DNA from: Patescibacteria group bacterium | Lineage (GTDB): Bacteria; Patescibacteriota; Patescibacteriia; PEXW01 | Reading direction: 5' to 3' | Length of the DNA stretch: 64,000 bases | Assembly (NCBI GenBank): GCA_041665345.1 | Contig: JBAYJA010000001.1 | Location: forward strand, 73,206-137,205 | In this document: positions 1-64,000 of the stretch, piece after piece | Layout: every line of letters starts with the position of its first letter | Position numbering within the stretch: position 1 is the first letter of the stretch | Program-made: the position numbers and the translations under genes | The notes under the pieces: generated by a model | Told to the model about the DNA's origin: nothing | The model's database searches: none | What the model saw: only the letters and a program-made list of their open reading frames with translations

Positions 1-253
1 TCTCCGCGGAGGTCGGCGAGTTTGTCGTCAAGGTAATCCTTGGTCACCATTCGGGTTTCGAATTGTCCGAGTTGGTGTTTCAGAGCATTCTTGGTTACCA
101 TGTTTGCCCGCAACGACTGTAACTCGTGCTGCACTGGGATTAGCTGTTCTGCCAGATGGGTTTTTGTTACCATCTGCCGTTCAGTTATATCCGCTAAGCT
201 GTGGACAGCTTCCAGAACATCTTGGATTGTGGGTTCAGATTCTTTAGGCATAA
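1..253 (-). CDS. Partial ORF running off the window start (start codon at 251-253). Repetitive hypothetical protein with three ~20-aa repeats, each beginning MVTK.
   Basis: Minus-strand translation MPKESEPTIQDVLEAVHSLADITERQMVTKTHLAEQLIPVQHELQSLRANMVTKNALKHQLGQFETRMVTKDYLDDKLADLRG has no stop before the window edge. Nucleotide repeats YTTGGTYACCAT occur at about 41, 91 and 160. Confidence 0.3.
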
Positions 254-347
254 ATAGGTGCGAAATGAGTGAGAATCCGCCTCTTGTCGGATTCCCAGCA
301 TAGCGCGGCTTTTGGGTGCGTGCAAGTTTGGGGTGCGGGGTATGATA

Positions 348-376
348 TTGACGTTTCTTTTGCTTCACATTAAGGT
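348..376 (+). promoter_or_regulatory. Candidate sigma70-type promoter TTGACG-N17-TAAGGT upstream of 542..1204.
   Basis: TTGACG at 348-353, a 17-nt spacer, TAAGGT at 371-376. The same architecture recurs at 13078, 14887 and 55961. Confidence 0.35.
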
Positions 377-408
377 AAGAGACCTACACGACCTTTGAAA
401 AACCTCCT

Positions 409-456
409 GCCATAGCTGAAAGTCCCTGCATTTTTCTGGGGGTTTCCAGCTGTGGC
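409..456 (+). promoter_or_regulatory. 5' leader stem GCCATAGCTG / CAGCTGTGGC enclosing 28 nt, related to the leader element at 17737..17839.
   Basis: 10-bp long-range pairing with one G-U wobble. The enclosed loop starts AAAG and ends TTTC, and the left arm contains CATAGC. The paralog leader shares all three features. Confidence 0.3.
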
Positions 457-541
457 ATGCGAAACATACCACCCAGCCGGCCCGTTTCTGATTCTGGCAA
501 GGTGCCTGAACAGAGAATGAGCTGCAACGCAGAAAGGAGCG

Positions 542-1204
542 ATGACGATGCGCAAAACATCGATCACGCCTCAGCAACTTGATCAGTTTCGTCAGTTAGG
601 CGAGGCTCGATTGAAAAAGATGGGTATCACCAGCGAAGAGTTCCAATTGGCAGTTATTGCCCAAGGTGGTGTCTACCAAGATAAGTTGGAGGAGATCATT
701 CGGGAAATGATAAAATTCCATCAACGTTCCATCGAGCCGCACATCCTTGCCCGCAAGACCTTTGACCCCGAGCAGTTCATCGGGGAAGGTTGGACGATTG
801 ACGAGCGGATCGGTAAGCGATCTGATGGCAACCTGGACGCCGGGCAGATTACACGAAAGGATTATTCCACATCCGATGTATCGTACATCAACGGCGAAGA
901 ACGCTTGCAATGCATCAAGATCACTCCGGATGACATTCAACTGGATGGCGAGGATTTCCTCGCTCTCTATGAGGAAAAAGATCAGTTGACTTTGCGATGG
1001 CTCTACGAAACCAAGGGTTTCGAATGGCTTTCCTTCTGGGGAATTATTCTGCGTGACCCAGAAGGCAACCGTAAGGTCCTGTACCTGTACCGGGACGTCG
1101 GCGGTTCCTGGGTCTGGCGCTGTCTCTGGGTCGACATCGACGATTGGTATTCCAGCATTCCTTCGGCTGTGCTCGCAAGCCCGCTCGCCGAAGCCAAAGC
1201 GTAG
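542..1204 (+). CDS. Hypothetical protein, 220 aa, paralogous to 17890..18552.
   Basis: ORF with RBS AAAGGAGCG upstream. Shares blocks with the second copy: FDPEQFIGEGWTIDERIGKR, DDIQLDGEDFLALYEE, YETKGFEWLSFWG, VLYLYRDVGGSWVW, IDDW. Confidence 0.6.
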   Translation: MTMRKTSITPQQLDQFRQLGEARLKKMGITSEEFQLAVIAQGGVYQDKLEEIIREMIKFHQRSIEPHILARKTFDPEQFIGEGWTIDERIGKRSDGNLDAGQITRKDYSTSDVSYINGEERLQCIKITPDDIQLDGEDFLALYEEKDQLTLRWLYETKGFEWLSFWGIILRDPEGNRKVLYLYRDVGGSWVWRCLWVDIDDWYSSIPSAVLASPLAEAKA

Positions 1205-1269
1205 GCGAATCAGCAGGCATATTGTTCTACTTTGGCGCTTTGACTTAGACACTTGGTCTTTCGTAAAAT

Positions 1270-1300
1270 CCCCGCATCATCACTGGTGCGGGGCTTTTTT
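1270..1300 (+). terminator. Rho-independent terminator.
   Basis: CCCCGCA-N10-TGCGGGG followed by TTTTTT. Confidence 0.6.
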
Positions 1301-1465
1301 ACAAACCAAAAGCCGAGGCATGAAAGCCTCGACTACCCAGCTCATTCTTCATAGCGACTTCAGTCGCGTAAGGAAAGGAATGTCTAACCGCACTTCCGCC
1401 AAAGGCGGATCCGGCTTCGCCGGAAAAGTGCGTTTGAAGGTTTTAGATTAAAGTCCGTTGGAAGT

Positions 1466-2035
1466 TTACTCCCCAGCCCGTGCCGTGTACTCGCCCGTCT
1501 CGGTGCTGACCATGATTCGTTCCCCAGATTTGATGAAGAGGGGAGCTTTGACTTGCAGGCCGTTGTCCAAGGTGATGGTCTTGGCGGTGTTGGTGGCGGT
1601 GTCCCCGCGCACGGCGTCAGGTGAGTCTGTCACGGTGTACTCAATTTTTTTGGGTAATTGAATGGTGACGGGCTTGCTCTCAAACTGCAGCACGTCCACC
1701 ACCAAACCCTCTTTTAGGTACTTCACCTGGTCACCCAGTTGCTCGGTGGTCAGGAAGAACTGGTCGTAGGTCTCCTGGTCCATAAAGTAGTGCTCCGTGT
1801 CCTGGGCGTACAGGTAGCTGGCTTTGGTGCGGGATAAATCTGCCTCCGGGATTTTGTCCCCAGGTTTGAAGGTTTGCTCCAGCACCCGGCCGGAAATAAG
1901 GTTCTTCAGCTTCGTCCGCATCACCGGTTTGCGTTGCGCTGTGCGCATGAAGTCAGACCACAGTACCACGTAGGGCTCGTTGTCGATGGTGATGGCGACC
2001 CCAATGCGGAGGTCATTCATGGTGAGGACGGACAT
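1466..2035 (-). CDS. efp: Elongation factor P.
   Basis: 189 aa. N-terminus NDLRIG..IDNEPYVV and KPVMRTKLKNLISGRV match the EF-P family. Confidence 0.9.
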   Translation of the reverse strand: MSVLTMNDLRIGVAITIDNEPYVVLWSDFMRTAQRKPVMRTKLKNLISGRVLEQTFKPGDKIPEADLSRTKASYLYAQDTEHYFMDQETYDQFFLTTEQLGDQVKYLKEGLVVDVLQFESKPVTIQLPKKIEYTVTDSPDAVRGDTATNTAKTITLDNGLQVKAPLFIKSGERIMVSTETGEYTARAGE

Positions 2036-2037
2036 AG

Positions 2038-2080
2038 GTTACGAATTACGAAATAAAGATACGAATATACGAATTACGAA
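2038..2080 (-). repeat. Tandem heptamer array (W)TACGAA, six units; TTCGTAA in gene sense. It ends 5 nt before the efp start codon.
   Basis: Plus strand reads GTTACGAATTACGAAATAAAGATACGAATATACGAATTACGAA. In efp sense it reads ...TTCGTAATTCGTAACCT-ATG. A G10 homopolymer follows at 2082-2091. Confidence 0.6.
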
Positions 2081-2202
2081 TGGGGGGGGGGAGGATGAGG
2101 AACGAAGAAGAGAGAACCAGATAAACCAAGCCTGGATCTCAATTGCGCCTTCCATCATCACCTTATAACCATACTCGCCGCCACACCCAAACCCTCAACC
2201 TC

Positions 2203-2445
2203 TTACCGCGGCGTATACGGCACGAGCGCCATGAAGCGTGCGCGCTTGATTGCTTCTGCCGTCATCCGTTGGTGGCGCATGCACAGACCCGTGCGGCGGC
2301 GGGGGAGAATCTTGCTGTAGGAGGAGATGAACTTCTGGTAGCCACGGGGATCTTTGTAATCCAAGGAGGTATTGCCCAAGACGCAGAAGTGGCACTGCTT
2401 GGGTGGCGGGGGGAGCGTGGCTTGTTTTTGACGTTGTTGGCGCAT
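2203..2445 (-). CDS. rpsR: 30S ribosomal protein S18.
   Basis: 80 aa with CHFC...LDYKD...FISSYSKILPRRRTGLC...QR...AIKRARFMALVPY. Confidence 0.9.
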   Translation of the reverse strand: MRQQRQKQATLPPPPKQCHFCVLGNTSLDYKDPRGYQKFISSYSKILPRRRTGLCMRHQRMTAEAIKRARFMALVPYTPR

Positions 2446-2463
2446 ACAGGGAGCAGGGGAGGA

Positions 2464-2898
2464 CTAGAATGGAATATCTTCGACGTTCACTTCGGGTTCT
2501 GCGTCTGCAGGAGCCGGGGTGTCCGTGGGGGCTGGGGCGTCAGCTGTTGGTGCAGCAGCGCGTTGGCCAGGGCGATCTAGCATGATGAGGTTTTCGGCCA
2601 CAATTTCCGTACGATACTTCTTCTGGCCAGAGGGGTCATCCCAGGAGCGGGTCTGCAACCGGCCTTCCACAAAGACTTTGGAACCCTTCTTGACGTACTG
2701 GCCAATAATTTCCGCCAGCTTGCGCCAGGCAACCACGCTGTGGAATTCCACTTGCTCTTTCTTCTGCCCGGCCGTGTCGGTCCAGGTGCGGTTGGTGGCA
2801 ACGCTGAAGAGGGCAACCTGCTGGCCGCCGCCGGTGGTGCGCACGTCGGGGTCGCGGGTGATGTTCCCAATGATCATGACCTTGTTGAGGTTCATCAT
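2464..2898 (-). CDS. ssb: Single-stranded DNA-binding protein.
   Basis: OB-fold N-terminus MNLNKVMIIGNITRDPDVRTT, a Pro/Ala-rich linker, and the acidic C-terminal tail EDIPF. Confidence 0.9.
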   Translation of the reverse strand: MMNLNKVMIIGNITRDPDVRTTGGGQQVALFSVATNRTWTDTAGQKKEQVEFHSVVAWRKLAEIIGQYVKKGSKVFVEGRLQTRSWDDPSGQKKYRTEIVAENLIMLDRPGQRAAAPTADAPAPTDTPAPADAEPEVNVEDIPF

Positions 2899-2936
2899 AT
2901 GTTCGTACGGGTAAGATGGAGTGTGGGAATGGAAAA

Positions 2937-3446
2937 TTACTTGACGGCGTCCTCGTCCAGGATCTCGTCAATCTTCTTGTCCAACTCATCCAGGGAGAGG
3001 GGGGCAGCATCCACAGCCGTCCGCTTGGGGGTGGCAGTTTCTGCCAGGCGGTCTGCAGCTTCCCGGGTTTGCCGAGCTTGCGCGTCTTCGCGGGCTTTGC
3101 GGGCTTGGATTTTCTCTTGGATCCGGGCTTCTTCTTCCAGTTCTTTGGCAGTCTTCAGCTTGGTTTGGATGGGCAAGAACCGAATGACTTCGTCCACCAA
3201 CTTCAATTTTCCCGTGAAGCCATTGAAGGCTGCGGGTTCCAGGTTGAAGTCCAGGTCCACGTAGGTGCCGGTTTTGTGCTTGCCAATGGGGTAGGCGAGC
3301 TTGCGCTTGCCAATGACGTGGCTGTTCAGAACCTCGCCTCCAGCTGCGGTCACCAGGTCGCGAATTGTTCCCAAGACGCCATCAGCTGCTTCAGGGGCAA
3401 CTTGGGAGCCAACGATGGCGAGTAGGTCGTAGTGTTTTGTAGCCAT
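2937..3446 (-). CDS. rpsF: 30S ribosomal protein S6 with a long C-terminal low-complexity extension.
   Basis: Starts MATKHYDLLAIVG. The rpsF-ssb-rpsR gene order is conserved. Start chosen at the internal Met of the 195-aa ORF. Confidence 0.85.
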   Translation of the reverse strand: MATKHYDLLAIVGSQVAPEAADGVLGTIRDLVTAAGGEVLNSHVIGKRKLAYPIGKHKTGTYVDLDFNLEPAAFNGFTGKLKLVDEVIRFLPIQTKLKTAKELEEEARIQEKIQARKAREDAQARQTREAADRLAETATPKRTAVDAAPLSLDELDKKIDEILDEDAVK

Positions 3447-3598
3447 GGAAAAAATGCCAAAAAATGTGTACCCACCGTACCACGTGGGGGGAAGGGAGTC
3501 AAGGGAATGGGACTGGCAAAGCACCGGAATCCATCAAATAGCCCCAGGTAGGCGGCTTTTGCTTTACGCCCTAGACCCGCAACCGCTACACTGCACCT

Positions 3599-4831
3599 AT
3601 GCACACTGGAGATTGGATTGCCTGTTTTGGCCGCGAACCCTCACTTTCGGCCTGGGAACTGTACCGCGTTACCGGGCAGGATTTTGGCACATTGCACAAG
3701 GAAGTGGCTGTCCTGCCGCCTATGCCTGGACATAGCTTGGTGCAGCTCCAGCAGCGCTGTGGGGGGCTGGTGAAGGTTGGGGAGGTCTTGGGCATAGCGC
3801 CTGACTTGGTGAGTCTCCACGCCACCCTGGTGCAGGCATGGCCGCAGTTGGTCCCGGCTGGGAGTACGGCCCGGGTCCACTTTGGGGTGAGTGTGTACGG
3901 TGCTGGCGGCGCGACGTTGCCACAGGTTCGAAAAGAAGCGAAGAACCTGGCGCAGGGTTTGAAGCGAGAGCTGGTGGAACGGGGTCGGTCTGCGCGGTTG
4001 GTCATTGCCAAAGAACCAGTCTTGCCAGCAGCAGCACTGATCCAGGGAAAAATCTTGGAACGGGGATTTGAAATTCTCATCCTCACCACCCCAGATGGTT
4101 TGGTCTGGGGGAAGACCGTGGCCGTGCAAGATATTAGCGGGTATGGCAACCGAGACGTGGGCCGGCCGCGGCGGGATGCAACGTCCGGCATGCTGCCGCC
4201 CAAGCTGGCGCAGATTATGGTGAACCTCACTGCGCCCCGGCCACAGGCAACGTTGCTGGATCCGTTTTGCGGTTCTGGCACGATTCTGCAAGAAGCTGCA
4301 CTCTTGGGGGTGGAGCACATCGTTGGTTCGGACATGAGTGACAAAGCTGTGCAAGATTCCACGGTGAACATTGCCTGGTTGCAAGAGCACAGCCAGGTCA
4401 CGAAAGACATCCGCGTCTTCCGGGCTGATGCTGCAGAAATTGCCAAGCATGTGAAACCAAACTCCATTGAGACCATTGCAACTGAGCCGTACTTGGGTCC
4501 ACCCCAACGAGGTGTGCCGCGCGGCAGAGTTCTCCTGCCACTCATCTCCGCACTCAGCCGGCAGTACGAGCAGTGGCTGCAGGCCATGGCCGACGTATTA
4601 CAACCGGGTGGTCGTTTAGCCATGGTCTGGCCTTTCTTTCAGGTGGAAAAGCAGGGGTACTTTTTGCAAGTGCAAGACGCAGCAAAGAACGCTGGTTTCC
4701 AGGTCATACAGCCGCCAACCTGGATGCTGGAGCAACCCTGGTTCCGCTCCACGCCGCGCGGCACTGTGCTGTACTCTCGACCTGACCAAGTAGTGGGCCG
4801 GGAAATTGCCTTACTGGAAAAACATGCGTAG
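3599..4831 (+). CDS. THUMP-domain class I SAM-dependent RNA methyltransferase (RlmL/Trm14-like).
   Basis: SAM-binding motif LLDPFCGSGTILQEAALLG, catalytic-region motif TEPYLGPP, and an N-terminal THUMP-like region. The start codon is uncertain. Confidence 0.6.
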   Translation: MHTGDWIACFGREPSLSAWELYRVTGQDFGTLHKEVAVLPPMPGHSLVQLQQRCGGLVKVGEVLGIAPDLVSLHATLVQAWPQLVPAGSTARVHFGVSVYGAGGATLPQVRKEAKNLAQGLKRELVERGRSARLVIAKEPVLPAAALIQGKILERGFEILILTTPDGLVWGKTVAVQDISGYGNRDVGRPRRDATSGMLPPKLAQIMVNLTAPRPQATLLDPFCGSGTILQEAALLGVEHIVGSDMSDKAVQDSTVNIAWLQEHSQVTKDIRVFRADAAEIAKHVKPNSIETIATEPYLGPPQRGVPRGRVLLPLISALSRQYEQWLQAMADVLQPGGRLAMVWPFFQVEKQGYFLQVQDAAKNAGFQVIQPPTWMLEQPWFRSTPRGTVLYSRPDQVVGREIALLEKHA

Positions 4832-5795
4832 CAAATGGTTCGGGGTGCTTGTCATCTTCGGCCTCACCTTTCCGGGTTTTGCCCACGCCAGCGCAACTTT
4901 GGTTTTTAGTGGTGACGTAATGCTGGGTCGATCAGTCCGCGATCAAATCAACCGTCGCGGTGGTGGAAATGGCGCCTGGGTAACGGCGAATCTTGCCAAA
5001 GTTTTTCGGCAAGCTGATTTGGCATTTGTCAATTTGGAGTCGCCGTTCCTCGCGGGCTCAGCTTCCAGCCAGGAAATGATTTTCCGCGCTGACCCAAAGC
5101 ACGTCACCGCGCTCACGGGCGCGGGTATTGACGTGGTTTCCTTTGCGAATAACCACAGCCGGAACCAGGGGAGCGCAGGCATTCAAGCCACGGTTGATCT
5201 GCTGCAGAAAAACCGGATCCTCGTTGCTGGCGCCGGCAGTACGTCAAAAGTCGCCTACGCGCCCCGCTTCTTCCAGGCTGGCGCAGTTCCGGTTGCGGTC
5301 TTGGCGTACACGTATGGCGAACGAGTGCTGACGACGAATATCCAGAAAACAACCATTGCTAATGTGGATATCTGGTTAATGCAAGCAGAGGTGAAGAAGG
5401 TGCGTGCCACAGGCAGGTTTGTGGTGGTGTCATTGCATGCGGGGAATGAGTACACCGTGGTACCAAACTCGCTGCAGAAGACTTTTGCCCATGCCGCTGT
5501 GGATGCAGGCGCCGATCTGGTCATTGGCCATCACCCGCACTGGGTGCAGCCCGTGGAAAAGTACAAAGGCAAGCACATTCTGTACTCCTTGGGGAATCTG
5601 GTTTTTGATCAAACGTGGTCGAAGAATACCCAGGAAGGTGCGGTGGCGCGGGTAACGGTGTCTGACCGGCGTCAGGTGACGCTAGAGGTGTTGCCAGTGA
5701 AAATCGAACGCACCAGCCAGCCGCGGTTCATGTCGGCTAGTGAGGCAAAACCGGTACTGCAGCGGATGCTGGTCCCGATCAGTGGGAAATTGTGA
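4824..5795 (+). CDS. CapA/PgsA-family metallophosphatase-like protein with a signal peptide.
   Basis: N-terminal signal MRSKWFGVLVIFGLTFPGFAHA. Motifs GDVMLGR, NLESP, FANNH and GHHPHW are typical of the CapA family. Confidence 0.65.
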   Translation: MRSKWFGVLVIFGLTFPGFAHASATLVFSGDVMLGRSVRDQINRRGGGNGAWVTANLAKVFRQADLAFVNLESPFLAGSASSQEMIFRADPKHVTALTGAGIDVVSFANNHSRNQGSAGIQATVDLLQKNRILVAGAGSTSKVAYAPRFFQAGAVPVAVLAYTYGERVLTTNIQKTTIANVDIWLMQAEVKKVRATGRFVVVSLHAGNEYTVVPNSLQKTFAHAAVDAGADLVIGHHPHWVQPVEKYKGKHILYSLGNLVFDQTWSKNTQEGAVARVTVSDRRQVTLEVLPVKIERTSQPRFMSASEAKPVLQRMLVPISGKL

Positions 5796-5800
5796 GCGAA

Positions 5801-5828
5801 GAAAAAGCGCTGACCTTTCAATCAGCGC
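5801..5828 (+). repeat. 28-bp direct repeat, copy 1; it forms a terminator hairpin AGCGCTGA-N8-TCAGCGCT.
   Basis: AAAAAGCGCTGACCTTTCAATCAGCGCT is repeated 27/28 at 6545..6572. Confidence 0.6.
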
Positions 5829-5842
5829 TAGGAATCGTAGAG

Positions 5843-6448
5843 TTACCACCGAGCAGTAATGAAATATGTCCCCGACTCATGGCTTTTTCTGTTTGCGTTT
5901 GGCACGCAGGGCGTGAGGAGCTGAATTTCGGTAGTGAGATTGAGGATTTTACAAACGGTGTAGATCTCAAAACTACGGAAATCCTTCAGCCAACTTGGAT
6001 TGAAAATGTGCTTTGCTCCCTGCTTCTCGTTCGGAGGGACTGAGTAGTCACTTGAGGTTAGCTCCATTACGAGCATTCGATCGATCCCGGCTTGTGCAAG
6101 GTACTGGACTATCCCAGGAAGTTTTTTTGCGAATTCATGAAACGGCATGAATCGATGTTGGCCAACTGCACGTTGTAGGTCGGTCACGCCATGATCAGTA
6201 TTTTCGCAACAGTGGAAACCTGGTTGCGGTAGAAAGTAGTGCTGCTGTTTGCAGCCCGGGCATTGGATTGTCAAACATTCGACAATGGACAATCCCACAC
6301 AGAAAGCCGAAGTGTGAACATCTTTTTGGTCGGTTTCCGTAATTTTGTACGTGTACCCAGATACCGGACAGTGGAAAGTTTTGCCCAGAAGTTCCTTAAA
6401 GTGTGTTGGGAATTGGTGTTTAAAGGTTTCGTCAACAATAGCACGCAT
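5843..6448 (-). CDS. Hypothetical Cys-rich protein, 201 aa, in a low-GC segment bounded by direct repeats.
   Basis: ORF with Cys motifs HCPV, CPGC and HCC. GC content is clearly lower than the flanks. No family recognised. Confidence 0.5.
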   Translation of the reverse strand: MRAIVDETFKHQFPTHFKELLGKTFHCPVSGYTYKITETDQKDVHTSAFCVGLSIVECLTIQCPGCKQQHYFLPQPGFHCCENTDHGVTDLQRAVGQHRFMPFHEFAKKLPGIVQYLAQAGIDRMLVMELTSSDYSVPPNEKQGAKHIFNPSWLKDFRSFEIYTVCKILNLTTEIQLLTPCVPNANRKSHESGTYFITARW

Positions 6449-6544
6449 GGAAACTCCTTTTTATTGCGTTTGTTCATGTACGTTTGTAGTTTCTTACCCT
6501 ATCAGCACAATTTCCACTCGTCAAGAAAGGCGCTTTGTGGATAA

Positions 6545-6572
6545 AAAAAGCGCCGACCTTTCAATCAGCGCT
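6545..6572 (+). repeat. 28-bp direct repeat, copy 2.
   Basis: AAAAAGCGCCGACCTTTCAATCAGCGCT; one mismatch to copy 1. Confidence 0.6.
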
Positions 6573-6978
6573 TATATATGGTTGCCCGTGACAAGGTCAT
6601 CAGTGAGAGGGGATTAGCCTCTCGTAGATGGGATCACCTCCTTTACCGTAATGACCTGTACGGATGCAATCGGCTCAAAAGAATGCTTTCGAATCACTAT
6701 AGCCTCCTGATGCTTCACACCCAGCACCTGGGGTTTTGAGGTTGCGTACCATGGTGTCGTTTTGGGTAACGAACCGTTTCGTCTTCAGTATAACGAAAAA
6801 ACCTACACCCAGGGAAGAACTGGGTCAAGGTTTTGGATGTCGATAGGAGTATGGAGGGCAGGTAGAGTTGGAAGGTTAGCAGAGATGCTAATTTTCCCCT
6901 CCTTTCCAAGGAGCCGTCTGCGGCGGGTGCGAGCGAGTGCAGCACCCCCAGGTTAGGGGTGGTTCTGCTCTCCTTCTT

Positions 6979-7065
6979 TGTCATTCTGAGCCTCACTGCA
7001 GTGGGGCGAAGAATCTCCGTGGTTGGTTACAGTCTTCAGAGATCCTTCGAAGACTCAGGATGACA
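6979..7065 (+). repeat. MITE-like element with 12-bp terminal inverted repeats TGTCATTCTGAG / CTCAGGATGACA.
   Basis: A second copy at 38282..38388 shares the terminal inverted repeats and a 25-nt right-end block GAGATYCTTCGAAGACTCAG. Confidence 0.4.
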
Positions 7066-7153
7066 AAAAGCACCAAAGATCTCTACAGCTTTATGGCTCT
7101 ACCCCGACGATCCCACTGCGGGATGTCGGGGCGGGTGGCTTTCTGGCTTCTTC

Positions 7154-8245
7154 CTACACTCCGACGCGGAAATGCGCCACGTCGCCATCGCGCATGACGT
7201 ACTCTTTGCCTTCAATGCGCAGCAAGCCTTTGTCTCGGCAGCCAGACTCGCCGTACTGCACCAGATCTTTCCAATCCATTACCTCCGCACGGATGAATGC
7301 ACTTTCAAAATCGGAGTGGATAACCCCCGCCGCTTCTGGTGCCAGCGCACCTTGGCGGACAGTCCAGGCTTTGGTTTCCATTTCTCCAGAGGTGAAGAAG
7401 GTGAGCAGCCCCAGGGTGTGATACGCCTTCTTTATCAACCGGTTCAAGCCGGGTTCAGTGAGGCCTAAGTCTTTCAGGTACGCGTCAGCTTCCTCCGTTG
7501 TGAGCTCTGCAAGTTCTGCTTCAATTTTTGCTGAGATGACCAGCACATCCTCCACGTTGAATTTGTTCGCCTCGGCAAACTGTTTCTGAAGAGTGTCCGC
7601 ATTTTTTAATTCTGCTTCATCGGCGTTGATGACGTAGAGTACAGGTTTGCCAGACAAGAGCTGTAACTCCTTGATAAGCGGTCCCAAATCAGCATCTTCT
7701 CGAAACGTGCGAGCCGGGGTGCCAGCCGCCAACGCCTGTTCCAGTTTTTCCAAATGGGGGAGCTGTGCCACGCTGAGTTTATCTCCCGACTTCACTTTCC
7801 CCCGTGCTGTCTCCACCCGTTTCTTCACTGCCTCCAAATCCGCCAGAGCAAGCTCAGTGTCAATGGTAGCCACATCTTCAATCGGATTGACCCGGTTATC
7901 CACATGGATGACGTCGGGATCGGTAAAAGACCGAACCACGTGGGCAATGGCCGCCACCTCTCGAATGTTCGCCAAAAACTTGTTGCCCAAGCCTTCACCC
8001 TTGTGCGCGTCTTTCACTAAACCAGCAATGTCTACGAATTCAATAATCGTGGGCACAATTTTGCCCGACGCGCTGACCTTGGCCATGGGCGCCAGGCGTT
8101 CATCCGGCACTTCCACCACGCCCACGTTGGGATCTATGGTGGTAAAGGGGTAGTTTTCCGCGGGCACAGCCTTCTTCGTAAGGGCGCGGAATAAACTGGA
8201 TTTTCCGACGTTGGGGAGACCAACAATTCCTATTTGGAGTGACAT
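7154..8245 (-). CDS. ychF: Ribosome-binding ATPase YchF.
   Basis: IGIVGLPNVGKSSLFRALT and NYPFTTIDPNVG, with a C-terminal TGS domain. Confidence 0.9.
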   Translation of the reverse strand: MSLQIGIVGLPNVGKSSLFRALTKKAVPAENYPFTTIDPNVGVVEVPDERLAPMAKVSASGKIVPTIIEFVDIAGLVKDAHKGEGLGNKFLANIREVAAIAHVVRSFTDPDVIHVDNRVNPIEDVATIDTELALADLEAVKKRVETARGKVKSGDKLSVAQLPHLEKLEQALAAGTPARTFREDADLGPLIKELQLLSGKPVLYVINADEAELKNADTLQKQFAEANKFNVEDVLVISAKIEAELAELTTEEADAYLKDLGLTEPGLNRLIKKAYHTLGLLTFFTSGEMETKAWTVRQGALAPEAAGVIHSDFESAFIRAEVMDWKDLVQYGESGCRDKGLLRIEGKEYVMRDGDVAHFRVGV

Positions 8246-8301
8246 GTTGTGGATACTACCAGGCTTCTGCACTTTCTCCTAGTCAGGTATACTATAGGCA
8301 T

Positions 8302-9300
8302 ATGTTTGAGAACATCCCATCGCCTTCGGGTTCTCCAAATCCAATTCCACCAACGCCACCCCCGCAGCCCTGGGCGCAACCCACGGGTGGGGTACCGCAA
8401 CCTGCAATGCCACCAGCACCAGTCCAGCCAATGCAGGATGGGAAAGACTGGGGACCGTTGAAGCCAATACGGAAAGTGCCCAAGCCTGGCGAAGAGCGCA
8501 TGCAGTCCACACTGGCGGTTGCAACCATGCCCCAGGTGGCGGATGTGGAAACCAAAACGAAGCTCGGTTTAATCTTAGGGCTGGTTGGCCTTGTCGTCAT
8601 CATTGGTGGTGGCACGGCAGCCTTTGTATTCTTTGGGAAGAAGACGGATGACTCGAAGCTGAACGATAACGCGAACAGCGTGGCTGTGCTGAGCAATGCC
8701 AACACGAACCGGTCAGTTTTCCCAGAGGGGAACAGCAATGTGAACCAGGCGGTGAATCAGAATGTAAATACTGCCGGAAATGTAAACACGGTAGGGAACG
8801 TCAATGCAGCGGGGAATGTGAATCAGGCTATTGTTCCAACTACTGCTGACACGGATAAGGATGGCATTTTTGATCAAGACGAGCTGTACTTGGGTACAGA
8901 CCCGGCCAAAACTGATACGGATGGCGATGGGTACTCTGACAGCAGTGAGCTACGTAAGGGGTATTCTCCTGTGAGTACTGCAGAGCTCACAGTTGCGAAC
9001 TACCACACCTACTGTACGGCGATGGTGGGTGGTGATGTCCCATTTGCTACTTGGACTAGCTCGGAAAGAGAAACGTACTGTACGAACTCGGAGACAGCGA
9101 CGAGCCGGCTCCTTCCTCAGCAAAGATCATTAGATACCGCTGCCTTCACGCAGCTGGTTGGCGACGAAATAAACACGACAAAAACTTTTTGCACGGAACT
9201 CTTCTCCCAAGTCACCAATGAGCAAGAGACAAAGGCAAAAAACTGTGTCTTTAGTCTCAGTAGTAGTTTTGCGGTTTTCTTTCAGCTCCCAGCCTCTTAA
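8302..9300 (+). CDS. Membrane-anchored protein with a Pro-rich N-terminus, one TM helix, an Asn-rich NVN linker and thrombospondin-type-3-like calcium-binding repeats.
   Basis: TM segment LGLILGLVGLVVIIGGG. Repeats NVNTAGNVNTVGNVNAAGNVN. Ca-binding motifs DTDKDGIFDQDE and DTDGDGYSD. Start chosen at MFENIPSP. Confidence 0.55.
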   Translation: MFENIPSPSGSPNPIPPTPPPQPWAQPTGGVPQPAMPPAPVQPMQDGKDWGPLKPIRKVPKPGEERMQSTLAVATMPQVADVETKTKLGLILGLVGLVVIIGGGTAAFVFFGKKTDDSKLNDNANSVAVLSNANTNRSVFPEGNSNVNQAVNQNVNTAGNVNTVGNVNAAGNVNQAIVPTTADTDKDGIFDQDELYLGTDPAKTDTDGDGYSDSSELRKGYSPVSTAELTVANYHTYCTAMVGGDVPFATWTSSERETYCTNSETATSRLLPQQRSLDTAAFTQLVGDEINTTKTFCTELFSQVTNEQETKAKNCVFSLSSSFAVFFQLPAS

Positions 9301-10124
9301 TTCTCAGCTAGTCGCAGAGTTCGCTCCAGCAGCATCGCCACGGTCACGGGCCCAACGCCGCCAGGTACGGGTGTTAGCCAGCCGGGCTGATTTGCCATAC
9401 TCGCTGCGTCCACATCGCCCACCACTTTCCCGTCTACACGGTTAAACCCCACGTCAACAATAATGACGTCTGGTTTGGTATGTTCAGCTTTGAGGAAACC
9501 AGCTTTGCCAAGGGCAATGACAATGAGGTCGGCGTCTTTTGTTGCTTGGGCAAAGTCACGGAAGGGGGGGTAGAGCAAGGTCACGTCCAAACCTGCACGG
9601 GTGAGCAGCATGGCCATGGGTTCGGCGAAGATGGGGCCATTTGCCAGCACCACCGCTTTTTTTCCGTCTAGAGGTACGCCGGGAACTTGTGCCAAAGCCA
9701 AGACACCTTCGCACAAGCCAGGAGCCAGTGCACCCGGCACATTCTGCTTGTAGCGTTCCAGGTTGGTTTTGTGAAAGCCGTCTGCGTCTTTTGCGGGATC
9801 AATGGCGGAAACCACCGTGTCAGCATTCAGCTGGTTTGGCAGCGGGAGCTGGACAATCATGCCACTGATAGCTGCGTTGGCATTGAGTGCTTGGATTTTT
9901 TGCACCACCGTTGCTTCATCCACTGTTGCGGGAAAGCGGTGTACTTCGGCATGGATGCCAACCTGTGCAGCAGCTTCTTCTTTGAGGCGAACGTAGGTGA
10001 CGGAAGCTGGGTCGTCACCAACCAAAACAATTGCTAAGCCAGGTCGGGTGCTGCTTGCGGCGCAGTGTGTCTTCACACTGCTGAGTATGCTATTAGCTAA
10101 TGCACGACCGTCAATCTTCTGCAT
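9297..10124 (-). CDS. folD: Bifunctional methylenetetrahydrofolate dehydrogenase/cyclohydrolase.
   Basis: 275 aa with GRALA and YVRLK motifs and a Rossmann-type GxG region. Confidence 0.9.
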   Translation of the reverse strand: MQKIDGRALANSILSSVKTHCAASSTRPGLAIVLVGDDPASVTYVRLKEEAAAQVGIHAEVHRFPATVDEATVVQKIQALNANAAISGMIVQLPLPNQLNADTVVSAIDPAKDADGFHKTNLERYKQNVPGALAPGLCEGVLALAQVPGVPLDGKKAVVLANGPIFAEPMAMLLTRAGLDVTLLYPPFRDFAQATKDADLIVIALGKAGFLKAEHTKPDVIIVDVGFNRVDGKVVGDVDAASMANQPGWLTPVPGGVGPVTVAMLLERTLRLAEN

Positions 10125-10126
10125 GA

Positions 10127-10169
10127 GTTACGAATTACGAATAGATACTACGAAAATACGAATTACGAA
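10127..10169 (-). repeat. Tandem heptamer array (W)TACGAA ending 2 nt before the folD start codon.
   Basis: Plus strand reads GTTACGAATTACGAATAGATACTACGAAAATACGAATTACGAA. In folD sense it reads ...TTCGTAATTCGTAACTC-ATG. Confidence 0.6.
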
Positions 10170-10353
10170 AAGGATATGTATGTAGAGAAGAGGAATTTTG
10201 ATGGAGGGGGTCGCCACCCACCCACCTTCGCCGAAGCGGCTTCGCGCAGGCAGGTATCGGTATACGGCATCGTCAATCGCGTAACGTACCGAGTACCGGA
10301 TCCGAAGCCTTACTTACGATACAGGCTGCGACACCGTCCTACGTTAGCCGAGT

Positions 10354-11652
10354 TTATTTCTTGGGGAAAGAACTTCGCTGTTCCACAATCTCCCTCTCAG
10401 CGTACCACATTTGGCGCAATTCACCGGCAAGGTAGAAGGAGCCGGTGATGAGTATGGCATCAGCCGGTGTGGCTGAACGGCGGGCTGAACGAAATGCCTG
10501 CAGGGAGGTGTGGTGCATGGAGGTTCGTTTTTTCGTTCCTAATGCTCGGAGTGCATTTGCTAATTCTCGCGGTTGGAGTGCTGGGGGATAGGGCTGACTA
10601 GATGCCGTGCAAAACCAGCCTGTCACTATGGGCAGCAGCGGCCGGAGGATACGCTGAGGTTTTTTGTGCGCGGTAATGCCAATGATGCATTTGACCTTTC
10701 GTATTCCTTGGGTGCGGAGGGCGGCTACCAGAGCCTGGGCTTTCAGCTGGTTATGACTCCCGTCAATGATGACCGGCAAGCGGTCAGGCATGCGTTCCAC
10801 TCGAGCCGGGAGACGGAGGTGGCGCAAGGTTGTCTGGATCACCTCAGGCTTGAGTTGTAAGAACTGGCAGGCAGCCTGGATGATTGCTGCATCTAGTTGG
10901 CTTGCTGGGCCCCGGAGAGTGCCAACCTGCAGTTTTGTCGAAGGACGCACCACGGTCACTTTTGCCCGCGCCTGCCTAGCCTGCTGTTGAATGATGCCCA
11001 ACAGTTTTGGTTCAGTCACGCCGGTGATTACCGTACAGCCAGGTTTGATGATTCCGGCTTTTGCGCGGGTGATAGCTTTTCGCGTCCGGCCCAGGATCCG
11101 TTCATGGTCCATGCCAATAGCAGTGATGATTGCTAGCTTCGGCGGGCGGATGATATTCGTAGGGTCATTTTTCCCGCCCGCGGCCACTTCAATGACCGCC
11201 CACTGGATTTTGCGTTTCTGGAAGATGAGTAAAGCCATGGCAAACAGCGCTTCAAAGTGTGAAGGCTGGAATTTTTTTGCAAGTGTACGAATTGCCTTCT
11301 GCACTTTCGCAAACGCCCAGAGAAAATCTTGCACCGATGTTAGTTTGGCGCCGACGGTTATACGTTCCAGGGTGGTGGTCACGTGTGGAGAGGTGAATGT
11401 GCCAACGCGTTCTCCTGCAGCGTGCAAGGCTGCGGCAATACCCGCGACCACCGTGCCTTTGCCCGCTGTCCCGGTCACGTGGACGTACCGGAACCCTCGC
11501 TCCGGATTTCCAAGCAGGTCAAGCAGTGCCTGGGTCCGCTGCAGACCCAAGGCAGGATCCACGCTTCGGGGCATAAAAACCTGCTGTGGCAAAGCCTCCA
11601 GGAATTTCTGGCTGCGTCGGTAGGCGTGAAAGTGAGCAGGGGAGAGTGCCAT
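10354..11652 (-). CDS. folC: Dihydrofolate synthase / folylpolyglutamate synthase.
   Basis: P-loop HVTGTAGKGT, TSPH, and Mur-ligase-type middle and C-terminal domains. Confidence 0.8.
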   Translation of the reverse strand: MALSPAHFHAYRRSQKFLEALPQQVFMPRSVDPALGLQRTQALLDLLGNPERGFRYVHVTGTAGKGTVVAGIAAALHAAGERVGTFTSPHVTTTLERITVGAKLTSVQDFLWAFAKVQKAIRTLAKKFQPSHFEALFAMALLIFQKRKIQWAVIEVAAGGKNDPTNIIRPPKLAIITAIGMDHERILGRTRKAITRAKAGIIKPGCTVITGVTEPKLLGIIQQQARQARAKVTVVRPSTKLQVGTLRGPASQLDAAIIQAACQFLQLKPEVIQTTLRHLRLPARVERMPDRLPVIIDGSHNQLKAQALVAALRTQGIRKVKCIIGITAHKKPQRILRPLLPIVTGWFCTASSQPYPPALQPRELANALRALGTKKRTSMHHTSLQAFRSARRSATPADAILITGSFYLAGELRQMWYAEREIVEQRSSFPKK

Positions 11653-11679
11653 AGGGTAAAGAAGAGAGCCGCTTGAAGT

Positions 11680-12438
11680 TTAATCAGAGCGGCTCTGGGA
11701 AGCAAGGTGCTTGCGAAGGAAGGCCAGGAATTCCCTGGGCGTCGAAAAGCTCAGCAGCGTGTCCGGTAGTACCACAACGGTTACTTGATGGACATTGGGC
11801 AAGAGTCTGCGAATGGCCATCACCGGGTGGACAAGGTTAGCTATAGGAATCTCCGTTACTTTTTTGGAGCCATTCCCGGCATGCATGCAGCTCGTTGGGC
11901 TGGTGGCTAGTGCCACGTGGCCAATCCCCTCGGGGAAATCCTTGTGTCGCCACGCACGTGGCCCAGACGTGAACAGTAAGTCGCCGGCCTGGGGTTCGGT
12001 CACCGCTACTCCTGCTTCAATCTGCAAATGCGTGTAGCGTTCCAAAAAAATGCCCGCATGGGCGTACACGATTTTTGTGAGGCTGGAGCAATCAAAGGCG
12101 GTAGGTGCCAAGGCAATTGCCGCACCTAAACGGCTGGGTGTATCCAGAAATGTTCTGGCTACCTGCATCAGGTCATGCGTAACCAGTCGGCAGCTGAGAT
12201 CGCCGAAGATTTTTTCCACAACCACTAGGGGTAATGGCGATGACCGACTGAGCTCCTGCAGCGCGGTTGGAATGTCCAAGGCAAGGAAGCCTAAGGTCGG
12301 ATGAACGTCGCGGAGTTGCACAGGCACTCCTTTCTGGTTGCAAGGTTCAGGGTTTATTCTGGGGCTACTGTAGCGGAGTGTAGGCGAGTCGGCAAGGATC
12401 GGGGTATGGAAGCTAGTTAGGGTTTTGAAGGAGGGCAT
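11680..12438 (-). CDS. NlpC/P60 (C40) family peptidase-like protein; the N-terminal start is uncertain.
   Basis: Catalytic Cys context FDCSSLTKIVYAHAGI, GDLLFTSG, and His context GHVALATS. Confidence 0.5.
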   Translation of the reverse strand: MPSFKTLTSFHTPILADSPTLRYSSPRINPEPCNQKGVPVQLRDVHPTLGFLALDIPTALQELSRSSPLPLVVVEKIFGDLSCRLVTHDLMQVARTFLDTPSRLGAAIALAPTAFDCSSLTKIVYAHAGIFLERYTHLQIEAGVAVTEPQAGDLLFTSGPRAWRHKDFPEGIGHVALATSPTSCMHAGNGSKKVTEIPIANLVHPVMAIRRLLPNVHQVTVVVLPDTLLSFSTPREFLAFLRKHLASQSRSD

Positions 12439-12502
12439 TTGTATACTTTTTACCTATATCCTTCCATCCAACAACCATTCTAGCGTCAAAACCTAAACCT
12501 AA

Positions 12503-13090
12503 TTAATCTAGCAACGTCTTCCACCCCTTCATCCGCACCACGTACGCGGCACGGGTGATGAAGTACGCCAGCACCGGATCTTCTACCTTACCAGTCATGG
12601 CCAGTTCCTCGGCTTTGGCTAAGGGCATTGGTACTGGCCGAATGTCTTCCCCCGGGTCACCCGGAAGTTTGGATGGTGTAAGACCAGTGGCGATGAAAGC
12701 CATTATTGGCCAGTGCTTGTGCCGCGGGGAGCGGTAGAAGAGCTTGAGCTTCTTAGCCTTGAACCCGGCTTCTTGCTGCAGTTCAAGTTGCGCAGCTTGC
12801 TTGGGTGTGTAGCCCTTGTCCACTTTGCCAACCACCAGGTGCCAGATGTGCCGCCGGGCAAGCTCTTTGTATTCCCGAGTCATTACCAGCCGGCGTTTGG
12901 CATCAAACGCTAGAACTACGGCCGTGGGGACGCGGTGTAGGTACTCAAAGGTTTTCTTCTGGCCATCCGGCAGCGTCGCAGTTGTGTGGCTGATGTTGTA
13001 GATGATTCCCTTGAAGACCATGCGGTGCTTGCCCAGGGTGGTATGTTTACGTGTCATAATTGTAGTGTACGCATTCCTTGACAGGCGCAC
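12503..13090 (-). CDS. Putative NUDIX-family hydrolase; weak match.
   Basis: Loose Nudix-box-like segment GKVDKGYTPKQAAQLELQQEAGF. Confidence 0.4.
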   Translation of the reverse strand: MRLSRNAYTTIMTRKHTTLGKHRMVFKGIIYNISHTTATLPDGQKKTFEYLHRVPTAVVLAFDAKRRLVMTREYKELARRHIWHLVVGKVDKGYTPKQAAQLELQQEAGFKAKKLKLFYRSPRHKHWPIMAFIATGLTPSKLPGDPGEDIRPVPMPLAKAEELAMTGKVEDPVLAYFITRAAYVVRMKGWKTLLD

Positions 13091-13106
13091 AACTCAGGCG
13101 TAAGGT
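13078..13106 (+). promoter_or_regulatory. Candidate promoter TTGACA-N17-TAAGGT for 13143..13520.
   Basis: Hexamers at 13078-13083 and 13101-13106. A GTG start with RBS AGAGGAGG follows. Confidence 0.35.
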
Positions 13107-13142
13107 CGAGGCAGAAAATCGTCTCTTTACAGAGGAGGAAAC

Positions 13143-13520
13143 GTGAAAACCGTAGTAATGGAGCAGCTTGACGGAAGATCGCAAACTCTGGATCTGCCTG
13201 AACTCACTGATGAGCAGCTGCATGATTTAGCCGACGCCCTGGAGATTTTGCGGGGCAATTGTTCTATGAGCCCTCGAAAGTTACAAGGCGAGCATGCTCG
13301 TATTGCCTCGTTGGTGCTTCGGGGGATGCCATTTGACCAGCTGATTGACCAACTCCATGGCCAGCCTACAGGAAGGCGAGACGTTCGGTGGGATATTATC
13401 AGAATGCCAGATCAATTCTTTTGGCGATTTATGCTTCTTGCATATGAAGTCGCTCAAGATAGTACCATTTGCTTGAAGTCCTTAGAACGCGTGGTAAAAG
13501 ACTTCGGGCTTTCATCGTAG
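13143..13520 (+). CDS. Hypothetical protein, 125 aa, GTG start.
   Basis: ORF preceded by the RBS AGAGGAGG. Confidence 0.45.
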   Translation: MKTVVMEQLDGRSQTLDLPELTDEQLHDLADALEILRGNCSMSPRKLQGEHARIASLVLRGMPFDQLIDQLHGQPTGRRDVRWDIIRMPDQFFWRFMLLAYEVAQDSTICLKSLERVVKDFGLSS

Positions 13521-13547
13521 GATGTCAAACGAATTTTGATCATTAGA

Positions 13548-13577
13548 AAGCCGTCTCTCTCGAGACGGTTTTTTTCA
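13548..13577. terminator. Bidirectional rho-independent terminator between convergent genes.
   Basis: GCCGTCTC-TCTCGA-GAGACGG followed by TTTTTTT. Confidence 0.6.
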
Positions 13578-13591
13578 TCCAAGATACCAAA

Positions 13592-14857
13592 TTAGTACAG
13601 CGGATGTGCCTGAGTCAAACTCTTCACCTGCACCCGCGCAGCATCTAAGACTGCTGTATCACCAGGATGTTTGAGGACGTTCACCATGACCTCGCCAATG
13701 ATTTTCATGTCAGCTTCGGTAAAGCCACGCGTGGTAAGCGCGGGTGTGCCCAGGCGAATTCCAGATGGGTCCAGCGGTTTGCGGGTGTCGTAGGGGATGA
13801 GGTTGGCGTTGAGGGTAATGCCAACCGTGTCCAGCAAACGCTCAGCTTCTTTGCCGGTAATGTTGTACGGTGAAACATCCGCCAGAATCAGGTGGTTGTC
13901 CGTGCCGCCGGTAATCAGTCGGAGACCAGCACTGGTAAGCGCTTCGGCTAGCACTTGGGCATTTTTTACAATCTGTTTTCCGTACTCCATGAAGCTGGGT
14001 TGGCTGGCTTCCAGTAAGGCTACGGCAATAGCCGCGGTTTGATGATTGTGTGGTCCACCTTGCAGGCCGGGGATAATGGCTGAGTCAATTTTTTGGGCTA
14101 GGTTTTTCTTTGCCTCAGGCCGGAGGCGATCCGCCACCTTAGGCACCAGGATCATTGCTCCGCGTGGACCGCGGAGGGTTTTGTGCGTGGTGGTCATGAC
14201 CACATCGGTATACGGAACAGGGGAGGGATGGACGCCAGCGACGACCAAACCGCTGATGTGGGAAATGTCCGCGACCAAGTACGCGCCCACTTCGTCGGCA
14301 ATTTTGCGAAACGCAGCAAAGTCAATAATCCGTGGATAGGCGGTGGCGCCGCACATGATGAGCTTTGGCTTCACTTCCACGGCTTTGGCGCGGATGGCAT
14401 CGTAGTCCAAGCGATGCGTTTCCGGATGGACGCCGTACCCTGCGCTGTGGAAGAATTTTCCAGAAACATTGAGCTTGTACCCATGCGTCAGGTGCCCGCC
14501 CTGCGCCAGGTCCATACCAAGAATGGTGTCCCCGGGCTCCAGCAAGGCAAAGTAAATGGCCAAGTTCGCCGGCGAACCAGAGTAAGGTTGGACATTCACG
14601 TGCTCCACGCCAAAGAGTTTCTTCGCACGTTCCCGTGCAAGTTCCTCTACTTGGTCAATGACCTGGTTGCCGCCATAGTACCTGCGGCCAGGGTAGCCCT
14701 CGCTGTACTTGTTGGTCAGGACTGAGCCCATGGCTTCCATCACTGCTTGGCTGGTGAAGTTTTCCGATGGAATCATTTCCAAACCCTCGCGTTGGCGGGC
14801 GAGTTCCTGCTGGATGAGTTCAGCAATCGCGGGGTCGGTTTGTTGGAGGGTGGACAT
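13592..14857 (-). CDS. glyA: Serine hydroxymethyltransferase.
   Basis: 421 aa with DPAIAELIQQELARQREGLEMIPSENFTS, the PLP region, and TTTHKTLRGPRG. Confidence 0.95.
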   Translation of the reverse strand: MSTLQQTDPAIAELIQQELARQREGLEMIPSENFTSQAVMEAMGSVLTNKYSEGYPGRRYYGGNQVIDQVEELARERAKKLFGVEHVNVQPYSGSPANLAIYFALLEPGDTILGMDLAQGGHLTHGYKLNVSGKFFHSAGYGVHPETHRLDYDAIRAKAVEVKPKLIMCGATAYPRIIDFAAFRKIADEVGAYLVADISHISGLVVAGVHPSPVPYTDVVMTTTHKTLRGPRGAMILVPKVADRLRPEAKKNLAQKIDSAIIPGLQGGPHNHQTAAIAVALLEASQPSFMEYGKQIVKNAQVLAEALTSAGLRLITGGTDNHLILADVSPYNITGKEAERLLDTVGITLNANLIPYDTRKPLDPSGIRLGTPALTTRGFTEADMKIIGEVMVNVLKHPGDTAVLDAARVQVKSLTQAHPLY

Positions 14858-14886
14858 ACAGGGAGTGTAGCGGGTTTATTATCGTA

Positions 14887-14914
14887 TTGACAACAGGGGA
14901 TAGTGCGCTAAGGT
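14887..14914 (+). promoter_or_regulatory. Candidate promoter TTGACA-N16-TAAGGT for 14957..15445.
   Basis: Hexamers at 14887-14892 and 14909-14914. RBS GAGGAGG precedes the ATG. Confidence 0.35.
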
Positions 14915-14956
14915 ACGGGTAAACTCGAAAACAAAAACTTATAGCAGAGGAGGAAA

Positions 14957-15445
14957 ATGTACCTTACGGAAATTCCAGAAATGCTTTTTCGTGCCTTTGG
15001 GCAGAAACCGGTGCAACGTGAGGGGAAAGCGGTGGCTCAGCTTGTACATGGGTCAGTGATCGTCCTGAGGCTGGCAGCTGAAGAAAATCAGGTCAGTGTC
15101 TATCCCAATGAGCGGCTGGCGCTGAACACAGATGACGAAGATCATCCCGATTTTACCCTCAGCGCGGTTGAACTCATGACCAAGAATTTTCATTCCAAAT
15201 TTGGTAATGAAGTGCAGACACGAATTATCCACCGACTTCGAGACAGCGAGAGTTTGCTGCGAAACCCAAACGGCGTGACGGTGTATAAGATTCTGGCGCG
15301 GGCGGCGGAACTTGCCTGTGGATCCGGCTGCCTGACCCAAGCGTGGTGGAAAGATTTTCCCAAGCAGAAGTGGGATTTTCCGGCTAGTCCATGGGAGCAA
15401 TTCTACCTTCGTTCGGCAGAGCACATTCCAACCCAAGAAAAGTAA
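14957..15445 (+). CDS. Hypothetical protein, 162 aa.
   Basis: ORF with RBS GAGGAGGAAAATG. Confidence 0.45.
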   Translation: MYLTEIPEMLFRAFGQKPVQREGKAVAQLVHGSVIVLRLAAEENQVSVYPNERLALNTDDEDHPDFTLSAVELMTKNFHSKFGNEVQTRIIHRLRDSESLLRNPNGVTVYKILARAAELACGSGCLTQAWWKDFPKQKWDFPASPWEQFYLRSAEHIPTQEK

Positions 15446-15451
15446 AACAGT

Positions 15452-15481
15452 ATCCTGGTCACAATGGCCAGGATTTTTTTT
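15452..15481. terminator. Rho-independent terminator.
   Basis: ATCCTGGTC-ACAAT-GGCCAGGAT followed by TTTTTTT. Confidence 0.55.
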
Positions 15482-15529
15482 CGAATAGAAAAACGCGCAC
15501 TCGTGGGTTACGATGGTGCGCGTTGGGGG

Positions 15530-16552
15530 TCAAGAGCGTTTTACATTGTCTGCAATGAGCTGGTTGATGTTTGCGTGTACAGCCGATCGAGCGGCAGCGA
15601 TAGCACTGAGAATTGCTTTGGGCGTGGATTTGCCGTGGGCAATAATGACGGTGCCCTGAATACCCAAGAGGGGAGCGCCGCCATACTTCTCAACGTCGAA
15701 GGTTCGTTTGAGGGCTCCGATCGTTGGTCCCAGGAAGACTCCTTTGGCGAGTAAGGCGAAGCCCTGTTGGTCGAGTCTGCCACGACGAAGAATTTTCTTT
15801 ACAATCGCATTGAGGGCTGGCAGGAAACTCTCCGCTAGTTTAAGCAAGATGTTTCCGGTAAATCCATCGGTAACCATGACATCGGCTTTGCCCCACAGAA
15901 TATCACTCCCTTCAAGATTTCCGATGAACCGATGCTCATTGTGCGTCGTCATCGCTTGCAGCAGTTCGTGGGCCTTCCGAGTAGCGTCGTTTCCTTTGGC
16001 AGGTTCTTCTCCAATGCTGATGAGCGCAATCCGAGGGGTTTTAATTCCGAGGATATGCTGGGCGTAGATACTACCCATCATCCCGAAGTCGGCAAGCTGC
16101 TGGGGCGTGCAATCAACACTGGCGCCAACATCGAGAATGACACAGGGCCCCTCCACAGTTGGCATGGTGACTGCAATGGCGGGACGCTCAATGCCAGGCA
16201 ATGGTCGGAGCGTTACTACAGCCAAAGCCATGACCGCCGCAGTATTGCCCGCACTAATGAAAGCCTGGGATTGTCCCAGGGTTTGCTGCTCGAGTCCAAG
16301 CATGATGGACGATCGGCGTTTCCGCCTGGCGCTTTCCAGTTTTTCGTCCATCGCGATAACCTCGGATGCATCGCAGATATGCAATCGAAGATTCGAATAT
16401 GTTTTACCCTTGAGGTACTCCTGAATGACTCCGCTGTCGCCAATAAGATTGATAGAGAAGTCCTGAGGCAGTTCCTGTAAGGCAAGCAGCGCGCCATCTA
16501 TTGGGACGTCAGGGAAGCTGTCGCCACCCATAGCATCAACGGTAATAATCAT
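15530..16552 (-). CDS. plsX: Phosphate acyltransferase PlsX.
   Basis: MIITVDAMGGD N-terminus with RBS AGGAG; GNLEGSD and DGFTGNILLK motifs. Start chosen at the internal Met of the longer ORF. Confidence 0.9.
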   Translation of the reverse strand: MIITVDAMGGDSFPDVPIDGALLALQELPQDFSINLIGDSGVIQEYLKGKTYSNLRLHICDASEVIAMDEKLESARRKRRSSIMLGLEQQTLGQSQAFISAGNTAAVMALAVVTLRPLPGIERPAIAVTMPTVEGPCVILDVGASVDCTPQQLADFGMMGSIYAQHILGIKTPRIALISIGEEPAKGNDATRKAHELLQAMTTHNEHRFIGNLEGSDILWGKADVMVTDGFTGNILLKLAESFLPALNAIVKKILRRGRLDQQGFALLAKGVFLGPTIGALKRTFDVEKYGGAPLLGIQGTVIIAHGKSTPKAILSAIAAARSAVHANINQLIADNVKRS

Positions 16553-16660
16553 GCGTTCTCCTATCGAACATTGTGAAACTTCAATTTTTGGAGTGTGAAA
16601 AGTAACCTCCTTTTGGTGTTGGAGGCATTTTGGCACACCTGTGCCAGGGGTCAAGCTGGC

Positions 16661-17644
16661 CTACGGCTGCAATCCAACCTGCCGCATGACTTCCTGCAGA
16701 GTTTGCTCTGCGACCTTTGCAGCCTGGGCATTGCCTTTTGCCAGGGTTGCGACCAGTTTTTTTGGTTGAGCCAAGAGGGCTGTGCGTTCCTCGCGGAAAT
16801 GCCCAAAAGTGCGGTCTAGCACGCCAGCCAGTTCGCTCTTCAAATCCGAGTAGCGGATGGTGCCCGCAGCTTCTTCACGCTTGAAGTGCTTGGTAGCAGT
16901 AGCGTCAAATTGGTCCAGGATAGTCAGGAGATTTTCCACTCCAGGGTTTGCTTCGCCGCCTTTGGTGGCTGTCACTGCTCGGGCAAGTTTCTTGGTGATC
17001 GTCTCAGGCTCATCTGACAGGTTTATGACATGCTGGTCACCCAAGGACTTGCTCATTTTTTTGGTTGGCTCCAACAAGCTCATCACTTTCGGGGTAGGCG
17101 TCAGAATTACCTTTGGCTCTGGGAAAGTTTCGCCAAACCGAGTATTGAATTTCCGTGCGAGGGTGCGGGTGAGCTCCACGTGCTGCACCTGGTCTTGGCC
17201 CACGGGCACGCCAAAGGGTTTGTACAGCAGAATGTCGGCAACCTGCAGCACTGGGTAGGTGAAGAGGCCCACGTTCACGTTTTCTTTCTGCCGAGCAGCC
17301 TTGTCCTTGTACTGGGTCATGCGCTCCAGCTCGCCCATGGGGGTGAGGGTATTGAAAATCCAAGCCAGCTGGCTATGGGCCGGAATGGCAGACTGCAGGA
17401 AGATGGTGGAGAGCTTGGGGTTTAGCCCTAGTGCCAGGAAGGTTGCGGCCACTTCCAAAATGTCTTGGGTTTTTTGCTTGGGGTCAAAATTCTCCGTGAG
17501 GGAGTGCAGGTCAGCAATGAAGAAGAAGCAGTCGTACTTGCCGCTGTCCTGTAGGTCAACGAAGTTCTTCAAAGCGCCCAGGTAATTTCCCAGGTGGAGC
17601 TTGCCAGTAGGCTGGATGCCAGAAATGATGCGCGGTTTGGACAT
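16661..17644 (-). CDS. trpS: Tryptophan--tRNA ligase.
   Basis: KPRIISGIQPTGKLHLGNYLGA (HIGH-type motif) and KMSKS. Start chosen at MSKPRI. Confidence 0.9.
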   Translation of the reverse strand: MSKPRIISGIQPTGKLHLGNYLGALKNFVDLQDSGKYDCFFFIADLHSLTENFDPKQKTQDILEVAATFLALGLNPKLSTIFLQSAIPAHSQLAWIFNTLTPMGELERMTQYKDKAARQKENVNVGLFTYPVLQVADILLYKPFGVPVGQDQVQHVELTRTLARKFNTRFGETFPEPKVILTPTPKVMSLLEPTKKMSKSLGDQHVINLSDEPETITKKLARAVTATKGGEANPGVENLLTILDQFDATATKHFKREEAAGTIRYSDLKSELAGVLDRTFGHFREERTALLAQPKKLVATLAKGNAQAAKVAEQTLQEVMRQVGLQP

Positions 17645-17663
17645 GAGGGTAGTATACCTACCT

Positions 17664-17692
17664 ATTGACATAACTGCCAACCTGTGGTAGTA
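17664..17692 (+). promoter_or_regulatory. Candidate sigma70 promoter for 17890..18552: TTGACA-N17-TAGTAT with an extended TGn.
   Basis: TTGACA at 17664-17669; TGgTAGTAT at 17684-17692, with TATAAT overlapping at 17690-17695. Confidence 0.4.
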
Positions 17693-17736
17693 TAATTTGT
17701 TTCATAGCACCTTAAAAATTACTTGCAAAACCTAGG

Positions 17737-17839
17737 TAGTCATAGCCAAAAGTGACCGAAGGTCATCCTCTGGTCCCGCTCTACAGCGGGATGAATTCCG
17801 CGATAGAGTCCATTCTCGGTATTTTCTGGCTATGACTAC
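17737..17839 (+). promoter_or_regulatory. Structured 5' leader: a 13-bp closing stem enclosing at least two internal hairpins (possibly a third, weaker one). Candidate cis-regulatory RNA.
   Basis: GTAGTCATAGCCA (17737-17749) pairs perfectly with TGGCTATGACTAC (17827-17839). Internal hairpins TGACCGAAGGTCA and TCCCGCT-CTACA-GCGGGA. Related to the leader at 409..456. Confidence 0.45.
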
Positions 17840-17889
17840 TCACAGTGAGTATTTGAGCATTTACATAAACCAAGAAGGAGGATGTCGCC

Positions 17890-18552
17890 ATGTCAGATAA
17901 CATGCCCCCATCCACAGATACACCGATAACTAGCGAACAGATTGACCGGCTCTATGAACGGTTTGTCGCCGGTCTGAAGAGTGGGATCGCGAAGTACGTC
18001 CATGAGAGCGAAGGTACTGCGTTGGTTGACGAGTTCGTTGCTCTAGTGGGCCGACGTGTCGAAGCGCGTATGCACGTCGCGAATATGCGTATTGAACTAG
18101 ATGTGCTTAGTCGCCGACCCTTTGACCCCGTACAGTTCCTCGGGAATAACTGGCGTATCGTCGACCGGATCGGAAAGCGTGGCGGTGACAGTTTGCGTGC
18201 TAGCGACATTGTCAGTAAGGTCTATTTACACGAAGGCGAGACCAGTATCAATGGAGGAGAGCTCCCCAATCGTATCAAGGCTAACCCTGATGATGTACAG
18301 CTTGATGCCGAAGACTTTCTTGCCCTCTGGCAGGAAAACGGTCATAAGATGCTGAATACGCTCTATGAGACAAAGGGTATAACCTGGTTGTCATTCTGGG
18401 GAACCATTCTGAAGTCTATGGGCAGACGTTACGTTCTCTATCTGGGTCGGCACGACTACGGTTCCTGGTTTTGGAGCTTTGCTTTCATTGACGCCGACGA
18501 CTGGGATGCCGATCATCCCGCGGGTGTGTACAAAAGAAGTTCTTTGGGCTGA
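17890..18552 (+). CDS. Hypothetical protein, 220 aa, paralog of 542..1204.
   Basis: RBS AAGGAGGA. Shared blocks with the first copy: FDPVQFLGNNWRIVDRIGKRG, DDVQLDAEDFLALWQE, YETKGITWLSFWG, YVLYLGRHDYGSWFW, IDADDW. Confidence 0.6.
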   Translation: MSDNMPPSTDTPITSEQIDRLYERFVAGLKSGIAKYVHESEGTALVDEFVALVGRRVEARMHVANMRIELDVLSRRPFDPVQFLGNNWRIVDRIGKRGGDSLRASDIVSKVYLHEGETSINGGELPNRIKANPDDVQLDAEDFLALWQENGHKMLNTLYETKGITWLSFWGTILKSMGRRYVLYLGRHDYGSWFWSFAFIDADDWDADHPAGVYKRSSLG

Positions 18553-18563
18553 ATCTCAAAATC

Positions 18564-18611
18564 CTGCATCTTGATTTCGTTACAAACGAATGATGGATGC
18601 AGGGTTTTTTT
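18564..18611 (+). terminator. Rho-independent terminator.
   Basis: CTGCATC...GATGCAG hairpin followed by GGTTTTTTT. Confidence 0.6.
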
Positions 18612-18639
18612 GTCCAATGAATGATGGCAATAAGTATAT

Positions 18640-18829
18640 TTTCCGCCTCCCCCAACGGCATTATCGGGGTAGGGACGTAGAGACTTATTCATAAAACCCA
18701 GAGCGGCTTTTCTAAGCCGCGGTGGTTTGTTGGTGACGAACGGGCGGGAGGATCTCCGAAGAGTGTAACCTCCCACGGAGATTCTAAGTCCCACTACTGT
18801 GGGACTTAGAATGACAGTAAAGGGATAAT
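18640..18829. ncRNA. Candidate small structured RNA in a convergent intergenic region; several hairpins and an H-type pseudoknot. Identity unknown.
   Basis: No ORF. Hairpins GCGGCTT-TTCT-AAGCCGC and TTCTAAGTCCCAC-TACT-GTGGGACTTAGAA (13 bp). Stem GGGAGG/CCTCCC with loop segment ATCTCCG pairing to the downstream CGGAGAT. Confidence 0.25.
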
Positions 18830-18861
18830 CCAAAACCCCCGCCTCAGGTGTGGGGCGGGGG
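18830..18861 (-). terminator. Rho-independent terminator for the giant gene.
   Basis: Minus strand reads CCCCCGCCCC-ACACCTGA-GGCGGGGG followed by TTTTGG. Confidence 0.55.
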
Positions 18862-18883
18862 AGCGAGTTATGTAGATCTTCGC

Positions 18884-21800
18884 TTACTGCGTTTTCACAC
18901 TCACAGTGCCGGAACAACCATCTGGGTTCACCACTTTCATGGTGTAGGCCTTGTTTTTGGTAAGCAGCGTTCCATTGAGCGTAGCGGTGATTTGTCCGCT
19001 ATTTTTGAATTTAACAGCCGTTGGCACGCCGCCAATACTCACGACCACGTTCCGGTCAAAGTTTTTACCCGTGATTGTCAGTACAGCCTTCGCGTTTGTC
19101 GTTGCAAGTTTCCCAGTGACTTTCAGAGAGGCTGGTTTGAGAACCTTGAGACGCACTGCGGTGCCAGCAATGCTAATGCGTGCGCTGCTCTCATTGAGAC
19201 TGGTGGGGGTAAATTTTCCCTTGCTAAAGCCGTAGACCTTTAGGCTGTTCTTCCCTCGGTTCTGTACCAGGACGGTGAGGCTGGCAACACCCGCCTGCTG
19301 CGCTTCCAGCGTGGTGACCCGAACCGTACTGTTCGATTTTGCGCCAGTGTCTACGGCGTATGATGCAAATTTTTTCATTGCATCAAAGACGAGCACTTTG
19401 TTCTTCCCTGTTGACTGACTGGTCACAATATCACTCTTGCCGTCTTTGGTGATATCCGCCAACAGTAGATTAATGGCGCCATTGTTCTTAAACGGGGCTA
19501 GCGTTTTGTACAACTTTCCACTGAGGGTGAATACTTTCACGCTGCTCGTGCCTTTCTTCAGATTCTCACTTGGGGAGACGAAGATGAGCTGACCTGTTTT
19601 CCCACCAAAGTTCGTGGTTGCAACATTCAGCGCAGTCCCAGCAAAGGCGGTAATGGTCTTTGCTTTCTTGCCTGTCCCAATGGTGAATTTCCCTTTGTTC
19701 TTCCCGGTGCCCACGCTCACCGCAGTGTTGGCTTTCGCTTTCCCGTTGGAGGTTGGGCTCCACTTGGAGAAGTGGTCACTGGTGACGGTCAACGTGTTAT
19801 TCGTAGCATCTTGCGTGGCATTTGATGGGGTTTTCCACGTATTCGTGGTGTCGTCAAAGTAGCGGGGGAGTAAGGCGCTTTCATCAACGCCCGCACCCTC
19901 CAGCATTTTGTCCGTGTACTTGAAGGTGATCGTGACGTTCGAATTGAACTTCGTGATCTCCGCCCCGGTTGTAGCATTCGTCGCTTTGAAGTCGTACCCG
20001 TACCAGGCGGGTTTCGCATCTGCCTGGCTCATCAAATTGGCTGTTGGCGTTGCCGTGATGGTGACATTCCCACTCGTCGCGAAGGCAGAAGCGCCAGCGA
20101 CCACGGTGGTACCATCTTCCAGGGTCATGGAGAATGCTTGGGTCGCATCTGTGGTTTGTGAAACTGGATTGGGGATGCGGAAGTTCGCATTCTTTGACAG
20201 GACGAAGTTCTGCGTAATGGCTTTTTGCGTGCCGTCGACGACAATGGTCACCTCTTCGCTGCGGAAGAAGTCATTGCCAGCCGGAGCATCACAGCCAATG
20301 TGCCACACACCCTTGGAAACGTTGATTTCGTACTTCCCAGCTTGGACTTGCCCACCGGAGAAGTTCCCAGATTCCTCCCAGCCGTGGCACCAACCAAACT
20401 GGCCACCCCCCACAACCTTCCCGGTGATTTTGGCGTCTGCTTGGCGGAGGGCGAAGGTGAGATTCGCAGTTCTCGCACTCCCGCGGAAATCAACCGTTTG
20501 CGCTTGGGCAGGCATCCAGGGCGAACCCGGCGGGGGATTCACGCGTACTTCGTACAGGTGCCCGCTTAGAGTCGAAAGCGTCGCAACGCCTTTCGCATTC
20601 GTCATGGTGTTCGTGTGCAGGACGTTTTTAAAGTCCTCTGGTTTTGGCCCACTTCCCATGACTTGATTTCCTTGATCAGTGCTTTCACCTTTCACTTTGC
20701 CCTTAAAGAAAGACGCACCGGTGAGACCGCTTTCCCCACCAGCTGGCGGAGCGAAATCTCTACACATTTTTTCATTTTCCGGTTTTGAGCAGACCGCCTT
20801 GCACTCCGCTTCGGATTTGCAACCACCGGGGCCGGTCTGCGGGCCACTTGGGCCTTTGTCTGGTCCTTTAAATTTTCCACACTCCGCTTGGTTCGTCGGC
20901 ACCATGCAAAATTTCACACAGCTACCCACGTTTTTGCAACCACCTGGGCCAGTGGAAATGTCAGGCAGCTTCATTGCCTCACACTTCTTAATTTGCGCTG
21001 CGTCCTTCTTTTGGTAGGCTTTCATGCACACCTCAAATGCATCACCTTCTTTCCCATTCTTGTCCTTAAACTGGGCAGCGCCAAGATCCTTCGGGCCGTT
21101 GTTGGAACCACCTTGGTCTCCGGGTTTCCCAAAGAGTTCAATTTCGTTTCCCGCGTCAGCAAATGCCTGCACAGGGGCGCCGGTGGGATCTACCACAGAA
21201 ATGTTGATTTTTGCATCACCAACCAGAGCGGTAATGTTCTTCACCACATTCTCACCTGCGTGCACTTCAACCTTGTCTTGGCCTTGGTTCGTGTTCAGCA
21301 AGCCCGTACCGTCACTGAAGTGGTAGTTAAACTGGTAGGTACCAGCCACCACTGAGACTTTGTAACTGCAATCCGACATGAATTGCACGCCTCGGCCGCC
21401 TTTTTCCGTGCTATTCACAAAGATATCGCCGAAGCTGAACTGACCAGCCGGTGGGGTGCAGGTCGTTAGCGGAATGCCATTCTGGTCCACCAGCGCGCCG
21501 TAGATGGAGGAGTTGTTCTTGACGACCCGAAGCGTTGCGGTGCTTGTGCTGTCTGCAACCACGGAGACGGTCGTGGCTTCTGCCATGGAGTACTCAGCCT
21601 CGGGTGGCAGGTTAATACCTAGTTTGACCAAGGAGAAGACGGAGGACGGCATTTTAATGGTTGCGTGCCCATCTTGCATCAGCGGGCCGCCAAAGTTCTG
21701 GCCAGGGCCAAATTGGTCCTCACCGGCTTTTTGTGCGTACACGTAGCCATTCAGGCCGGTCGCCAAGGTGCCGTCTTCCTTCATCACGCTCACGAGGATA

Positions 21801-22798
21801 GTGGCATCGGCTTTTACGATTGTAATGTCGCCAAAGCCAAATGCGGAGGTGTCGGTATCGAGTGTCGTCTCCAGAGGCTTCCCATTGTAGACGTAGGATG
21901 GTAAACCAGCATCTTCAGGTCGCTGGTAATTGTCCACGTTCAAATTGCAGCGCCCGGCAAGGATTGCAAGATCAAAGGTGCCATCCGCACCTGAGGTGGC
22001 ATTGCCGTTGACCCCCGGCTGTGGGCCATTCTGGGCTCCAGACGCACCCGGAGTCATGCAGAATGCATTCATACGAATTCCCGAGACAGGCGTACCACTT
22101 CCATCAATCAGCCGACCGGTGAGATGCGCGGTCTTTGCTTTCACCACGAAGTTTGCGGTGATGGTTTGGCCATCAGCAATGACCACTGCGGTTTGCGGGG
22201 CAGACAAGGTTTGATCTGGGCTCCAGAAGCCAAGGTTAAAAGATCCCGCTGGTACGCGCATGGTGTAGCTGCCGTCCGTCACGCGGGCATTGCCACCTCC
22301 ACCCGGGCCGCTCGTTGACCAAGCGTTGATATTTGCATCCGTAATCGCTACCCCGTCCTTCGTGACGGATCCGGTGATTGTGGCCGTTGCTTTGGTCACT
22401 TGGAAATTGAGTGTACGACTTTCTGTTGTTGCATCAGCACTGAATGCAATATCCGGGATTTGCTCATTGAACGTCCAGTCAGTAGCGGAGTTTGTGTCAA
22501 AGTTTGCCCCGTACAATGATCCTGCAGGCAGGAAGACACTAAAATTTCCGGAAGCGTCGGTTGTGGCGTCGCCACCCCCAAAACCCGTTTGGGTTTTTGG
22601 CCAGAAGTGCAGTAGTGCACCGGCAACTGGGGTGGTGGTTCCTTTGTACACCACCGTTCCGGTAATGTTCTTTGGTCGTTCTTCGGCTCGGGCGGAAAAG
22701 GTGTTGAAGACATTTCCCCCCAGCGGACCAGCGAGGGTGATGAGCACTGTCAGCATACCTACGCTGGCACGGACTATCCGAAACGTTGACTTCTTCAT
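18884..22798 (-). CDS. Giant secreted/surface protein of about 1300 aa with a signal peptide, repeated beta-sandwich-like domains, duplicated Cys-rich modules and a C-terminal IPT/TIG-like domain.
   Basis: N-terminus MKKSTFRIVRASVGMLTVLITLAGP. Two GPGGCK...C...C...EC modules. FG-GAP-like DITKDGKSDIV. A C-terminal Ig-like fold. Start chosen at MKKST. Confidence 0.8.
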   Translation of the reverse strand: MKKSTFRIVRASVGMLTVLITLAGPLGGNVFNTFSARAEERPKNITGTVVYKGTTTPVAGALLHFWPKTQTGFGGGDATTDASGNFSVFLPAGSLYGANFDTNSATDWTFNEQIPDIAFSADATTESRTLNFQVTKATATITGSVTKDGVAITDANINAWSTSGPGGGGNARVTDGSYTMRVPAGSFNLGFWSPDQTLSAPQTAVVIADGQTITANFVVKAKTAHLTGRLIDGSGTPVSGIRMNAFCMTPGASGAQNGPQPGVNGNATSGADGTFDLAILAGRCNLNVDNYQRPEDAGLPSYVYNGKPLETTLDTDTSAFGFGDITIVKADATILVSVMKEDGTLATGLNGYVYAQKAGEDQFGPGQNFGGPLMQDGHATIKMPSSVFSLVKLGINLPPEAEYSMAEATTVSVVADSTSTATLRVVKNNSSIYGALVDQNGIPLTTCTPPAGQFSFGDIFVNSTEKGGRGVQFMSDCSYKVSVVAGTYQFNYHFSDGTGLLNTNQGQDKVEVHAGENVVKNITALVGDAKINISVVDPTGAPVQAFADAGNEIELFGKPGDQGGSNNGPKDLGAAQFKDKNGKEGDAFEVCMKAYQKKDAAQIKKCEAMKLPDISTGPGGCKNVGSCVKFCMVPTNQAECGKFKGPDKGPSGPQTGPGGCKSEAECKAVCSKPENEKMCRDFAPPAGGESGLTGASFFKGKVKGESTDQGNQVMGSGPKPEDFKNVLHTNTMTNAKGVATLSTLSGHLYEVRVNPPPGSPWMPAQAQTVDFRGSARTANLTFALRQADAKITGKVVGGGQFGWCHGWEESGNFSGGQVQAGKYEINVSKGVWHIGCDAPAGNDFFRSEEVTIVVDGTQKAITQNFVLSKNANFRIPNPVSQTTDATQAFSMTLEDGTTVVAGASAFATSGNVTITATPTANLMSQADAKPAWYGYDFKATNATTGAEITKFNSNVTITFKYTDKMLEGAGVDESALLPRYFDDTTNTWKTPSNATQDATNNTLTVTSDHFSKWSPTSNGKAKANTAVSVGTGKNKGKFTIGTGKKAKTITAFAGTALNVATTNFGGKTGQLIFVSPSENLKKGTSSVKVFTLSGKLYKTLAPFKNNGAINLLLADITKDGKSDIVTSQSTGKNKVLVFDAMKKFASYAVDTGAKSNSTVRVTTLEAQQAGVASLTVLVQNRGKNSLKVYGFSKGKFTPTSLNESSARISIAGTAVRLKVLKPASLKVTGKLATTNAKAVLTITGKNFDRNVVVSIGGVPTAVKFKNSGQITATLNGTLLTKNKAYTMKVVNPDGCSGTVSVKTQ

Positions 22799-23038
22799 AC
22801 AGAAGGAAGAGTTAAGGAGAAACGAAAAACCGACCGCCGACAAACGATCGGAAAAAAAGTGAAGAAATTTGGGCGAAGTCACTCATGGAGTAGCCGACAA
22901 GCAAACGACCTTGAGGACTGAAAAGTGATTATACTATACCAAACTCCTACCTGAGTAGGCAAATGAAGGATCAAGACTATCCGAAACCTCAACCTTCTGC
23001 GTTGTCAGTTGTTCGTCGTGCGTTGTCTGTTGTTTACC

Positions 23039-24781
23039 CTACACGTCCAGAATCACTGGGATAATCATGGGCCGGCGTTCGGTCTTCTGGAAGAGGAAGG
23101 TGCCCAGGCCATCGCGGAGGCGGGTACTCAGGTAGCCTTCGTTCACCCCCGTGCGTTTGTCAACGTCTTTCAGCAGCGCGTGAACTTTCTTCTTTATCTC
23201 TTCCAGGAGGCGGGTGTTGGTCTTGGCGTACACAAACCCATGGGTGATGATGTGCAGGTCGTTGACCAGCTTCCCAGTTGTTCGTTCCACTTTGGCAATG
23301 ACCACCACCATGCCGTCACTGGCCAGGGTTTGGCGGTCACTGAGCACAACGTTGGATACGTCACCGACACCCAGTCCATCCACAAATACGTAGTCGGTCC
23401 GCACTTTCTGGGGGTAGAGTTTGGGCTTGCCGTGGGTGAACTCCAAGACGTTGCCGTTGTCCAGCACAAAACTTTTGTCTTTTGGAAAACCTTCTCGAAG
23501 TGCCAGCTTCTGTGCTTCTTTCAGGAAGTAGTGGTTGGCGTAGACGGGTAAGAAGAAGGTGGGCCGGATTTGCTTCAGCACGGCCATCATATCCGTGGCG
23601 GTGCTGTGGCCAGACGTGTGCACGTCCATGATGTCGCTATGAATGACATTATCCGTGAGTCGGTAGAGGTTGTCCTTCAAGCGCTGGATCGTCCGCTCGT
23701 TCCCCGGGATGACCGAGGAAGAGAAGACAATGGTATCCGTCTTTCGGATTTTCACCGTGCGGTGGTCGCCATTCACAATCCGGGACAGGGCAGCATTACT
23801 CTCGCCTTGCGCGCCGGTGCAGAGAATGATGACGCGACGGTCGGGGTAGTCATGAATGCGGTCAATGGGAATCAGCAATTCTTTCCGCATCTGGATGTAC
23901 CCAAGCTGCTTGGCGATTTCCACATTGGTTTTCATACTGAATCCATCCAAGGCAACTTTCTTGCCCAGTTTTTGGGCAAACTCCAGGAGGTGCTTGATGC
24001 GCTCCAGCTGGCTGGAGAAGGTGCCAATGATCAACCGGCCTGGTGCCTCGCGTACGAGTTTTTCCAAATTGGCGTACATCACCCGTTCTGGCACGCGCTC
24101 TTTGGTGCTCATGGAACCCAAGGATTCCAACATGAGAATGGACGGCTTGGGTACGTTGCGGAGTTGGGTGTACTCAATGCTCTGCCGACCCACTGGGTCT
24201 TTCTCGTACGTCCAGTCACCTGGGTGGATGACGGAGCCGTGTGGGGTTTGGATCACCACGCCCACTGCGTCCATGATGGAGTGGTCGACGGGGAAGAAGC
24301 TAATCTGGAAAGCGCCCAGCCGCAGCCGGTCTGTCACTTTCTTAATGACAATGGTGCGCAAATTCTTTGCTGCGCCTTTCTGGTAGTCCTCCACGCGGTG
24401 CTTGATCATCGCCAAGGTGAGCGGGCGGCCAGCAATTTGCGGGTAGCCCAGCTGCTCCAGCAGAATGGCGGAGGCGCCAATGTGGTCCAGGTGGCCGTGG
24501 CTGAAAATCACCCCGCGGATGCGGCGCTCTTTACCTTTCAGGTAGGAGAGGTTGGGAATGATGTAATCCACCCCGGGCATGTCCTCCTCCGGGAACTGCA
24601 CGCCCATGTCCAAGATAATGATGTCATTTCCGTATTCGAAGATGGTGCAGTTGCGTCCCACTTCTTCGTTGCCGCCAATGGGAATAATCCGCAGGCAGTC
24701 CTTGGGCGGGAGGTTGAGCGAGGGTTCTGGCCGCACGAAGCGGCGGGTTGGTGTTGGTCGTTGTCGTCTATTTTTTGCCAT
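23039..24781 (-). CDS. rnj: Ribonuclease J.
   Basis: Metallo-beta-lactamase motif FSHGHLDH, a beta-CASP region, and a C-terminal domain. Start chosen at MAKNRRQR. Confidence 0.9.
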   Translation of the reverse strand: MAKNRRQRPTPTRRFVRPEPSLNLPPKDCLRIIPIGGNEEVGRNCTIFEYGNDIIILDMGVQFPEEDMPGVDYIIPNLSYLKGKERRIRGVIFSHGHLDHIGASAILLEQLGYPQIAGRPLTLAMIKHRVEDYQKGAAKNLRTIVIKKVTDRLRLGAFQISFFPVDHSIMDAVGVVIQTPHGSVIHPGDWTYEKDPVGRQSIEYTQLRNVPKPSILMLESLGSMSTKERVPERVMYANLEKLVREAPGRLIIGTFSSQLERIKHLLEFAQKLGKKVALDGFSMKTNVEIAKQLGYIQMRKELLIPIDRIHDYPDRRVIILCTGAQGESNAALSRIVNGDHRTVKIRKTDTIVFSSSVIPGNERTIQRLKDNLYRLTDNVIHSDIMDVHTSGHSTATDMMAVLKQIRPTFFLPVYANHYFLKEAQKLALREGFPKDKSFVLDNGNVLEFTHGKPKLYPQKVRTDYVFVDGLGVGDVSNVVLSDRQTLASDGMVVVIAKVERTTGKLVNDLHIITHGFVYAKTNTRLLEEIKKKVHALLKDVDKRTGVNEGYLSTRLRDGLGTFLFQKTERRPMIIPVILDV

Positions 24782-24949
24782 GTTGTTTGATAATTGAGAT
24801 TCGAGAGTTGCAGGCATTGCCTACAGTAAAAAGTGAGATTAGTGGTGAACGTAATTGAGGTTACCGAAGAAGGTTACAGGTTTTGCATTCCCGGATCCCC
24901 GTTGAGCGGAAGCACAGCCCGCTCTGGGGCGAGCACTGAACACTATCTT

Positions 24950-25006
24950 GGGGTCCCCACAGACGTGGCGCGCAACCATGTCTTCATGGTGAGCACGCGT
25001 CTGTGG
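24950..25006. repeat. Hairpin repeat element X, copy A: an 11-bp outer stem with a variable apical hairpin.
   Basis: GGGGTCCCCACAGACGTGGCGCGCA-[ACCATGTCTTCATGGT]-GAGCACGCGTCTGTGG. Copies B and C lie at 55466 and 59108. Confidence 0.5.
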
Positions 25007-25050
25007 ACCGGTGTGCCAGTCTTTTGTCCCACAAAGTTGTGAATTCAGAT

Positions 25051-25149
25051 GGCTCGCCAGCCGTAGCCCGAGAACAAACGTCGTGTCCTCCTACGCTCGG
25101 AAGCTTCGGAGGACAGCCTTCGCCCTCGTCAAAGCCCGAGGGCGAAGGC
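25051..25149 (-). repeat. Conserved module immediately 3' of tRNA-Leu, copy A: two strong hairpins plus GGCTNGCCAGCCGTAGC.
   Basis: Minus strand after the tRNA CCA end: hairpin AGCCTTCGCCCTCG...CGAGGGCGAAGGCT, then GTCCTCC...GGAGGAC, then GCTACGGCTGGCGAGCC. A near-identical module follows tRNA-Ser at 55656..55754. Confidence 0.5.
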
Positions 25150-25236
25150 TGGTGCCGGAGAGAGGACTTGAACCTCCATGGGATTGCTCCCACACGGCTC
25201 TGAACCGTGCGTGTATACCAATTTCACCACTCCGGC
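25150..25236 (-). tRNA. tRNA-Leu(CAG).
   Basis: Minus strand reads GCCGGAGTGGTGAAATTGGTATACACGCACGGTTCAGAGCCGTGTGGGAGCAATCCCATGGAGGTTCAAGTCCTCTCTCCGGCACCA. 7-bp acceptor stem, long variable arm, anticodon loop TTCAGAG, TTCAAGT T-loop, encoded CCA. Confidence 0.85.
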
Positions 25237-25539
25237 GTATGGTTCGCCATTTCTTATAAACGGCGGCTAACGAATGACGTGCCCCGCAGAACGCAGGGGA
25301 AAGCACTGATACTACCAGGGAAAAGGTACTTTGTCAAGCCTTCATGCTGGTATTGTACCGTGAGGCTGGGGACTTACCTAGTAGCAAGTATTTGCTACAC
25401 GATAGAAGGTTTCGTTTTCGGTAGCGGTATTGATGGAGGGGCGAGGCATGCTCGAAGACGTGCATTGCTTCCTATCATATTGCTCACAACTTCTATCAAT
25501 ACCTCCATCCCAACCAATACCTTCAATCCAAAACCCCTG

Positions 25540-27360
25540 CTAGGGGCTCCACTTCCACACTCGATGCGTTTCCACGTACCACTCGGTAGCGTTGGTGAAA
25601 CGCTGGCCACCCGCAAGAATCGTTGGCGTTTCCAAGGTGGAGATACGCTTCTTGGTTACCAGGTTCGCCAGGGGCTGGTAGAGGAAAATTGCCGGCGCTT
25701 CTCGGCTCACAATGGACTGCACCGTGCTATACGCTTTCGCTCGGTCCGCAGCGGTGACATTTGCTTTCCGTGCGTTGGTGAGTGCCTCATCTAAGTCTTT
25801 GCTGTAGAAACTGGTTAGGTTCAGCCCTGGATCAAAACTTTGTGTGGAATGCCAGAATGGGTAGAGATCCAAACTGCCGTCGTACCGGTCAGCATAGAGG
25901 AGTGCAGAAAAATTTCGTTCTTTCACAATCTCTTTCCCAAGGGTATTGGGGTCAACTACATCCACCGTGGCAACGGCGCCAATATTTTTCCACGCATTGA
26001 CAATGCCATCAGCCGCGGCTTTATATTCCTCAACGTCTGGCACGGTTAGCGCAAAACGGAGCTCAACGTCTTTTTTCTTCCGTACCTCACCCTCCAATTT
26101 CCATCCTGCATCGTCAAGCCGCTTCGCTGCCCCCGCCACATCAGCAGTGCGGACAGCTGGGTTGGGGTCAGCACCCGGCATGCCAAACAGTACTGGCCCA
26201 ACAATGACTTGCGCATTATCCCCCCGGGCAGTTTGCAGTACGGTTTTTGGGTCAACCACATCCCGGAGCGCGGTACGAACGGCTTGCTCGGTGAAAAGCG
26301 CTTTCTTGAGGTTGAAGAAAACAGCAACAACTTGCGGAAGGGGGAGAGGGGTGAAATGTACCCCACGGATTTTTTGGGCTCGGGCAAGCGCATCAGTATT
26401 CACTAGGCGAACCCCGTCCGCCTCACCGTTAGAAAGGACGTCCACCGCACCTTCGCTATCAGCCACGAAGCGAATTTTCAAAGTATGCAGCAACGCTGGG
26501 GTTGCAGCATCGGGAAAGCGTTCCAGTGTTAAACCCCGAATATCACCGCTCAATTCTTTTTTCCGGAATTCTTTAAACTTGAAAGGCCCATTGCCGATAG
26601 GTTTCAGGTTATAATCCGTGGTGCTCATAGAGGCCGGTGGGATGTCCCCCCAAATGTGTGCCGGGAGAATGCCCACAGTCAAGAGTTCGTGCAGTCGTGG
26701 CGATGCGGTTTCCAAGGTGAGGGTGACCGTCCGATCATCAGCTGTCGCAACCTGCATGCCTCGGAAGAGGGTGTACCTTGGGCTGGCCACGTTGGGGTTT
26801 TGGATGGTCTCAATGGTGAAGCGCACGTCATCCGTGGTGAGCGCTGTGCCATCATGCCAGTGGAGATTTTGGCGGAGCAGAATGGTAACCGTCTTTCCAT
26901 CAGGCGCTTCAGTTACTTTTTCGGCGAGATCATTCACGTACTCACCATTCGGGTTCTGCCGAAGCACACCGCTGAAGAGCAACGGTGTAAGCGCCAAATC
27001 GGTGTCGCTGCTTGCTAGTACTGGATTCAAATAGCGTGGTGTACCCATGACTGCCTCGGTGTAGGTGCCGCCAATGGTGGGCTCGGGTATCCAGTGTCGG
27101 TTGATGTAGCGCCCAACTAAAATAGCAGCCGAACCGAAGAGGAAGAGAATAGCAATCCGAAGCACCCACGCTTCTTTGGGCTTGAGGTAGCGGAATAAAT
27201 AGGTGAATTGGCTCCAGGTTGGCAAACGAGAATGGTTCAAGTGCTGTACCAGGGCATGATCCGCGTCAACCGAAACTGCCGGCGCAGGGGTTGCCCGGTT
27301 CCGGAAATGATCCGTAAGATTTTTTCTGACGCGCGACAGCGAAGAGAGGGGATTGCGCAC
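25540..27360 (-). CDS. ABC transporter substrate-binding protein, family 5 (peptide/nickel type), membrane-anchored.
   Basis: N-terminal TM helix ILFLFGSAAILVGRYI, then a long SBP_bac_5-like body. Confidence 0.75.
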   Translation of the reverse strand: MRNPLSSLSRVRKNLTDHFRNRATPAPAVSVDADHALVQHLNHSRLPTWSQFTYLFRYLKPKEAWVLRIAILFLFGSAAILVGRYINRHWIPEPTIGGTYTEAVMGTPRYLNPVLASSDTDLALTPLLFSGVLRQNPNGEYVNDLAEKVTEAPDGKTVTILLRQNLHWHDGTALTTDDVRFTIETIQNPNVASPRYTLFRGMQVATADDRTVTLTLETASPRLHELLTVGILPAHIWGDIPPASMSTTDYNLKPIGNGPFKFKEFRKKELSGDIRGLTLERFPDAATPALLHTLKIRFVADSEGAVDVLSNGEADGVRLVNTDALARAQKIRGVHFTPLPLPQVVAVFFNLKKALFTEQAVRTALRDVVDPKTVLQTARGDNAQVIVGPVLFGMPGADPNPAVRTADVAGAAKRLDDAGWKLEGEVRKKKDVELRFALTVPDVEEYKAAADGIVNAWKNIGAVATVDVVDPNTLGKEIVKERNFSALLYADRYDGSLDLYPFWHSTQSFDPGLNLTSFYSKDLDEALTNARKANVTAADRAKAYSTVQSIVSREAPAIFLYQPLANLVTKKRISTLETPTILAGGQRFTNATEWYVETHRVWKWSP

Positions 27361-27369
27361 AAATCTACG

Positions 27370-27606
27370 TTAGACCGACTGCGTTCTGAGGATGAGCGTA
27401 GCAATTGCCGCCCCTGCGAAGAGCGTAGCCAGAACAATGGTTGCAATGAAAAGGACACGCTCTGCACCGCGCTTCGTTTGGTACACATTTCCCTCACCAC
27501 CAAAAGCCGCGCCCAGGCCACTGCCCTTGCTTTGGAGGATGATTGTCACAGTGAGGAGAACCGCGGTGACCAGCACCACAATACTCAAGATCTTTTCCCA
27601 ATTCAT
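27370..27606 (-). CDS. secG: Preprotein translocase subunit SecG.
   Basis: 78 aa with two TM helices and the glycine-rich loop QSKGSGLGAAFGGEG. Confidence 0.8.
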   Translation of the reverse strand: MNWEKILSIVVLVTAVLLTVTIILQSKGSGLGAAFGGEGNVYQTKRGAERVLFIATIVLATLFAGAAIATLILRTQSV

Positions 27607-27699
27607 ACGTGGATTTGAGTGTACGAATTTTACCTGTACTTGTCAAGGCGAGCCTATCATCGTACCCTAGAGAGAGAATCGAAACTAAGCCAAAAAGGT

Positions 27700-28782
27700 A
27701 TGTATAAACCCACTGGGTTCATCGCCCTCCCCACCCTGGGTCTGCTCATTCTTGTAGCAGCCGGCATTGCTTTTGCCTCCTGGTGGTTTGCGGGCAGGGA
27801 AGAAGCAGTAGCGCCAACCATTTCCAATTTTACGGAGTGCGCGGCAGCCGGGAATCCAGTGATGGAAAGTTACCCCCGCCAGTGTAATGCGAATGGCCAG
27901 AATTTTGTGGAGGTGATTGTGAATACGAATGCAGTGGTGAATGAGAATGTGCCCGGCGAAGCCGGGTCCGGCTCCGCCGGAAATGTTGGAGTGAACAGTA
28001 ATACCAACGCTGCGACGAACACGAATGTCGCGGTGAATGGAAATACAAATATTGTTGCAGATCCAACCGCGGGGTGGAAGACGTACACGAGTACGACGCA
28101 CGGTTTTTCGCTGAAATACCCAACAACAATGCGTGTCTTGGAAGTGAACGAAACGAATGGGATTATTCTTCGTGTTGGGGTCGCTGGTAGTTCTAATGGA
28201 GATAATATTTTAATTTATAATAAAAGTGCTAATTCTGGTATACCGTATAGTACGGTTAAAACTGGGAATGGTAGAACGTTTGTCATTTCCCATGTTGGAA
28301 CTGAGGCTGATCTAATCCTCTCCACCTTCACTATCCTTGATGCGACTAAAAATTGGAACGAGTTTACAAATAAACCCTGGGGTTTTTCCTTCAAGTACCC
28401 GAAAGAGTGGAAAGTATTGCAAAATTCTATCCAGGCAATTGATACAATGGGGCTGCCGGAAAACGTACTGAAGATCGGGGCAAGTCCACGGCCTATATTC
28501 GTATTGTATGTCGATCCAATGGGTTGGGGGGTTGGAAATGTGCACTATGCAATGACGGTAAAAAAGCAAAACGACAAATTTATCATTGTTGAAGGAAAAC
28601 CTACTGGTGCAAAAACAGGGGAATTTGGGTTAAGTGAATACTATTCAGTAAGTGTCAGGCAAGAAAATGCAGAAAATCCTCGAATATACATTAGCTTTCA
28701 TTCAGCAATAAAAGCTGAAGAATCTGCTGAATTTAATTCCTTGGTAAGACAAATTATTTCAACCTTTACTTTCACAAAGTAA
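27700..28782 (+). CDS. Membrane-anchored hypothetical protein with an Asn-rich linker and duplicated DPTAGWKTYT..YP modules; tandem paralog of the next gene.
   Basis: TM helix IALPTLGLLILVAAGIAF, linker NTNAVVNEN...NSNTNAATNTNVAVNGNTN, repeats DPTAGWKTYTSTTHGFSLKYP and KPWGFSFKYPKEW. The C-terminal half is markedly AT-richer. Confidence 0.55.
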   Translation: MYKPTGFIALPTLGLLILVAAGIAFASWWFAGREEAVAPTISNFTECAAAGNPVMESYPRQCNANGQNFVEVIVNTNAVVNENVPGEAGSGSAGNVGVNSNTNAATNTNVAVNGNTNIVADPTAGWKTYTSTTHGFSLKYPTTMRVLEVNETNGIILRVGVAGSSNGDNILIYNKSANSGIPYSTVKTGNGRTFVISHVGTEADLILSTFTILDATKNWNEFTNKPWGFSFKYPKEWKVLQNSIQAIDTMGLPENVLKIGASPRPIFVLYVDPMGWGVGNVHYAMTVKKQNDKFIIVEGKPTGAKTGEFGLSEYYSVSVRQENAENPRIYISFHSAIKAEESAEFNSLVRQIISTFTFTK

Positions 28783-28786
28783 GTAT

Positions 28787-30004
28787 ATGCATAACCACCC
28801 CAAAGGTTTTCTCCCCATCGCGGTGGTCCTGGTTGCAGTTGTTGCCGCACTGGTTGTTGCCGGTGCGTCGTACTGGTACACCAAGGATAAAGCTGAGGAA
28901 GTAGTGAATACCAATACTGCCGTCCTTACCAATACGAACACGGTGAATGAGAATGTGAATGTTGCAGTGAATAGCAACGTCAATGCGACGAACACGAATG
29001 CGGCCGTGAATAACAACACGAATGCCGCTAACGGAACAAGTAAAACGTATACGTCAGCTACACGGGGTATCTCTTTCACCTACGCGCCAACATACGCTGA
29101 CTACAAGATTTTAGTGAAAGAAACTTCAAGTATGCTCTATGTCTACACTGAGGACATGAAACCCGAAGCCGGTCAGTTTGTTCAGTGGTTTACAAAAACA
29201 GCGTCGACCCCACTGAAGTCCGCAATTGAGCAACAGTTTTTGAAAGGCTACTCGTCCGCAGATTGCTTCGTTATCACGCCTGATACATACTCTGCTTCCA
29301 AGATGGGGTCAGGTTGGAACACTGCACGCATTGCGTACCCGCCCGCAGCGGTTAACGCGGAAAATCCATGGGTCGGCGCTGAGAAGTGTCCAAAGGTATA
29401 TACTGCGAGTAATGGTCTAAGTTACTTTGCGGAGGACAAGGATGATCCAACAAAGTTTTTCTTCTTTAGTATTGGGCAGTACATGATCCCCGCTGGGTCC
29501 GCCACGGTTGGTGAAAAAGGCTGGGAGGAAACGGTCACAATTGATCCAACGGTGGGGTGGAAGACGTATACGAATATGTCCTACGGGTACTCAATAAAAT
29601 ACCCAGCTGACTGGATTTTGGATATAGCATCAATTAGCTCTGGGGATTTGTATATTCTCACTAAGGAACGACAAGAAAAGTTAGACGCGAAAAAAATGAT
29701 TAGAGTTATGGACATTGGGGTCAAGGTATACACATCGGCATCAGACTTACCAAACAATTCAGTAAAGAAGCTAGGCTTTGAGGATTGGATTGATCAAGAG
29801 GCTGACTCATATGGTTTTATCAAACGCAAATCGATCACCCTGGATGGGGTTGTAGGCTATCAAGGCGTAGGCTCTGGTGATGGTGCTTCGTACCTAATTT
29901 TTATACAAAAAAGCGGGAGGATATATGAAATCCAGACCGGTGATACGCAATCTCCTTCACAAATTGAGCAGCTGGTGATAAATTCATTTATTTTTACGGA
30001 GTAG
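28787..30004 (+). CDS. Membrane-anchored hypothetical protein, paralog of 27700..28782.
   Basis: TM helix LPIAVVLVAVVAALVVAG, linker NTNTAVLTNTNTVNENVNVAVNSNVNATNTNAAVNNNTN, modules GTSKTYTSATRGISFTYAP and DPTVGWKTYTNMSYGYSIKYPADW. Confidence 0.55.
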   Translation: MHNHPKGFLPIAVVLVAVVAALVVAGASYWYTKDKAEEVVNTNTAVLTNTNTVNENVNVAVNSNVNATNTNAAVNNNTNAANGTSKTYTSATRGISFTYAPTYADYKILVKETSSMLYVYTEDMKPEAGQFVQWFTKTASTPLKSAIEQQFLKGYSSADCFVITPDTYSASKMGSGWNTARIAYPPAAVNAENPWVGAEKCPKVYTASNGLSYFAEDKDDPTKFFFFSIGQYMIPAGSATVGEKGWEETVTIDPTVGWKTYTNMSYGYSIKYPADWILDIASISSGDLYILTKERQEKLDAKKMIRVMDIGVKVYTSASDLPNNSVKKLGFEDWIDQEADSYGFIKRKSITLDGVVGYQGVGSGDGASYLIFIQKSGRIYEIQTGDTQSPSQIEQLVINSFIFTE

Positions 30005-30202
30005 GCGCTTTCTCCGCTTAGCGTGTAGTCGCACAATCTGAAAGACTCGTTTACCATGCACAGCCATGGCGGGTTTTTTCTTTTTCTCGCGGCGTTTTAC
30101 CTTCAGGTCAAGTTTTCGTTCTTCAAGGGTAGGCATATGCATTATTCCCTAAGCGCAGGCCGCTGTGCCTGCGCGCGGGCAGGGACGCCCGCGCTGGGAA
30201 AA

Positions 30203-32047
30203 TTATAGTTTCTCCCTGATGACTTTGAACAGTGCGGGTCCCACGGCTTGTCGCAACTCCTCATCCGTCGCGCGGCGTACCCCGGCCACCGAACCAAAGG
30301 TTTGCAAAAGTTTTTTCTTCATCACTGGGCCAATACCAGGAATCGTATCCAAGGCTGATTGGATGCTTGCCTTCCGGTGCTTCCCGCGGTACCCGGCAAT
30401 GGTGAAGCGATGGGCTTCGTCGCGGATGCGTTCAATGAGGAACAAGCCGTCGGACGGATTTTGCAAACGGATGGTTGGCGCATCTGGCCGGAAAATCTTT
30501 TCTCGTTCGCCTTGCTGGGGTTCGCGGGCGTGGCCGCCTTTGGCTAGTGCAACGATTGGCACGGTAACGTCTTTTGGAATCACTTTTCGCGCCACGCTCA
30601 GCTGACCTGCGCCGCCATCGAGAATGAGTAAATCAGCCGTAGGCCAGGCAGCTGTAGGCCGTACGTTGAATGTATCTTGCTTATGGCTTACGGCTGTAGA
30701 GCTTATGGCTTCAGCATGTCCAAACCTTCGTTGTAAGACTTCAGCTAACATGGCTGGATCATTCGACCCTTGCACCGTCTTGATGGTGAAGCGGCGGTAG
30801 GCTTTCTTCTCTGGCCGGCCATCCACGAAGACCACCATGCCGCCCACGGCGTGCTCACCTTGGACATTGGCAATGTCGTAGGCCTCAATGCGGTGCGGGA
30901 TTTCTGGTAAGTCCAGAGCCTTTGTCAACTCGCGCAAGCCTTTCAGCAGCCGAGTATCATCTCGTTCAAAGCTGGCTTTCTGTTGGCGTAAAAATTCTTG
31001 GGCATTGAGGTTGCTCACGGCCAAGAGTTTCTTTACCCTGCCGCGCTGGGGGATGAAAGGTTCGGCGCTGGTGACATTGTGGAACGCCTTGGACAGTTTC
31101 AGTGGAAAGGGGAGTGCCAAGCGTGCCGGCGGGTCTGTCACCTGGGTGTAGAATTGTTCCAGGAAACTGGCCAAGACATTTTCCGGTGTTTCATCCAGGA
31201 CATGCTGGAGCAAGACCACCTGCTTATCGATCATTTTCCCATTGCGAATGATCAAGCGATTGGTGGCGGCCAGCCCGCCTTCGGCGGCGTAGCCAATCAC
31301 ATCCACATTTTCTCGGCTCAGCAGAATGGCGTGCTGCCGTTCCATAATCTTGTGGATGGCGCGGAGTCGGTCCCGTGCCAAAGCCGCGCGTTCAAATTGC
31401 TTTGCCGCACTAGCTTTCGTCATCTGGCTTTGAAGTTGCTTTTCAATCTCCTTCGTCTGGCCACCCAAAAAGCGCATGAGCTGTTGAATAACTTCTCGGT
31501 ACCGAGCCTTGCTGGCTTCATTTGTCCCATGCCCCAAGCAGCGGTGGAGGTGGAATTCAAAGCAAGGTTTCTCCGGCGAGTTGGTACAATTTTTGTACGG
31601 GAATACTTTTTTGAGGAGCTTCAGGGTTTCATACACCGCACCCGCAGACATGTATGGCCCGTAGTACCGACTGCCGTCTTTGCTCAACCGGCGTACGGTG
31701 GTGACTGAAGGAAATTGTTCCGCTAAAGCAATTTTAATGTGCAAAAAGTTTTTATCATCCCGCATCACAATGTTGTACGGCGGGTGGAGCTGCTTGATGC
31801 GCGTGGTTTCCAGCATCAGGGCTTCTAATTCGCTGCTGGTCACAATCGTGTCTAGCTTCGCAATCTTGCTCACCATAATCCGTTTTGCCTGCGACAAGCT
31901 GGACTTCTTGCTGAAGTATGAGCCAACCCGTGATTTCAGGCTGGTGGCTTTGCCCACGTATAAAATTTCGCCCTTCTCGTCAGAAAAGGTATAGACGCCG
32001 GGCTTGGCCGGTAGGACTTGCAGTTGGCGTTTCAGAGCAGGGGACAT
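30203..32047 (-). CDS. uvrC: Excinuclease ABC subunit C.
   Basis: GIY-YIG N-terminus KPGVYTFSDEKGEILYVGKA, UvrBC-interaction region, RNase H-like endonuclease and (HhH)2 C-terminal domains. Start chosen at MSPALKRQ. Confidence 0.9.
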   Translation of the reverse strand: MSPALKRQLQVLPAKPGVYTFSDEKGEILYVGKATSLKSRVGSYFSKKSSLSQAKRIMVSKIAKLDTIVTSSELEALMLETTRIKQLHPPYNIVMRDDKNFLHIKIALAEQFPSVTTVRRLSKDGSRYYGPYMSAGAVYETLKLLKKVFPYKNCTNSPEKPCFEFHLHRCLGHGTNEASKARYREVIQQLMRFLGGQTKEIEKQLQSQMTKASAAKQFERAALARDRLRAIHKIMERQHAILLSRENVDVIGYAAEGGLAATNRLIIRNGKMIDKQVVLLQHVLDETPENVLASFLEQFYTQVTDPPARLALPFPLKLSKAFHNVTSAEPFIPQRGRVKKLLAVSNLNAQEFLRQQKASFERDDTRLLKGLRELTKALDLPEIPHRIEAYDIANVQGEHAVGGMVVFVDGRPEKKAYRRFTIKTVQGSNDPAMLAEVLQRRFGHAEAISSTAVSHKQDTFNVRPTAAWPTADLLILDGGAGQLSVARKVIPKDVTVPIVALAKGGHAREPQQGEREKIFRPDAPTIRLQNPSDGLFLIERIRDEAHRFTIAGYRGKHRKASIQSALDTIPGIGPVMKKKLLQTFGSVAGVRRATDEELRQAVGPALFKVIREKL

Positions 32048-32192
32048 GAGGGGAGTATAGCAAGCTGCGAAAAGGGTTTGGGTGGTGGTGTGGCGGCGAG
32101 TATGGGTATGGTATAAGGTTGGAGGTTTTCCAAATCGCTCCACCCTTTAACCCCACTCGCTGCCACACCTAAACCCCCACCGCTCCATAGCC

Positions 32193-32221
32193 CTTGACCT
32201 CCCTTGACACGCCGTGTATAC
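32193..32221 (+). promoter_or_regulatory. sigma70-type promoter for uvrA: TTGACC-N17-TATACT.
   Basis: Hexamers at 32193-32198 and 32216-32221. Confidence 0.5.
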
Positions 32222-32232
32222 TGCTCCCACTC

Positions 32233-32248
32233 TGCTGCACCTGTGCAG
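32233..32248. promoter_or_regulatory. Perfect 7-bp inverted repeat GCTGCAC-CT-GTGCAGC between the -10 and the uvrA start codon; candidate operator, possibly SOS-type.
   Basis: Palindrome located 12 nt downstream of the -10 hexamer. Confidence 0.35.
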
Positions 32249-32274
32249 CGTCGCTCAACCAACCACCCCATTCT

Positions 32275-35145
32275 ATGGCCGATGTCATCAAGATCCGCGG
32301 TGCTCGGGTGCATAATCTAAAGAATGTTTCCCTGGATATCCCACGGAACGCCTTTGTGGTTTTTACCGGTCTATCCGGTTCCGGTAAATCCTCACTGGCG
32401 TTTGACACGATTTACGCCGAAGGCCAGCGCCGGTACGTGGAATCCCTGTCCGCGTACGCGCGGCAGTTCTTGGGGCTCATGGACAAGCCAGATGTAGACC
32501 AAATTGACGGTTTGTCACCCGCAATTTCCATTGACCAAAAATCCACGTCCCACAATCCACGTTCCACCGTGGGCACGGTGACGGAAGTGTACGACTACCT
32601 ACGCCTGCTCTACGCCCGCGTGGGTGTGCCGCACTGTCCTACCTGTGGCCGGAAAGTGCAGCGGCAAACTACGGAGCAAATTCGGAATCAGGTACTGAGC
32701 AGCCCTAAAGGGACGCCCATTCTCGTCTTGGCGCCCATGGTGCGGGACATGAAAGGGGAGCACAAGCACGTGTTTGCGGATGTGCGCAAAGCAGGGTTTG
32801 TCCGCGTGCGTTTGGATAACGTGGTGGTCTCCCTGGATGAGGCTGAGCAGGTTGAACTCAACAAGCACAAGAAGCACAGCATTGAAATTGTCATTGACCG
32901 GCTGACCATTGAGCCCGATATGGACAAGCAGCGGTTAACTGAATCGTTGGAAACTGCTGGACGCTTGGGCAAAGGCTTGATTGTGGTGGCGAAAGGAGCC
33001 CCTGGCACTGATCCAACGAGAAAAGCAAAAGACAGCCTGTTCAGCCAGCACTTCGTCTGCCCGCACGACGGCACCAACCTGCCGCCGGTGGAGCCCCGCA
33101 ATTTTTCTTTCAACAATCCACACGGTGCGTGTGCGGAGTGTACGGGTTTGGGCACGAAGTTGGAAATTGATCCGCAGCTCGTCATCCCAAATCCAAAACT
33201 CTCCATTGCCGAAGGCGCCATTCGCCCGTGGTCCCGTACTGCTTCCAACCAAACCTGGTACACCAGGATTTTGGACGCGGTGCTGGCTAACCTGGGTACC
33301 TCTGGCCGCATTCCGGTGAAAGATCTGCCCAAGAAAGTGCTGGACGTGGTACTGCATGGCGCAGGCGACAAAGAGTTTGACGTGAACAACCCCACCGGCC
33401 AAGGCAAGGTGAAAGCCTTCATGACCACGTATGAAGGAGTTATTCCAAACCTCATGCGCCGGTACCGGGAAACCGATTCAGACTACATCCGTTCGGAAAT
33501 CGAACGCTACATGCGCGTGTGGCCCTGCCCCACCTGCAAAGGCCGCCGCTTGAAGCAAGAAGTGCTGGGCGTGCTCATTCAGGACAAAAATATTTCTGAA
33601 ATCACCTCACTGACTGTAGAAAAAGCCAGCGCCTTCTTCGCGAGCTTAGCCAAGCCCAAAGTGCTCAGCGACCGGGACATGATTATTGCCAAGCAAATTC
33701 TCAAAGAGATTCGCGCGCGCTTGGGTTTCCTGAGCAACGTGGGTTTGGACTACCTCACCCTGGATCGTGCTGCCTCCACCCTCTCCGGTGGGGAAGCACA
33801 GCGCATTCGCTTAGCCACGCAAATTGGGTCGTCCCTGGTGGGGGTGCTGTACATTCTGGATGAGCCATCCATTGGTTTGCACCAGAAGGACAATGCGAAG
33901 CTCATTTCCACTTTGCAGACGTTGCGAGATTTGGGGAACACGGTTTTGGTGGTGGAGCATGATGAAGAAACCATTGAAGCCGCAGACTACGTGGTGGACA
34001 TTGGGCCCGGCGCAGGGGAGCACGGAGGTACCGTGGTCGCTGCTGGGACACCTGCCGAGATTAAGAAGAACAAGCATTCCTTAACCGGGCAGTACCTCTC
34101 GGGCAAGAAATTCATTCCTATTCCCAAGGTGTCCCGGAAAGGGAATGGGAAGTTCATCACCATCAAAGGCGCCAAGGAATTCAACTTGCAAAACCTTACG
34201 GTGCACATCCCACTTGGCACTTTCGTCTGCGTCACGGGTGTGTCTGGTTCTGGGAAGTCAACGCTCATCACCGACATTCTCTCCCGCGCGCTGGGCCAGC
34301 ACTTCTACAATGCCAAAGACATGCCAGGGGCGCACGACACCATCACCGGCATTGATCATTTAGACAAGGTCATTACCATTGACCAGTCACCCATTGGCCG
34401 CACGCCGCGTTCGAATCCAGCCACCTACACGGGCGTGTTCACTCCCATTCGCGATCTGTTCACCCAAATTCCAGAAGCGAAAGTCCGCGGGTTTGGTCCA
34501 GGTCGCTTCTCCTTCAACGTTCCGGGTGGCCGCTGCGAAGCCTGCCAAGGTGACGGCCTGGTGCGCATTGAAATGCACTTCCTGCCAGACGTGTACGTGG
34601 AGTGCGAAGAGTGTCATGGCAAGCGCTACACCAGCCAGGTGCTGGAAATTCTCTACAAGGGCAAGAACATTGCCGACGTGCTGAGCATGACCGTGGAAGA
34701 AGCCTTGCAATTTTTCCGGCACATTCCCGCCATAAAAGGAAAATTGCAGACGCTGATGGAAGTGGGTCTGGGCTATGTGCACCTGGGTCAATCCGCCACT
34801 ACCCTCTCCGGCGGGGAAGCGCAGCGCGTGAAATTGGCCACCGAACTTTCTCGGCGCGCCACCGGGCGGACGCTGTACATTCTGGATGAGCCAACCACTG
34901 GTCTGCACGTGGACGATGTTGCTCGTCTACTCGCTGTATTGAATCAGCTTGTTGAAAAAGGAAATACCGTATTAGTCATTGAGCACAACCTGGACGTCAT
35001 TAAGAGCGCCGACTGGGTTATTGATCTGGGTCCAGGCGGTGGCGACAAAGGCGGCAAGCTCGTCGCCGCAGGCACGCCCCGACAAGTCGCGAAAGTGAAA
35101 GCCAGTGCGACAGCGCAGGCCTTGAAGGCGGTACTGGAGAAGTAA
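32275..35145 (+). CDS. uvrA: Excinuclease ABC subunit A.
   Basis: Two ABC ATPase modules with Walker A motifs [10 protein letters not shown] and [10 protein letters not shown], signature LSGGEAQR twice, and zinc-finger Cys clusters. Start chosen at [15 protein letters not shown]. Confidence 0.95.
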
Positions 35146-35164
35146 GTATGTTGTGAAAAAGAAA

Positions 35165-35190
35165 GCCCCGACCTGGTGAGAGGCCGGGGA
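35165..35190. terminator. Hairpin terminator between convergent uvrA and 35192..35443.
   Basis: GCCCCGACC-N8-GGCCGGGG preceded by AAAAAGAAA. Confidence 0.5.
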
Positions 35191-35191
35191 C

Positions 35192-35443
35192 TTAGGGCAA
35201 TAGCGCTTTAAGAGCTCGCTTCACTGCGATAGCAGCATTGTAAGGAAAGTGCTTATTTCGCTCTGCTAATTTTCGGTCAATCGCCTCTTGAATGTCTTGG
35301 CGATAGATCTTGAATTTTTTTGAGCCATTAAACGACAAATTTACTGAACTTTTGCTGCACGAGTTCACAACGATGACACATTTTGCCCCCTTATGGTCAA
35401 TAGTTGTTTGCTCACCAGGCTTGACGGTGAGATTGAGGGGCAT
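35192..35443 (-). CDS. Small protein, 83 aa; weak resemblance to the carbon-storage regulator CsrA fold.
   Basis: RBS GGAGG upstream. N-terminus LNLTVKPGEQTTI resembles the CsrA L.L[ST].K..E...I pattern. The diagnostic GxxxxAP...R.EI motif is only partly present. Confidence 0.35.
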   Translation of the reverse strand: MPLNLTVKPGEQTTIDHKGAKCVIVVNSCSKSSVNLSFNGSKKFKIYRQDIQEAIDRKLAERNKHFPYNAAIAVKRALKALLP

Positions 35444-35545
35444 GTTGTGCCTCCGTTGAAGTAAGAACCAGGTTGGTGTGGATTTTTGGGAAACTTGTTT
35501 GAGTTCGGGGAGTATACCAGGAGTTGGGGGAATGTCAAGGATGCA

Positions 35546-35608
35546 GTTACGAAATACGAATATGGTTACGAATTACGAAATAAAGATACGAAACTACGAA
35601 TGTACGAA
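35546..35608. repeat. Tandem heptamer array (W)TACGAA, about eight units.
   Basis: TTACGAAATACGAATATGGTTACGAATTACGAAATAAAGATACGAAACTACGAATGTACGAAT, then GGGGAGGGAATGGG. A 28-nt block is identical to part of the 2038..2080 array. Confidence 0.6.
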
Positions 35609-35828
35609 TGGGGAGGGAATGGGAATACGGTGTGCAAGATTGTGCAACGTTTCCCTCGCCCTTTGAGGGAGAGGGAACAAGGGAGAGGGGGAGGCGGTTT
35701 GGGTGTGGCGGCGAGTGGGGTTATAGGGTATAGGCGTAGGTTGGTCCAAAGACCATTTTCCAAACCATCTACCCTAACGAGCCTCCATACCCTTCACCCC
35801 TGCCCCTGCTTCAAGGTAGGATACCAGC

Positions 35829-36755
35829 ATGACCCCTGTGGAAACCGCCATCCTCCGAACCCTTGCCTACTTCGACATTTTTTCCTACCCGCTGACCAGT
35901 TGGGAGCTGTGGAAGTGGGGGATTGGTGAGTTAGGGAAAGGTTTGGATTTTTCTCAGTTGCAACAAGCTTTCCGAAACAGTCCAATACTTCAATCCAAAA
36001 TTGGTCACCAGCACGGTTTTTTCTTTCTTCAGGGTCATGAGGAAATTATTGCCACGCGCCAAGCGCGGTACCGGTTGGCGTTACTCAAAGCCAAACGTGC
36101 CAGGCGGATTGTCCGCACGCTGGTGCGATTTCCATTCATCCAAGCTGTTGCATTGTGCAACTCCATGGGTTTGGCCAACGCTCGGCCGGAGAGCGACTTG
36201 GATCTTTTCATTCTCTGTAAACCCGGCCATGTGTGGCTGGTGCGCTTTTTCACCACGGCCTACGCGCGGCTCCGAAACATTCGGCCCCAGCCAGAGCATC
36301 GAGAAGATACCGTGTGCCTATCTTTCTTTTTGAGCACGGACCAACTATCGTTGCAGCCATACCTGTTGCCGGACGATCCATACTTTACTATGTGGCTGGC
36401 AACCTTGGTGCCGCTGCATGACCCAGCCGGATACTTCCCCCGGCTCTGGCAGGCAAACCCCTGGTGCGCGGAAAAGCTCCCGCACGCTCAGCCACGCGCG
36501 CTCGCGCCGCAGCGGGCTGTGTCCACCAGTTGGGTGGCCCGCGTGCTGGCGCCCGTCGTAGGTTGGCACTGGGTGGAACGTCTGGTTGCAAAAATCCAAC
36601 GTCGCATTCTCCCTGCACACCTCAAAGCACTGGCAAATCAGGACACGCGGGTGGTGATGAATAACCACATCCTCAAGTTTCATGACAACGACCGACGGGC
36701 GCAGTATGCGCAAGCATACCGCGAGCGCGCTGCCTCGGTTGGTGCGCCACTATGA
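35829..36755 (+). CDS. Hypothetical protein with a nucleotidyltransferase-fold-like motif.
   Basis: GLANARPESDLDLFI resembles the GS/GG...D.D motif of the polymerase-beta nucleotidyltransferase superfamily. It overlaps the next gene by 4 nt. Confidence 0.5.
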   Translation: MTPVETAILRTLAYFDIFSYPLTSWELWKWGIGELGKGLDFSQLQQAFRNSPILQSKIGHQHGFFFLQGHEEIIATRQARYRLALLKAKRARRIVRTLVRFPFIQAVALCNSMGLANARPESDLDLFILCKPGHVWLVRFFTTAYARLRNIRPQPEHREDTVCLSFFLSTDQLSLQPYLLPDDPYFTMWLATLVPLHDPAGYFPRLWQANPWCAEKLPHAQPRALAPQRAVSTSWVARVLAPVVGWHWVERLVAKIQRRILPAHLKALANQDTRVVMNNHILKFHDNDRRAQYAQAYRERAASVGAPL

Positions 36756-38128
36756 AACGCCTGGCCGCCATTGTTGGTTGGGGAGTTTGCCTGTACGTTT
36801 TCCTCTTGCCATGGCAAACCCGCTGGATTGCAGTGGCTGGGCAGTTGGGCAGTGGTACGTCTGAATTCCTCAGCGTCAGTGTGTACGCCACCGATCTCCT
36901 GCTTGTTGCGCTCTTTCTCGTCGGCGCGTACATCACTCTCTCCCCACGTTGGGGTGACCGGCGCGTGCTTGCCGGGATTCTGGCCTTTGCTCTGGTGGTG
37001 GTTGGTTCTGCGGTCATGGCGAATCGGACCGAACTGGTGGTCACGAGTTGGCGCCTGCTGCTCATTGGCGTGCTGCTGTACTGGATGGTGCAGCAAGCCT
37101 GGGTGTCACGTCAGCACCTAGTCATCGCCTTTGTGGCTGGCGCCACGCTCCAGGCTGGTTTTGGCCTAGTGCAGTTTTTCTCGCAAATCACCCCGGCACT
37201 AAGTTGGCTCGGGCTGGCCGCACATGACCCAGGGATGTTAGGCACATCCGTGGTGGAAGCCGGGGGCGAGCGGTGGCTGCGGGCGTACGGCAGCTTGCCC
37301 CACCCAAATATTCTTGGGGGTTACCTGGCCGTCGGCTTGCTCATGGCTTTTGGTTTGTACCTGCAGCGGTACCAGCACGTTCGGGAAGGGTTTCAATTGT
37401 GGAAGCGAGAGAATATTCACCGCTACCTGGAAGGGAAACGTTGGTACTGGAAGCAGGCGCTGCATATTCTCATCCTTTTACTGGCCTCCACCATCCTCGT
37501 ACTAGGGTTACTGCTGACGTTCTCACGCTCAGCTTGGATTGGCTTTGCCGTCGCCTGGGTACTCACCCTTGGCATTCTGCACCAGCTTCGGTGGCCCTGG
37601 GGACAGTGGCTGTGGTTCAAGTGGTCCGTGGTCATGGGCTGCATTGCCGTAGTTCTCATTACTGTCCTCCCACAGCCTTTCCTCACCCGCGCTACAGGCG
37701 AAGGTCGGCTGGAAGCACAGTCCGTGGATGTTCGGGAACAACTTATCACTGACGCACGAACCCTTCTCGCAAAACATCCGTTGCGTGGCGTTGGGTATGG
37801 CAATGCCGTGGCCGCTACGTACGACCAAATCAACCGTACTCGGGCAGTGACCGCCTACCAGCCAGTGCACAATATGTACCTGCTCAGTTTAGTTGAGCTC
37901 GGCACCATTGGCGGCCTGGTCTTCTTCGCGCTCATTGTCCTCATTGGCCGAGCCGGGGTGGAGACACTGGTTCGGGGTCGGTCAGCTTTTGCGCTTATGA
38001 GTCTCAGCGCATTTGTCTGCCTGCTCATCGTTGGTTTATTCGACCACTATCTCTGGACATTATCAGCGGGGGTAGGGCTCTGGTGGCTGGTGGCGGGGTT
38101 GGTGGGGAGGGGAGAAAGAGAGCAATAA
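36752..38128 (+). CDS. O-antigen ligase (Wzy_C) family polytopic membrane protein.
   Basis: About 10-12 TM helices, with LTFSRSAW and YGSLPHPNILGGYL motifs in the large periplasmic loop. Confidence 0.75.
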   Translation: MKRLAAIVGWGVCLYVFLLPWQTRWIAVAGQLGSGTSEFLSVSVYATDLLLVALFLVGAYITLSPRWGDRRVLAGILAFALVVVGSAVMANRTELVVTSWRLLLIGVLLYWMVQQAWVSRQHLVIAFVAGATLQAGFGLVQFFSQITPALSWLGLAAHDPGMLGTSVVEAGGERWLRAYGSLPHPNILGGYLAVGLLMAFGLYLQRYQHVREGFQLWKRENIHRYLEGKRWYWKQALHILILLLASTILVLGLLLTFSRSAWIGFAVAWVLTLGILHQLRWPWGQWLWFKWSVVMGCIAVVLITVLPQPFLTRATGEGRLEAQSVDVREQLITDARTLLAKHPLRGVGYGNAVAATYDQINRTRAVTAYQPVHNMYLLSLVELGTIGGLVFFALIVLIGRAGVETLVRGRSAFALMSLSAFVCLLIVGLFDHYLWTLSAGVGLWWLVAGLVGRGEREQ

Positions 38129-38281
38129 AGCTATAGAGTGGTAGAGCTATAGAGATCCTGGAAGCCTGCAACTAGCTATTATTGCGAGAAACGAATCCTT
38201 GAGTGACGTGGCCTGTCTGCCGACGAGGCAGGCAATCTTGCTGTAATACGGAATCAAGTTGACGGTCTGTGCTCTTTTTTT

Positions 38282-38388
38282 CTGTCATCCTGAATTATAT
38301 GACCTGTCCGCCGAAGCAGCAGCGTAGGTGGAATGATCCCCAGACGATGTATCAACTTCGGAGATTCTTCGAAGACTCAGAATGACAG
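38282..38388 (+). repeat. MITE-like element, copy 2, with terminal inverted repeats CTGTCATCCTGA / TCAGAATGACAG.
   Basis: Shares the terminal inverted repeats and the right-end block GAGATTCTTCGAAGACTCAG with 6979..7065. Confidence 0.4.
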
Positions 38389-38434
38389 AGGGAGGGGCGA
38401 GGAGTAGCGGGGAGGCACAGCAATGCATGCTTGA

Positions 38435-38689
38435 TTACTCAGGGAGTTTTTTCATCTCCTGCACTCGTTTATGAATTTGGTAAATTTTCCACCACCGATG
38501 CAAGGCAATTCCTGACCAGAAAATTTCCACTGACCCCAGGAGCCAAGCCTGCGTCAGGAGGCCGTAGATGCCACTGGCCAGGCACGCGGCAGCAAAACCC
38601 AACACCCAGTTGGGATGTCTGCGTTCCATGGCGTAGGTGAAGAGCATGGTCAGCACGGCGACAATGCCGAAAGCGGTGAGGAGATCCAT
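38435..38689 (-). CDS. Small membrane protein, 84 aa, two predicted TM helices.
   Basis: Hydrophobic segments LTAFGIVAVLTMLFTYA and VLGFAAACLASGIYGLL. Confidence 0.35.
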   Translation of the reverse strand: MDLLTAFGIVAVLTMLFTYAMERRHPNWVLGFAAACLASGIYGLLTQAWLLGSVEIFWSGIALHRWWKIYQIHKRVQEMKKLPE

Positions 38690-38781
38690 GCACCAAGTAT
38701 CATGGGTTTTTCACACATAGGCAAGCTGGGGCTGGCTCTTGACACCCCGTTTTTCCCTGCTACAATCAGGAGTACAGCGGT

Positions 38782-38808
38782 TTAGCACTCTCATGGTCGA
38801 AGTGCTAA
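38782..38808 (+). promoter_or_regulatory. CIRCE operator (HrcA binding site) upstream of groES.
   Basis: TTAGCACTC-TCATGGTCG-AAGTGCTAA against the consensus TTAGCACTC-N9-GAGTGCTAA (one mismatch). Confidence 0.7.
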
Positions 38809-38813
38809 AACTG

Positions 38814-38936
38814 GTTACGAAATACGAAATTTCGTACGAAAATACGAATTACGAACCCATTTACCAGCTAGTTGCAAGAGTAGTTGAAACCGTTCGTATT
38901 TCGTACTTTCGTAGCATTTCATTCGTAATTCGTAAT
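38814..38936 (+). repeat. Two inverted arrays of the (W)TACGAA heptamer, five TACGAA units then five TTCGTA units, flanking a 35-nt core; the array ends 5 nt before the groES ATG.
   Basis: GTTACGAAATACGAAATTTCGTACGAAAATACGAATTACGAAC ... GTTCGTATTTCGTACTTTCGTAGCATTTCATTCGTAATTCGTAAT, then TACTT-ATG. Confidence 0.6.
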
Positions 38937-38940
38937 ACTT

Positions 38941-39219
38941 ATGCAGCTCAAACCCCTGGGCGACAGAATTGTGGTGAAGCCCGCCACGCAGGAAGAAGTG
39001 ACCAAGTCCGGTATCGTGCTCCCAGACACCGTGGATAAGGAGAAGAAGGAGCAAGGTGAAATTATCGCCATTGGCTCCGGTGAAAAGATTGCCAAGCTCA
39101 ACCTCAAGGTTGGCGACATTGTGCTTTTTGGCAAGTACTCTGGCGATGAAGTAGATGTGGAAGACACAGAGTACAAAATCCTCAAGGACGAAGACGTCCT
39201 GGCAATTCTCCTCAAGTAA
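38941..39219 (+). CDS. groES: Co-chaperonin GroES.
   Basis: 92 aa with LKPLGDRIVVK and the mobile-loop region. Confidence 0.95.
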   Translation: MQLKPLGDRIVVKPATQEEVTKSGIVLPDTVDKEKKEQGEIIAIGSGEKIAKLNLKVGDIVLFGKYSGDEVDVEDTEYKILKDEDVLAILLK

Positions 39220-40890
<1,671 letters not shown>

Positions 40891-40949
40891 AAGAGAGCCG
40901 TAAAGCCTTAAAGCCGTAGAGCTGTAAGACTTTGATAAAAAAATTCCCC

Positions 40950-40980
40950 AAGCGCACCTTCTCCAAGGTGCGCTTTTGGG
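40950..40980 (+). terminator. Rho-independent terminator after groEL.
   Basis: AGCGCACCTT-CTCC-AAGGTGCGCT followed by TTTTGGG. Confidence 0.65.
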
Positions 40981-41043
40981 TATGTTTGACTTTGAGAAAG
41001 AAAGTTTTATACTTGAACCGAAGGAGAGGATATGAAAAAAATT

Positions 41044-41088
41044 GATCCGTTTCTTGAGTTTGCCGATCCAGATTAGGATTCAGTTGCA
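41044..41088 (+). CDS. 14-codon mini-ORF (MKKIDPFLEFADPD) with a strong RBS; possible leader peptide or small peptide.
   Basis: RBS GAAGGAGAGG 3 nt before the ATG. A strong terminator follows at 41142..41173. Confidence 0.2.
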
Positions 41089-41141
41089 CGGTAAGGCTTT
41101 CACCGGAGGGGACGTGGGCTAGCTATCAGCCTACGCATCAC

Positions 41142-41173
41142 GGGCGATCCATTGTGGATCGCCCACTTTTTTT
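41142..41173 (+). terminator. Rho-independent terminator or attenuator.
   Basis: GGGCGATCCA-TTG-TGGATCGCCC followed by ACTTTTTTTG. Confidence 0.55.
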
Positions 41174-41236
41174 GACACTGGCGGGGGAAGAGCATAAGCT
41201 AGGAGCAAGAGAAAACCGTGCAACCAAGGAGGAAAA

Positions 41237-41461
41237 ATGGCCTGGCATGTTGATTCAGAGGTACAACAGGCACTCGTGAAGTTGAATGATGCGCTGTGCA
41301 CCTTTGAGCGAAATACTTGCAGGAGGTATACGTTGGTGCTCATTCCCCATGCAGCAGATGAGCTGTGCCATGTATCACTCAGCGGGAAACCGATTTCTGA
41401 GGATTCCCAGCTCAAACCAGACGAGGCAGTTGCTATTGCCATAGCAGAGCGTGGGCACTAA
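41237..41461 (+). CDS. Hypothetical protein, 74 aa.
   Basis: ORF with RBS AAGGAGGAAAA. Confidence 0.35.
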   Translation: MAWHVDSEVQQALVKLNDALCTFERNTCRRYTLVLIPHAADELCHVSLSGKPISEDSQLKPDEAVAIAIAERGH

Positions 41462-41573
41462 GTCAGCCAAAATACTAGTTTTTTCCAGGTCAGCAATGGC
41501 CTGGATTTTTTTGGCAAAATGAAAACCGCACCGATGGAAATCCATGGTGCGGGAAAATGCGTGTGAATGTACT

Positions 41574-42083
41574 TTACTTTTTGGAAGCTTTGCAGGCTTC
41601 CAAGGCCACTTTCAGACCAGGCAACTGCTCATGAATGAACGGCTGCGGCAGGTCATCAACATTGTAGAATGTGCCTTCATATGGCACCGATTCATCCAGC
41701 ACACCCAGGTGGATGTTCTGCTGAATCTTCCCACGGTTGCCGAAGTCAGTGAAGAGCTCACCGACCATAACAGGCTTGCCGATCAATGCCCCTTTGATTT
41801 CTGTCCTAATGATGCGGGCGATCGCATCATCAATTGATGTATCGGTTTCCCGATACGTCGTGCCTGGGTAGTGCCAGGCAGACGGCCAATCCGGGTCACT
41901 GTCTGGGCGTTGGCTCAGGAGCACCTCAATGCTCTCGCCGTTTTCTCTCAGCACTATCAGCTCATAGGCTGGGCTGGGCATCTTGTTACTCAACGCCCGA
42001 AAAACCAGATACGGTTTTGGGCTGGGCATGCGGTTCAGTAGTTCGATAATCAACCGACTATCGTCTTCTGTCCATTCGAACAT
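41574..42083 (-). CDS. Hypothetical protein, 169 aa, in a low-GC island.
   Basis: ORF only; no family recognised. Confidence 0.45.
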   Translation of the reverse strand: MFEWTEDDSRLIIELLNRMPSPKPYLVFRALSNKMPSPAYELIVLRENGESIEVLLSQRPDSDPDWPSAWHYPGTTYRETDTSIDDAIARIIRTEIKGALIGKPVMVGELFTDFGNRGKIQQNIHLGVLDESVPYEGTFYNVDDLPQPFIHEQLPGLKVALEACKASKK

Positions 42084-42361
42084 CGTACCTCCTAAGGTTT
42101 GGATTCAAGTTGTAAAGGTTTTACTGCATATTGACTGCACAGTATTGCATAGGACAAGCGTTCTGTCAAGGGTTTGTACTGTGAACACCTAGAGGAGGGA
42201 GCCTAGCTAATCAAATAACGTTTGCATGAAAATGGGTCTTTGGTCATACTCTGGATAGAAATAAACGTTGACCAGACCTCTGTTTCGATGCCACGAGGGC
42301 GTAAAACTGCCGCAAGGCGGTTACCACGACAGGCGATCCATTCTGGGTCGCCTGATTTTTT

Positions 42362-42394
42362 GCAAAAAAATCCCCGCTACAATTTGCAGCGGGG
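42362..42394 (-). terminator. Rho-independent terminator for 42410..42991.
   Basis: Minus strand reads CCCCGCT-GCAAATTGT-AGCGGGG followed by ATTTTTTTG. Confidence 0.6.
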
Positions 42395-42409
42395 TAGATT
42401 TTACGTTTT

Positions 42410-42991
42410 CTACGTTGACGGAGCGTCACTTGCACGCTCTTTTTGTTGAGAGTTTTGGTTGTCCTCAAATAATTCTTCGATCATTGGGAACCGATCCCGT
42501 TGGTCGTAGTAGTCCTTGAGATTGTACATGACCTTTTGATCGATCGCACTGAGCGGCAGGCTGTGGGGGCAGTCTTTGCTTAAAAAAGTGATTCCAATCC
42601 GAGTGGTCAATGACATAGCAAAGTTTTCAGGTGCAACGATGTGCAGAGGCACATTCGCCTGATGGCACCAGGCACATTTGGAAATAATAAATGGATGGTG
42701 CCGCTGTATGCGCAAAGTCATACTTTCATGTAGAACGTTGCCATACCCCAGCCGTACGAGGCAATCATGAATTGCCACCCAAGTTTTTTCGAAAGCGTCT
42801 TGCAACGCGTGGAAGTGCTTACGCACAGCATCGTCTGAGAGCTTACCTTCCTCATAAAAAGCTGCTACTCGAACCGTGTCCTTCTGCGCCAGTGCTTGCG
42901 GATTGTCAAGCACCGACAGAATTTCCTCGAGTTCAATACTCTGCACATCTTCCATGTATTTCCTTTCGTTTGTAATGTTCTGTTTATTCAA
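42410..42991 (-). CDS. Hypothetical protein, 193 aa, in a low-GC island.
   Basis: ORF only. Confidence 0.45.
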   Translation of the reverse strand: MNKQNITNERKYMEDVQSIELEEILSVLDNPQALAQKDTVRVAAFYEEGKLSDDAVRKHFHALQDAFEKTWVAIHDCLVRLGYGNVLHESMTLRIQRHHPFIISKCAWCHQANVPLHIVAPENFAMSLTTRIGITFLSKDCPHSLPLSAIDQKVMYNLKDYYDQRDRFPMIEELFEDNQNSQQKERASDAPST

Positions 42992-43044
42992 GGCACAGTA
43001 CCATACATCGCGGCTTTGTCAAGCTTCTGGCAGGTGTATACTAA

Positions 43045-43352
43045 TGCATATGGATCCGCTTACCGAGAAAACGCAGAATACTGGCTTCAATCGGTCGGAC
43101 TACCTCCTTGCCGCGCTGGGCTACGTCTGGTTCGTCTGCGTACTCATCTGGCTCTGGAAAAAGGACGATGCATTTATCAGCCAGCACGCGAAAAATGGTA
43201 CGGCGCTTTTCGTGCTTTCCATTCTCTGGTTCATTCCCGGAGTTGGGTTCATTGTTTTGCTCTTTGAGCTGTACGGATTCTTTGTGGCCTTTGTGGGGAA
43301 GCCGTGGAAAATGCCGCTCATTGGCGATTGGTTGGAGAAGTTCAAGCTGTAA
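43045..43352 (+). CDS. Small membrane protein, 102 aa, DUF4870-like.
   Basis: Two TM helices (LLAALGYVWFVCVLIWLW; ALFVLSILWFIPGVGFIVLLF). Start chosen at MHMDPL. Confidence 0.45.
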
Positions 43353-43509
43353 TTTCCATAGATTCATTCGTTCGTACGAAACTTGACACTATGCCGTTCA
43401 TTGTCTAAGCTGTTTTGTCATGCGTTCTATTGTATGACGTAGTGCATGATCATTGAAATTTAAATAATTTAAGAGCCGAACATAGTTTAACAACCGAAGG
43501 AGGACAAAC

Positions 43510-45543
43510 ATGTCATTACGGCAACCGAGTGTTGGTACCTATCCAAAGGCATTAAGTTTTTGGAACGAAGGCACTGACCAAGTGACCATCATTAACCCTG
43601 AAGACTTCCCACGGGAAGCAATTTTGAAGGGGTTAGACCTGAGGAACCATCCCTTAGCCAAGGGCTTTGGAAACTGCGATGAGACCGAAGCCTATGAACG
43701 TATTGAGGTAATGCGTTTCTTAGGTGAGCACCCTGGGGTGCGCAAAGCAATCATTCAGCTCGCCAACACGTACAGCGTGCCGACGAGCCAAGAAAGATTC
43801 CAGACGTACTACGATCCCGCTCAGCCGGCAACCCCATTCTGGGCAGCCGTGCATACCCTGTGTGATGAGCTTGGTCCTACGGCTGCGCTACCCAAGCGCT
43901 TGCGGATTTTTGCCGGGACAATCCAGAGTTTTTTGGGTCTGGAAGCGGATGAACGTTTGATGGCCACCGCCGTCGCGGAAATTCTTGATTCTACGGCGGT
44001 TCTTGAAGGACTATTGGAGTTCGAAGTTTCGATTGACTCTGAGGAACGCTTCAGATCCTTTATGAAAGTGGGAAAGCCAAATTCCTTTGATGCTGTGGCA
44101 GCCGCATCGACCATCAGCTGCAAGCACTACGCAACGAAAGTGTTCCATGGTCATCGGACATTCAGCTTTGCGCTTTCGGAAGCCCGCATGAAGAAGTATC
44201 CGAAGTGGTTTGAGCAAAAGTGGAATCCCTGGCGATGGATTGCGCGGGGCATTCGGCAAGCCTGGATTGACTGGTCGAACAAACGCCAGGAAGTCAAGGC
44301 GAGTCGCCCCATGGTGATTACGCAGAGCAAAGAGGTTCTGGAAGATCTGGTGGAGGCTCTGCCCCGTATTCTCGCGAATAATGAGAAGCTTTATCGTAGT
44401 CTGCATTCGGGCACCATTCTCACGGTGTACTTTACCTACGGAAAGTACCAGGATGATTCCGATGGTCTGCAAATCCGTATTACAGACGCGCGAATGAAGA
44501 AGGAGCAAACAAACCCGAAAGAGTTTTTTTTCGAATTTGTAACCTTTGCTGGCTATTCTCGTGAGCGACTGAAGCTCATCGACCAAGCACGTCGGGAAAC
44601 TAGGGAAGCGATTCAACGCGTGCAAACGTCAGCCGCGGATGCATCACTGCGGAGTGAGCTTATTCAAGCAGATCCAATCTTCTTCACGACCAGCCTGCGT
44701 GTTCCATCGCCGAAAACCGATCTGGAGCATAGATGGAAGTCGGTGGGGAATTTGTACCAAACCAGAGATTTAGCCCCGACGTACAACGCGATGGTTGAGC
44801 TGCAGGTTTTCTGCCATTCCCACGCAAACATTCTCGGTCACATGTGCGACATTCTTTCCCGGTACACCAAACGAGCGAAAGAATTACATGCCACGGTCTC
44901 GTTCCCCGAGATCGTTATCAATGGCCATGAGAATGTTGTGGAGTTTGAGGAACTCTATCCGTTGCACCTTGGTGGCGCCCTCAAAGGCAACGTGGTACCA
45001 ATTAACGGCTTACCACCGGTAAATGGCACAATGATTGGTCTTACGGGCACGCATGGTGGTGGTAAGACCGTCACCGAGCATACCCTGGTGGCGAATATCT
45101 ACCTGGCCATGAGTGGCTTACCCATCCTGGGTCAGCGATTCCGATTGAATTGTAAGACTCACCTGGGGATGGTTTTCATTGAAGGAGTTAGTGGTCAGTC
45201 GGTCTGTCAGCTGCTCATCGATAAAACTGCCAGCGTGTTTAAAGCCATCGACAAGATCCCGGGTCGCAACGTGATCCTGGTCCTCGACGAACTTGGCTCG
45301 GCGACTCAGGAAAAAGATGGATCCCGGGTGGCCCTCCTCGTCCTGAAGGCGTTGTACGAACGCCAGGTTAGCCTCCTCTTTAGTACACAGATTATGGATG
45401 TGGCAGTTGCCGCCGAGAAAGAATTTGGCGCCAAGTGCTTCAAGGTGGATCGCAACCACCGTCTTGTTCCCGGTATTGGGAGTGGTGAGATTGACCAGTT
45501 GGTTCGTGACTCTGGCTTGGCCAAGTATCTGGTAAATAATTAG
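43510..45543 (+). CDS. MutS2-like ABC-ATPase domain (MutS domain V) fused to a roughly 470-aa N-terminal region of unknown function; no Smr domain.
   Basis: Walker A IGLTGTHGGGKTVTEHT (MutS2: ITGPNTGGKTVTLKT). Walker B VILVLDELGSATQEKDGSRVALLVLKAL (MutS2: [20 protein letters not shown]). STQIMDV (MutS2: TTHYPEL). RBS AAGGAGGA. Confidence 0.65.
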   Translation: MSLRQPSVGTYPKALSFWNEGTDQVTIINPEDFPREAILKGLDLRNHPLAKGFGNCDETEAYERIEVMRFLGEHPGVRKAIIQLANTYSVPTSQERFQTYYDPAQPATPFWAAVHTLCDELGPTAALPKRLRIFAGTIQSFLGLEADERLMATAVAEILDSTAVLEGLLEFEVSIDSEERFRSFMKVGKPNSFDAVAAASTISCKHYATKVFHGHRTFSFALSEARMKKYPKWFEQKWNPWRWIARGIRQAWIDWSNKRQEVKASRPMVITQSKEVLEDLVEALPRILANNEKLYRSLHSGTILTVYFTYGKYQDDSDGLQIRITDARMKKEQTNPKEFFFEFVTFAGYSRERLKLIDQARRETREAIQRVQTSAADASLRSELIQADPIFFTTSLRVPSPKTDLEHRWKSVGNLYQTRDLAPTYNAMVELQVFCHSHANILGHMCDILSRYTKRAKELHATVSFPEIVINGHENVVEFEELYPLHLGGALKGNVVPINGLPPVNGTMIGLTGTHGGGKTVTEHTLVANIYLAMSGLPILGQRFRLNCKTHLGMVFIEGVSGQSVCQLLIDKTASVFKAIDKIPGRNVILVLDELGSATQEKDGSRVALLVLKALYERQVSLLFSTQIMDVAVAAEKEFGAKCFKVDRNHRLVPGIGSGEIDQLVRDSGLAKYLVNN

Positions 45544-45556
45544 TTGCACTTTTCAG

Positions 45557-45587
45557 CACCGCTTCTCCATAGAGGCGGTGTTTTTTT
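45557..45587 (+). terminator. Rho-independent terminator.
   Basis: CACCGC-TTCTCCATAGAG-GCGGTG followed by TTTTTTT. Confidence 0.6.
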
Positions 45588-45662
45588 CATTAGGCAGATG
45601 GTAATTTTTTTGCTACACTACGATTACTATTTCGCTCTCGTTTCCGTAAAAATACACCTTTT

Positions 45663-48104
45663 ATGCCCAGCCGACGCCTGCCTACCCTCGCCCAGAAACG
45701 GAAGAGTTTTGTTTTGTGGTTTGATGAGATTACCATTGCCGACGTCCCGTTCGTTGGCGGCAAGAACGCCTCCTTGGGCGAAATGTACCGGGATCTGACG
45801 GCTAAGGGTGTGAAAATTCCTAATGGCTTTGCCATCACCGCGTATGCGTACCAGTACCTGTTGGAAAAGGCGGGGATTAAGGATGACATTCGGCGCATTC
45901 TGAAAGATTTAAATGTGAATGATCTGAAGAACTTGTACGAGCGTGGGCGCAAAGTGCGGGAAACCATTTTGAAAGCTGAGCTGCCACCAGAATTGGCGAA
46001 GGAAATTGTGGCTGCCTACAAGAAGTTGTCCCTGCAGTACAAAGTGAAGGCGGTTGATACCGCGGTGCGTTCCAGCGCCACGGCGGAAGATCTGGCCGAT
46101 GCGTCCTTTGCGGGTCAGCAAGAAACCTACCTGAATGTGCACGGTGACCATGCAATTTTGGAAGCGTGCAAGTCATGCTTTGCCTCGCTGTTCACCAACC
46201 GAGCCATAAGCTACCGCACGGAAAAGAAGTTTGACCACTTTAAAGTTTCTCTGTCCATTGGCGTGCAGAAAATGGTGCGGTCAGATTTGGCCGCCAGCGG
46301 CGTTATGTTCTCCATTGATACCGAGTCTGGTTTCCGCGATGCCGTGATGATCAATGCCAGCTACGGCTTGGGTGAGAACATTGTGCAGGGCGCCGTGACC
46401 CCGGATGAGTTCTACGTGCACAAACCCACCTTGATGCAAGGCTACAAGCCAATTGTGGGCAAGCACGTGGGGAGCAAGGAAATTAAAATGATTTACGCCA
46501 GCGGTGGCACCAAGCCAGTGAAGAACGTCCCCGTGTCATTACCCGATCGGCAGCGCTTTGCGATTACTGAACCAGAGATTCTTAAACTCGCACGTTGGGC
46601 CGTGATTATTGAGCAACACTACTCCAAGAAGGCCGGGCACTTTAAACCCATGGACATGGAGTGGGCCAAAGACGGGGAGACGGGCCAACTCTTCATTGTC
46701 CAAGCGCGTCCAGAGACGGTGACCAGCCAACGCAATCCAAACGTATTAGAAACCTACGTGCTGAACAAACGTGGGAAGGTGCTGACCGAAGGGGGCAGCA
46801 TTGGCGCGAAGATTGCCAGTGGGTTGGTGCACGTTATTGAGAATGTAAAAGACATTAGCCAGTTCAAAGCTGGGGAAGTGCTGGTGACGGAAATGACTGA
46901 CCCTGACTGGGAGCCCATCATGAAAAAGGCGGCAGCAATTGTGACCAACTCCGGCGGCCGCACGTGCCACGCAGCCATCATTTCTCGCGAGTTGGGTGTG
47001 CCCTGTGTCGTTGGTACGGGTACTGGCACGTCCGACTTAGCCAAGGCCAAAGATGTTACAGTGTCCTGCGCAGAAGGGGAGAAAGGGTTTGTCTACGCTG
47101 GTAAACTTCCCTTCACCATCAAGCGGACAGATTTGAAGTCTCTGAAGCGGCCACGGACCAAGGTGATGATGAACGTGGGTAACCCCGAGTCTGCCTTCGC
47201 CGACAGTTTCATTCCAAATGATGGCGTGGGTCTTGCCCGTGAAGAGTTTGTGATTAATGACTACATCAAAGTGCACCCCATGGCTCTGCTGAACTTCAGC
47301 AAGGTGAAGGACGCGCACGTGCGCCAGCAGATTGAAACCATCACGGCCGGGTACAGCAGCAAACCCCAGTTCTTCATTGATAAGCTGGCTGAGGGTGTGG
47401 CGCGGATTGCCGCCGCCTTCTACCCCAAGGACGTGATTGTCCGCTTGTCCGACTTCAAAACCAACGAGTACGCTAACCTCATTGGCGGCAAGCCTTTTGA
47501 GCCAATTGAAGATAACCCCATGATTGGCTGGCGCGGCGCGTCACGCTACTACGACCCCAAGTACGAACCCGCGTTCAAGTTGGAGTGTTTGGCCTTGCGA
47601 AAGGTGCGCGACGTGATGGGTTTGAAAAACCTGAAAGTCATGGTGCCGTTCTGCCGCACCGTGGAAGAAGGAAAGAAAGTGATTGCCACCATGAAGAAGT
47701 ACGGCTTGGTGCAGCACAAGGGTGGCTTGGAAGTGTACGTCATGTGCGAAATTCCTTCCAACGTCATTCTCGCGGACGATTTCTCGAAAATCTTCGATGG
47801 CTTCTCCATTGGTTCAAACGATCTTACACAGTTAACGCTTGGCGTAGATCGCGATTCCGCTTTGGTCGCGCATGACTACGATGAGCGGAGTATGGCGGTA
47901 AAAACTCTCGTCTCTCAGGTGATTCGATCTGCCAAGAAGAATAAGCGGAAGATGGGCTTCTGCGGACAGGCACCATCAGACTTTCCAGATTTCGCCCAAT
48001 TTCTGGCGAAGGAGGGGATTGATAGCATTTCCCTCAATCCAGATACTGTGGTGAAGACAACCATCGCCATTGGCCAGGCAGAAAAGAAGGCGCGGAGGAA
48101 GTAG
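45663..48104 (+). CDS. ppsA: Phosphoenolpyruvate synthase (pyruvate, water dikinase).
   Basis: FVGGKNASLGEMY and AVRSSATAEDLADASFAGQQETYLNV, with the phosphohistidine domain (GGRTCHAAIISRELGVP) and a PEP-utilising C-terminal domain. Confidence 0.9.
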   Translation: MPSRRLPTLAQKRKSFVLWFDEITIADVPFVGGKNASLGEMYRDLTAKGVKIPNGFAITAYAYQYLLEKAGIKDDIRRILKDLNVNDLKNLYERGRKVRETILKAELPPELAKEIVAAYKKLSLQYKVKAVDTAVRSSATAEDLADASFAGQQETYLNVHGDHAILEACKSCFASLFTNRAISYRTEKKFDHFKVSLSIGVQKMVRSDLAASGVMFSIDTESGFRDAVMINASYGLGENIVQGAVTPDEFYVHKPTLMQGYKPIVGKHVGSKEIKMIYASGGTKPVKNVPVSLPDRQRFAITEPEILKLARWAVIIEQHYSKKAGHFKPMDMEWAKDGETGQLFIVQARPETVTSQRNPNVLETYVLNKRGKVLTEGGSIGAKIASGLVHVIENVKDISQFKAGEVLVTEMTDPDWEPIMKKAAAIVTNSGGRTCHAAIISRELGVPCVVGTGTGTSDLAKAKDVTVSCAEGEKGFVYAGKLPFTIKRTDLKSLKRPRTKVMMNVGNPESAFADSFIPNDGVGLAREEFVINDYIKVHPMALLNFSKVKDAHVRQQIETITAGYSSKPQFFIDKLAEGVARIAAAFYPKDVIVRLSDFKTNEYANLIGGKPFEPIEDNPMIGWRGASRYYDPKYEPAFKLECLALRKVRDVMGLKNLKVMVPFCRTVEEGKKVIATMKKYGLVQHKGGLEVYVMCEIPSNVILADDFSKIFDGFSIGSNDLTQLTLGVDRDSALVAHDYDERSMAVKTLVSQVIRSAKKNKRKMGFCGQAPSDFPDFAQFLAKEGIDSISLNPDTVVKTTIAIGQAEKKARRK

Positions 48105-48184
48105 GATTCTATATTAAATAAGCAAAGCGTGGCTCTCCGTGGCCACGCTTTTCTGTTTGACATCATCAAGGTAGCCCTGTACTC

Positions 48185-48742
48185 TTGGTCAAAATAGCCA
48201 AATTGAAAACCGTTTTGAAAGGAGCAATAATGGGTATGTTTTCCAGTGTTCAAGTTATGATACTCGAAAGGCAGTTTCAGGTGCAGCGAGCACTGGCTGA
48301 GCAGGCAATCAAGCAGGTATCGGAAGAGCAGGTCATTGCATTGCTCAATCCAACACAGTTGGAGTCTAACTCCATCCGCATTCTCCAGAAGCACATTGCC
48401 TGGACGCTGTACTTCCGTGCCGCGACAATTTCTGGCAAGGAAATTCAGCCATTTTGCACCCGGGATGAAAGCCTTGTGCTGCTCCCACACGATGATGCCG
48501 CCCGTATTTGGCAAGAGTGGGGCGATGCCTGGTCGCTCATCAACAGGACGTTGCAGGGCTTGAGCATTTCCCGGCTTGCGGAAGAGGTTGATGTGCGTGG
48601 TAAAAATGTTGGCGTGCACGAGGTTGCGCTCATGCTCCTTACGCACGTTTCCCAGCATGTTGGTCAAATCATTATGCTGGCCAAGCACTGGGCGGGAGAA
48701 AGTTGGGTACCGTTGACGGTTGCAAAAACCAAAACTGCATGA
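48185..48742 (+). CDS. DinB_2/YfiT-like four-helix-bundle protein (putative metal-dependent hydrolase family); weak match.
   Basis: Size and His-containing helical pattern only. Confidence 0.4.
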   Translation: MVKIAKLKTVLKGAIMGMFSSVQVMILERQFQVQRALAEQAIKQVSEEQVIALLNPTQLESNSIRILQKHIAWTLYFRAATISGKEIQPFCTRDESLVLLPHDDAARIWQEWGDAWSLINRTLQGLSISRLAEEVDVRGKNVGVHEVALMLLTHVSQHVGQIIMLAKHWAGESWVPLTVAKTKTA

Positions 48743-48762
48743 GCGTGGAAGTTCTCATGTTT

Positions 48763-48794
48763 AAAACCGCAGGAAACAATCCCTGCGGTTTTTT
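48763..48794 (+). terminator. Rho-independent terminator.
   Basis: AAAACCGCAGG-AAACAATCC-CTGCGGTTTT followed by TTC. Confidence 0.6.
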
Positions 48795-48862
48795 CTATCC
48801 GTCGAGTATGTCTCAGTGTGATTTAACTCTACATGGAGTTCACAATAATAATTGTAGTAATG

Positions 48863-48891
48863 AAAAACGCCTCTCAGGGAGAGGCGTTTTT
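48863..48891. terminator. Bidirectional terminator hairpin.
   Basis: AAAAACGCCTCTC-AGGG-AGAGGCGTTTTT. A related hairpin lies at 49549..49587. Confidence 0.6.
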
Positions 48892-48900
48892 ACAAAGTAC

Positions 48901-49485
48901 TTAAACTGGCTCACCAGCAACAATCCATTCCGGATCTTTCAGTCGTCCGAATTTGATCTCCAACTTTGGTGGCAATTTCCACTCATTGCAAAGTTTTTCT
49001 ATGACGTGATCCCAAATGGCCGGCACCTTCATTTCCGGGTTGAGCGCTTGCCACTCTCCAAAACGGCAGGCGAAGAGGCCATCCGAACGCGTTTCGACTC
49101 GGAACGCGTGGTACCTTGGCGTCTTATGTAGTTGACTATCAGTCGTGCCAACCCACCCATGACGGTCAAGGGCTTTCTGGTAGCAGGAGGGACACGTTTG
49201 GTGAAGTTCGGAGTAGGTGTCGAATCTGTAGCATGAATTTTCGTACCCGCAGCTTTCCTCTCGCACACCTTCCAGGAGGATCAGCTGACCTTCTCCTTTA
49301 AAAATTTCGTGGCATTCTGTGCACCAGAAGAGCTGTTTACGTTTGAACTCTTTGTCAAAGTGGGATCGCCGTGCCTGGTTGTACTCGTTGATGGTCTGCG
49401 TCAGAGCATCTTCTGCTTGTTCAAGAAGCTGGGATTGCGTTCTGGCTTGTTCCCGCAAAACCTGTAGATTCTCAAGGTTTTCCAT
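48901..49485 (-). CDS. Hypothetical protein with two CxxC pairs (zinc-ribbon-like).
   Basis: CTEC...CPSC plus additional Cys residues. Confidence 0.45.
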   Translation of the reverse strand: MENLENLQVLREQARTQSQLLEQAEDALTQTINEYNQARRSHFDKEFKRKQLFWCTECHEIFKGEGQLILLEGVREESCGYENSCYRFDTYSELHQTCPSCYQKALDRHGWVGTTDSQLHKTPRYHAFRVETRSDGLFACRFGEWQALNPEMKVPAIWDHVIEKLCNEWKLPPKLEIKFGRLKDPEWIVAGEPV

Positions 49486-49548
49486 GATTTTTTCCTTTCT
49501 CCAATGTTTCCTTTTTCGCGACTAATCTAACACAGCCCTGCGTGCCTT

Positions 49549-49587
49549 GCAAGCAAAAAGAAAACGCCTCTCCGGTAGGGGAGGCGT
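49549..49587 (-). terminator. Rho-independent terminator for 49613..50122.
   Basis: Minus strand reads ACGCCTCCCC-TACC-GGAGAGGCGT followed by TTTCTTTTTG. Confidence 0.55.
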
Positions 49588-49612
49588 CATTAGGAAGAGC
49601 TTGTGTGATTTT

Positions 49613-50122
49613 TTACTGCTGCGGTTCTTTCGGTTTGCCGAATATGGCCACATCTTTCAGTCTCCAAAGGAGGGGGCTGGTCCTTGAGCAGTAGCTTGTA
49701 CCAAGAATCTTGTCGTCAGGGTTCAGGCGCCCATCATCGGGTAGTGATAATTGCGCCCCATCCTTTGTGCCCCACCCAGCTGCAGTTTCTTCATACGCGT
49801 AGACAAGGTACGTTTCACCTTCTATGAAATCATAACCGTCGCATGAGCATCGGTTTTCAACCGTATGCAACGTCATGCTGACACGCGCATTGCCCTTCCA
49901 GTAGGCACCTACTTGGAAGTGTACAATGGTGCGTGGTTCATCACAGCCAATCCCAGTTGAGTCATCGACGTAGATAACCTTCGTGACTTTGCCGGCAAAG
50001 ATTACGTCAGCGTCCTTGTACGATTCCTGAGCAGACGGAGGTATGCATGAGCACGCCTGCGCAGTGAGCGGGAAGGCAAGAAGCACCAGCATCAAACCTA
50101 TAAGTACCTTTTTCATCTTCAC
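49613..50122 (-). CDS. Secreted Cys-rich protein with a TIMP/NTR-like N-terminal module; mature N-terminus predicted to be CSC.
   Basis: Signal peptide MKMKKVLIGLMLVLLAFPLTAQA. The following CSCIPPSAQESYKDADVIFAGKVTKV resembles the TIMP N-terminus [24 protein letters not shown]. Confidence 0.55.
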   Translation of the reverse strand: MKMKKVLIGLMLVLLAFPLTAQACSCIPPSAQESYKDADVIFAGKVTKVIYVDDSTGIGCDEPRTIVHFQVGAYWKGNARVSMTLHTVENRCSCDGYDFIEGETYLVYAYEETAAGWGTKDGAQLSLPDDGRLNPDDKILGTSYCSRTSPLLWRLKDVAIFGKPKEPQQ

Positions 50123-50206
50123 TCCTCTTGTTTTTGGTGGTTCACCTTTTTTGGATTTGCATAGCTTAACAAGATGCCCGAGTATACGTCAAGCATAGGT
50201 TTTGAG

Positions 50207-50238
50207 AAAAGCGCCTTTCCGGTTGGAAAGGCGCTTTT
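50207..50238. terminator. Bidirectional rho-independent terminator.
   Basis: AAAAGCGCCTTTCC-GGTT-GGAAAGGCGCTTTT. Confidence 0.65.
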
Positions 50239-50296
50239 GAAAAGTACGCTGGGTTAACATGCCGGACGTCCGGAGCAGCTTTCAGTGAAAGAACTG

Positions 50297-50650
50297 CTAC
50301 TCGTTTACGTCTGGATGGTAGTCGGGATCGGGTTTTGCTCGTTTGCGTCCGAACTCCTTTTTCAGTGCCGTCTGCTTCTCCGCTAAGTAGTGTTCCCAGT
50401 TGAAGCTATTGGGAATTTTTTTCACGGAGACGTAGTGGACTTTTTTGCCTCCGCTAATGCCTGGCTCTACCTTCGTCACCGTTGCGCGACCCCCTTGGAT
50501 ATCATCACGTCCATGCGAGAGGTAGAGTTGCGTTGGTACGTAAATGGTGTCACCAGGCTTTGGAACTGGCAGGGTGGCAACTGCGGCCTTTCTCTCATTG
50601 ACACGACGCGGTTTCCTCACACTTTGAAGTTTCTGCTGACTCGTATGCAT
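50297..50650 (-). CDS. Hypothetical protein, 117 aa.
   Basis: ORF only. Confidence 0.45.
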   Translation of the reverse strand: MHTSQQKLQSVRKPRRVNERKAAVATLPVPKPGDTIYVPTQLYLSHGRDDIQGGRATVTKVEPGISGGKKVHYVSVKKIPNSFNWEHYLAEKQTALKKEFGRKRAKPDPDYHPDVNE

Positions 50651-50692
50651 TGGTATTTCTCCTTATCCTGTTTTTCGTCTAGTTCGTTTTGG

Positions 50693-52309
50693 TTACCCGC
50701 GTTCAATGGTCCGTGGAGGTTTGTCTGAAGTGTTGAAGCAGACTGCACCAATTTCCCGAATTTCGTTCGTCATGCGGCGGGAGATGGTTTTCATTACCTC
50801 CCAGGGAATTTCTGCGGCCTGGGCAGTGAACCCATTCACGCTCCAGAATGCCCAGCACTCCGCGACAAGTCCGAAATCTGCGCCGTCACCTTTCGTGCAC
50901 TTGGTGACTGAGTGGGTAAGAAAAACACCGGCCTGCCAGATGCTTTCATACAGCCCAGCTTTTCGGATTTCTTCCATGAAGATATCATCAAGGACTCGGG
51001 CGATACCCAGTTTGTCTTTTGTGATATCACCTTCTATGCGAAGAATGAGGCCAGGACCCGGGAATGGATGCCGGAGCAGGAGTGCTTCAGGCACGCCCAC
51101 TGCACGGCCGATGTTCCGGCCCGTGTCCTTCACCTGGTCAGCGAGTGGGGTGACTTCGGGTACGGAGAATTGCAAGCCCACATTGTGGTGCTGCTTGATA
51201 CGCGCCTTGGTGGCGCCGCTGTCGTAGCCTTCACCGCTCTCGGAAATGTCGGTGTAGAGCGTGCCCTGCGCAATAACGTTGGCACGCCAGCGCTCTGCCT
51301 CTGCTTCGAGCACTGCTTTGTACACATTCCGCATCGCCTCCCGCTTCTTTTCCATTGTGGTGACACCTTTGAGTGCCTCCAGAAATTGCTCGGTTGCATC
51401 TACAACCGTCAGTTGGAGCCAAGGTTGCTGGCCGAAAAACTCGCGGACGTGGGCTTCGTCATCTGGACGGTCGATACCCTTGATGTAGACACCAACAATC
51501 TGGATTGGGAGGGTCGCTCGTATCCGGGCAGCTTTCAGCAAGTATGCCACTGTGGAAGAGTCGGTTCCACCCGAGAGTGCAAGGAGAATTATTTTCCCAG
51601 CCAGCGTTTGGGCGAGGTGTGCAATTTTTTCCTGACTGACATCGCCGGCCGGGAACGTGTCCTTCGCCCCACAGATGGTGAAGCAGAAGTTTTCAAAAAG
51701 TTCCAGCCCATGTTCCGTGTCGCTGACCTCCGGGTGAAACTGGACGCCCCAGAGGTGCTGGTGGTGGCCGGCGGCCACGGGTGCGTGCTCGGTGGATCCC
51801 AGAATTTCCAAGTCCGGGTGAGGGAGAATTCGATCGCCGTGGCTCTCCAGCACCTGGAAACCAGTGCTGTACGTTATGCCCCCAATGAGTGGCGAGCTAT
51901 GGTCGGCAATGGTCAGTAGGTGGACGCCGAATTCCCGTTTGTCTGCTGGTTGTACTTGCACGCCGAGGTGCTGCGCCCAGAGTTGGAAGCCCAAGCAAAT
52001 ACCGAAGACCGGAATCCCGAGGTCGAAGATTGCCGCATCGAACGGCGGGGGATCGGTGTGCACTGAAGCAGGGCCGCCGGAGAGAATGATGCCGATAGGC
52101 TTGAGTAAGCGGACGTCATTGGCCGTGACGCGGGCTGGATCAGCCACGAGGCAGAAAACGCCAAGCTCATCGAGTTTTTGCTTGATGAGGTGGTCGAACT
52201 GACTGCCGAGTGCAAAAAGGAGGAAGACTTCCTGAGTGCGCCGAATGCCCATTTCTTTGGCAATTTCCCCTAAGGTTTCCGGAGTGACCTGGGTGAGTGT
52301 GCTAATCAT
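50693..52309 (-). CDS. guaA: GMP synthase (glutamine-hydrolysing).
   Basis: Type-1 glutamine amidotransferase region (GICLGFQ), PP-loop SGGTDSS, and a C-terminal dimerisation domain. Confidence 0.95.
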   Translation of the reverse strand: MISTLTQVTPETLGEIAKEMGIRRTQEVFLLFALGSQFDHLIKQKLDELGVFCLVADPARVTANDVRLLKPIGIILSGGPASVHTDPPPFDAAIFDLGIPVFGICLGFQLWAQHLGVQVQPADKREFGVHLLTIADHSSPLIGGITYSTGFQVLESHGDRILPHPDLEILGSTEHAPVAAGHHQHLWGVQFHPEVSDTEHGLELFENFCFTICGAKDTFPAGDVSQEKIAHLAQTLAGKIILLALSGGTDSSTVAYLLKAARIRATLPIQIVGVYIKGIDRPDDEAHVREFFGQQPWLQLTVVDATEQFLEALKGVTTMEKKREAMRNVYKAVLEAEAERWRANVIAQGTLYTDISESGEGYDSGATKARIKQHHNVGLQFSVPEVTPLADQVKDTGRNIGRAVGVPEALLLRHPFPGPGLILRIEGDITKDKLGIARVLDDIFMEEIRKAGLYESIWQAGVFLTHSVTKCTKGDGADFGLVAECWAFWSVNGFTAQAAEIPWEVMKTISRRMTNEIREIGAVCFNTSDKPPRTIERG

Positions 52310-52676
52310 TGTGTACCTTTCTGTATCTATAGTTCATTCATTTCGTTGTCAAAGGTCGATACCTCACTGTACGAAGTGAGCTACGGGATGTCAACTTCGT
52401 TGGGTGGGAGGTCGGGGTATGGATGCTAGTTTGGTGAAGATGTTGAAGGGTAGGGTTTTGTGTAATAGCCATTTTTCCATACCCTTTTCCCTAACTAGCT
52501 TCTCCTCCCAAGTACCTTCACCCCCCGCTTCCTTGACGAATTCCCTCCACGGGCGTAGGTTGGGATATCCGCACGTGTGTTTCTTTTTGCCAAGGAAGGA
52601 GGGAAGCCGACATAAAGATGACACGTTGTGGCGATGGGAGTAACTGATAAAAAACAAACATCCAGGAGGGAATGCT

Positions 52677-52946
52677 TTGCAAAAAAAAGTAGGCGACCAG
52701 AGTAGTTACGATCGCATTGCCGGGTTACGGAAGATTGACCGCGGCTTCTCATTTCAACCAAATGGCAAGCCAGATGAGCACAGGCTTGTTGCTCAAGCAG
52801 ACACTTTTGTGTCCGATCCCAAAAAGCTCCAGGAAGCGGCGGAAAAATTTTCCGTCAAATGCGCTGTGAAACCCAGAGGGTTTGTAGTGCTGCATGGCAA
52901 AGACAATGCGATCATCGCTGCTGTGGAGTTTGCACAGCAAGTTTGA
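52677..52946 (+). CDS. Hypothetical protein, 89 aa, TTG start.
   Basis: RBS AGGAGGG 6 nt upstream of the TTG. A terminator follows at 52965..52996. Confidence 0.4.
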   Translation: MQKKVGDQSSYDRIAGLRKIDRGFSFQPNGKPDEHRLVAQADTFVSDPKKLQEAAEKFSVKCAVKPRGFVVLHGKDNAIIAAVEFAQQV

Positions 52947-52964
52947 AACTAAAAAAGTACCTTT

Positions 52965-52996
52965 CCCCCACCAAGCAATTGGTGGGGTGATTTTTT
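52965..52996 (+). terminator. Rho-independent terminator.
   Basis: CCCCACCAAGCAATTGGTGGGG followed by TGATTTTTTT. Confidence 0.6.
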
Positions 52997-53053
52997 TACT
53001 ACCGTTAATGAAAAACGCCACCTCATAAACGTGAAGTGGCGCGTGAGCTGGGA

Positions 53054-53326
53054 TTATCGGAAGATGTACTTTTGAAAGAAATCACCAATCCAGTGTTGGT
53101 TTGATGCAAAGTAGTAGGTGACCCACATACTCGCATTGCCGATAACGAGGACGAAGACAAATGCTACTGTAAAGATCTGTCCTATCTCTTGCTGGCTCCA
53201 GTCTCGGAATCTGAGGAGTGCCAGGATAAGGCACAATACACTGATTCCAATGAGCACTGGCAATGCCAGGAAGTACCCTAGGACAAAGCCAACCAGAATT
53301 GGGCCACCCCAAAAGAGTAAAGTCAT
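53054..53326 (-). CDS. Small membrane protein, 90 aa.
   Basis: Three hydrophobic segments. A terminator hairpin sits at about 53010..53040. Confidence 0.4.
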   Translation of the reverse strand: MTLLFWGGPILVGFVLGYFLALPVLIGISVLCLILALLRFRDWSQQEIGQIFTVAFVFVLVIGNASMWVTYYFASNQHWIGDFFQKYIFR

Positions 53327-53552
53327 TCCACTTCCCTTCTATTGAAGAACGTTTTTTTGAGATGCTTTTAATGCGATACCATAGCACGCTCCCTCTGTGT
53401 GTCAAGTATCATTCTGGAATCACGTGATTTGATCATTCCATTACAAGCAGAAACAGGCATGGCATATTTTTTTCGACCTTGGAAAAGTCGCCCCGTCATC
53501 CGACGGGGCAAGCATATCCCGCGAAGCGCGACCTCATCAAGCGGGGATAGCT

Positions 53553-55367
53553 TTACTGTCCCGCTTCCAACTGGATAAAGAGTCTGGCCAGGCGGAGCTC
53601 TTCGTAGGTAAAATGTTCGCCCAAGATTTCCCGAACCGGGGAGAGTAACCAGCTCTTGGATTTTTTGAATGCTTGGGCAATTTCCTGGAGATCATTGGCA
53701 TGTGGCCGGAGGTACTCCACGTCGATATTTTTTCGAGTTTGAAGTAACTTCTCAATATGACCCACAATCGTGGTCGGGGACATACCCCGTCGACGAGCGA
53801 TTTCCGTAAGCGGTAATTTTTGGCGAAGCAATTCTTGCGTCGCGGTATAGGTTGTACCAAGCAGCGCAACCTTTGGTGTTCGAGCCAGAGCTGGTTCACT
53901 CCTGGCTTTTTCCGTTATATGCTTTTGCTTGGCGTATGCCTGAATGGCACGCACGAACGTCTCACCCAATTCTTGTAGCTTCCGCTGACCCACGCCGTAC
54001 ACGCGGGCAAAGCTCCCTAGACTTTGGGGGAAGTACGTCGCCATATCTTGGAGACTCTTGTCCCCAAAAATCACAAATGGTGGAACGCCATGTACATCGG
54101 CTAAACGTTTGCGCAGCGCCCGCAGTTCCTCGAAGAGTTCAGCATCATAGGCAGCTGGCGCATCAGCAACACCCTGGGTTTGTAGCGCAGGGACACATAG
54201 GTCGCAAGCGCCACAATTTTTGGTTGGCCAGCTTTCCCCAAAGTACTCCAGCAGGTATTTTCGGCGGCAGGTGTGCCCGTCGCAGTAGGCAACAACTTGT
54301 TGCAGTTTGTGCTCCACTTGTTGGCGTTCGGCAGGATCCGCAATTTGCTGGCTGAAGAAGCGGTGCTTCCGTGTGTCCCCGTAGGAGTAGTAGAGAATGC
54401 ACTGGCTGGGTAAACCGTCCCGCCCGGCGCGGCCAGTTTCCTGGTAGTACCCTTCAATGGACTTCGGCAGGTCGTAGTGGACAATCAACCGGACATCCGG
54501 TTTATCAATACCCATGCCAAAGGCAATGGTGGCAACGATGATCCGGACTTCATCGCGGATAAATTGTTCTTGGGTAGCCTGGCGAAGTGTCGGCTCTAAC
54601 CCAGCGTGGTAGGGCAAAGCCGAAAAACCCTGCTCGCGCAGATTCGCCGCCAGATTTTCGGTGTCCTTGCGGGAGAAGCAGTAAATAATCGCGCTGCCTG
54701 TGCTGTGGTGCAGCACGTCCACCAGTGCAGCAAAGGTTTGGTGCTTGGGGCGCACTAGGTAGGTGAGGTTGGGTCGGTTGAAGCTGGAGACAAAAAATTT
54801 TGGCGACCGCAGCGCCAGCTGTTTGATAATATCCTCGCGCACTCGTTCCGTGGCAGTAGCGGTTAAGGCAATGACGGGAACGTCTGGAAAATCTTGGCGC
54901 AGTTGGACTAAGTTTCGATAGTCAGGCCGGAAGTCATGCCCCCATTCAGAAATGCAGTGTGCTTCGTCCACAGCTATGTACGAAACAGCAACATCCTGTA
55001 ACCATTCCCGGAAGTAGGGGAGCGCCAGACGTTCGGGTGCCAGGTACAGAATTTTTAACCCCCCGGTCTCCACCTGGGTTTGCACCTGCCGAATCGTTTC
55101 AGCATCCAAAGTACTGTTAATAAACGCGGCGGCAATCCCATTCGCGCGCAGGGCGTCCACCTGGTCTTTCATCAACGAGATGAGCGGGGAAATAACCACA
55201 GTTACCCCATCCACCATGAGCGCGGGTAGCTGAAAACACAGCGACTTACCGCCACCAGTGGGCATGAGTACCAACGTATCCTGCTTTTGCAAAACCTGGG
55301 TGATGATTTCCTCCTGCAAGGGTCGGAACGCCTGGAACCCAAAATGTTTTTTCAATAATGCGTGCAT
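53553..55367 (-). CDS. recQ: ATP-dependent DNA helicase RecQ.
   Basis: N-terminus [33 protein letters not shown] box ([15 protein letters not shown]), a Zn-binding Cys cluster, and RQC and HRDC-like C-terminal domains. Confidence 0.9.
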
Positions 55368-55465
55368 AGTACAGACTTATGAATGAATCGCGAAATGAGT
55401 GTCTACTCGGTACAGAGAAGGGTAACGGATGGGTGGAAAGTTGGCAAGGCAGACGATTTTTCTTC

Positions 55466-55535
55466 GGGGCCCCCACAGATGTGGCGCGCAGTCCCGCTGC
55501 GGGACGAGCACGCGTCTGTGGGGTCAAGCGAGGCT
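55466..55535. repeat. Hairpin repeat element X, copy B.
   Basis: GGGGCCCCCACAGATGTGGCGCGCA-[GTCCCGCTGCGGGAC]-GAGCACGCGTCTGTGGGG-TCAAGCGAGGC. Confidence 0.5.
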
Positions 55536-55655
55536 TCGTGGGAACGGTGGAGCGGGATGCGCAAAAAGCGCGTCACGCGGAACTGTGACCACGAAACGAG
55601 CTGCCCTGAACCACTCCTCGCCCGACTCATCGGTTGCAGGGCATGAACCAGGACT

Positions 55656-55754
55656 GGCTTGCCAGCCGTAGCTCTTCCAACATACTCTATGTCCTCCTTC
55701 GCTAGGAGCTTCGGAGGACAGCCTTCGTCCTCAACAAAGCTTGAGAGCGAAGGC
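55656..55754 (-). repeat. Conserved module immediately 3' of tRNA-Ser, copy B.
   Basis: GGCTTGCCAGCCGTAGC, then hairpins GTCCTCC...GGAGGAC and AGCCTTCG...CGAAGGCT, in the same order and position as after tRNA-Leu. Confidence 0.5.
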
Positions 55755-55842
55755 TGGCGGAAGGGGCGAGATTCGAACTCGCGATACCTTTCGGTATACT
55801 CGCTTTCCAAGCGAGCGCACTCGGCCACTATGCGACCCTTCC
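55755..55842 (-). tRNA. tRNA-Ser(GGA).
   Basis: Minus strand reads GGAAGGGTCGCATAGTGGCCGAGTGCGCTCGCTTGGAAAGCGAGTATACCGAAAGGTATCGCGAGTTCGAATCTCGCCCCTTCCGCCA. Long variable arm, anticodon loop TTGGAAA, TTCGAAT T-loop, encoded CCA. Confidence 0.85.
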
Positions 55843-55903
55843 ACGAAATGCGAATGTAGCATACCTGGCGATTTGAGCAAGGGCAACTGCTATACTTTGG
55901 GCA

Positions 55904-55938
55904 TGCCACAATGCACCTGGCTAGGCGAAGATTCGCCT
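55904..55938 (+). pseudogene. Duplicated remnant of the tag 5' end (MPQCTWLGEDS vs MTNCTWPGEDS).
   Basis: ATGCCACAATGCACCTGGCTAGGCGAAGATTCGCC versus the tag start ATGACCAACTGCACCTGGCCAGGCGAAGATTCAC at 56574; about 30/35 identical. Confidence 0.4.
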
Positions 55939-55960
55939 TAACTCATGGTTAAAGGAGGTT

Positions 55961-55989
55961 TTGACGCCTGGGCATTCATATGATAAGGT
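55961..55989 (+). promoter_or_regulatory. Candidate promoter TTGACG-N17-TAAGGT for 56029..56517.
   Basis: Hexamers at 55961-55966 and 55984-55989. Confidence 0.35.
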
Positions 55990-56028
55990 GTCGAGCATTA
56001 ATAAGAAACCCGAATAGTAGGAGAAAAT

Positions 56029-56517
56029 ATGAAACCAACAATCGATGAAGTAAAAAAATTTTTCTTTGAAGCAAAGCTCCACGGTTGGGCAGCGGATGTT
56101 CCGTCGAGTTCTGTTCCGGGAAAGCCTGGGTACAAGCGAATAACATTCAAACGGGGCAGGTTCCTGTTGGTGGACGAGTGGTGTACGACTGGCCACAGCA
56201 GGATGAGCGCAGGAACGTCAACAATTTTCTGCGATAAGGAACCTGTATGGTTCATGTCGTATACCGGCTTCTACGAAAAAGTCGCCATACCCTTCCTCAA
56301 GCTCGCCCTCCTGCGGTCGTATCAGGCCAGAGAATTCAACGGAGGTCGTGGACCCAACGACTTCGAACAAAAGGGCATGGTCTATAGCAACGAGGTAGAT
56401 CTGGATGATTTCGAAAACTTCCAAGGTTGCGAGTCAGTCACCCGAAAAGGCCGCGGCCAAAAATTGCTAGGAGAGCATCATTACTACGGGGTAAGTTTAC
56501 TCCGTGAATCTGATTAA
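56029..56517 (+). CDS. Hypothetical protein, 162 aa, in a low-GC insert.
   Basis: RBS TAGGAGAAAATATG. Bounded by the tag-start duplication. Confidence 0.5.
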   Translation: MKPTIDEVKKFFFEAKLHGWAADVPSSSVPGKPGYKRITFKRGRFLLVDEWCTTGHSRMSAGTSTIFCDKEPVWFMSYTGFYEKVAIPFLKLALLRSYQAREFNGGRGPNDFEQKGMVYSNEVDLDDFENFQGCESVTRKGRGQKLLGEHHYYGVSLLRESD

Positions 56518-56528
56518 GAGTTTCCTAT

Positions 56529-56558
56529 AGCTGCCGGATAACCTGGCAGCTATTTTTT
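56529..56558 (+). terminator. Rho-independent terminator.
   Basis: AGCTGCC-GGATAACCT-GGCAGCT followed by ATTTTTTCG. Confidence 0.6.
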
Positions 56559-56573
56559 CGCTATACTTGATGT

Positions 56574-57140
56574 ATGACCAACTGCACCTGGCCAGGCGAA
56601 GATTCACTGATGATTGCGTACCACAACAAAGAGTGGGGTGTGCCGTTGTGGAATGAGCGGAAGCTGTTTGAGTTCATGGTATTGGATGCCTTCCAGGCTG
56701 GTTTGAGTTGGCGGACCGTGCTGCACAAACGGAAGAACTTTGCACGGGCTTTTGATAACTTTGATCCAAAGAAAATCGCGAAGTACGCCCCGGCGAAAAT
56801 CAACAAGCTCTTGAAAGACGTGGGGATTATCCGGAATCGTGCAAAGGTCAACGGTACAGTAAAAAACGCAAAGGCATTTCTGGCACTGGAAAGAGCGCAG
56901 GGGAGTGTGGCGGAGTATTTATGGCAATTTACCGGCGGAAAACCGAAAGTGAATCATTGGAAAACCACCAAACAAATTCCAGCTCGGAGTAAAGAGTCTG
57001 ATGCAATGAGCGAAGCTTTGAAGAAGGCGGGTTTCACTTTTGTTGGTTCAACTATTTGCTACGCGTTCATGCAGGCTGCCGGGATGGTGAATGATCACCT
57101 GGTGGAGTGTCCACGGTGGAGGGAAGTAAAAAAATTGTGA
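56574..57140 (+). CDS. tag: DNA-3-methyladenine glycosylase I.
   Basis: CTWPGEDSLMIAYHNKEWGVP and FEFMVLDAFQAGLSWRTVLHKR; HhH-GPD superfamily with zinc-site Cys/His residues. Confidence 0.85.
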   Translation: MTNCTWPGEDSLMIAYHNKEWGVPLWNERKLFEFMVLDAFQAGLSWRTVLHKRKNFARAFDNFDPKKIAKYAPAKINKLLKDVGIIRNRAKVNGTVKNAKAFLALERAQGSVAEYLWQFTGGKPKVNHWKTTKQIPARSKESDAMSEALKKAGFTFVGSTICYAFMQAAGMVNDHLVECPRWREVKKL

Positions 57141-57208
57141 TCTTCGCATCTGTCTTGTGCCAATAAGATTGGCCTGCTAAGGTGGTGAAAACGTAGGAGA
57201 AAAAATGT

Positions 57209-57730
57209 ATGTCTGAAAAAATATTATTGAAAGCCACGCTGGTGTTCCCTGTTCGAGACGACCAAGTTTTACTGGCGAAAAAGGTACGGAAAATTGGTGC
57301 CGGCTGCTTGAACGGTTATGGTGGCGGGGTGGAACCGGGTGACGCAACGCTCATTGATGCGGCTTTGCGGGAATTTACTCAAGAAACAGGCGGGCTTATG
57401 GCCAAGGCTGCGGATCTAGTCAAAGTAGCTGTGGTCGATTTTCACAATCGAACCGTTGAGGGAATTCGTTTCACGTGTCGTGTTCACGTCTATCTCCTCT
57501 ACGGCTTGCAAGGTCAGGCAAAGACTACTGAGGAAATGGCTGACCCAGCCTGGTTTTCTAAAAATGCCTTGCCGTTAGGTAAGCTTATGCCCGCCGATCC
57601 TTACTGGTTGCCCCGAATACTAGCCGGGGAATTCCTCTACGTAAAGGCTTGGTATGGGCCGGCGCAAAAGACTTTGGAAAAAGCAGTACAAGTCACTCCC
57701 GTGACGCCCAACGAACTTGACCGTCTGTAG
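57209..57730 (+). CDS. NUDIX hydrolase, MutT-like.
   Basis: Nudix box GGGVEPGDATLIDAALREFTQETGG (REUxEExG). Confidence 0.75.
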   Translation: MSEKILLKATLVFPVRDDQVLLAKKVRKIGAGCLNGYGGGVEPGDATLIDAALREFTQETGGLMAKAADLVKVAVVDFHNRTVEGIRFTCRVHVYLLYGLQGQAKTTEEMADPAWFSKNALPLGKLMPADPYWLPRILAGEFLYVKAWYGPAQKTLEKAVQVTPVTPNELDRL

Positions 57731-57831
57731 GCTTCCAAGCTTGCCGACGGTTTTTATCAACCCGACTTTTTACAAACCACGGGCAGGGAGAGTAATCTGC
57801 CGTAGAATGTTTAGGTGAGGGAAAGTACAGA

Positions 57832-57855
57832 AAAAAACGACCCGTGGGGGTCGTT
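57832..57855 (-). terminator. Rho-independent terminator for 57863..58099.
   Basis: Minus strand reads ACGACCCCCACGGGTCGT followed by TTTTTTTCTG. Confidence 0.55.
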
Positions 57856-57862
57856 ATCATCT

Positions 57863-58099
57863 TCAGTCAAGTACAAGTTGCTGACTCCCATCGATGGCTC
57901 CTTCTGTCTCCGAGAGTTTTTTGATCTTCACCTGAGCGCGCATGCGAGCTTCGGCTTCGCTCACCGCATTCTCTATGGTGAAGGTAAAGAGTGGCCCCAT
58001 GACCTGCTTGCGGTAGGAGAATGTGTAATCTCCAATCCGTGTGGTATGTACGTTGGGGCGGGGCGTCATTGCTGCGAAAAGAATTTTCAAAATGTTCAT
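57863..58099 (-). CDS. Hypothetical protein, 78 aa.
   Basis: ORF followed by a terminator. Confidence 0.35.
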   Translation of the reverse strand: MNILKILFAAMTPRPNVHTTRIGDYTFSYRKQVMGPLFTFTIENAVSEAEARMRAQVKIKKLSETEGAIDGSQQLVLD

Positions 58100-58204
58100 C
58101 TTGTCTCCTCTATTTTTTTCTATTTTGATTCAACACTATAGCGTACGGTAGTCCATTTGTCAATAGTTGGTAAGGTGGATACTTGATCATGGTACACTCT
58201 ACGC

Positions 58205-58465
58205 ATGCAGCGTGTATGGTTCAAAGCGAAGGAGTACGGCTACGGTTGGTACCCGGCGACCTGGCAAGGGTGGCTCATTTTACTCAGCTACCTGGCTGTC
58301 GTTCTTGGTGTGACCTTCCTCATTTTCGATTTTCGGTCAGACCAAGCAACCCTTGGTCAGATTCTGTGGTTCGTTGGCATTACTTTTGTGGCGACAATTT
58401 TGCTGATTGTGATTTGTTGGAAGACGGGGGAGAAGGCCGGGTGGAGATGGGGGAAGAAGAGATAG
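58205..58465 (+). CDS. Small membrane protein, 86 aa.
   Basis: Two TM helices and a basic C-terminus. Confidence 0.35.
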   Translation: MQRVWFKAKEYGYGWYPATWQGWLILLSYLAVVLGVTFLIFDFRSDQATLGQILWFVGITFVATILLIVICWKTGEKAGWRWGKKR

Positions 58466-58642
58466 AAGTTTTCGTTGTTGGTAAAGGTATGGGTTGAGGG
58501 AATAGATAAAAGACTCTTTCTGTCCTCTACCTCTAACTGCTCACCATACCTCCATCAAAACCCAAACCTTCTATCGCAGTTTTGCATCTTCCCCTAGAAC
58601 AGTAGTAGAATAGAAACATCTTTCCCTTAACCCCGTGCGCCT

Positions 58643-59050
58643 ATGCCAGACGTCACTATCAACTACGTCGCCGTGCTCGTGTCCGGTCTCATTGCCATGG
58701 TTTTGGGCGGTTTGTGGTACTCACCTGTGCTGTTTGGAAAAGTCTGGGCGCGCATTGCAAATATTGATGAAGCCGCGGCCAAGAAAGAGGCGCCCCTGGC
58801 CTACGTGAAAATGTTCATCTTGGCACTCATTTCCGCTTGGGTGCTGGCGCACTTCGTGGACTACACGCAGTCTACCACCTTCATGAATGGTGCCCTCACG
58901 GGTTTCTGGGTGTGGTTGGGCTTTGTGGCTACCGTCACCATGTCCGGGGTTATTTTTGAAAAGCGACCCTCCAAACTGTGGTTTTTGAACAACGGTTACC
59001 AGCTCATCCTCCTGGTCATTACAGGCGGGGTGTTGGCCATTTGGTCCTAA
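58643..59050 (+). CDS. DUF1761-like membrane protein, 135 aa.
   Basis: Four hydrophobic helices with a WYSP motif near the N-terminus. Confidence 0.5.
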   Translation: MPDVTINYVAVLVSGLIAMVLGGLWYSPVLFGKVWARIANIDEAAAKKEAPLAYVKMFILALISAWVLAHFVDYTQSTTFMNGALTGFWVWLGFVATVTMSGVIFEKRPSKLWFLNNGYQLILLVITGGVLAIWS

Positions 59051-59107
59051 GTTTTCATAGGTAAGGAAAAAGCGGCGTCTTCGGACGTCGTTTTTTTGCT
59101 CTTCCCC

Positions 59108-59210
59108 GGGGTCCCCATGAATGTGGCGCGGACCCTGAGTGAGCCCCGCAATCCTGCGGGATAAACTCCACGAATCGAAGGGGAGCACGCGTTCATGGGG
59201 TCAAGCGAGC
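59108..59210. repeat. Hairpin repeat element X, copy C; the outer stem carries three compensatory base-pair changes.
   Basis: GGGGTCCCCATGAATGTGGCGCGG-[long variable insert]-GAGCACGCGTTCATGGGG-TCAAGCGAGCC. ACAGA/TCTGT in copies A and B becomes ATGAA/TTCAT here. Confidence 0.5.
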
Positions 59211-59361
59211 CTGCCCCGTACCGGACCCCGAGCGGAGTCGAGGGGGACTGGTGCGGGGGCTTCGAACGGCCTCCGGCCCGGAGGGAACCCGTAGTGGAGC
59301 CGCGAATGCGGGTACACGGAGGGTGGAGTTCGAAATGAGCGTCTGCTACACTAACCAAGCT

Positions 59362-60000
59362 ATGGGAATCACCGATGCTATTGTCCATCTTGCGACCGAC
59401 ATTATCCAGCGCGCAGGCTATGCCGGTATTGGTTTTCTGATGGCCTTGGAGAGCATGATTTTTCCCGTGCCCAGCGAGGCGGTTATGCCCTTTGCGGGTT
59501 TTGCCTGGGCAGATGGTACCTTGCGCTGGTTTGGGATTTTTCTGGCCAGTACTATTGGTAGCTTGGTTGGTTCCTGGATTTCCTACGCCATTGGTCGGTA
59601 CGGTGGCCGGCCGTTCATTCGGAAGTTCGGGAAGTACTTTTTGCTCAACGAGCAACACCTGGACCAGACCGAAGCTTTTTTCCAACGCTGGGGCGAAAAG
59701 GCAATTTTCGTTTGCCGGTTCATTCCAGTGGTGCGGCACTTCATTTCCATCCCGGCGGGTGCGGGCAAAATGCACTTGGGGAAGTTTACCCTGTACACGC
59801 TCTTTGGCGCAGCAATCTGGAACATGTTCCTCACCTACCTGGGCTTCCGGTTGGGGAGTGACTGGGAGAAGATTCAGAAGTACAGCCACGTCCTTGATAT
59901 TGTGGTGATCGCGGTGATCATTTTGGGGATTGTGTACTTGGTGTACCGGAAAATGCGGAAAGGACGGAATGTCACTTCTCTCACGAAGAGCGATGGCTAA
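59362..60000 (+). CDS. DedA-family membrane protein.
   Basis: GYAGIGFLMALESMIFPVPSE and FIPVVRHFISIPAG motifs. Start chosen at MGITDAIV. Confidence 0.75.
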   Translation: MGITDAIVHLATDIIQRAGYAGIGFLMALESMIFPVPSEAVMPFAGFAWADGTLRWFGIFLASTIGSLVGSWISYAIGRYGGRPFIRKFGKYFLLNEQHLDQTEAFFQRWGEKAIFVCRFIPVVRHFISIPAGAGKMHLGKFTLYTLFGAAIWNMFLTYLGFRLGSDWEKIQKYSHVLDIVVIAVIILGIVYLVYRKMRKGRNVTSLTKSDG

Positions 60001-61777
60001 AGCACGGCACAACTTGGTAAGATTTTTTACAGGGTGTTTGTGCCTATGTAGCTGCTTTGGTTTGAACGGCGCTGTGGATGCATTGGCAGCTGCCGAAGAT
60101 ATTTTGGGAGTGAATGTGCATGCGGTCCAGCGGTACGCCCCAGGTGAATATTCCACCTTGGGTGATCATTTACAAGCTGATGCAATGCATTGGGCACGAG
60201 AAGAATTCTACTGGGATCGGATTGAACCCGCTGCCGGGAATTTCCAATGGGCTGGGTATGATGAGGTGGTTGCACTGTACCAGGCCAAAGGAGTCTCAGT
60301 TTTGGGATTACTGGCGTACAGCAGTCAATGGGCATCCAGTTGGGCCGGCGCGCAAACCGCAGATGATCATGTTTTTAGTTCGCCAGACCTCACCGCCTGG
60401 GCGACGTACGTTCGTACTGTCGTGAGCAGGTATAAAGGAACGGTGCATGCCTGGGAAATTTGGAACGAACCAGATGCCGCACATTTTCTCCGACCTTCAC
60501 CTGGGGCAGCGGCCTACTTGCCAGTGCTCAAAGCCGCGTATGCTGCGATTAAAGAAGTTGACCCCACGGCAACCGTTGTGACTGGGGGTACTGCTGGAGT
60601 CAATTACAGCTTTGCCAAAATGCTCTACACCCAGGGCGGGAAAGGATACTTTGACGCGATTGGTGTGCATGCCTACAGAACTTTAGGGAGTGACTTCCGA
60701 AGCGCGCCAGAAGTGAGCCAGTTTGGATTGCACTGTCTTGACGTGGATTTGGCCGCGCTAAACGCAGTGCTTGCGAAGTACGATGCAGGTCGCCCGGTGT
60801 GGATTACCGAATTTGGGTGGCCAACGCATGCGGCTGGGGTAACGCCAGCTCAGCAAGCTGCCTACCTCCAACGCGCTGTACTCATTGCGCGGAGCCAGGG
60901 TGTCGCCAAGTTTTTCTGGTATGACTATCGGGATGATGCGTCGGGGAGCGAGCAGGAGAAAAGCTTTGGTTTGTACCAGCGGGATTGGACACCAAAGCCA
61001 GCTCTGACGGCGTACCAAGAAATCCAACGACTCCTTGGCAACGCGACGTTTTCGTACTGGGAGCCAGTGCTGAGTGAGCGCGTGGAAGATTTTCGTAACG
61101 CCAAAGGATGGTACGTTGATGCTTGGCTGCAGGGTACGCTCCGTTCACATGTGCCGGCGCGGGTTATTAAAAATCCTGCATACCCGGGCGGGTCGCGAAC
61201 AGTCCTGCGTTACGATTTCCGCAACGCCAAGGGTTCAACTTTTGCAAACCTGGTTGGCTCCTTCCCAAAAACGTACACCGATATGTTTGAATTGTGGTAC
61301 CTGGGGGATGGGAGTATGCATGACCTGCGGTTCCGGGTGATTGATGCCCAGGGCGAAACTTTTCAGTTTACCGTGGGTCCGGTGGGCAGTGGCTGGCAGC
61401 GAGTGCTGGTAGACATTCGAACTGGCGTGCAGCGCGCTACCTCCTGGGGGAGCAAGAAGGATGGAAAAATTCAACAGCCCGTTAGCATTGGAAGCATCCT
61501 GTTGGAAAATCGTTCGGGAGCAGTTTCTCAGTACGGTAGTATTGGCATTGGCCCTATTCGTCGTGTGACGCAACCCCTTGGCGTTTTTGCACGTTGGCGG
61601 GGACCAAGTGGAAATGTTTGGACGGTTTGGTCTGATAGCCGAGGCCGGTTAGCAAATGTACGGTCGCCCATTGCCCGGGCAATGACGTTCACGCAATCAG
61701 CAATTGTGCAGTCTTTAGCGCCAACAGCAGGAAAGCTCCAGCTTCCCTTTGGAGATCGGCCGCAATTCCTTCAGTAA
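59993..61777 (+). CDS. Secreted glycoside hydrolase (GH5/GH39-like TIM-barrel) with a C-terminal beta-rich domain.
   Basis: Acid/base motif HAWEIWNEPD and nucleophile motif VWITEFGWP. N-terminal hydrophobic/Cys region. Start ambiguous (59930, 59969 or 59993); it overlaps the DedA stop. Confidence 0.65.
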   Translation: MAKARHNLVRFFTGCLCLCSCFGLNGAVDALAAAEDILGVNVHAVQRYAPGEYSTLGDHLQADAMHWAREEFYWDRIEPAAGNFQWAGYDEVVALYQAKGVSVLGLLAYSSQWASSWAGAQTADDHVFSSPDLTAWATYVRTVVSRYKGTVHAWEIWNEPDAAHFLRPSPGAAAYLPVLKAAYAAIKEVDPTATVVTGGTAGVNYSFAKMLYTQGGKGYFDAIGVHAYRTLGSDFRSAPEVSQFGLHCLDVDLAALNAVLAKYDAGRPVWITEFGWPTHAAGVTPAQQAAYLQRAVLIARSQGVAKFFWYDYRDDASGSEQEKSFGLYQRDWTPKPALTAYQEIQRLLGNATFSYWEPVLSERVEDFRNAKGWYVDAWLQGTLRSHVPARVIKNPAYPGGSRTVLRYDFRNAKGSTFANLVGSFPKTYTDMFELWYLGDGSMHDLRFRVIDAQGETFQFTVGPVGSGWQRVLVDIRTGVQRATSWGSKKDGKIQQPVSIGSILLENRSGAVSQYGSIGIGPIRRVTQPLGVFARWRGPSGNVWTVWSDSRGRLANVRSPIARAMTFTQSAIVQSLAPTAGKLQLPFGDRPQFLQ

Positions 61778-61857
61778 TCTAACCAGTTGACCGCTGCCCA
61801 AGTTTCCGTCAAGCTAGGAGCATTCCTGTACACCACACAGAAGACCCTATTCAACCC

Positions 61858-63636
61858 ATGATATCCGTGTCCCCAATTGAAGAAATCAAAGCCCGCCTGG
61901 ATATTGCCGAGGTTGTGGGTGAGTACGTCCCCCTGAAGCAAGCTGGGCCGGAGCGTTTGCGCGCGCGGTGCCCGTTCCACAGTGAACGGACGCCGAGTTT
62001 TATGGTCTCCCGGGACCGGCAGATTTACCACTGCTTTGGTTGCGGCGAAGGCGGGGACGTCATTAGCTTTGTGCAGAAAATGGAAGGTCTGGAATTTCCG
62101 GACGCACTCCGGCTCCTGGCGAAGAAGGCGAATGTGGAACTCCCCAGTTACGATCCAAAACTACAGAGCGAACGCGCTTCGATTCTTGAAGCCCTGCGTC
62201 TGGCTGGCTCCTTCTTCCACGAGTACTTGCTACACGCCAAGGCGGCAGAGCCTGCACGAACGTACCTGGTGGAAACCCGTGCGCTGACCGCAGATACCCT
62301 GGAGCAGTTTCAACTTGGGTACGCGCCAGATGCGTGGGATGGGTTGCTCAACGCGCTTCGGAAACGGAAGATCAGCGACGCGCATTTGGTGGCGGCTGGC
62401 TTGGCCGTGCGCCGGGAAAAGGGGAGTGGGATGTACGACCGGTTCCGCAACCGGATTATGTTTCCTATTCGTGATGCGCATGGCACGATTATTGGTTTTG
62501 GTGGGCGGGCAATGGATGCGAACGAACCAGCGAAGTACATCAACACGCCGCAGACCATGGTGTACAACAAGAGTGCCGTACTCTACGGTTTGGACCAAGC
62601 CAAAGCTGCCATTCGGCAGGAAAAAGTTGCGGTCGTTGTGGAAGGGTACATGGACTGCATTGCCTCGCACCAAGCTGGGGTGAAGCACGTCGTGGCTTCT
62701 TCTGGTACGGCGCTCACGGACGGGCAGGTGCACTTGCTCAAGCGTTTTGCTCCGGCAGTCGCGCTGAGCTTTGACATGGACCCGGCTGGCGAGACGGCGG
62801 CCAAGCGCGGGGTGGCGGTAGCCTGGCGGGAAGGTTTGGATGTCCAAGTGGTGTCTCTGCCCTTTGGGAAAGACCCGGATGAGTGCATTCGCAAAGACCC
62901 CAAAGCTTGGGCTGAAGCCATTGCCCAACGGCAGCCGATTCTGGATTTCTACTTCAGCCGAACCCTGAACCAGCGTGATCCAGAGAAGGTGGAGGACAAG
63001 AAAGCCGCGGCAAAAATTCTCCTTCCCGTGCTCACCATGGTTGCCGATCCAATTGAGCAAACCCACTACCTGCAGAAGTTGGGTCAGTGGCTCCAAGTTG
63101 ATGAGCAGATTCTCCGACGCAAACTTGCGTCCAGCACACCGGGTCAGCATTCGGCACCTGCCACTGCCACGCCAGCCCCAGTGATGGACCGAACCGAGCG
63201 CATTTGTCAGCAAATTCTTGGCCTACTACAGCTGGAACCAGATGCGATTCCCAGCATTGCCAAAGACCTCCCAGCTGAAGCCTTCCCACCTGGGGTTTGG
63301 CGAGACCTTTACAAATTTTTCCTGAATCAGTATAGTTCAGAGCACAATCCGTCGCCTGCAACCTGGGCTCAGGCTGCGGGTGAGCGTGATGCGAGTCTGG
63401 CTGACGCCCTGGCCGTGGCAAACCTTGCGGTCACGTCCTTTACCCGTGCCTCGTCCGTGGAACGGCACCGGGAAATTGAGGCCGCCGTGCGTGCGTTGCT
63501 CCGCGTCTGGGTGGATCAGGAAATGGCAAAAATCACCCCTGCGCTCCACGCCGCTGAAGCCCGGCATGATACCGCGGTCATGCAAGAGCTCACCACCCAG
63601 TTTACCGCCCTCACCCAGCAACTTCGTCGTCTCTAG
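61858..63636 (+). CDS. dnaG: DNA primase.
   Basis: Zinc ribbon CPFHSERTPSFMVSRDRQIYHCFGCGEGGDVISFV, and a TOPRIM domain (VVVEGYMDCIA, DxD). Confidence 0.95.
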   Translation: MISVSPIEEIKARLDIAEVVGEYVPLKQAGPERLRARCPFHSERTPSFMVSRDRQIYHCFGCGEGGDVISFVQKMEGLEFPDALRLLAKKANVELPSYDPKLQSERASILEALRLAGSFFHEYLLHAKAAEPARTYLVETRALTADTLEQFQLGYAPDAWDGLLNALRKRKISDAHLVAAGLAVRREKGSGMYDRFRNRIMFPIRDAHGTIIGFGGRAMDANEPAKYINTPQTMVYNKSAVLYGLDQAKAAIRQEKVAVVVEGYMDCIASHQAGVKHVVASSGTALTDGQVHLLKRFAPAVALSFDMDPAGETAAKRGVAVAWREGLDVQVVSLPFGKDPDECIRKDPKAWAEAIAQRQPILDFYFSRTLNQRDPEKVEDKKAAAKILLPVLTMVADPIEQTHYLQKLGQWLQVDEQILRRKLASSTPGQHSAPATATPAPVMDRTERICQQILGLLQLEPDAIPSIAKDLPAEAFPPGVWRDLYKFFLNQYSSEHNPSPATWAQAAGERDASLADALAVANLAVTSFTRASSVERHREIEAAVRALLRVWVDQEMAKITPALHAAEARHDTAVMQELTTQFTALTQQLRRL

Positions 63637-63672
63637 CCACGCCAAGTCTCTTGGTGTGTAGATCTCCTCTTT

Positions 63673-64000
63673 ATGCCCAAAAAGCATCCAGTGAAAAAAC
63701 GCCAGGCGGTCGCCAAGCACAAGCGGGTGGTGAAGCATGCAGGAAAGAAGAAGCCAGTGCGGAAGGTTGCTCCCAAAACCCACGTCCGTGCGGTTGCTGT
63801 GCCTAAGCGTCTTTTCCCTGCTGACCAAGCCGACGGTCTTTTGAAGAGGGCAAAGCAGCGCGGTTTCCTTACCGAAGGGGAAATTCTCTACACGTTCCCC
63901 GACATTGAAGAGTACCTGCCAGACGTCGAAGAGTTCATTGCTACGCTGGAGAGCCTGGGGCTGCGCACGGTGGAGAATACGAACATTCTGGGAGATCTGG
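63673..64000 (+). CDS. rpoD: RNA polymerase sigma factor RpoD, N-terminal part; runs off the window end.
   Basis: MPKKHPVKKRQAV... basic N-terminus, then LLKRAKQRGFLTEGEILYTFPD (sigma70 region 1.1/1.2 type). The dnaG-rpoD gene order is conserved. Confidence 0.75.
   Translation, partial: MPKKHPVKKRQAVAKHKRVVKHAGKKKPVRKVAPKTHVRAVAVPKRLFPADQADGLLKRAKQRGFLTEGEILYTFPDIEEYLPDVEEFIATLESLGLRTVENTNILGDL

Follow-up and report, generated by a model that had tools for sequence, protein, structure and literature searches.

Stem-loops in 5′ untranslated regions (UTRs) that are processed by RNase III or bound by protein are familiar from the E. coli rnc and pnp leaders, phage T7 R1.1, and the lambda N leader. 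Integron attC sites are imperfect inverted repeats with a conserved unpaired position and a terminal structure of variable length. Diversity-generating retroelements (DGRs) are mutagenic, abundant in the candidate phyla radiation, and, to our knowledge, the only prokaryotic systems of targeted protein hypervariation; as far as we know, the expression and control of their target genes are essentially unknown. The nucleic acid elements described for DGRs include a template-repeat RNA with its spacer, a DNA hairpin/cruciform that is reported to adjoin the variable region (PMC3240598), and the motifs RT-1 to RT-19, which lie near reverse transcriptase genes and not near target genes (PMC5737381). 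The element analyzed here resembles these DGR elements in its conserved structure and its association with DGR cassettes but differs from them in lying at the 5′ end of target genes, orphan targets included, and in matching no Rfam model.

We analyzed a stretch of Patescibacteria DNA of 64,000 nucleotides (referred to below as the 64-kb window), in which a long hairpin precedes the plus-strand gene 17890..18552, encoding a 220-aa protein. Two perfectly complementary 13-nt arms, GTAGTCATAGCCA (17736-17748) and TGGCTATGACTAC (17827-17839), were read directly from the sequence. The initial annotation had recognized this 13-bp long-range stem, starting it one base later (17737), and was right that it encloses a structured interior, although the enclosed length is 78 nt and not 77 nt. 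Both internal hairpins that it had listed, TGACCGAAGGTCA (17753-17765) and TCCCGC/GCGGGA (17774-17779 with 17786-17791), are present, as is a weak third one. The RNA from 17737 to 17839 folds with a predicted energy of -45.2 kcal/mol, compared with -24.0 +/- 3.5 kcal/mol for 200 dinucleotide shuffles (z = -6.05), none of which was as stable; the opposite strand is equally foldable (z = -6.56). The inverted repeat around 17736-17839 can be extended to arms of 24 nt with 83% complementarity, and by length it ranks second in the window.

The shorter counterpart that had been noted in the leader of a paralogous gene was also found. There, GCCATAGCTG (409-418) pairs with CAGCTGTGGC (447-456) around 28 nt, and CATAGC, AAAG, and TTTC are common to the two leaders. 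The paralogous gene (542..1204, plus strand) likewise encodes a 220-aa product, which is 42% identical to that of 17890..18552; it has its own terminator (1270-1293), and efp lies downstream of it on the minus strand.

Neither 220-aa protein gave a match in Pfam or PADLOC, and in PDB sequence and fold searches the predicted fold matched nothing. A profile search recovered 399 relatives, almost all of them unnamed; those with a named source came mostly from Patescibacteria. At homologous loci, the C-terminal roughly 45 codons of the gene recur a few hundred bases downstream as noncoding, AAC-rich sequence. The gene copies of L002 and L013 depart from the downstream copy almost only at positions where the latter has A, while a few non-A positions differ as well at L003; template-repeat signatures were also seen at L001, L008, L009, and L066. 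Genes for bAvd and RVT_1 lie downstream of the family gene at L066, L069, L070, L072, L073, and L074, and bAvd and a reverse transcriptase were identified by phmmer at L001, L002, L008, and L009. The template and variable repeats of these homologs, together with bAvd/RVT_1, identify a family of DGR variable proteins, and by sequence the two "hypothetical" genes of the window are members of it, with the variable region of 17890..18552 at its C-terminal end (roughly 18440-18540). No template repeat, Avd, or reverse transcriptase was found within the 64-kb window, which marks its two genes as remote or orphan targets; both 17890..18552 and 542..1204 may be remote or decayed targets.

Some further features of these repeats were observed. 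The 3′ end of the variable region of the 17890 gene has diverged from the usual ...GTTCTCGCAA end of the family. Upstream of the template repeat (L002 5037-5160, L003 4903-5020, and L013 700-790) there is a conserved structured region made up of a hairpin, then ACGATACAAC, and then a CCCGAGAG...hairpin, and a conserved TTCTCYCC-loop-GGRGAGTTTTG hairpin comes directly after the template repeat. The structures flanking the template repeat probably belong to the DGR template RNA.

Upstream regions were gathered from Patescibacteria genome and metagenome contigs, and the element was identified in 20 leaders, that of the paralog included. All 20 align without gaps over the basal helix (P1), whose strands in the window are 17736..17756 and 17819..17839 (plus-strand coordinates). 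The conserved helix consists of (G)TAGYCATAGCCAAAAG plus 4 nt, paired with 4 nt plus (C)TTTCTGGCTATGRCTA(C), and the arm sequences read (G)TAGYCATAGCC / GGCTATGRCTA(C). Standard pairs fill 94.8% of the 400 cells of the 20-sequence alignment, and 12 of the 20 P1 pairs are changed on both sides. None of 500 shuffles of this alignment reached any of five pairing measures, a statistic that overstates independence, since the leaders are related. As a control, sliding the partner strand by 1 to 3 columns left only 29 to 45% of positions paired. A 16-sequence version of the covariation test was also run. Pairing is kept in relatives at about 30% protein identity as well. The initial annotation had suggested looking in the 5′ UTRs of homologs for a stem kept with covariation, and this is what the 20 leaders contain, with L066 (see below) as a leader that lacks the hairpin.

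Two positions within P1 stand out. The position of A17749 and C17826 is mismatched in 17 of the 20 leaders (A.C in 12), and three positions inward of it a G.U pair, formed in the window by G17752 and T17823, is kept in 18 of the 20. With 21 to 26 bp and one mismatch, the helix is long enough for RNase III, whose substrates have near-continuous duplexes of about 20 bp or more. Compensatory differences are found even between copies in one genome, namely, between copies A and B of the window and between L064 3953-4012 and L064 2796-2855, which argues for base pairing rather than for duplicated protein-binding half-sites.

The part of the hairpin beyond P1 behaves quite differently. The window's interior (17757..17818, plus strand, with the hairpins at 17753-17765 and 17774-17791) is common only to L012 (75% identity to L012 589-689) and, in part, to L061. 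In L011, L064, L067, L068, and L072, the helix is extended by 4 to 8 bp and capped by a small A-rich loop; another insert is shared by L008, L009, and L071, and the inserts of L012b and L061 exceed 100 nt. Apical parts therefore differ widely, some being a simple loop and others unrelated hairpins that exceed 100 nt, and they have no conserved junction or pocket. The "cloverleaf" proposed by the initial annotation is accordingly not supported as the functional unit, and the variability of the apical domain fits recognition of the helix better than that of a pocket.

The hairpin itself can also be missing. L066 (171-263), a close relative of L014, lacks it and has a template repeat, Avd, and a reverse transcriptase in its vicinity; its leader looks as though the sequence between two direct repeats, the 5′ arm and a downstream near copy of that arm (the mimic, described below), had been cut out precisely. 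At least one close relative whose DGR appears intact can thus do without the hairpin. A different leader with two hairpins (type B) occurs in L004, L006, L007, L010, and L058, and leader types may swap at orthologous loci (L058 versus the 542 gene of the window). The element is old but replaceable. Two observations on these loci are added here: the type B leader (e.g., L058 3920-3990) has a small covarying hairpin followed by CAACYGCGRYTCCGAC-loop-TCGGR, and efp lies downstream both at L058 and at the 542 gene of the window, with recA also present upstream at L058.

A covariance model of P1 matched the window twice, at 401-463 (45.3 bits) and at 17731-17843. Over the 187 kb of Patescibacteria DNA collected, it matched leaders of family genes only, with two exceptions. 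One, L064 2796-2855, has the promoter-hairpin-mimic layout and the start-codon hairpin (see below) in front of a gene for a 209-aa protein (L064 2796-3543 region) that has no family-profile match and an hhalign probability of 0.3%. The other, L058 6920-6968, is a weak match (18.6 bits; E about 0.05) in which AAAGCCGTAGAGC...GCTCTATGGCTTT lies upstream of a methyltransferase gene. The window, L012, and L064 carry two copies each. With two copies per 64 kb and with matches in equivalent leaders in the 187 kb, the element does not have the distribution of a dispersed repeat of the MITE or REP type. A cluster of direct and inverted TACGAA(A/T)TACGAA repeats was observed elsewhere in the window (38809-38934).

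Known RNA families gave no match, and viral contigs yielded no true copy. Rfam 15 at the gathering threshold found only two tRNAs in the whole window; at E<=10, it found only one spurious lncRNA match in 17600-17950, and at E<=1, it found nothing at the leaders of five homologous loci, in keeping with the initial annotation, which could assign the element to no known riboswitch class. In viral contigs, the 3′ arm alone gave 43 matches, all without the 5′ arm and in the number expected by chance. A gapped two-arm scan of viral contigs returned only one phage region (L075 5987-6053 / L076 931-997), with arm cores of 12 and 11 nt that lie 44 nt apart in apparently coding sequence; its flanks are unpaired, and we therefore judged the match to be due to chance.

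These distributions bear on whether the element has a function at all. A hairpin-forming DNA insertion without function, that is, a small palindromic element or a template-switch quasi-palindrome that has persisted in the leader, would explain why the interior and the 3′ arm are flanked by a direct repeat, made up of the 5′ arm and the mimic, the GGTAGTC.. repeat on both sides being a trace of its origin. It would also fit the L066 leader, which looks like a leader minus everything between the repeats, the further unrelated inserted hairpins in the L001 and L005 leaders, and apical parts that behave as free insertions. We nevertheless consider such an insertion unlikely, because the element keeps the same position relative to promoter and gene at only 30% protein identity, is present in two copies in the 64-kb window and in none in the 187 kb away from such leaders, and has no two-arm copies in viral contigs. 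A decaying insertion would, moreover, lose the compensatory changes and the conserved mismatch position.

We then compared the two strands of the element. Outside the two special columns, G.U combinations outnumber A.C combinations (22 versus 8), and the sense strand folds better in 16 of the 20 leaders, with a mean of 3.7 kcal/mol (Wilcoxon p = 0.003, for nonindependent sequences). The excess of G.U and the energy bias toward the sense strand indicate that the transcribed strand is favored; against this stand the good folding of the opposite strand and the exchange of roles, on that strand, between the mismatch and G.U columns. The wobble and energy asymmetry speaks against a hairpin or cruciform that acts at the level of DNA, whether as a site of recombination or nicking or as a target feature related to DGRs. 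Such a role is suggested by the equal folding of both strands in the window and by the sequence conservation of the arms, as in sites read by recombinases. DGR homing is reported to use a DNA hairpin beside the variable region (PMC3240598); the leader element lies about 700 bp upstream of that region and does not adjoin it, is kept on orphan targets without a nearby reverse transcriptase, and is absent from L066, which has one. The leader element also resembles integron attC sites, being an imperfect inverted repeat with a conserved helix, a conserved unpaired position, and terminal structures of very different lengths. However, it lacks the attC R-box core (RYYYAAC ... GTTRRRY), does not occur in cassette arrays, has no recombinase consistently nearby, and has a promoter upstream in addition to its sense-strand wobble bias. 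On balance, a DNA-level role appears decidedly unlikely.

The remainder of the leader is organized around the hairpin. A promoter-like sequence, TTGACA-17 nt-TAGTAT with TG upstream, lies at 17665..17693 (plus strand), where the initial annotation had placed a candidate promoter, so that the hairpin would occupy about nt 35 to 140 of the predicted transcript. The arrangement TTGACA-17-TGnTAnnAT was also seen, by eye, upstream of homologous leaders, and from promoters only we infer that the element is transcribed. The divergent upstream neighbor, previously named trpS, is indeed a class I Trp/Tyr tRNA synthetase. A conserved leader start, AGCACCTTAAAAA and then TTACTTGC (17706..17726, plus strand), was recognized by eye across leaders. 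An upstream ACTTGC part is able to pair with the sequence just 3′ of the hairpin to form an outer helix, P0; variants of it (CUUG/CAAG, UUGCGA/UCGCAA, and AUUUG/CAAAU) were found by eye in many leaders but not in all. Pairing of an upstream ACTAC motif with the 5′ arm was considered too and was discarded as too weak and inconsistent.

Beginning 6 to 13 bases past the 3′ arm is the mimic, a near copy of the 5′ arm that could replace it as the partner of the 3′ arm. It reads GGTAGTC-NNN-TAGCA in most leaders, GTGGCCATAAGCAG in L073, and GTGAGTATTTGAGCA in the window (17845-17859), where the alternative hairpin would span 17837..17859 on the plus strand (TACTCAC/GTGAGTA plus GCT/AGC). RNAalifold independently recovers the hairpin between 3′ arm and mimic, which is 93% paired and has four doubly changed pairs, some of them beyond the part shared with the basal helix, as counted on the same alignment from which the hairpin was derived. 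The mimic is retained in the distant relatives L072-L074, and the alternative pairing is kept in relatives at 30 to 37% protein identity whose N-terminus and start region differ. Since the basal helix is by far the more stable of the two structures, a spontaneous switch is unlikely. When the 5′ arm was blocked in silico, the alternative hairpin formed and the predicted accessibility of the ribosome binding site (RBS) was unchanged.

Downstream of the mimic come an A/C-rich spacer, ACATAAACC, from 17863 and the Shine-Dalgarno (SD) sequence AAGGAGG at 17875-17881 (together 17863..17881, plus strand). A second conserved structure, the start-codon hairpin (17880..17913, plus strand; GGAUG/CAUCC and CAUGU/ACAUG), encloses the start codon at 17890 by joining the end of the SD sequence (GGAUG) to codons 7 and 8 (CAUCC). 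It is present in every leader type, with 97% of cells paired, chiefly through conservation and wobble changes. The spacer between SD sequence and ATG, ATGWCGCC, was seen to be unusually conserved and belongs to this hairpin. After the coding sequence, an intrinsic terminator, CCTGCATC ... GATGCAGG followed by a T run, was read from the sequence at 18563..18611 (plus strand), which makes 17890..18552 monocistronic. The DGR family identity of the genes, the mimic with its alternative pairing, and the start-codon hairpin all go beyond the initial annotation.

This layout also argues against a stand-alone small RNA that acts in trans, whether made from its own promoter or cut from the leader, with its linkage to the gene being incidental or a matter of coregulation. 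A very stable hairpin with a conserved helix sequence, present in several copies per genome, would suit such an RNA. No U run or terminator comes after the hairpin on either strand, though, and none was called within 17736-17860 on the plus strand; the mimic is followed by an A/C-rich tract. The order promoter-hairpin-SD-gene is always kept, and no complementary target was identified. We regard a small RNA of this kind as very unlikely.

A metabolite riboswitch with the multihairpin interior as its aptamer is unlikely, in our estimate extremely so: the 5′-leader location, the long P1-like closing stem, and the mutually exclusive pairings (5′ arm/3′ arm versus 3′ arm/mimic) are those of riboswitches and attenuators, but the interior varies from leader to leader (a plain stem ending in an A-rich loop in L011, L064, L067, L068, and L072 and unrelated hairpins elsewhere), there are no conserved junction nucleotides and no conserved ligand pocket, Rfam gave no match at permissive thresholds, no U-run terminator follows the alternative hairpin in the window and no coupled helix that hides the SD sequence is predicted there, the two states differ greatly in stability, and the genes downstream encode variable binding proteins and not metabolic enzymes or transporters.

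Three narrower readings were also dropped. A translational switch was abandoned since opening the basal helix in silico left the predicted RBS accessibility unchanged. Autoregulation by the encoded protein was rejected on the grounds that the same hairpin is found on distant members with a different N-terminus and on the unrelated 209-aa gene of L064. For a tRNA-like structure or a T-box, neither ARAGORN nor Rfam gave a match here.

The element is very probably a regulatory RNA. Our preferred reading, to which we assign a probability of roughly 0.5, is that it is a cis-acting, sense-strand 5′-UTR RNA of Patescibacteria DGR variable-protein genes whose helix is read by a protein or an RNase. 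The cis-acting regulatory leader proposed in the initial annotation thus survives as a conserved structured leader, present in 20 leaders with compensatory changes and downstream of a conserved promoter, whereas its riboswitch-like character does not, given the variable interior; the protein-binding leader that it offered as the other option, widened to include processing, is the best remaining reading. As an RNA motif, the element is undescribed but of a familiar kind, and its DGR variable-protein context is new.

According to this preferred reading, the functional core would be the helix of 21 to 26 bp, largely conserved in sequence, with its mismatch (usually A.C) and the G.U pair three positions inward, and the tip of the helix would be free to vary between a small A-rich loop and additional hairpins of over 100 nt. 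The helix would be read by a trans-acting factor and not by a small molecule; RNase III or another double-strand-specific RNase, and a dedicated RNA-binding protein, are the likeliest candidates, and the helix would then set mRNA stability or translation. Once the 5′ arm was cut off or occupied, the mimic could pair with the 3′ arm and so produce another defined fold, which might, for example, be a hairpin that protects the 5′ end of the processed mRNA. Because transcription yields the basal helix first and this helix is much the more stable one, we favor processing followed by refolding over a spontaneous switch. The closest parallels are the leaders processed by RNase III, which share the long, near-perfect helix of about two turns, the defined mismatch, and the irrelevant tip, and in which processing would similarly leave a 5′ end that can refold. 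The present element differs from them in that the sequence of its helix is conserved across distant genomes and that a mimic of the 5′ arm is kept downstream; cleavage or binding is here only a candidate activity.

A more specific version of this reading would make the element a control element particular to DGRs, an RNA handle common to every variable-protein mRNA in a cell, through which a dedicated factor couples their expression or processing to mutagenic homing. We put this forward as a speculative and rather improbable extension. If it held, the DGR template RNA would carry the handle as well in cases of a cotranscribed template repeat.

For the biology of these bacteria, the analysis reannotates the two "hypothetical" genes of the window as DGR variable-protein genes. 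With the leader motif, the entire target regulon of a genome, orphan targets included, could be traced, and the motif offers a concrete RNA for tests of processing or protein binding. Should the DGR-specific version prove true, no cis-regulatory RNA would have been known before this element for DGR targets or for surface or ligand-binding diversification in Patescibacteria.

Follow-up and report, generated by a model that had tools for sequence, protein, structure and literature searches.

A nested-palindrome module behind two tRNA genes of a Patescibacteria genome and its relation to GIY-YIG nuclease cassettes at tRNA ends

The shared 3′ flank of two tRNA genes

The window, which here means the whole 64,000-nucleotide stretch that was analysed, carries on its minus strand a tRNA-Leu(CAG) gene (25150..25236) and a tRNA-Ser(GGA) gene (55755..55842), both identified by ARAGORN and Rfam. 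Directly after the CCA of each, on the same strand, lies one common module of about 100 nt, at 25051-25149 (copy A) and at 55656-55754 (copy B). The original prediction had reported nearly the same sequence behind both tRNAs, and this is borne out: 82 of 101 aligned columns are identical (81%), with differences that are partly compensatory, whereas the two tRNAs share only 55% identity. When the window and 18 kb flanks (about 82 kb) are searched with an nhmmer profile of the module, just these two copies are found (E = 2e-15 and 2e-17). Within those 82 kb the module occurs nowhere but at tRNA ends and follows two of the three tRNAs examined in the source genome. Both copies are ORF-less and lie upstream of same-strand genes (rnj and recQ), the neighbouring genes being those for RNase J, a solute-binding protein and RecQ, and the folding of both module regions is far above that of shuffled sequence (z = -7.1 and -5.2).

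Read from the CCA, the module opens with hairpin 1, GCCTTCGC..GCGAAGGC, whose first arm (arm a, the first bases after CCA) pairs with a segment termed arm a′. In copy A (25116..25149, minus strand) arm a is GCCTTCGCCCTCG, arm a′ CGAGGGCGAAGGC and the loop GGCTTTGA; in copy B (55721..55754, minus strand) the hairpin is GCCTTCGCTCTCAAG..TTGAGGACGAAGGC, with an inner stem compensatorily changed relative to copy A. This hairpin had been described as 14 bp long; it is present in both copies, with 13 pairs, or 14 if the A of CCA is counted. A second hairpin ending in GGAGGAC had likewise been predicted and was found on the minus strand as GTCCTCC-GAA-GCT(TCCG)AGC-GTA-GGAGGAC in copy A (25085..25114) and as GTCCTCC-GAA-GCT(CCT)AGC-GAA-GGAGGAC in copy B (55691..55719). 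Its common form, GTCCTCC-GAA-GC..GC-GWA-GGAGGAC, contains a conserved 3x3 internal loop and a GGAGG core within the 3′ arm.

The far end of the module is formed by segment b. In copy A (25051..25069, minus strand) it reads GGGC-TAC-GGCTGG followed by CGAGCC and is the complement of CCA plus arm a (CCAGCC-TTC-GCCC), the tRNA-Leu CCA at 25150-25152 forming the outer part of the resulting long-range helix a:b; downstream of segment b, a CCATC closes a small b hairpin and thereby recreates a CCA-N junction. In copy B (55656..55675, minus strand) segment b reads AGAGC-TAC-GGCTGG followed by CAAGCC and complements CCAGCC-TTC-GCTCT, so that b covaries with arm a between the two copies. The 17-mer predicted to be common to both, GCTACGGCTGGCRAGCC, has indeed two exact matches, and at up to 3 mismatches there are three matches in the window versus 0.36 expected by chance.

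An X hairpin had also been noted downstream of each module, and both are present on the minus strand, at 24955..25006 (CCACAGACGCGTGC..GCGCGCCACGTCTGTGGGG), 45 nt from the 17-mer of module A, and at 55471..55521, about 135 nt from that of module B. The X element is nonetheless separate from the module: a third copy near 59110-59215 (minus strand) is independent of any tRNA, and X is a repeat family of its own, lineage-specific and REP-like. The X hairpin after module B is preceded by a leader, GCTCGTTTCG..CGAAGCCTCGCTTG (55522-55600, minus strand), and the same leader follows a tRNA-Gly without module in a relative (L020).

A 168-aa ORF called over tRNA-Ser and module B has no Pfam match and is a spurious gene call; a coding origin of the modules in the window is made less likely by their place between genes and by an apex that covaries and differs in length.

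Pairing and distribution of the H hairpin

The module is built from a hairpin, called H here, of the form CCNCC-NNN-GC[stem]GC-NNN-GGNGG, in which a 3x3 mismatch is conserved. One such H, in ‘+’ orientation, is hairpin 2, and arm a together with segment b makes a second H in ‘-’ orientation, the outermost pairs of which draw on the CCA of the tRNA itself. A third segment, arm a′, can also pair with arm a and always lies directly 5′ of hairpin 2, and in modules of the window type the unit of a′ and hairpin 2 is enclosed in the loop of the a:b helix. Arm a has, therefore, two alternative partners, a′ and b, and both pairings covary. All four bases occur at the position after CCA, each with its complement in both a′ and b, anchored counts at paired positions are Watson-Crick in 33-36 of 36 cases, and in one alignment (A2) 87-96% of cells are paired, versus 29-54% with the partners slid, with a covariation score reached by none of 500 shuffles. 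Anchored counts and nhmmer were chosen because MAFFT mis-registers the variable inner stems.

Across phyla the CCTCC/GGAGG core and the 3x3 GAA/GWA loop are invariant, while the apical stems vary freely. To our knowledge, this symmetric loop fits neither the K-turn nor the sarcin-ricin consensus. There is no signal of selection on an RNA strand: G-U and A-C combinations number 10 and 11 in hairpin 1, 7 and 13 in the apex of hairpin 2, and 9 and 6 in the free-standing element (all small counts), and both strands fold equally well. The lack of a G-U over A-C excess argues for DNA-level palindromes, and thus for a module that would be conserved at the level of DNA rather than RNA.

The family hairpin pattern, (G)YCCTCC-GWA-GC[stem]GC-GWA-GGAGGR(C), matches in the window at the two hairpin 2 sites (25085-25114 and 55691-55719). 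An exact search with the hairpin-2 pattern returned 22 loci on genome contigs and 120 metagenome loci, spread by label over many phyla, the genome loci being assigned to Alphaproteobacteria, Opitutae, Patescibacteria, Omnitrophota, Nitrospira, Bacteroidota and others. Most of these loci come from metagenomes or metagenome-assembled genomes, so their taxonomic labels may be wrong; the isolates Mesorhizobium abyssinicae (L010) and Lacibacter luteus (L159) back at least two phyla. Hairpin 2 follows a tRNA in 12 and a tmRNA in one of the 22 genome loci, on the same strand, and lies within 130 nt after a tRNA in 32 of the 120 metagenome loci, with 12 amino-acid specificities represented; overall, about one third of all hairpin-2 loci are directly behind a tRNA or tmRNA. 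In the tRNA-linked copies the orientation relative to the tRNA is constant. Not every tRNA is occupied, since in the relative L020 two of three tRNAs are without module.

H hairpins are found in either orientation. Some are nested within other palindromes, some lie in RNase P RNA or in the reading frame of coding genes, and others form tandem arrays (L014, L134, L058, L123, L128). Hairpin 2 is stop-free in all six frames and sometimes lies in frame within genes (e.g. L141). The H motif also turns up in rRNA spacers. The possibility that the association with tRNAs is that of a generic repeat, which the original prediction had named as the case that would undo it, is answered in two ways: in the roughly 82 kb of the source genome every full module sits at a tRNA end, but hairpin 2 alone occupies many non-tRNA sites elsewhere.

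Searches of known families and of mobile replicons gave little. Rfam 15, applied with the gathering threshold to the window and 35 loci and with a cut-off of E <= 10 to the module, returned no family beyond tRNA, tmRNA, rRNA and RNase P, the sub-threshold hits on the module being noise. A hairpin-2 scan of 2.9 million viral contigs gave no matches, and blastn of a rhizobial-type module against 72,556 plasmids gave none either; an origin from phages or plasmids is therefore not supported.

The link to a mini GIY-YIG nuclease gene

In other bacteria, a tRNA gene is followed by H hairpins and these by the start codon of a GIY-YIG nuclease gene for an 80-aa UPF0213/SLX1-like protein. More specifically, tblastn places the start of a GIY-YIG ORF (PF01541) 15-40 nt after hairpin 2 in L001, L003, L004, L008, L009, L017, L102 and L108; in L021 the ORF lies 129 nt downstream of hairpin 2, in L011 it is truncated, and in L002 the module is placed after the gene. 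A second sample was drawn from the protein side, and is thus unbiased by the motif. It comprises eight loci, four alphaproteobacterial, three from Bacteroidota (including the isolate Lacibacter luteus) and one from Woesebacteria, and in all eight the GIY-YIG gene is just 3′ of a tRNA or, in one locus, of what is left of a tRNA 3′ end, with H hairpins between them whose stems show compensatory variation (GCCCTCC/GGAGGGC, CCCTCC/GGAGGG, GGCCTCC/GGAGGCC). The window module is homologous to the non-coding part of these ORF-bearing cassettes and, like them, is anchored on the ends of tRNA or tmRNA genes. No description of this architecture, with H hairpins and a GIY-YIG gene in the flank of a tRNA, was found in the literature searched.

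The three Bacteroidota loci share the order tRNA, H(+), nuclease gene, H(-) and a duplicate of about 22 nt of the tRNA 3′ end, and this duplicate is a signature of insertion. In the alphaproteobacterial cassettes the ORF is followed by neither an H(-) hairpin nor a tRNA duplicate. A promoter would not fit between hairpin 2 and the ATG of the ORF-bearing loci, so that the nuclease gene must be read from upstream. The encoded proteins, of about 80 aa, match the catalytic domain only, with UPF0213 (1zg2) and SLX1 as closest solved relatives, and NCBIfam has no specific family for them. SLX1 is a structure-selective nuclease. The small catalytic domain is without an obvious DNA-binding module that could confer site specificity. 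In the source genome, tblastn with five family members over the window and its 18 kb flanks (82 kb) found no GIY-YIG gene.

Origin of the window copies

The reading that we favour, with confidence a little above even, is that the window modules are gene-less relics or MITE-like copies of a GIY-YIG cassette that targets tRNA ends, and belong to a widespread nested-palindrome DNA repeat at the CCA ends of tRNA and tmRNA genes. What we infer in this reading is that the element moves, what its nuclease does and what becomes of the transcript. The cassette would be a selfish element for which the conserved tRNA 3′ end is a safe landing site and which rides on the tRNA promoter. Its nuclease may nick or cut at the hairpins, at the tRNA end or close to either, whereupon repair would copy the element in, and loss of the ORF would leave MITE-like hairpin modules such as the two in the window. 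Since segment b recreates the CCA-N junction, these could persist or multiply into tandem arrays, and the window modules would probably be passive parts of the tRNA transcript that are lost when its 3′ end matures. Several observations count against this account, namely (i) the constant orientation of tRNA-linked copies and the invariance of the 3x3 loop and of the CCTCC/GGAGG core, (ii) the alphaproteobacterial cassettes that end without hairpin or duplicate, (iii) a catalytic domain with no evident means of choosing its site and (iv) the missing nuclease gene in the 82 kb searched. The suggestion in the original prediction of a remnant of an integrative element at tRNA 3′ ends is hence upheld in part: the homology to tRNA-end nuclease cassettes and the tRNA duplicates of Bacteroidota speak for it, but the enzyme is a GIY-YIG protein and not an integrase, and the window holds no duplicate, integrase or nuclease.

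Among the alternatives, a functional RNA element of the tRNA precursor carries the most weight, although we regard it as rather unlikely. The module would then be a co-transcribed trailer in which b and a′ compete for arm a, steering or insulating 3′-end maturation or blocking exonucleases, and in ORF-bearing copies it would, as the 5′ leader of the GIY-YIG mRNA, stabilise the message and mask its translation, GTCCTCC sequestering the GGAGG core. Much of the layout is consistent with this, as the module begins exactly after CCA and, when tRNA-linked, is always on the tRNA strand, the a:b helix takes in the CCA and covaries, the nuclease gene has to be read from upstream for want of promoter room, no terminator lies between tRNA-Leu and rnj, and the purine 3x3 loop GAA/GWA is conserved on the sense strand; the constant orientation and the invariant loop and core would also fit a function in RNA or protein binding. 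A parallel in position is the promoterless sRNA candidate sm137 of S. meliloti, just 3′ of a tRNA-Gln, which gave bands of about 150 and 80 nt (PMC2573895). Yet no helix is enriched in G-U relative to A-C, neither strand folds better than the other, H lies in the opposite orientation beside Bacteroidota tRNAs and inside RNase P RNA, the sense-strand a:b helix carries a destabilising pyrimidine 3x3 loop, the module is missing at one of the three tRNAs examined in the source genome and at two of three in L020, there is no matching Rfam family, and repeat DNA accounts better for the tandem arrays and for the copies that lie in frame in coding genes. The idea of a processing or termination module, raised in the original prediction, finds no support in these data, with no T-run terminator, Rfam match or G-U over A-C signature to be seen. 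An intrinsic terminator was rejected in particular, as hairpin 1, hairpin 2 and X are all without a following T-run and the one minus-strand terminator prediction in the module B stretch, at 55572-55589, is weak, has a 5-bp stem and falls after segment b and before the X hairpin. Much less probable still is an independent small regulatory RNA gene, or a 5′ UTR element of rnj or recQ: folding is predicted to be strong and both modules precede same-strand genes, but the genes that follow are unrelated to one another, in the window as well as across loci, no own promoter is predicted on the module strand, and neither an Rfam match nor a strand-specific covariation signal was obtained. The small RNA gene of the original prediction is accordingly unsupported, tandem arrays and both hairpin orientations elsewhere also weighing against it.

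The remaining two readings concern DNA. The inverted half-sites CCNCC-NNN-GC could be bound as duplex by a host factor or dimer and might, for example, insulate transcription or replication behind tRNA genes that are strongly expressed, and the strand-symmetric conservation, with a core and asymmetric NNN that are invariant across phyla while apical stems vary, would suit such a site. We consider this improbable, as the GIY-YIG protein is the sole linked candidate binder, a duplex-binding site would not need the hairpin covariation seen in the apical and inner stems, and nesting and tandem arrays resemble repeat dynamics. The least probable reading, and one that was rejected, is that of leftover attL/attR sites of a tyrosine-integrase island once present in the tRNA genes. 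The ends of tRNA and tmRNA genes are classic integrase targets, and in L153 an integrase island is inserted in a tRNA-Ser beside the module, but that island lies upstream of the module and separate from it. In the window neither tRNA 3′ end has a duplicate (the 22-mers are unique even at up to 3 mismatches) and no integrase is nearby, the neighbours being RNase J, a solute-binding protein and RecQ; besides, modules that are 81% identical behind tRNAs that are 55% identical, and that recur behind many tRNA specificities, are unlike att scars.

The gene-less relic of a tRNA-end cassette, our preferred reading, has partial parallels in several known systems. Closest in form are REP/REPIN sequences with their RAYT genes, which are also short GC-rich imperfect palindromes, often inverted doublets folding locally or as one long hairpin, with a dedicated single-domain nuclease gene flanked by repeats, dispersed gene-less copies and conservation at the DNA level. 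The associated genes seen beside H repeats in other genomes are, however, GIY-YIG (UPF0213/SLX1-like) and not HUH Y1 transposases, the copies are anchored on tRNA/tmRNA CCA ends instead of being scattered after ORFs, the copy number is low (two) in the 82 kb searched of the 1.08-Mb source contig, the figure for REPs being tens to hundreds in a whole genome, and the H core sequence is the same across phyla. REP palindromes end in a GTAG or CGTC tag (PMC3733652); the H hairpins, which end in GTCC../..GGAC and CCAGCC../..GGCTGG, have no such tag, and membership of the REP family was rejected. Free-standing GIY-YIG homing endonucleases, such as SegB of phage T4 within a tRNA gene cluster (PMC2330249), share the nuclease gene beside tRNA genes and a spread presumed to proceed by cleavage and repair, and the Bacteroidota cassettes, like them, carry a duplicated piece of the target gene. 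Unlike these, the H-cassette proteins have about 80 aa, a catalytic domain without DNA-binding domain and a constant association with H hairpins, and the cassettes are chromosomal in bacteria, with no match in the 2.9 million viral contigs and ORF-less copies in the window. Rickettsia palindromic elements and bacterial MITEs resemble the H family as small palindromic repeats within RNA genes and in frame in protein genes, with TIR-like ends (CCANCC… / …GGN'TGG) and ORF-less copies, but there is no sequence relationship, the H family is not lineage-restricted and has no known DDE transposase partner, and its target is a defined junction directly after CCA. For tyrosine-integrase elements, too, the conserved 3′ end of a tRNA or tmRNA gene is a safe place to insert; neither an integrase nor an att-type duplication is present in the window, and the H element, built of hairpins, measures only about 100-350 nt.

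A wider proposal, which we put forward tentatively and hold to be rather doubtful, is that the H hairpins and the 80-aa UPF0213/SLX1-like GIY-YIG protein constitute an unrecognised, cross-phylum class of mobile element. A minimal structure-selective nuclease would recognise extruded hairpin or cruciform DNA (C-NNN-G per arm) and install itself and gene-less ‘MITEs’ exactly at tRNA/tmRNA CCA ends, and the hairpin would also invade other palindrome tips, RNase P RNA and coding genes. On the interpretation given here, such trailers should not be annotated as sRNAs, terminators or proteins, and the H motif should be flagged as a conserved sequence that can be part of RNase P RNA, of rRNA spacers or of coding genes. 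If the interpretation is correct, the very common, uncharacterised UPF0213/YhbQ-like ‘GIY-YIG nuclease family protein’ of about 80 aa would gain a role as the enzyme of a selfish cassette at tRNA ends, and the GC-rich hairpins that litter tRNA flanks, including those that gene callers translate into spurious ORFs, would gain an origin.

A shared module in the 3′ flanks of two tRNA genes

Two tRNA genes, called by ARAGORN and Rfam, lie on the minus strand of the window: tRNA-Leu(CAG) at 25150-25236 and tRNA-Ser(GGA) at 55755-55842. The original prediction that nearly the same sequence follows the CCA of both is borne out, as the 99 nt in question (copy A, 25051-25149, and copy B, 55656-55754, minus strand) are 81% identical, against 55% for the tRNA genes themselves. 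Its proposed parts are also present, namely hairpin 1 (13-14 bp, GCCTTCGC…GCGAAGGC), hairpin 2 (GTCCTCC-GAA-GC…GC-GWA-GGAGGAC) and the 17-mer GCTACGGCTGGCRAGCC, for which the window holds two exact matches and three with up to three mismatches (0.36 expected by chance). The inner stem of hairpin 1 differs between the copies by compensatory changes (CTCG/CGAG vs CTCA/TGAG, C-G vs T-A), and the two module regions fold far better than shuffled sequences (z = -7.1 and -5.2). An nhmmer profile of the module recovered only these two full copies in the window and 18 kb of flanks, besides one weak lone hairpin at 38305-38342. The window is part of contig k141_1145919 (1.08 Mb) of ENA assembly ERZ27249449, whose public annotation has a 168-aa gene call spanning tRNA-Ser, module and X hairpin (55403-55909(-), equivalent to 3546-4052(-) of the overlapping locus L155); it has no Pfam hit and is very likely spurious, created by the repeat.

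The same-strand genes downstream of the modules are unrelated (RNase J, 23039-24817; RecQ, 53553-55367), and upstream lie a solute-binding protein gene and small ORFs lacking annotation. A good sigma-70-like promoter is predicted before tRNA-Leu, and no intrinsic terminator was found between this tRNA and rnj. Other tRNAs, whose inspection had been proposed, gave a mixed picture: the module is present at tRNA-Thr of a close relative (L020), but absent from tRNA-Gly and tRNA-Trp of that relative and from tRNA-Asn(GTT), the next tRNA past the window end (L155 13206-13300(+)). Directly after the CCA of tRNA-Asn(GTT) stands CCAGCC, the six bases that open the left end of the module (CCA+GCC), a match that may be fortuitous or may represent a footprint.

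The X hairpin (CCACAGACGCGTGC…GCGCGCCACGTCTGTGGGG) does follow both modules (24955-25006 and 55471-55521, minus strand), as predicted, but it is a separate, REP-like repeat family of its own, with a third copy away from any tRNA (~59110-59215(-), after a gene end); in L020, X and its leader stand behind the tRNA-Gly that has no module. The conserved leader, GCTCGTTTCG…CGAAGCCTCGCTTG, precedes X at window copy B and in L020. Further repeats include a MITE-like element whose inverted ends read TGTCATYCTGA…TCAGRATGACA, present on the plus strand at 6988-7066 and 38284-38390, the latter copy carrying an H-type hairpin (see below), CCGCCGAAGCAGCAGCGTAGGTGG, at 38308-38331. Short arrays rich in the heptamer TTACGAA (e.g. 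TACGAAAATACGAATTACGAA) occupy four intergenic sites (2033-2080, 10122-10169, 35546-35607 and 38814-38855), and an adjacent pair of paralogous genes with PsbP-like domains (27619-28782(+) and 28787-30004(+)) has internal DNA repeats in common (28011-28122 vs 28984-29605), with local G+C down to 44%.

Double pairing of arm a and spread of the hairpins

Side by side, all tRNA-linked copies follow the scheme tRNA…CCA / a = N-CC-TWC-GC-x… / a′ = …x′-GC-GWA-GG-N′ / T / hairpin 2 / b = x′-GC-TWC-GG-N′-TGG-C…, often with (A/T)GG-CCA-N-CC after segment b, and arm a pairs alternatively with arm a′ (hairpin 1) or with segment b. N, the base right after CCA, can be any of the four across lineages and is matched in both a′ and b, the latter varying accordingly (GGCTGG, GGATGG, GGTTGG, GGGTGG). 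CCA and arm a together are complementary to b over 6 bp, a 3x3 loop and 4-7 bp; in anchored counts, Watson-Crick pairs occur in 33-36 of 36 copies at CCANCC:GGN′TGG and in 33-35 of 36 at the four paired positions beyond. In alignment A2, 87-96% of cells are paired in the structures containing a:a′ and a:b, compared with 29-54% for slid partners, variable positions show up to five pair types (a:a′) or four (a:b), and none of 500 shuffles reached the observed covariation score. The window copies, CCAGCC-TTC-GCCC / GGGC-TAC-GGCTGG in A and CCAGCC-TTC-GCTCT / AGAGC-TAC-GGCTGG in B, each have matching a and b, so that segment b covaries with arm a between them.

The a:b helix repeats the architecture of hairpin 2 on the opposite strand (unit H, CCNCC-NNN-GC…GC-NNN-GGNGG, including the 3x3 mismatch). 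Hairpin 2 is designated H(+) and a:b H(-), the latter drawing its outer pairs from the CCA of the tRNA itself. Arm a′ is invariably found immediately 5′ of hairpin 2. At type I loci b directly follows a as a local hairpin, with a′ and hairpin 2 further downstream; at type II loci, the window included, a′ and hairpin 2 sit inside the a:b loop. Segment b and the downstream CCA-N recreate a tRNA-like junction, and this is the exact point at which tandem arrays (L014, L134, L058, L123, L128) begin anew.

Searching a single genome from each species with GGCTGTCCTCCGAAGC-N8-20-GGAGGAC gave 22 loci, labelled Alphaproteobacteria, Opitutae, Patescibacteria, Omnitrophota, Nitrospira, Bacteroidota and others, and including the isolate Mesorhizobium abyssinicae; hairpin 2 alone gave at least 120 metagenome loci. 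In 12 of the 22 genome loci the motif immediately follows a tRNA gene in the same orientation, and in one it follows a tmRNA gene. Among the 120 metagenome loci listed, 32 lie within 130 nt after a tRNA (12 amino-acid specificities), 36 are a free-standing element, TTCACCCGCC…hairpin 2…GCTTCGGCGGG…CCACGG…CCGTGGGGCTCCAC, and 52 are in other contexts. The free-standing element (e.g. L029, L031, L044, L054, L027, L085) is ~145-190 nt long, sharply bounded, forms two subfamilies and contains the parts of the module; its frequent position at contig ends points to multicopy-repeat behaviour. Hairpin 2 also occurs within bacterial RNase P RNA genes (L068 10083-10111, in RNase P RNA 9914-10339; L037 4856-4886), in the spacer of an rRNA operon (L050), close to a 5S gene (L126), in frame within coding genes (L141) and centrally in other palindromic repeats (L106, L039, L041). 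The RNase P gene of L037 additionally holds an H(-)-type hairpin, CCCTCCTTCGCTAAAGCTATGGAGGG, and the elements of L106, L039 and L041 in which hairpin 2 is centrally nested ('GTCATCCTGAGCGAAGCG…') are related to the MITE-like copies of the window. Rfam 15 has no family for the module, hairpin 2 or the free-standing element, and no match was found in 2.9 million viral contigs or a plasmid collection. As the loci stem mostly from MAGs and metagenomes, their taxonomic labels may be wrong, and stem invariance in the hairpin 2 sets arises partly from selection, since the searches demanded exact matches.

A small GIY-YIG nuclease gene beside the hairpins

At eight loci (L001, L003, L004, L008, L009, L017, L102, L108) an ORF beginning MFYVYL… starts 15-40 nt past hairpin 2; L011 has a truncated version and L021 one that starts 129 nt downstream, and in L002 the gene precedes the module. 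The ORF is a ~80-aa GIY-YIG catalytic domain (PF01541), with UPF0213 proteins (1zg2, E = 5e-8) and SLX1 as closest solved relatives and over 1000 database relatives, annotated solely as 'GIY-YIG nuclease family protein'. Against motif bias, loci were also sampled from the protein side, and the gene adjoins a tRNA or a tRNA 3′-end remnant in all eight. The four alphaproteobacterial homologues are all preceded by tRNA-Ser and by a:b, a′ and a hairpin 2 variant with compensatory changes (GCCCTCC…GGAGGGC). The four more distant homologues come from Lacibacter luteus, two other Bacteroidota-like loci and a Woesebacteria locus; each gene sits immediately 3′ of a tRNA (tRNA-Ser in three, tRNA-Ala in one), and its ATG is preceded by an H(+) hairpin. 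Behind the ORF, all three Bacteroidota loci have an H(-) hairpin, CCTCC-TTC-GC…GC-TAC-GGAGG, and after it a direct repeat of ~22 nt from the tRNA 3′ end, the hallmark of cassette insertion at the end of a tRNA gene.

In one of the four alphaproteobacterial loci, L153/L154 (1-1500), a tyrosine-integrase gene on the opposite strand lies upstream in place of an intact tRNA-Ser, followed by a tRNA-Ser 3′ remnant, the module and the GIY-YIG gene; apparently, an integrase island entered a tRNA gene to which the cassette was already attached. L020 has a second, divergent small GIY-YIG ORF (MAFLYILLSS…) between partial tRNA-Trp copies (7200-7750(-)). These copies have a hairpin, CTCCGGGCCTACGGCCCCGAGGGCCGGAGG, inserted in the anticodon-loop region, and three copies of it surround the intact tRNA-Trp (7248-7321). 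In L008 (2076-2520(+)), tRNA-Gln is followed by three tandem ~150-nt units, each ending in a copy of the tRNA's last ~24 nt (TTCGAATCCTAGTCCCGCAGC), and then by module and GIY-YIG gene; the units look like a second type of element directed at a tRNA 3′ end.

Level of conservation and origin of the modules

Helices under selection on tRNA-sense RNA should show G-U far above A-C. The counts, small as they are, come to 10 G-U against 11 A-C for hairpin 1, 7 against 13 for the apex of hairpin 2 and 9 against 6 for the free-standing element (pairs predicted on both strands), whose strands fold equally well (-58.8 and -56.5 kcal/mol). This parity, the tandem arrays, the occurrence in both orientations, the nesting in palindromes and the in-frame coding insertions speak for maintenance or copying of the palindromes at the level of DNA. 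An RNA role in addition would fit the fixed orientation toward the tRNA, the invariant GAA/GWA loop and CCTCC/GGAGG core, and the sequestration of the GGAGG core by hairpin 2, similar to phage homing endonuclease genes, which are often translationally masked. It would also fit the ORF-bearing loci, where the gap between hairpin 2 and ATG leaves no space for a promoter, so that transcription of the nuclease gene must start at the promoter of the tRNA.

The window modules are ORF-less members of this family. No integrase, transposase or GIY-YIG gene lies in the 82 kb of source genome covered, and no duplicate of the tRNA-Leu or tRNA-Ser 3′ end exists anywhere in the window. A precedent for a GIY-YIG gene beside tRNA genes is T4 SegB, a homing endonuclease within a tRNA gene cluster (PMC2330249), and the promoterless S. 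meliloti sRNA candidate sm137, just 3′ of tRNA-Gln (PMC2573895), offers a lead as a putative relative of the module. No published account of hairpins and a mini GIY-YIG gene at tRNA ends turned up in full-text searches; the closest analogy is REP/REPIN-RAYT, which likewise combines a palindromic repeat with a dedicated nuclease. Most likely, the window modules go back to a selfish cassette of hairpins and mini GIY-YIG gene, either as its relics or as MITE-like derivatives; this cassette would target tRNA and tmRNA genes at their CCA end. The homology, the anchoring at tRNA ends, the two pairings of arm a, the nuclease gene link in other genomes and the DNA-level conservation pattern are shown here, whereas we infer both that the nuclease mobilises the hairpins and the manner in which it does so, and the window copies would be transcribed passively along with their tRNAs.

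Follow-up and report, generated by a model that had tools for sequence, protein, structure and literature searches.

MITEs, REPINs (REP doublets with their RAYT transposase) and the Correia elements of Neisseria are short, multi-copy, intergenic imperfect palindromes whose ends have a fixed polarity. They are cargo-less derivatives of a protein-encoding parent, their presence varies between strains, and they are co-transcribed with their neighbours as strong hairpins. They can also sit upstream of genes and alter their expression. Heptad and octad operators (those of omega of pSM19035, the MetJ metboxes and the CtsR heptads) consist of 7–8-bp units with invariant cores, located at gene starts.

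Here we analyse a 64-kb stretch of DNA (the window) from a Patescibacteria (CPR) MAG, which carries five composite (W)TTCGTA arrays at four loci, far above chance. Like MITEs, REPINs and Correia elements, these arrays are multi-copy intergenic palindromes of fixed polarity, with cargo-less forms and strain-variable presence. Unlike MITEs and REPINs, each of their ends repeats one hexamer four or five times, separated by free spacers, in place of a single long inverted repeat, and no target-site duplication is seen. The protein associated with them is a ~130-aa GxxExxY / PDDEXK_3 nuclease and not a Y1 (RAYT) or DDE transposase, their hexamer is constant across the whole superphylum, and the copies are tightly registered ~8 nt from start codons.

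The T4 seg/mob homing genes and the ORF-bearing 23S rRNA intervening sequences offer another parallel, in that a small nuclease gene lies precisely between conserved operon genes and the inverted repeats flanking the GxxExxY cassette could form a stem looping the insert out. In contrast to these systems, the arrays are also maintained and spread where the nuclease gene is missing, they belong to a cellular lineage instead of a phage, and they target spacers of mRNAs instead of rRNA; any homing site or cleavage is putative here. As in the heptad and octad operators, array units lie head to tail and inverted at gene starts, with invariant cores and free flanks. However, the array sequence is unrelated, the dimers are split by a variable 5–9-bp linker, there is no known cognate regulator, and the arrays are gained or lost between near-identical strains and enclose a nuclease gene.

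SD-independent initiation regions (the E. coli rpsA leader, the A-rich leaders of Bacteroidota) have in common with the arrays highly expressed genes that lack an SD, a structured or repeated element, an A-rich stretch and the AUG; they differ in that array-free orthologues are SD-less as well, and the sequences are unrelated. The streptococcal SigX (ComX) box TACGAATA can lie 7 nt from ATG (PMC6001120). The 8-mer formed by the hexamer plus TA on the inward strand, 6–15 nt from the GxxExxY start, is identical to it. This 8-mer points away from efp, folD and groES and is repeated four or five times; the likeness is a resemblance only. We rejected a SigX/ComX promoter for these three genes: there the box reads on the non-coding strand, and only at GxxExxY genes does it have the right orientation.

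Hexamer arrays in the window

TACGAA occurs 63 times in the window, compared with 17.4 ± 4.4 expected, and none of 100 shuffles reached 63. It forms five clusters (2040–2080, 10129–10169, 35548–35608, 38816–38855 and 38893–38934). The 14-mer TTCGTAATTCGTAA, with up to two mismatches allowed, was found 10 times against an expectation of 0.31. A sequence-only reading of the same DNA had reported four array loci, and re-checking the window confirmed all of them and their coordinates. The features at these loci are listed below.

1466–2035, minus strand: efp (Pfam), last gene of rpsF-ssb-rpsR-efp; no SD
2036–2081, minus strand: solo array upstream of efp; five TTCGTA with gene-sense spacing 7, 8, 13, 7; ends TTCGTAACCT-ATG
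2082–2091, no strand: G10 homopolymer (C10 in the efp sense), adjoining the inner end of the efp array
9297–10124, minus strand: folD (Pfam); no SD
10125–10170, minus strand: solo array upstream of folD; five hexamers; ends TTCGTAACTC-ATG; repeat family D1
35192–35443, minus strand: csrA-like coding sequence with a normal GGAGG SD
35511–35538, minus strand: sigma-70-type promoter TTGACA-N16-TATACT of the csrA-like gene, from the promoter scan
35546–35608, minus strand: array of seven hexamers, lying 9 nt before the -35 element of the csrA promoter; TCTTTAT linker and TTCGTAACC end as in the efp copy
38739–38766, plus strand: groES promoter TTGACA-N16-TACAAT, conserved in relatives
38782–38808, plus strand: CIRCE operator TTAGCACTC-N9-AAGTGCTAA, conserved in the relatives L245–L248
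38814–38855, minus strand: left arm of the cargo-less pair; five hexamers, TACGAA on the plus strand
38856–38892, no strand: core (loop) between the arms, 37 nt
38893–38936, plus strand: right arm of the pair; five TTCGTA; ends TTCGTAATACTT-ATG
38941–39219, plus strand: groES (Pfam); no SD
39238–40890, plus strand: groEL (Pfam Cpn60), downstream of groES; no SD

Pfam identifies the EF-P, FolD, Cpn10 and Cpn60 products. The arrays were said to abut the start codons of efp, folD and groES, and they do, ending 3–5 nt before each; in gene sense the ends read TTCGTAATTCGTAA-CCT-ATG (efp), TTCGTAATTCGTAA-CTC-ATG (folD) and TTCGTAATTCGTAA-TACTT-ATG (groES). We likewise found no GGAG-type SD at these three genes, which had been described as lacking a recognisable one. 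As for a reassignment of their starts to positions further downstream, raised as a possible objection, the N-termini agree with the family starts. The inverted pair at groES, with five units per arm downstream of CIRCE, is as described except for its core, which is 37 and not 35 nt long. The fourth array (35546–35608) requires a correction: it adjoins no start codon and sits upstream of the csrA-like promoter. A G10 tract had also been reported at 2082–2091 and is present; relatives have CCCA or CCCTCCCG at that position, and the tract is therefore strain-specific.

The copies in the window are dispersed and mutually related. Hexamer spacing is kept at 7, 13, 8, 7 in efp and folD and at 7, 12, 8, 7 and 7, 14, 8, 7 in the groES arms, the efp and csrA copies have the linker TCTTTAT in common, and the end TTCGTAACC(AG) is common to efp, csrA, the groES left arm and the efp copies of relatives. 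Copies of repeat family D1 (48 nt) are 77–81% identical to one another. No GxxExxY gene lies within the 64-kb window, and its arrays are best read as a single pair without cargo, at groES, plus three solo ends, at efp, folD and csrA.

Since the promoter and CIRCE lie upstream, the groES arrays should be in the 5' UTR. RNA folding of 38776–38960 gives -58.7 kcal/mol (z = -6.5), with the base of the hairpin 5–6 nt from an unpaired AUG. The solo arms of efp and folD are without structure, at -0.5 and -6.0 kcal/mol. Promoter scans found no sigma-70 promoter near efp or folD, and no canonical sigma-70 promoter within the arrays, placing such promoters beside them.

The composite motif across Patescibacteria

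The composite pattern, TTCGTA-NN-TTCGTA-N5-9-TTCGTA-W-TTCGTA-R, was collected as 155 non-redundant copies across CPR classes. Strict matches occur in Moranii-, Sungii-, Staskawicz-, Falkow-, Sacchari- and Parcubacteria MAGs and in many metagenome contigs, so that the array, taken at first for a lineage-specific signal, is phylum-wide in Patescibacteria. Among the 155 copies, NN is TA in 59%, the linker is 5 nt long in 86% and 6–9 nt in the remainder, W precedes each hexamer, and next to the last hexamer stands usually G (75%), less often A (21%). When mismatches were tolerated, scanning returned 159 perfect copies and 37 with 1–4 mismatches, and none in shuffled sequence. There were zero strict copies in 2.9 million viral contigs.

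A start codon follows 2–16 nt downstream in 46% of the copies, with a peak at 8–9 nt, and the orientation relative to start codons is 60 forward versus 5 reverse (12:1). This Patescibacteria-wide check bears out the enrichment before start codons that the sequence-only reading expected, with a sharp, oriented and non-random spacing. The position of the array where a ribosome-binding site would lie is non-random and registered to the start, yet this does not extend to all copies: 42 of 155 belong to an "other" class, and the csrA array is not near a start either. Start-proximal copies all have G at +1 and are A-rich at +4 to +6. Ribosomal-protein, chaperonin, pilus and replication genes are over-represented next to arrays.

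Full pairs are arranged <- -> in 13 of 13 cases, with no convergent pair. Of 67 start-proximal copies, 44 have an inverted copy upstream with which both dimers pair (median MFE -34.5 kcal/mol); two thirds of the start-proximal copies are thus the 3' arm of a long imperfect palindrome, which reaches out to GC|TACGAA...TTCGTA|GC. Only the hexamers and 2–4 terminal bases are conserved between copies, while spacers and loops differ, and full-length identity among copies, by which recent transposition would be recognised, is not high. A purely structural RNA element was rejected, as the spacers in pairs are not complementary (27 of 94 positions, about chance) and show no co-variation.

No Rfam family matches any window array, either at the gathering threshold or at E ≤ 5, and an Rfam scan of 20 loci with the motif and no downstream ORF returned only distant tRNAs. 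The literature on Patescibacteria promoters, on leaderless and SD usage and on TM7x transcriptomes yielded no account of a TTCGTA motif. With neither an Rfam family nor a published description found, the earlier statement that this is not any described motif holds. A simple (TTCGTAA)n microsatellite, as in Nostoc and Bacteroidota, was also considered and rejected: copies in the window and in CPR are built as composites, spaced 7 or 8, then 11–15, then 7. Close to the perfect (TTCGTAA)n arrays in cyanobacteria and Bacteroidota we found no GxxExxY gene, even at E ≤ 1.

A GxxExxY nuclease gene lies between paired arrays

At 12 of 13 loci, a gene for a ~130-aa GxxExxY / PD-(D/E)XK nuclease lies between a left and a right array. 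At array-bounded loci these genes are wedged between operon genes. Eight loci selected by their arrays have a GxxExxY gene between them (TIGR04256, 92–99 bits; PF13366), and all seven complete loci in this set have at least four hexamers on both sides of the gene. For the converse test we took five GxxExxY homologues chosen solely for how long their contigs were. They lie between rpsG and fusA, pilT and pilC, secD and secF, a galT-like gene and tpiA, and a 51K-like and a hydrogenase gene, all operon junctions; the right array was present in 5/5 and the left array in 4/5. On its inner side, each array adjoins the start of GxxExxY, in an orientation opposite to that on the host-gene side. Small GIY-YIG ORFs also occur in spacers nearby.

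The pilT|pilC junction is occupied in several divergent organisms, a recurrence that could equally reflect long vertical retention of a useful element. We found no paper on GxxExxY function in the literature, and to our knowledge GxxExxY is not a demonstrated transposase or homing enzyme.

Gain and loss of arrays among relatives

The groES pair is absent in the relatives L245–L248, whose GroEL identities are 97, 92, 91 and 83%, and the promoter and CIRCE are kept. L245 also lacks the csrA array and keeps the csrA promoter. Among strains at least 90% identical, efp has 5, 5 (one mutated), 2, 2, 0 or 0 hexamers. Insertion polymorphism between close relatives was thus observed at groES, csrA and efp, and the conservation in related genomes that the sequence-only reading had proposed to look for was not found: the groES pair and the csrA array are missing and the efp array is variable. 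The arrays in the window are best read as having been gained or lost recently and in individual strains. Neither a target-site duplication nor a clean junction between empty and filled sites could be made out at the compared loci, and the flanking spacer at groES and csrA is replaced in relatives, not simply interrupted.

The same comparison bears on translation. Relatives without the array at groES still have no SD, and efp orthologues with 5, 2 or 0 hexamers use the same SD-less start. The array is therefore dispensable for these starts, and the suggestion that it causes the SD-independence of efp and groES fails. We best read the efp, folD, groES and csrA arrays as strain-variable copies of a family rather than as the lineage's own replacement for a ribosome-binding site.

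Interpretation and alternatives

We observe an architecture, a polarity, a distribution across the phylum, a nuclease link, insertion polymorphism and conservation of the hexamers only, and we read the arrays, with a probability of about 0.5, as inverted-repeat ends, each built of several hexamers, that belong to a nuclease-associated, MITE-like family of small palindromes in intergenic DNA across Patescibacteria. In its full-length form the element begins 1–4 nt after the upstream stop codon with a left end [C-TACGAA-W-TACGAA-N4-5-TACGAA-NN-TACGAA], continues with the ~130-aa GxxExxY / PD-(D/E)XK nuclease gene in either orientation, and finishes with a right end [TTCGTA-NN-TTCGTA-N4-6-TTCGTA-W-TTCGTA-G] ~8 nt before the next gene's ATG. 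If the nuclease gene is lost, a 70–110-bp imperfect palindrome, MITE- or REPIN-like, would remain, and further loss would leave a solo end. The invariant hexamers would be protein-binding sites, read most economically by the GxxExxY nuclease in cis or trans, and the protein that binds them would mobilise the element or home it into place. In these compact genomes the element probably persists only where a few nucleotides separate a stop codon or 5' UTR from the following start, and it would be tolerated there because downstream expression is not abolished. Harm may be avoided by pairing of the arms in the transcript, which may bring the upstream stop and downstream start together or create an RNase III-type stem. 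Alternatively, a signal for outward expression may reside at the outer end, and a side effect of that end on translation or as a promoter is possible.

Several observations run against a mobile element. Selfish repeats do not usually keep one hexamer across classes that diverged so deeply, a pattern that fits a conserved host reader. The 12:1 bias, the 8–9-nt spacing, the G at +1, the A-rich +4 to +6 and the gene-class bias point to a function tied to gene starts. The copies also share only hexamers and short ends, unlike the full-length identity of young MITEs. One tentative alternative, to which we give a low probability, is that arrays and GxxExxY gene form a previously unrecognised system, in which a selfish cassette could sit in essential operons without polar effects: its arrays would pair in the transcript, where the nuclease or a conserved host factor would read them. 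The insert would then be looped out or processed, or an SD-independent initiation or promoter signal would lie 8 nt before the next start. If this were true, arrays at the ribosome-binding-site position would be a phylum-specific expression signal, and hosts would rely on it at many ribosomal-protein, chaperonin and pilus genes.

A transcribed, SD-independent initiation element is improbable to a similar degree. Here UUCGUA-W-UUCGUA-R, 4–13 nt before the AUG, would be bound by a conserved factor, ribosomal or RNA-binding (e.g. a multi-domain S1-like protein), and recruit ribosomes to SD-less cistrons, and an inverted arm would either hide it or make its use depend on upstream-gene translation. 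The RBS-like, fairly broad spacing (4–13 nt, peak 8–9) and the 12:1 orientation favour it, as do the SD-less, A-rich spacer before the start, GTG and TTG starts 9 nt past the motif at mreB, rbfA and frr, and arrays at operon-internal cistrons (groES/groEL, L29/S17, S19/L22, IF1/L36, L35/L20, S7/EF-G). The expected 5' UTR position at groES agrees with it, no tRNA or other ncRNA gene directly follows the motif in the loci scanned, and the variable 5–9-nt linker suits a reader with flexible domains. However, array-free orthologues are equally SD-less with the same start, the csrA array lies upstream of its -35, and the 42 of 155 copies in the "other" class are far from a start or outside a plausible transcript. 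The array inner face abuts the GxxExxY start in the opposite orientation, and downstream genes at L155, L186 and L188 keep their own SD 20–30 nt past the motif. Nor is a complementary rRNA segment known; the window and the retrieved loci contain no 16S rRNA gene of this lineage, and a GGATCACCTCC match at 6631, considered as a 16S anti-SD, is not in an rRNA. The strong fold of the groES pair, with its base close to the AUG, suggested instead an RNA thermometer, a heat-labile hairpin masking the initiation region of a heat-shock gene. This is highly improbable, because identical pairs precede ribosomal-protein, pilus, secretion (sec) and glycolytic genes, and the structured thermosensor offered by the sequence-only reading fares no better. 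A helix of -58.7 kcal/mol would not melt at physiological temperatures, the groES AUG is unpaired, the closest relatives control groES by CIRCE alone, and the efp and folD solo arms are unstructured.

We also regard as decidedly unlikely a compact DNA-level signal, either a portable promoter or an operator of a global regulator or alternative sigma factor, which would drive leaderless or very short-leader mRNAs of highly expressed genes in the outward direction and the nuclease gene in the inward one. Single copies are self-contained, with no conserved element upstream and no -35-like signal found there; a purine follows the last hexamer in 97% of copies, TTCGTA-17 nt-TAWTTC in the N5 class fits sigma-70 spacing, and the (1)/(2) junction is TANNTT, TATATT in 59%. 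We take the CGTA cores to resemble ECF- and sigma-I-type -10 elements. The inward face (TACGAA-WW, 6–15 nt, GxxExxY ATG) equals the SigX box, the window organism uses leaderless promoters TAnAcT-N6-ATG, efp and folD have no nearby sigma-70 promoter, and some copies (csrA, L132, L201) stand in tandem with canonical promoters like P1/P2 pairs. Against this, no TANNNT lies at leaderless distance from host ATGs, GTG and TTG starts argue against strictly leaderless mRNAs, and left arms would fire antisense into upstream genes. Linkers of 5–9 nt, with an ATG gap of 4–6 nt in the window lineage versus 8–9 nt elsewhere, are unfit for rigid sigma recognition; rigid promoters (a sigma-70 17-nt spacer, an ECF-like CGTA, or leaderless at the ATG) were rejected: each fits the N5/8-nt class and all fail the window lineage (N6–8 linker, 4–6-nt gap). 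The lack of strict copies in viral contigs also counts against a portable promoter, and 0 of 51 tRNA genes in the loci are directly served: a motif lies within the 300 nt upstream of one of the 51, and that gene possesses a TTGACT-N17-TATAAT promoter of its own. Canonical promoters are not enriched downstream of motifs (17 matches vs. 25 in two control regions).

If the nuclease link of the MITE-like family is true, it would give the large uncharacterised GxxExxY (TIGR04256 / PF13366) family its first genomic role, as enzyme or partner of a repeat family, and would define a Patescibacteria-wide repeat class that fills spacers just upstream of core-gene starts. This matters for the annotation of gene starts and operons, for the expression of SD-less genes in Patescibacteria and for the choice of expression signals in the few genetically tractable members. 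Should an expression signal prove to reside at the outer end, it would make a portable part of 32 bp that is specific to the phylum. The arrays are relevant to assembly quality as well: many GxxExxY homologues lie on very short contigs.

Composite TTCGTA arrays at four loci of the window

The hexamer TACGAA (TTCGTA on the opposite strand) occurs 63 times in the window against 17.4 ± 4.4 expected, a count reached by no shuffle. The excess is due entirely to five clusters, at the same four loci that the sequence-only reading had described:

2040-2080, TACGAA cluster at efp
10129-10169, TACGAA cluster at folD
35548-35608, TACGAA cluster at the csrA-like gene
38816-38855, TACGAA cluster at groES, left array
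38893-38934, TACGAA cluster at groES, right array

Pfam searches confirmed EF-P, FolD and GroES, as well as GroEL, and identified one further product:

35192-35443, CsrA-like protein

Read in the sense of the gene, the arrays end 3 nt (efp), 3 nt (folD) and 5 nt (groES) before the start codon, and none of these three starts has a Shine-Dalgarno (SD) sequence, as had been reported. The 14-mer said to be shared by the three, TTCGTAATTCGTAA, occurs 10 times with at most two mismatches (0.31 expected). The repeats described as tandem heptamer arrays are real, but they are composite: in gene sense, successive hexamers begin 7, 8, 13 and 7 nt apart, forming a block of three units and, after a linker of 6-8 nt, a block of two. 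The window repeat family (D1) shows 77-81% identity over 48 nt; the linker TCTTTAT is common to the efp and csrA copies, and the end TTCGTAACC(AG) to the efp, csrA and groES-left copies and to the efp copies of relatives. Unlike efp, folD and groES, csrA has a normal GGAGG SD, and its array lies 9 nt upstream of the -35 element of a strong TTGACA-N16-TATACT promoter. At groES, the inverted array pair is preceded by a TTGACA-N16-TACAAT promoter and the CIRCE operator. The G10 tract adjoining the efp array (2082-2091), proposed as a phase-variable spacer, is slippage-prone and strain-specific, since relatives carry CCCA or CCCTCCCG there, but there was no evidence of phase variation.

About a quarter of the genes here have a clear SD, and several canonical leaderless promoters (TAnAcT-N6-ATG) are present, with TACACT, TATACT or GATACT 6 nt before ATG:

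3599, leaderless promoter
14857, minus strand, leaderless promoter
38689, minus strand, leaderless promoter
56574, leaderless promoter

Judged from sequence, leaderless expression seems common in this organism. Given the SD frequency and these promoters, SD-less starts are therefore common here with or without an array. groEL starts 18 nt after groES (spacer 39220-39237) with neither SD nor array, and thus SD-independent initiation or coupling works there without the repeat.

Phylum-wide spread and consensus

Scanning one genome per species with a strict pattern gave matches of two classes. One comprised perfect (TTCGTAA)n tandem arrays of 5 to >80 units at non-CPR loci (L003-L121), in Nostoc, Planktothrix, Bacteroidota, Planctomycetota, a Vibrio and others; these were rejected as ordinary heptamer microsatellites, unrelated noise with no GxxExxY nuclease gene nearby. 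The other was the composite TTCGTA-NN-TTCGTA-N5-TTCGTA-W-TTCGTA-G, found in MAGs named Moranii-, Sungii-, Staskawicz-, Falkow-, Sacchari- and Parcubacteria. Almost every match among those listed in a refined scan of metagenome contigs was composite. The element had been taken as lineage-specific; it is instead phylum-wide across Patescibacteria (CPR) classes. No Rfam family match and no published account was found, in keeping with the earlier impression that the motif is undescribed.

Across at least 155 non-redundant composite copies, the base before each hexamer is always A or T, TA fills the NN between the first hexamers in 59%, 86% have a 5-nt linker and the others one of 6-9 nt, and the base after the last hexamer is G (75%) or A (21%). 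A mismatch-tolerant scan returned 159 perfect copies vs. only 37 with 1-4 mismatches, and zero composite copies in shuffled sequence. A variant element occurs in MAGs labelled Gammaproteobacteria (L026 1908-5405, L200, L232), where array pairs surround a 26-nt palindromic core, TGCTTCCTGACGTCAGGAAGCA, with five copies in 8 kb.

Relation to downstream genes

Among the matches listed, 71 of 155 copies have a start codon and ORF 2-16 nt downstream, with a peak at 8-9 nt and a forward:reverse ratio of 60:5. Where ATG lies at 7-10 nt, the base directly after the motif (+1) is G in 100%, with A at +4 in 83% and at +5 in 75%. The downstream genes are diverse, mostly core and highly expressed, and many are internal to operons.

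Genes downstream of composite copies
Ribosomal proteins: S10, S16, S17, S21, L7/L12, L11, L13, L20, L22, L24, L25, L36
Chaperones and proteases: GroES (x3), GroEL, HtrA
Pilus: PilB/PilT (x4), PilC (x2), a pilin
Other: MreB (x2), DnaA, DnaE, SSB, HU, RRF, RbfA, EF-P, BipA, PheT

Among the collected loci, no motif stood directly before a tRNA or other ncRNA gene. No conserved element was found upstream of single motif copies, and canonical promoters were not enriched downstream of motifs. In one fetched locus (L208, ~9359-9390 in reverse-complement coordinates), dnaJ is divergent from a motif, and a CIRCE-like TTAGCAATC-N9-GAGTGCTAA follows 53 nt after it, the reverse of the order at groES in the window.

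Strain polymorphism

The arrays differ between close relatives. The EF-P orthologues compared (at least 90% identity, rpsF-ssb-rpsR-efp order throughout) share the identical SD-less start TATGTCC, and the upstream hexamers number five in the window, five with one mutated in L241, only the proximal dimer ATTCGTAATTCGTAACCAG in L243 and L244, and zero in L240 and L242. At syntenic uvrC-uvrA-csrA-...-groES-groEL loci (GroEL 97, 92, 91 and 83% identical), the groES promoter and CIRCE are kept, with no arrays and no SD. In L245, one of these relatives, the csrA promoter is kept and the array is absent.

Architecture, polarity and association with GxxExxY genes

All 13 full pairs are divergent (a TACGAA arm, then a TTCGTA arm) and none convergent; many have the 6-bp palindrome AACGTT as their loop. 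When 67 start-proximal copies were folded with 70 nt of upstream sequence, both dimers paired with an upstream inverted copy in 44 (median MFE -34.5 kcal/mol), the distal dimer alone in 7 and neither in 14. The helix reaches GC|TACGAA...TTCGTA|GC, and the left arm starts 0-7 nt past the upstream stop codon; the typical element is thus an imperfect palindrome of 70-110 bp, spanning the intergenic spacer exactly. Conservation is confined to the hexamers, with spacers complementary between arms at only 27 of 94 positions. That the hexamers are conserved and base-pairing is not points to their recognition by a protein.

Three of the five reverse-adjacent genes are homologous to one another, and tblastn of all loci gave eight CPR loci with this ~130-aa gene. 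It encodes a GxxExxY protein (TIGR04256, 92-99 bits) of the PD-(D/E)XK superfamily (PF13366) with an intact D...ExK motif; a literature search found no published description of its function. Wherever the locus is complete (seven cases), the gene has a TACGAA array on one side and a TTCGTA array on the other, and may itself point either way. Conversely, five GxxExxY homologues picked solely for long contigs all lay between co-directional operon genes (rpsG/fusA, pilT/pilC, secD/secF, galT-like/tpiA and 51K-like/Fe-hydrogenase). The right array was present in all five, with the host ATG 5-9 nt beyond, and the left array in four, starting 1-4 nt past the upstream stop and ending 1-24 nt before the nuclease ATG. 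Other spacers of GxxExxY-carrying operons hold GIY-YIG nuclease ORFs of 67-86 aa (L251 130-390, L259 3191-3393), upstream of rpsL and downstream of pilC, with no TTCGTA arrays around them.

Nature of the element

The most economical reading, to which we give about even odds (~0.5), takes the arrays for the inverted-repeat ends of a small intergenic element that encodes a nuclease. On this reading the window has a cargo-less pair at groES and a solo end at each of efp, folD and csrA, all of them gained or lost recently. The GxxExxY nuclease, or another conserved protein, would bind the hexamers; the element would be mobile or home into place, and the host could tolerate it there because downstream expression is kept up by arm pairing or by an outward signal. 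Such an element would work most like MITEs, REPINs and Correia elements, or like free-standing homing-nuclease genes wedged between genes, but no target-site duplication was seen, copies lack full-length identity and the enzyme is only putative. The first two points also count against a purely selfish element, as do the retention of the same hexamer across very divergent classes, the tight, oriented registration to start codons and the repeated occupation of identical operon junctions.

That registration, with its ribosome-binding-site-like spacing and orientation, would be expected of an RNA-level, SD-independent initiation element, which would also account for copies before internal cistrons, for GTG and TTG starts and for the lack of copies before ncRNA genes; we consider this unlikely, as it leaves unexplained the dispensability of the array in orthologues, the copies outside transcripts and the opposite-sense inner face abutting the nuclease start. 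Slightly less probable again is a DNA-level promoter or operator. It would explain why the array is self-contained, has a purine at +1 and can stand in tandem with canonical promoters, and the inward face of the array equals the streptococcal SigX box TACGAATA (PMC6001120), 6-15 nt from the nuclease ATG; against it stand a linker of variable length (5-9 nt), an ATG gap of 4-6 nt in the window lineage vs. 8-9 nt elsewhere, left arms that would fire antisense, and the lack of strict copies in viral contigs. The thermosensor suggested earlier was rejected on fold stability, absence in relatives and the same pairs at non-stress genes.

Other repeats in the window

A second dispersed intergenic repeat of ~40 nt, GGTTTGGGTGTGGCGGCGAGT(A/G)TGGTTATAAGGT, always points to the downstream gene (efp, uvrA, uvrC and a 308-aa gene), ~90-125 nt before the ATG, and relatives keep it in front of efp as well. 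The repeat may carry a promoter.

2160-2204, reverse complement, ~40-nt repeat
32070-32127, plus strand, ~40-nt repeat
32142-32181, reverse complement, ~40-nt repeat
35690-35742, plus strand, ~40-nt repeat

About 700 nt at 6449-7153 have neither ORF nor Rfam match. The 16S 3' end is copied there over 14 nt, GGATCACCTCCTTT (6631-6644), and the stretch also includes a repeat of the GTCATTCTGAGC...GAAGAATCTC type, with further occurrences at 18749-18823 (inverted, 80% over 75 nt) and 38356-38387 (91%). A 51-nt repeat, 88% identical, lies at 25102-25152 right beside tRNA-Leu (25150-25236) and at 55707-55757 right beside tRNA-Ser (55755-55842). Intergenic regions of the window also share short motifs of the CGGTATACGG / GGTATCGGTATACGG type (10243-10262, 2209-2222); these motifs reappear upstream of csrA in L245 (6690-6970), where the window has a TTCGTA array instead.

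Follow-up and report, generated by a model that had tools for sequence, protein, structure and literature searches.

A MutS2-like ATPase with a long family-specific N-terminal region, encoded between groEL and ppsA in a Patescibacteria genome

The 64,000-nucleotide stretch of Patescibacteria DNA analysed here (the window) carries an open reading frame of 677 amino acids at 43510..45543 on the plus strand, hereafter gene X, whose NCBI model is WCV85_00575, a "hypothetical protein". Reading of the ORF bore it out as a real gene, and the start codon at 43510 is supported because the N-terminus of the family is conserved in the family alignment (A1). Read directly from the sequence, a GGAGG Shine-Dalgarno element (43499..43503, plus strand) lies 6 nt before the ATG, and 12 nt past the stop there is an intrinsic-terminator-like hairpin of 12 pairs with a T-run (45555..45590, plus strand; hairpin proper at 45555..45582, followed by the T-run). 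The strong ribosome-binding site and the own terminator that the initial annotation had given to this ORF were both located, and its position between groEL and ppsA was borne out.

As for the neighbouring ORFs, gene X lies next to the gene for a DUF4870-like membrane protein of 100 aa (WCV85_00570; 43050..43352, plus strand). Its frame is open over 43044..43352 with 43050 as the likely start; the start at 43045 given before was one off and out of frame, whereas the ORF and its likeness to DUF4870 stood, the latter below the cut-off (PF09685; E 1.7e-4, 22.0 bits, cut-off 25). The protein is 71% identical to that at the same position in the syntenic genome L001, an orthologue with two to three hydrophobic segments that scores 16.5 bits against DUF4870. 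The two minus-strand ORFs exist as described: ORF193 (193 aa; 42410..42991) had no family match, its exact sequence is not on record in the protein collection, and it is faintly similar to a 189-aa ORF at the corresponding position of L001; ORF169 (169 aa; 41574..42083) has an NCBI gene model, as does ORF74 (74 aa; 41237..41461, plus strand), which had been missed. A 33-nt terminator-like hairpin is present in two direct-repeat copies (41140-41172 and 42329-42361); ORF74 and ORF169 are bracketed by this repeat and missing from L001, so that the segment of ~1.2 kb (41140..42361) is read as an indel. Because of the two repeated hairpins, the groEL-X spacer was scanned against Rfam, where no match was obtained.

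Regarding composition, the block had been viewed as a low-GC island acquired horizontally, in which gene X, the DUF4870-like protein and the two hypotheticals would act as a joint defence or surveillance module. GC is indeed low at 42-43 kb (0.462), but ORF193 is the only ORF of the block that is somewhat low (0.467, the lowest of the block; z -1.7), and gene X itself has a GC of 0.516 against a gene mean of 0.528 for the window (sd 0.036; z = -0.34), a GC3 z of 0.01, and the most typical codon usage among 24 long genes. The window's real low-GC block, with atypical codons, sits elsewhere, at 28-30 kb. The order groES-groEL-...-DUF4870-X-ppsA is kept in L001; the L003 sequence is the same as that of L001, so that this synteny evidence comes from one independent genome. 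In favour of acquisition, gene X diverges faster between the two genomes (55% identity) than groEL (92%) and PpsA (85%), and the indel with ORF74 and ORF169 has the 33-nt repeats on either side; against it, the homologs of gene X follow the GC of their own hosts, as for the homolog with a GC of 0.41 in a genome of 38% GC. Typical codons, kept synteny and host-tracking GC refute, for gene X, both the proposed contrast in composition and an acquisition by horizontal transfer; it is a vertically inherited resident gene. Conserved synteny and uniform composition, named beforehand as the findings that would count against an island, are largely what was found, the synteny in one genome.

Gene X is also a stand-alone gene: an all-against-all BLAST of the neighbours at 34 loci revealed no conserved operon partner beyond duplicate records, and the gap upstream of the homologs is usually 150-300 nt, with no recurring neighbour. 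In 30 other genomes the neighbours are varied housekeeping genes (RecR, SecA, RNR, DnaE, DnaG, LepA, L31 and similar), and the small ORFs accompany the homolog in none of them. The four genes do not behave as the conserved unit suggested at first, since only the DUF4870-like gene stays beside gene X, and only in the closely related L001. As for defence, PADLOC-DB 2.0 gave no significant match for gene X, ORF169 or ORF193 (best for gene X, mad8, E 0.037, 11.6 bits). The reading as a defence or acquired island is thus largely refuted and has a very low probability, and gene X gives no sign, in this window, of either a defence island or a transferred gene.

The family of gene X is large. An exhaustive profile search (E <= 1e-30) gave at least 203 clusters of full-length relatives at 50% identity, nearly all of them 640-700 aa long and aligned over their full length, a number badly undercounted by the word-indexed homolog search, which returned 6 relatives in one run and no new family members in another; the same full-length architecture in so many clusters refutes the notion of a one-off fusion. 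The family is present in 32 species genomes, the record titles that name a lineage mostly give Patescibacteria groups, and it is apparently restricted to Patescibacteria (CPR). All named members are annotated as "hypothetical protein", no description of the family was found in the literature searched, and no second MutS paralogue occurs in the 64-kb window or at the examined loci. MutS-type ATPases act as mismatch sensors, as recombination regulators and, as recognised recently, as splitters of collided ribosomes; the family of gene X would be a further subfamily of them, one that occurs in many lineages of Patescibacteria. The genomes of these lineages are very small, and a gene of 2 kb that is conserved there is probably needed.

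The C-terminal part of the protein (residues 459-677; 44884..45540, plus strand) was assigned from hhalign and PDB matches to the MutS domain V-type ABC ATPases, followed by a C-terminal helix-turn-helix. MutS2 is closest to the last ~215 residues, with 99% probability and E 4e-19 in hhalign, the match covering columns 443-665 of the family profile and 278-503 of MutS2; gene X detects PDB MutS2 9kce with phmmer at E 2.4e-8, and the family profile finds MutS2 in the PDB at E 2.7e-15, with 59 bits against 36 for MutS1. Pfam MutS_V (PF00488) is matched by 52 of the 56 family members used for Pfam domain counts, whereas gene X alone reaches 22.4 bits, under the Pfam cut-off of 30.2. Judged from these comparisons of sequence, the MutS similarity of the ATPase is well beyond chance.

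The motifs, for which conservation was counted in an alignment of 105 sequences, agree with this assignment. Walker A, GLTGTHGGGKT (residues 510-520; 45037..45069, plus strand), and Walker B with the D-loop, ILVLDELGSATQ (residues 589-600; 45274..45309, plus strand), satisfy the consensus GxxxxGK[ST] and hhhhDE and align with ITGPNTGGKT and LLDELGxGT of MutS2; K519, S564, D593 and E594 are found in 105 of 105 sequences, and G513 is invariant as well. The signature-like S564 aligns with the Ser of "LSTFS" in MutS2, that is, the "STF" motif of MutS. The S-T-Q triplet (residues 625-627; 45382..45390, plus strand) occupies the site of the "T-H" H-loop of MutS and aligns with TTH of MutS2, so that Q627, present in all but one of the 105 members, stands where the H-loop has His. 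The alignment of Walker A, Walker B and STQ with MutS2, proposed from the start, is therefore upheld, and the C-terminal third is, by its motifs and profile matches, a complete MutS-type ABC ATPase including the C-terminal helix-turn-helix, closest to MutS2.

As for the rest of the protein, Pfam detected no MutS_I-IV or Smr domain in gene X, which agrees with the earlier statement that the mismatch-binding, connector and Smr domains are missing. Among the 56 members, domain I (PF01624) and domain II (PF05188) are absent from all, and MutS_III and MutS_IV are not recognisable by sequence; PF01713 (Smr) and PF20297 (KOW/MSSS) have no match in gene X, there is no coiled-coil linker, and residue 677, the last of the protein, comes directly behind the helix-turn-helix of the ATPase. 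An HMM built from MutS2 found no Smr or KOW domain that might act in trans, either in the 64-kb window or within +/-6 kb of 32 loci.

The architecture upstream of the ATPase was examined in an AlphaFold (AF2) model built on the 105-sequence alignment (pLDDT 93, pTM 0.84), which supersedes a 6-sequence model with a pLDDT of 58 and a disordered ATPase. From this model and column conservation, residues 1-350 (43510..44559, plus strand) form a family-specific N-terminal module without a match in Pfam, NCBIfam or hhalign; its conserved motifs are IIN..DFP and D..EI..R, with E60 and R64 invariant. In the model, a helical bundle (residues 58-160) is followed by two long beta-hairpins (163-216, with the invariant G214, and 302-329), between which lies a basic, Trp-rich helical segment (219-300, from the model and segment charges), in which the helix 230-268 is rich in Trp and Lys. 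Residues 351-458 (44560..44883, plus strand) are modelled as a lever/clamp-like arm, with two antiparallel helices of 37 residues (351-387 and 422-458) that lead into the ATPase and a 34-residue tip between them, conserved in the family as SP..D....W.A..NLY and not basic. In hhalign, helix 422-458 and the MutS2 lever helix match at their ends, and alignments with Msh3 extend back to about position 329 of the family profile.

The N-terminal ~450-470 residues had been described as unrelated to MutS and devoid of a clamp. It holds that no MutS domain is recognisable there by sequence: hhalign of the N-terminal ~445 residues against the MutS2 core, whether run as a local, greedy or global alignment, yielded nothing significant (E 0.57). 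The word "unrelated" is instead doubtful, as the top Foldseek matches are all MSH2, MutS, MutS2 and MutS7, with alignments of 660-730 columns over the whole chain, and E falls from ~1e-6 for the ATPase to ~1e-9..-11 for ATPase plus lever and ~1e-13 for the whole chain; likewise, the absence of a clamp holds for Pfam MutS_IV and is doubtful in view of the lever-like paired helices that enter the ATPase in the model with pLDDT 93. The modelled N-terminal region is thus probably a very divergent MutS core/lever/clamp with family-specific beta-hairpin inserts, and not an unrelated fusion partner.

The opposite reading, unlikely in our judgement, is that the N-terminal ~450 residues are a new non-MutS module that serves a client other than nucleic acid, as part of a KamC-like chaperone/reactivase or a membrane-associated machine. 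KamC, the ATPase of the lysine 5,6-aminomutase reactivase (NF052383), also joins an N-terminal non-MutS region to a C-terminal MutS-type ATPase with a non-DNA role, and it is the best NCBIfam match of gene X, but with 21.3 bits where the cut-off is 300, and over the ATPase core only; moreover, no aminomutase genes are nearby, the neighbours being groEL and ppsA. That residues 1-445 resemble no known domain in sequence, that the lever tip is not basic and that there is a Trp- and Lys-rich helix would suit such a module, while the exclusively MutS-family top matches of the whole chain argue against it. Similarly, gene X adjoins groEL and a membrane protein in its own lineage, but this neighbourhood is confined to that lineage.

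Among characterised proteins, MutS2 (PDB 9kce, 7vuf, 7qv3; TIGR01069) shares with gene X the ATPase with Walker A and B, signature-like Ser, D-loop and helix-turn-helix, the end of the lever helix, long helices that enter the ATPase, and the lack of MutS domains I and II. It differs from gene X in its Smr domain, its KOW/MSSS SH3 domain and its coiled-coil linker; gene X in turn has Gln for the H-loop His, two long beta-hairpin inserts in the model, and an N-terminal region that exceeds the MutS2 core by ~170 residues and cannot be aligned to it by sequence. Gene X scores 19.9 bits against the MutS2 equivalog TIGR01069, whose cut-off is 400. As for MutS1/MSH (PDB 1e3m, 2o8b and others), its ATPase domain is homologous to that of the family (profile E ~1e-8) and it aligns with the whole chain in Foldseek (E ~1e-13), with 10-14% identity in the structural alignments; unlike it, gene X has no domain I or II and no MutS_III or MutS_IV recognisable by sequence.

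On balance, it is rather probable that gene X encodes a vertically inherited, stand-alone and uncharacterised member of a MutS subfamily, predicted to be a dimeric, ATP-gated nucleic-acid clamp without nuclease; by analogy with its relatives, such a clamp is the most likely function. The protein would dimerise head-to-head via the ATPase domains, like other MutS proteins, with the invariant Ser564 completing the ATP site of the partner subunit, and ATP binding would shut both arms round a bulky nucleic-acid substrate. Holliday junctions and D-loops are ligands of the MutS2 core (PMC12292046), and branched or recombination-intermediate DNA would likewise be the likeliest substrate of gene X. 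The replacement of His by Gln in the H-loop suggests that hydrolysis is slow and the ATP-bound clamp accordingly long-lived; as it lacks a nuclease domain, gene X would be a sensor, a blocker, a remodeller, or a recruiter of an unlinked partner. The intact ATP site, the Gln H-loop, the lack of a nuclease and the arm unrecognisable by sequence make it a clean test case for a bare MutS clamp.

Such a clamp could also act on ribosomes, since MutS2, the closest characterised relative, splits collided ribosomes via its lever/clamp/ATPase module (PMC10897456) and the ATPase motifs of gene X are intact. Gene X would then be a rescue factor that splits stalled or collided CPR ribosomes, with the N-terminal module replacing KOW/Smr in recruitment. 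However, SMR and KOW recruit MutS2 to ribosomes and are needed for its recruitment to collisions (PMC10897456), and gene X has neither, nor were they found nearby. Some neighbours are related to translation (LepA near the homolog in L002 and L016, and L31, which overlaps its end in L034), but they are no commoner than those of replication and repair (RecR, DnaE, DnaG, RNR), and we regard this role as quite improbable.

Regarding the numbered MutS subfamilies, to our knowledge Patescibacteria were not yet recognised when the 2011 classification of Ogata et al. was made. Uncharacterised prokaryotic and viral subfamilies without domains I and II, such as MutS8 (Ogata et al. 2011; summarised in PMC12292046), resemble gene X in having the MutS ATPase and lever and no mismatch-recognition domains, and models of viral MutS7 and MutS8 are among its Foldseek matches. 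The family of gene X would differ from them in its own N-terminal module, its His-to-Gln H-loop and its apparent confinement to Patescibacteria. A more speculative and rather unlikely reading is that this family is a CPR-specific reinvention of MutS, in which a slowed dimeric ATP switch with a new recognition module holds a target different from mismatched or branched DNA. The recognition module might then, with equally little likelihood, consist of the N-terminal motifs, the two beta-hairpin arms of ~50 angstrom and the aromatic, non-basic lever tip; similarly tentative targets would be the unusual ribosome of CPR bacteria or some other large complex, either nucleoprotein or membrane-proximal. 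If so, gene X would represent a housekeeping activity of ultra-small episymbiotic bacteria that has so far gone unrecognised.

The gene X (43510..45543, forward strand, by ORF call) encodes a 677-aa MutS-like ATPase and lies between groEL upstream and ppsA downstream; it is preceded by a GGAGG ribosome-binding site (43499-43503, forward strand), read from the sequence 6 nt 5' of the ATG, and followed, 3' of the stop codon, by a terminator-like hairpin of 12 pairs with a T-run (45555-45590, forward strand). The sequence bears out all these elements of the initial annotation. Public gene models give X either 637 aa (WC786_04920) or 677 aa (WCV85_00575), and the longer form is preferred because residues 1-40 are conserved in its relatives, the N-terminus MSLRKPSVG...YP being common to five full-length ones.

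Regarding its ATPase, by which X belongs to the MutS superfamily, the single protein scored below threshold on Pfam MutS_V (22.4 bits, cut-off 30.2), and the NCBIfam scan gave weak matches to KamC and MutS2. Among PDB sequences, phmmer matched X to the Thermotoga MutS2 9kce (E 2.4e-8), and the 105-sequence family profile reached E 2.7e-15 for MutS2 and ~1e-8 for MutS/MSH; when this profile was aligned with one made from ten bona fide MutS2 proteins, family columns 443-665 fell on MutS2 278-503, with 99 % probability and E 4e-19. This alignment extends through the C-terminal helix-turn-helix, where the X chain stops, and neither it nor the Pfam scan detected a linker, KOW/MSSS or Smr domain in X. 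Residues G513, K519, S564, D593 and E594 are invariant among the 105 family members, and in 104 of them "TQ" replaces the "TH" of the MutS H-loop (X residues 625-627, window positions 45382-45390); this His-to-Gln change is a family-defining substitution, and it may mean slow ATP turnover.

X differs from the named relatives by the features that define each of them: it lacks the Smr and KOW domains and the equivalog score of MutS2, it has neither domain I nor domain II of MutS1, and it falls outside the defining test of KamC.

As for the N-terminal 460 residues, they had no sequence match to any known domain; hhalign of residues 1-445 against MutS2 1-285 was not significant (E 0.57), and in global mode the score of the N-terminal region against MutS2 dropped from 174 to 144. 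These negatives are weak evidence, since a true MutS2 itself reaches 25.6 bits on MutS_III, below the cut-off of 34.1. The AlphaFold2 model of X, built on a 105-sequence alignment (pLDDT 93, pTM 0.84), predicts a short N-terminal segment with conserved IIN..DFP and D..EI..R motifs, followed by a helical bundle (residues 58-160) and by two long beta-hairpins (163-216 and 302-329) around helices 240-297; two 37-residue helices (351-387 and 422-458), linked by a conserved 34-residue tip, then lead directly into the ATPase.

MutS proteins form head-to-head dimers in which a signature-like Ser of the partner completes each ATP site, and their nucleotide state opens or closes the lever or clamp arms. 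The residues required for this dimeric ATP switching are all invariant in the X family, and a clamp-type working is presumably shared with the MutS family. By analogy with degenerate ABC sites, Gln in place of the H-loop His would make hydrolysis slower and prolong the ATP-bound state.

Concerning the substrate, the reading ranked first is that X would be an ATP-gated clamp on branched DNA, devoid of a nuclease: in MutS2, which lacks domains I/II, Holliday junctions and D-loops fit into a wide channel (PMC12292046). A role at the ribosome, as in MutS2, is ranked second because recruitment of MutS2 requires both SMR and KOW domains (PMC10897456), which are absent from X; action on a non-nucleic-acid client comes third. 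The charge of the segments does not discriminate between these substrates, the lever tip being neutral to acidic and basic patches occurring at 219-300 and 351-387.

X is not alone in its architecture. A word-indexed search recovered only six relatives; when 1.84 billion representatives were searched exhaustively with an HMM, 386 matched, 203 with E<=1e-30. Almost all are 640-700 aa long and align from around residue 10 through to the C-terminus, so that the view of X as a one-off fusion is not tenable. When 56 members were scanned singly, MutS_V was matched in 52 and MutS_I-IV or Smr in none; those named in their source are all "hypothetical protein", and no account of the family was found in the searchable literature. 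The family is real, tidy and uncharacterised, and its H-loop together with the arm module is distinctive.

A pattern scan with one genome per species found 32 loci with a family member, under titles such as Parcu-, Nomura-, Nealson-, Falkow-, Uhr- and Vogelbacteria, Paceibacterota and "Patescibacteria group". The contigs of L008, L012, L014, L018, L025, L028, L029 and L032 bear the titles Gammaproteobacteria, archaeon, Methanosarcinales or Micavibrio, probably because CPR contigs were mislabelled or mis-binned; should these titles be correct, the family extends beyond Patescibacteria. In two genomes, L026 (5887-8048) and L031 (5782-7976), the gene is broken into two ORFs with a 4-nt overlap, for which a frameshift, a pseudogene or an assembly error may account.

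The genomic setting of X was compared with 53 window ORFs of at least 100 aa (GC 0.528 ± 0.036, GC3 0.577 ± 0.077). X has a GC of 0.516 (z -0.34) and a GC3 of 0.578 (z 0.01), and, among the 24 window genes that reach 300 aa, it has the codon usage nearest to the pooled usage; the apparent contrast arises because the block is flanked by the GC3-rich groEL and ppsA (0.665 each). Only the 193-aa ORF of the block is lowish in GC (0.467, z -1.7). In L001, a sister-genome locus (L003 is identical and was counted with it as one genome), the genes run Wzy ... groES-groEL-[189 aa, minus strand]-[113-aa DUF4870-like]-X-ppsA. A 42 %-identical X homolog, from a 38 % GC genome, has a GC of 0.41. Typical composition, synteny with L001 and a homolog GC that matches its host indicate vertical descent of X with amelioration to each host genome, and the proposed low-GC island and horizontal acquisition are both contradicted. 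X changes far more rapidly than the housekeeping genes beside it, its identity to L001 (8001-10040) being 55 %, versus 92 % for groEL and 85 % for PpsA; the DUF4870-like membrane protein has 71 %. A nearby Wzy-type O-antigen ligase-like protein has 55 % identity to L001, similar to X.

The lowest GC of the window (0.42-0.45) occurs at 27619-30004 (forward strand), in two adjacent, paralogous-looking genes of ~400 aa with weak PsbP_2 domains, the strongest codon-usage outliers among the long window genes; this stretch is a better candidate than the X block for foreign or fast-evolving DNA.

A defence context found no backing either: PADLOC gave no significant defence match, and an all-against-all neighbour comparison of 34 loci revealed no gene family recurring beside X beyond duplicate records. 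The gaps upstream of X homologs are typically 150-300 nt, and the annotated neighbours elsewhere include RecR, LytR, DnaE, DnaG, L31, SAICAR synthetase, an ABC exporter and a histidine kinase, with SecA, ribonucleotide reductase and LepA (L002 and L016) in two loci each. Neither the window nor the comparison loci contain a Smr- or KOW-like segment or a second MutS paralogue. The island, transfer, defence and unique-fusion parts of the original finding are not upheld.

As for the small genes between groEL and X, the 169-aa and 193-aa minus-strand ORFs are both present, as is the small membrane-protein ORF, which spans 43044 to 43352 and whose translation probably begins at 43050, the start first given (43045) being off by one; its DUF4870 match is just sub-threshold (22 bits, cut-off 25), and it is kept beside X only in L001. 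The listed ORFs exist and one gene was overlooked, ORF74 (41237..41461, forward strand; NCBI hypothetical protein WCV85_00555), which encodes 74 aa, has an AGGAGG ribosome-binding site and a terminator at 41484-41505, and had no family match. A 33-nt terminator-like hairpin occurs exactly twice in the window, at 41140-41172 and 42329-42361; the copies, 82 % identical and 1,189 nt apart, bracket ORF74 and ORF169, and Rfam found no RNA family in this region. Exactly this ~1.2-kb segment is absent from L001: it is a small local indel without relation to X, apparently brought about by the repeated terminator.
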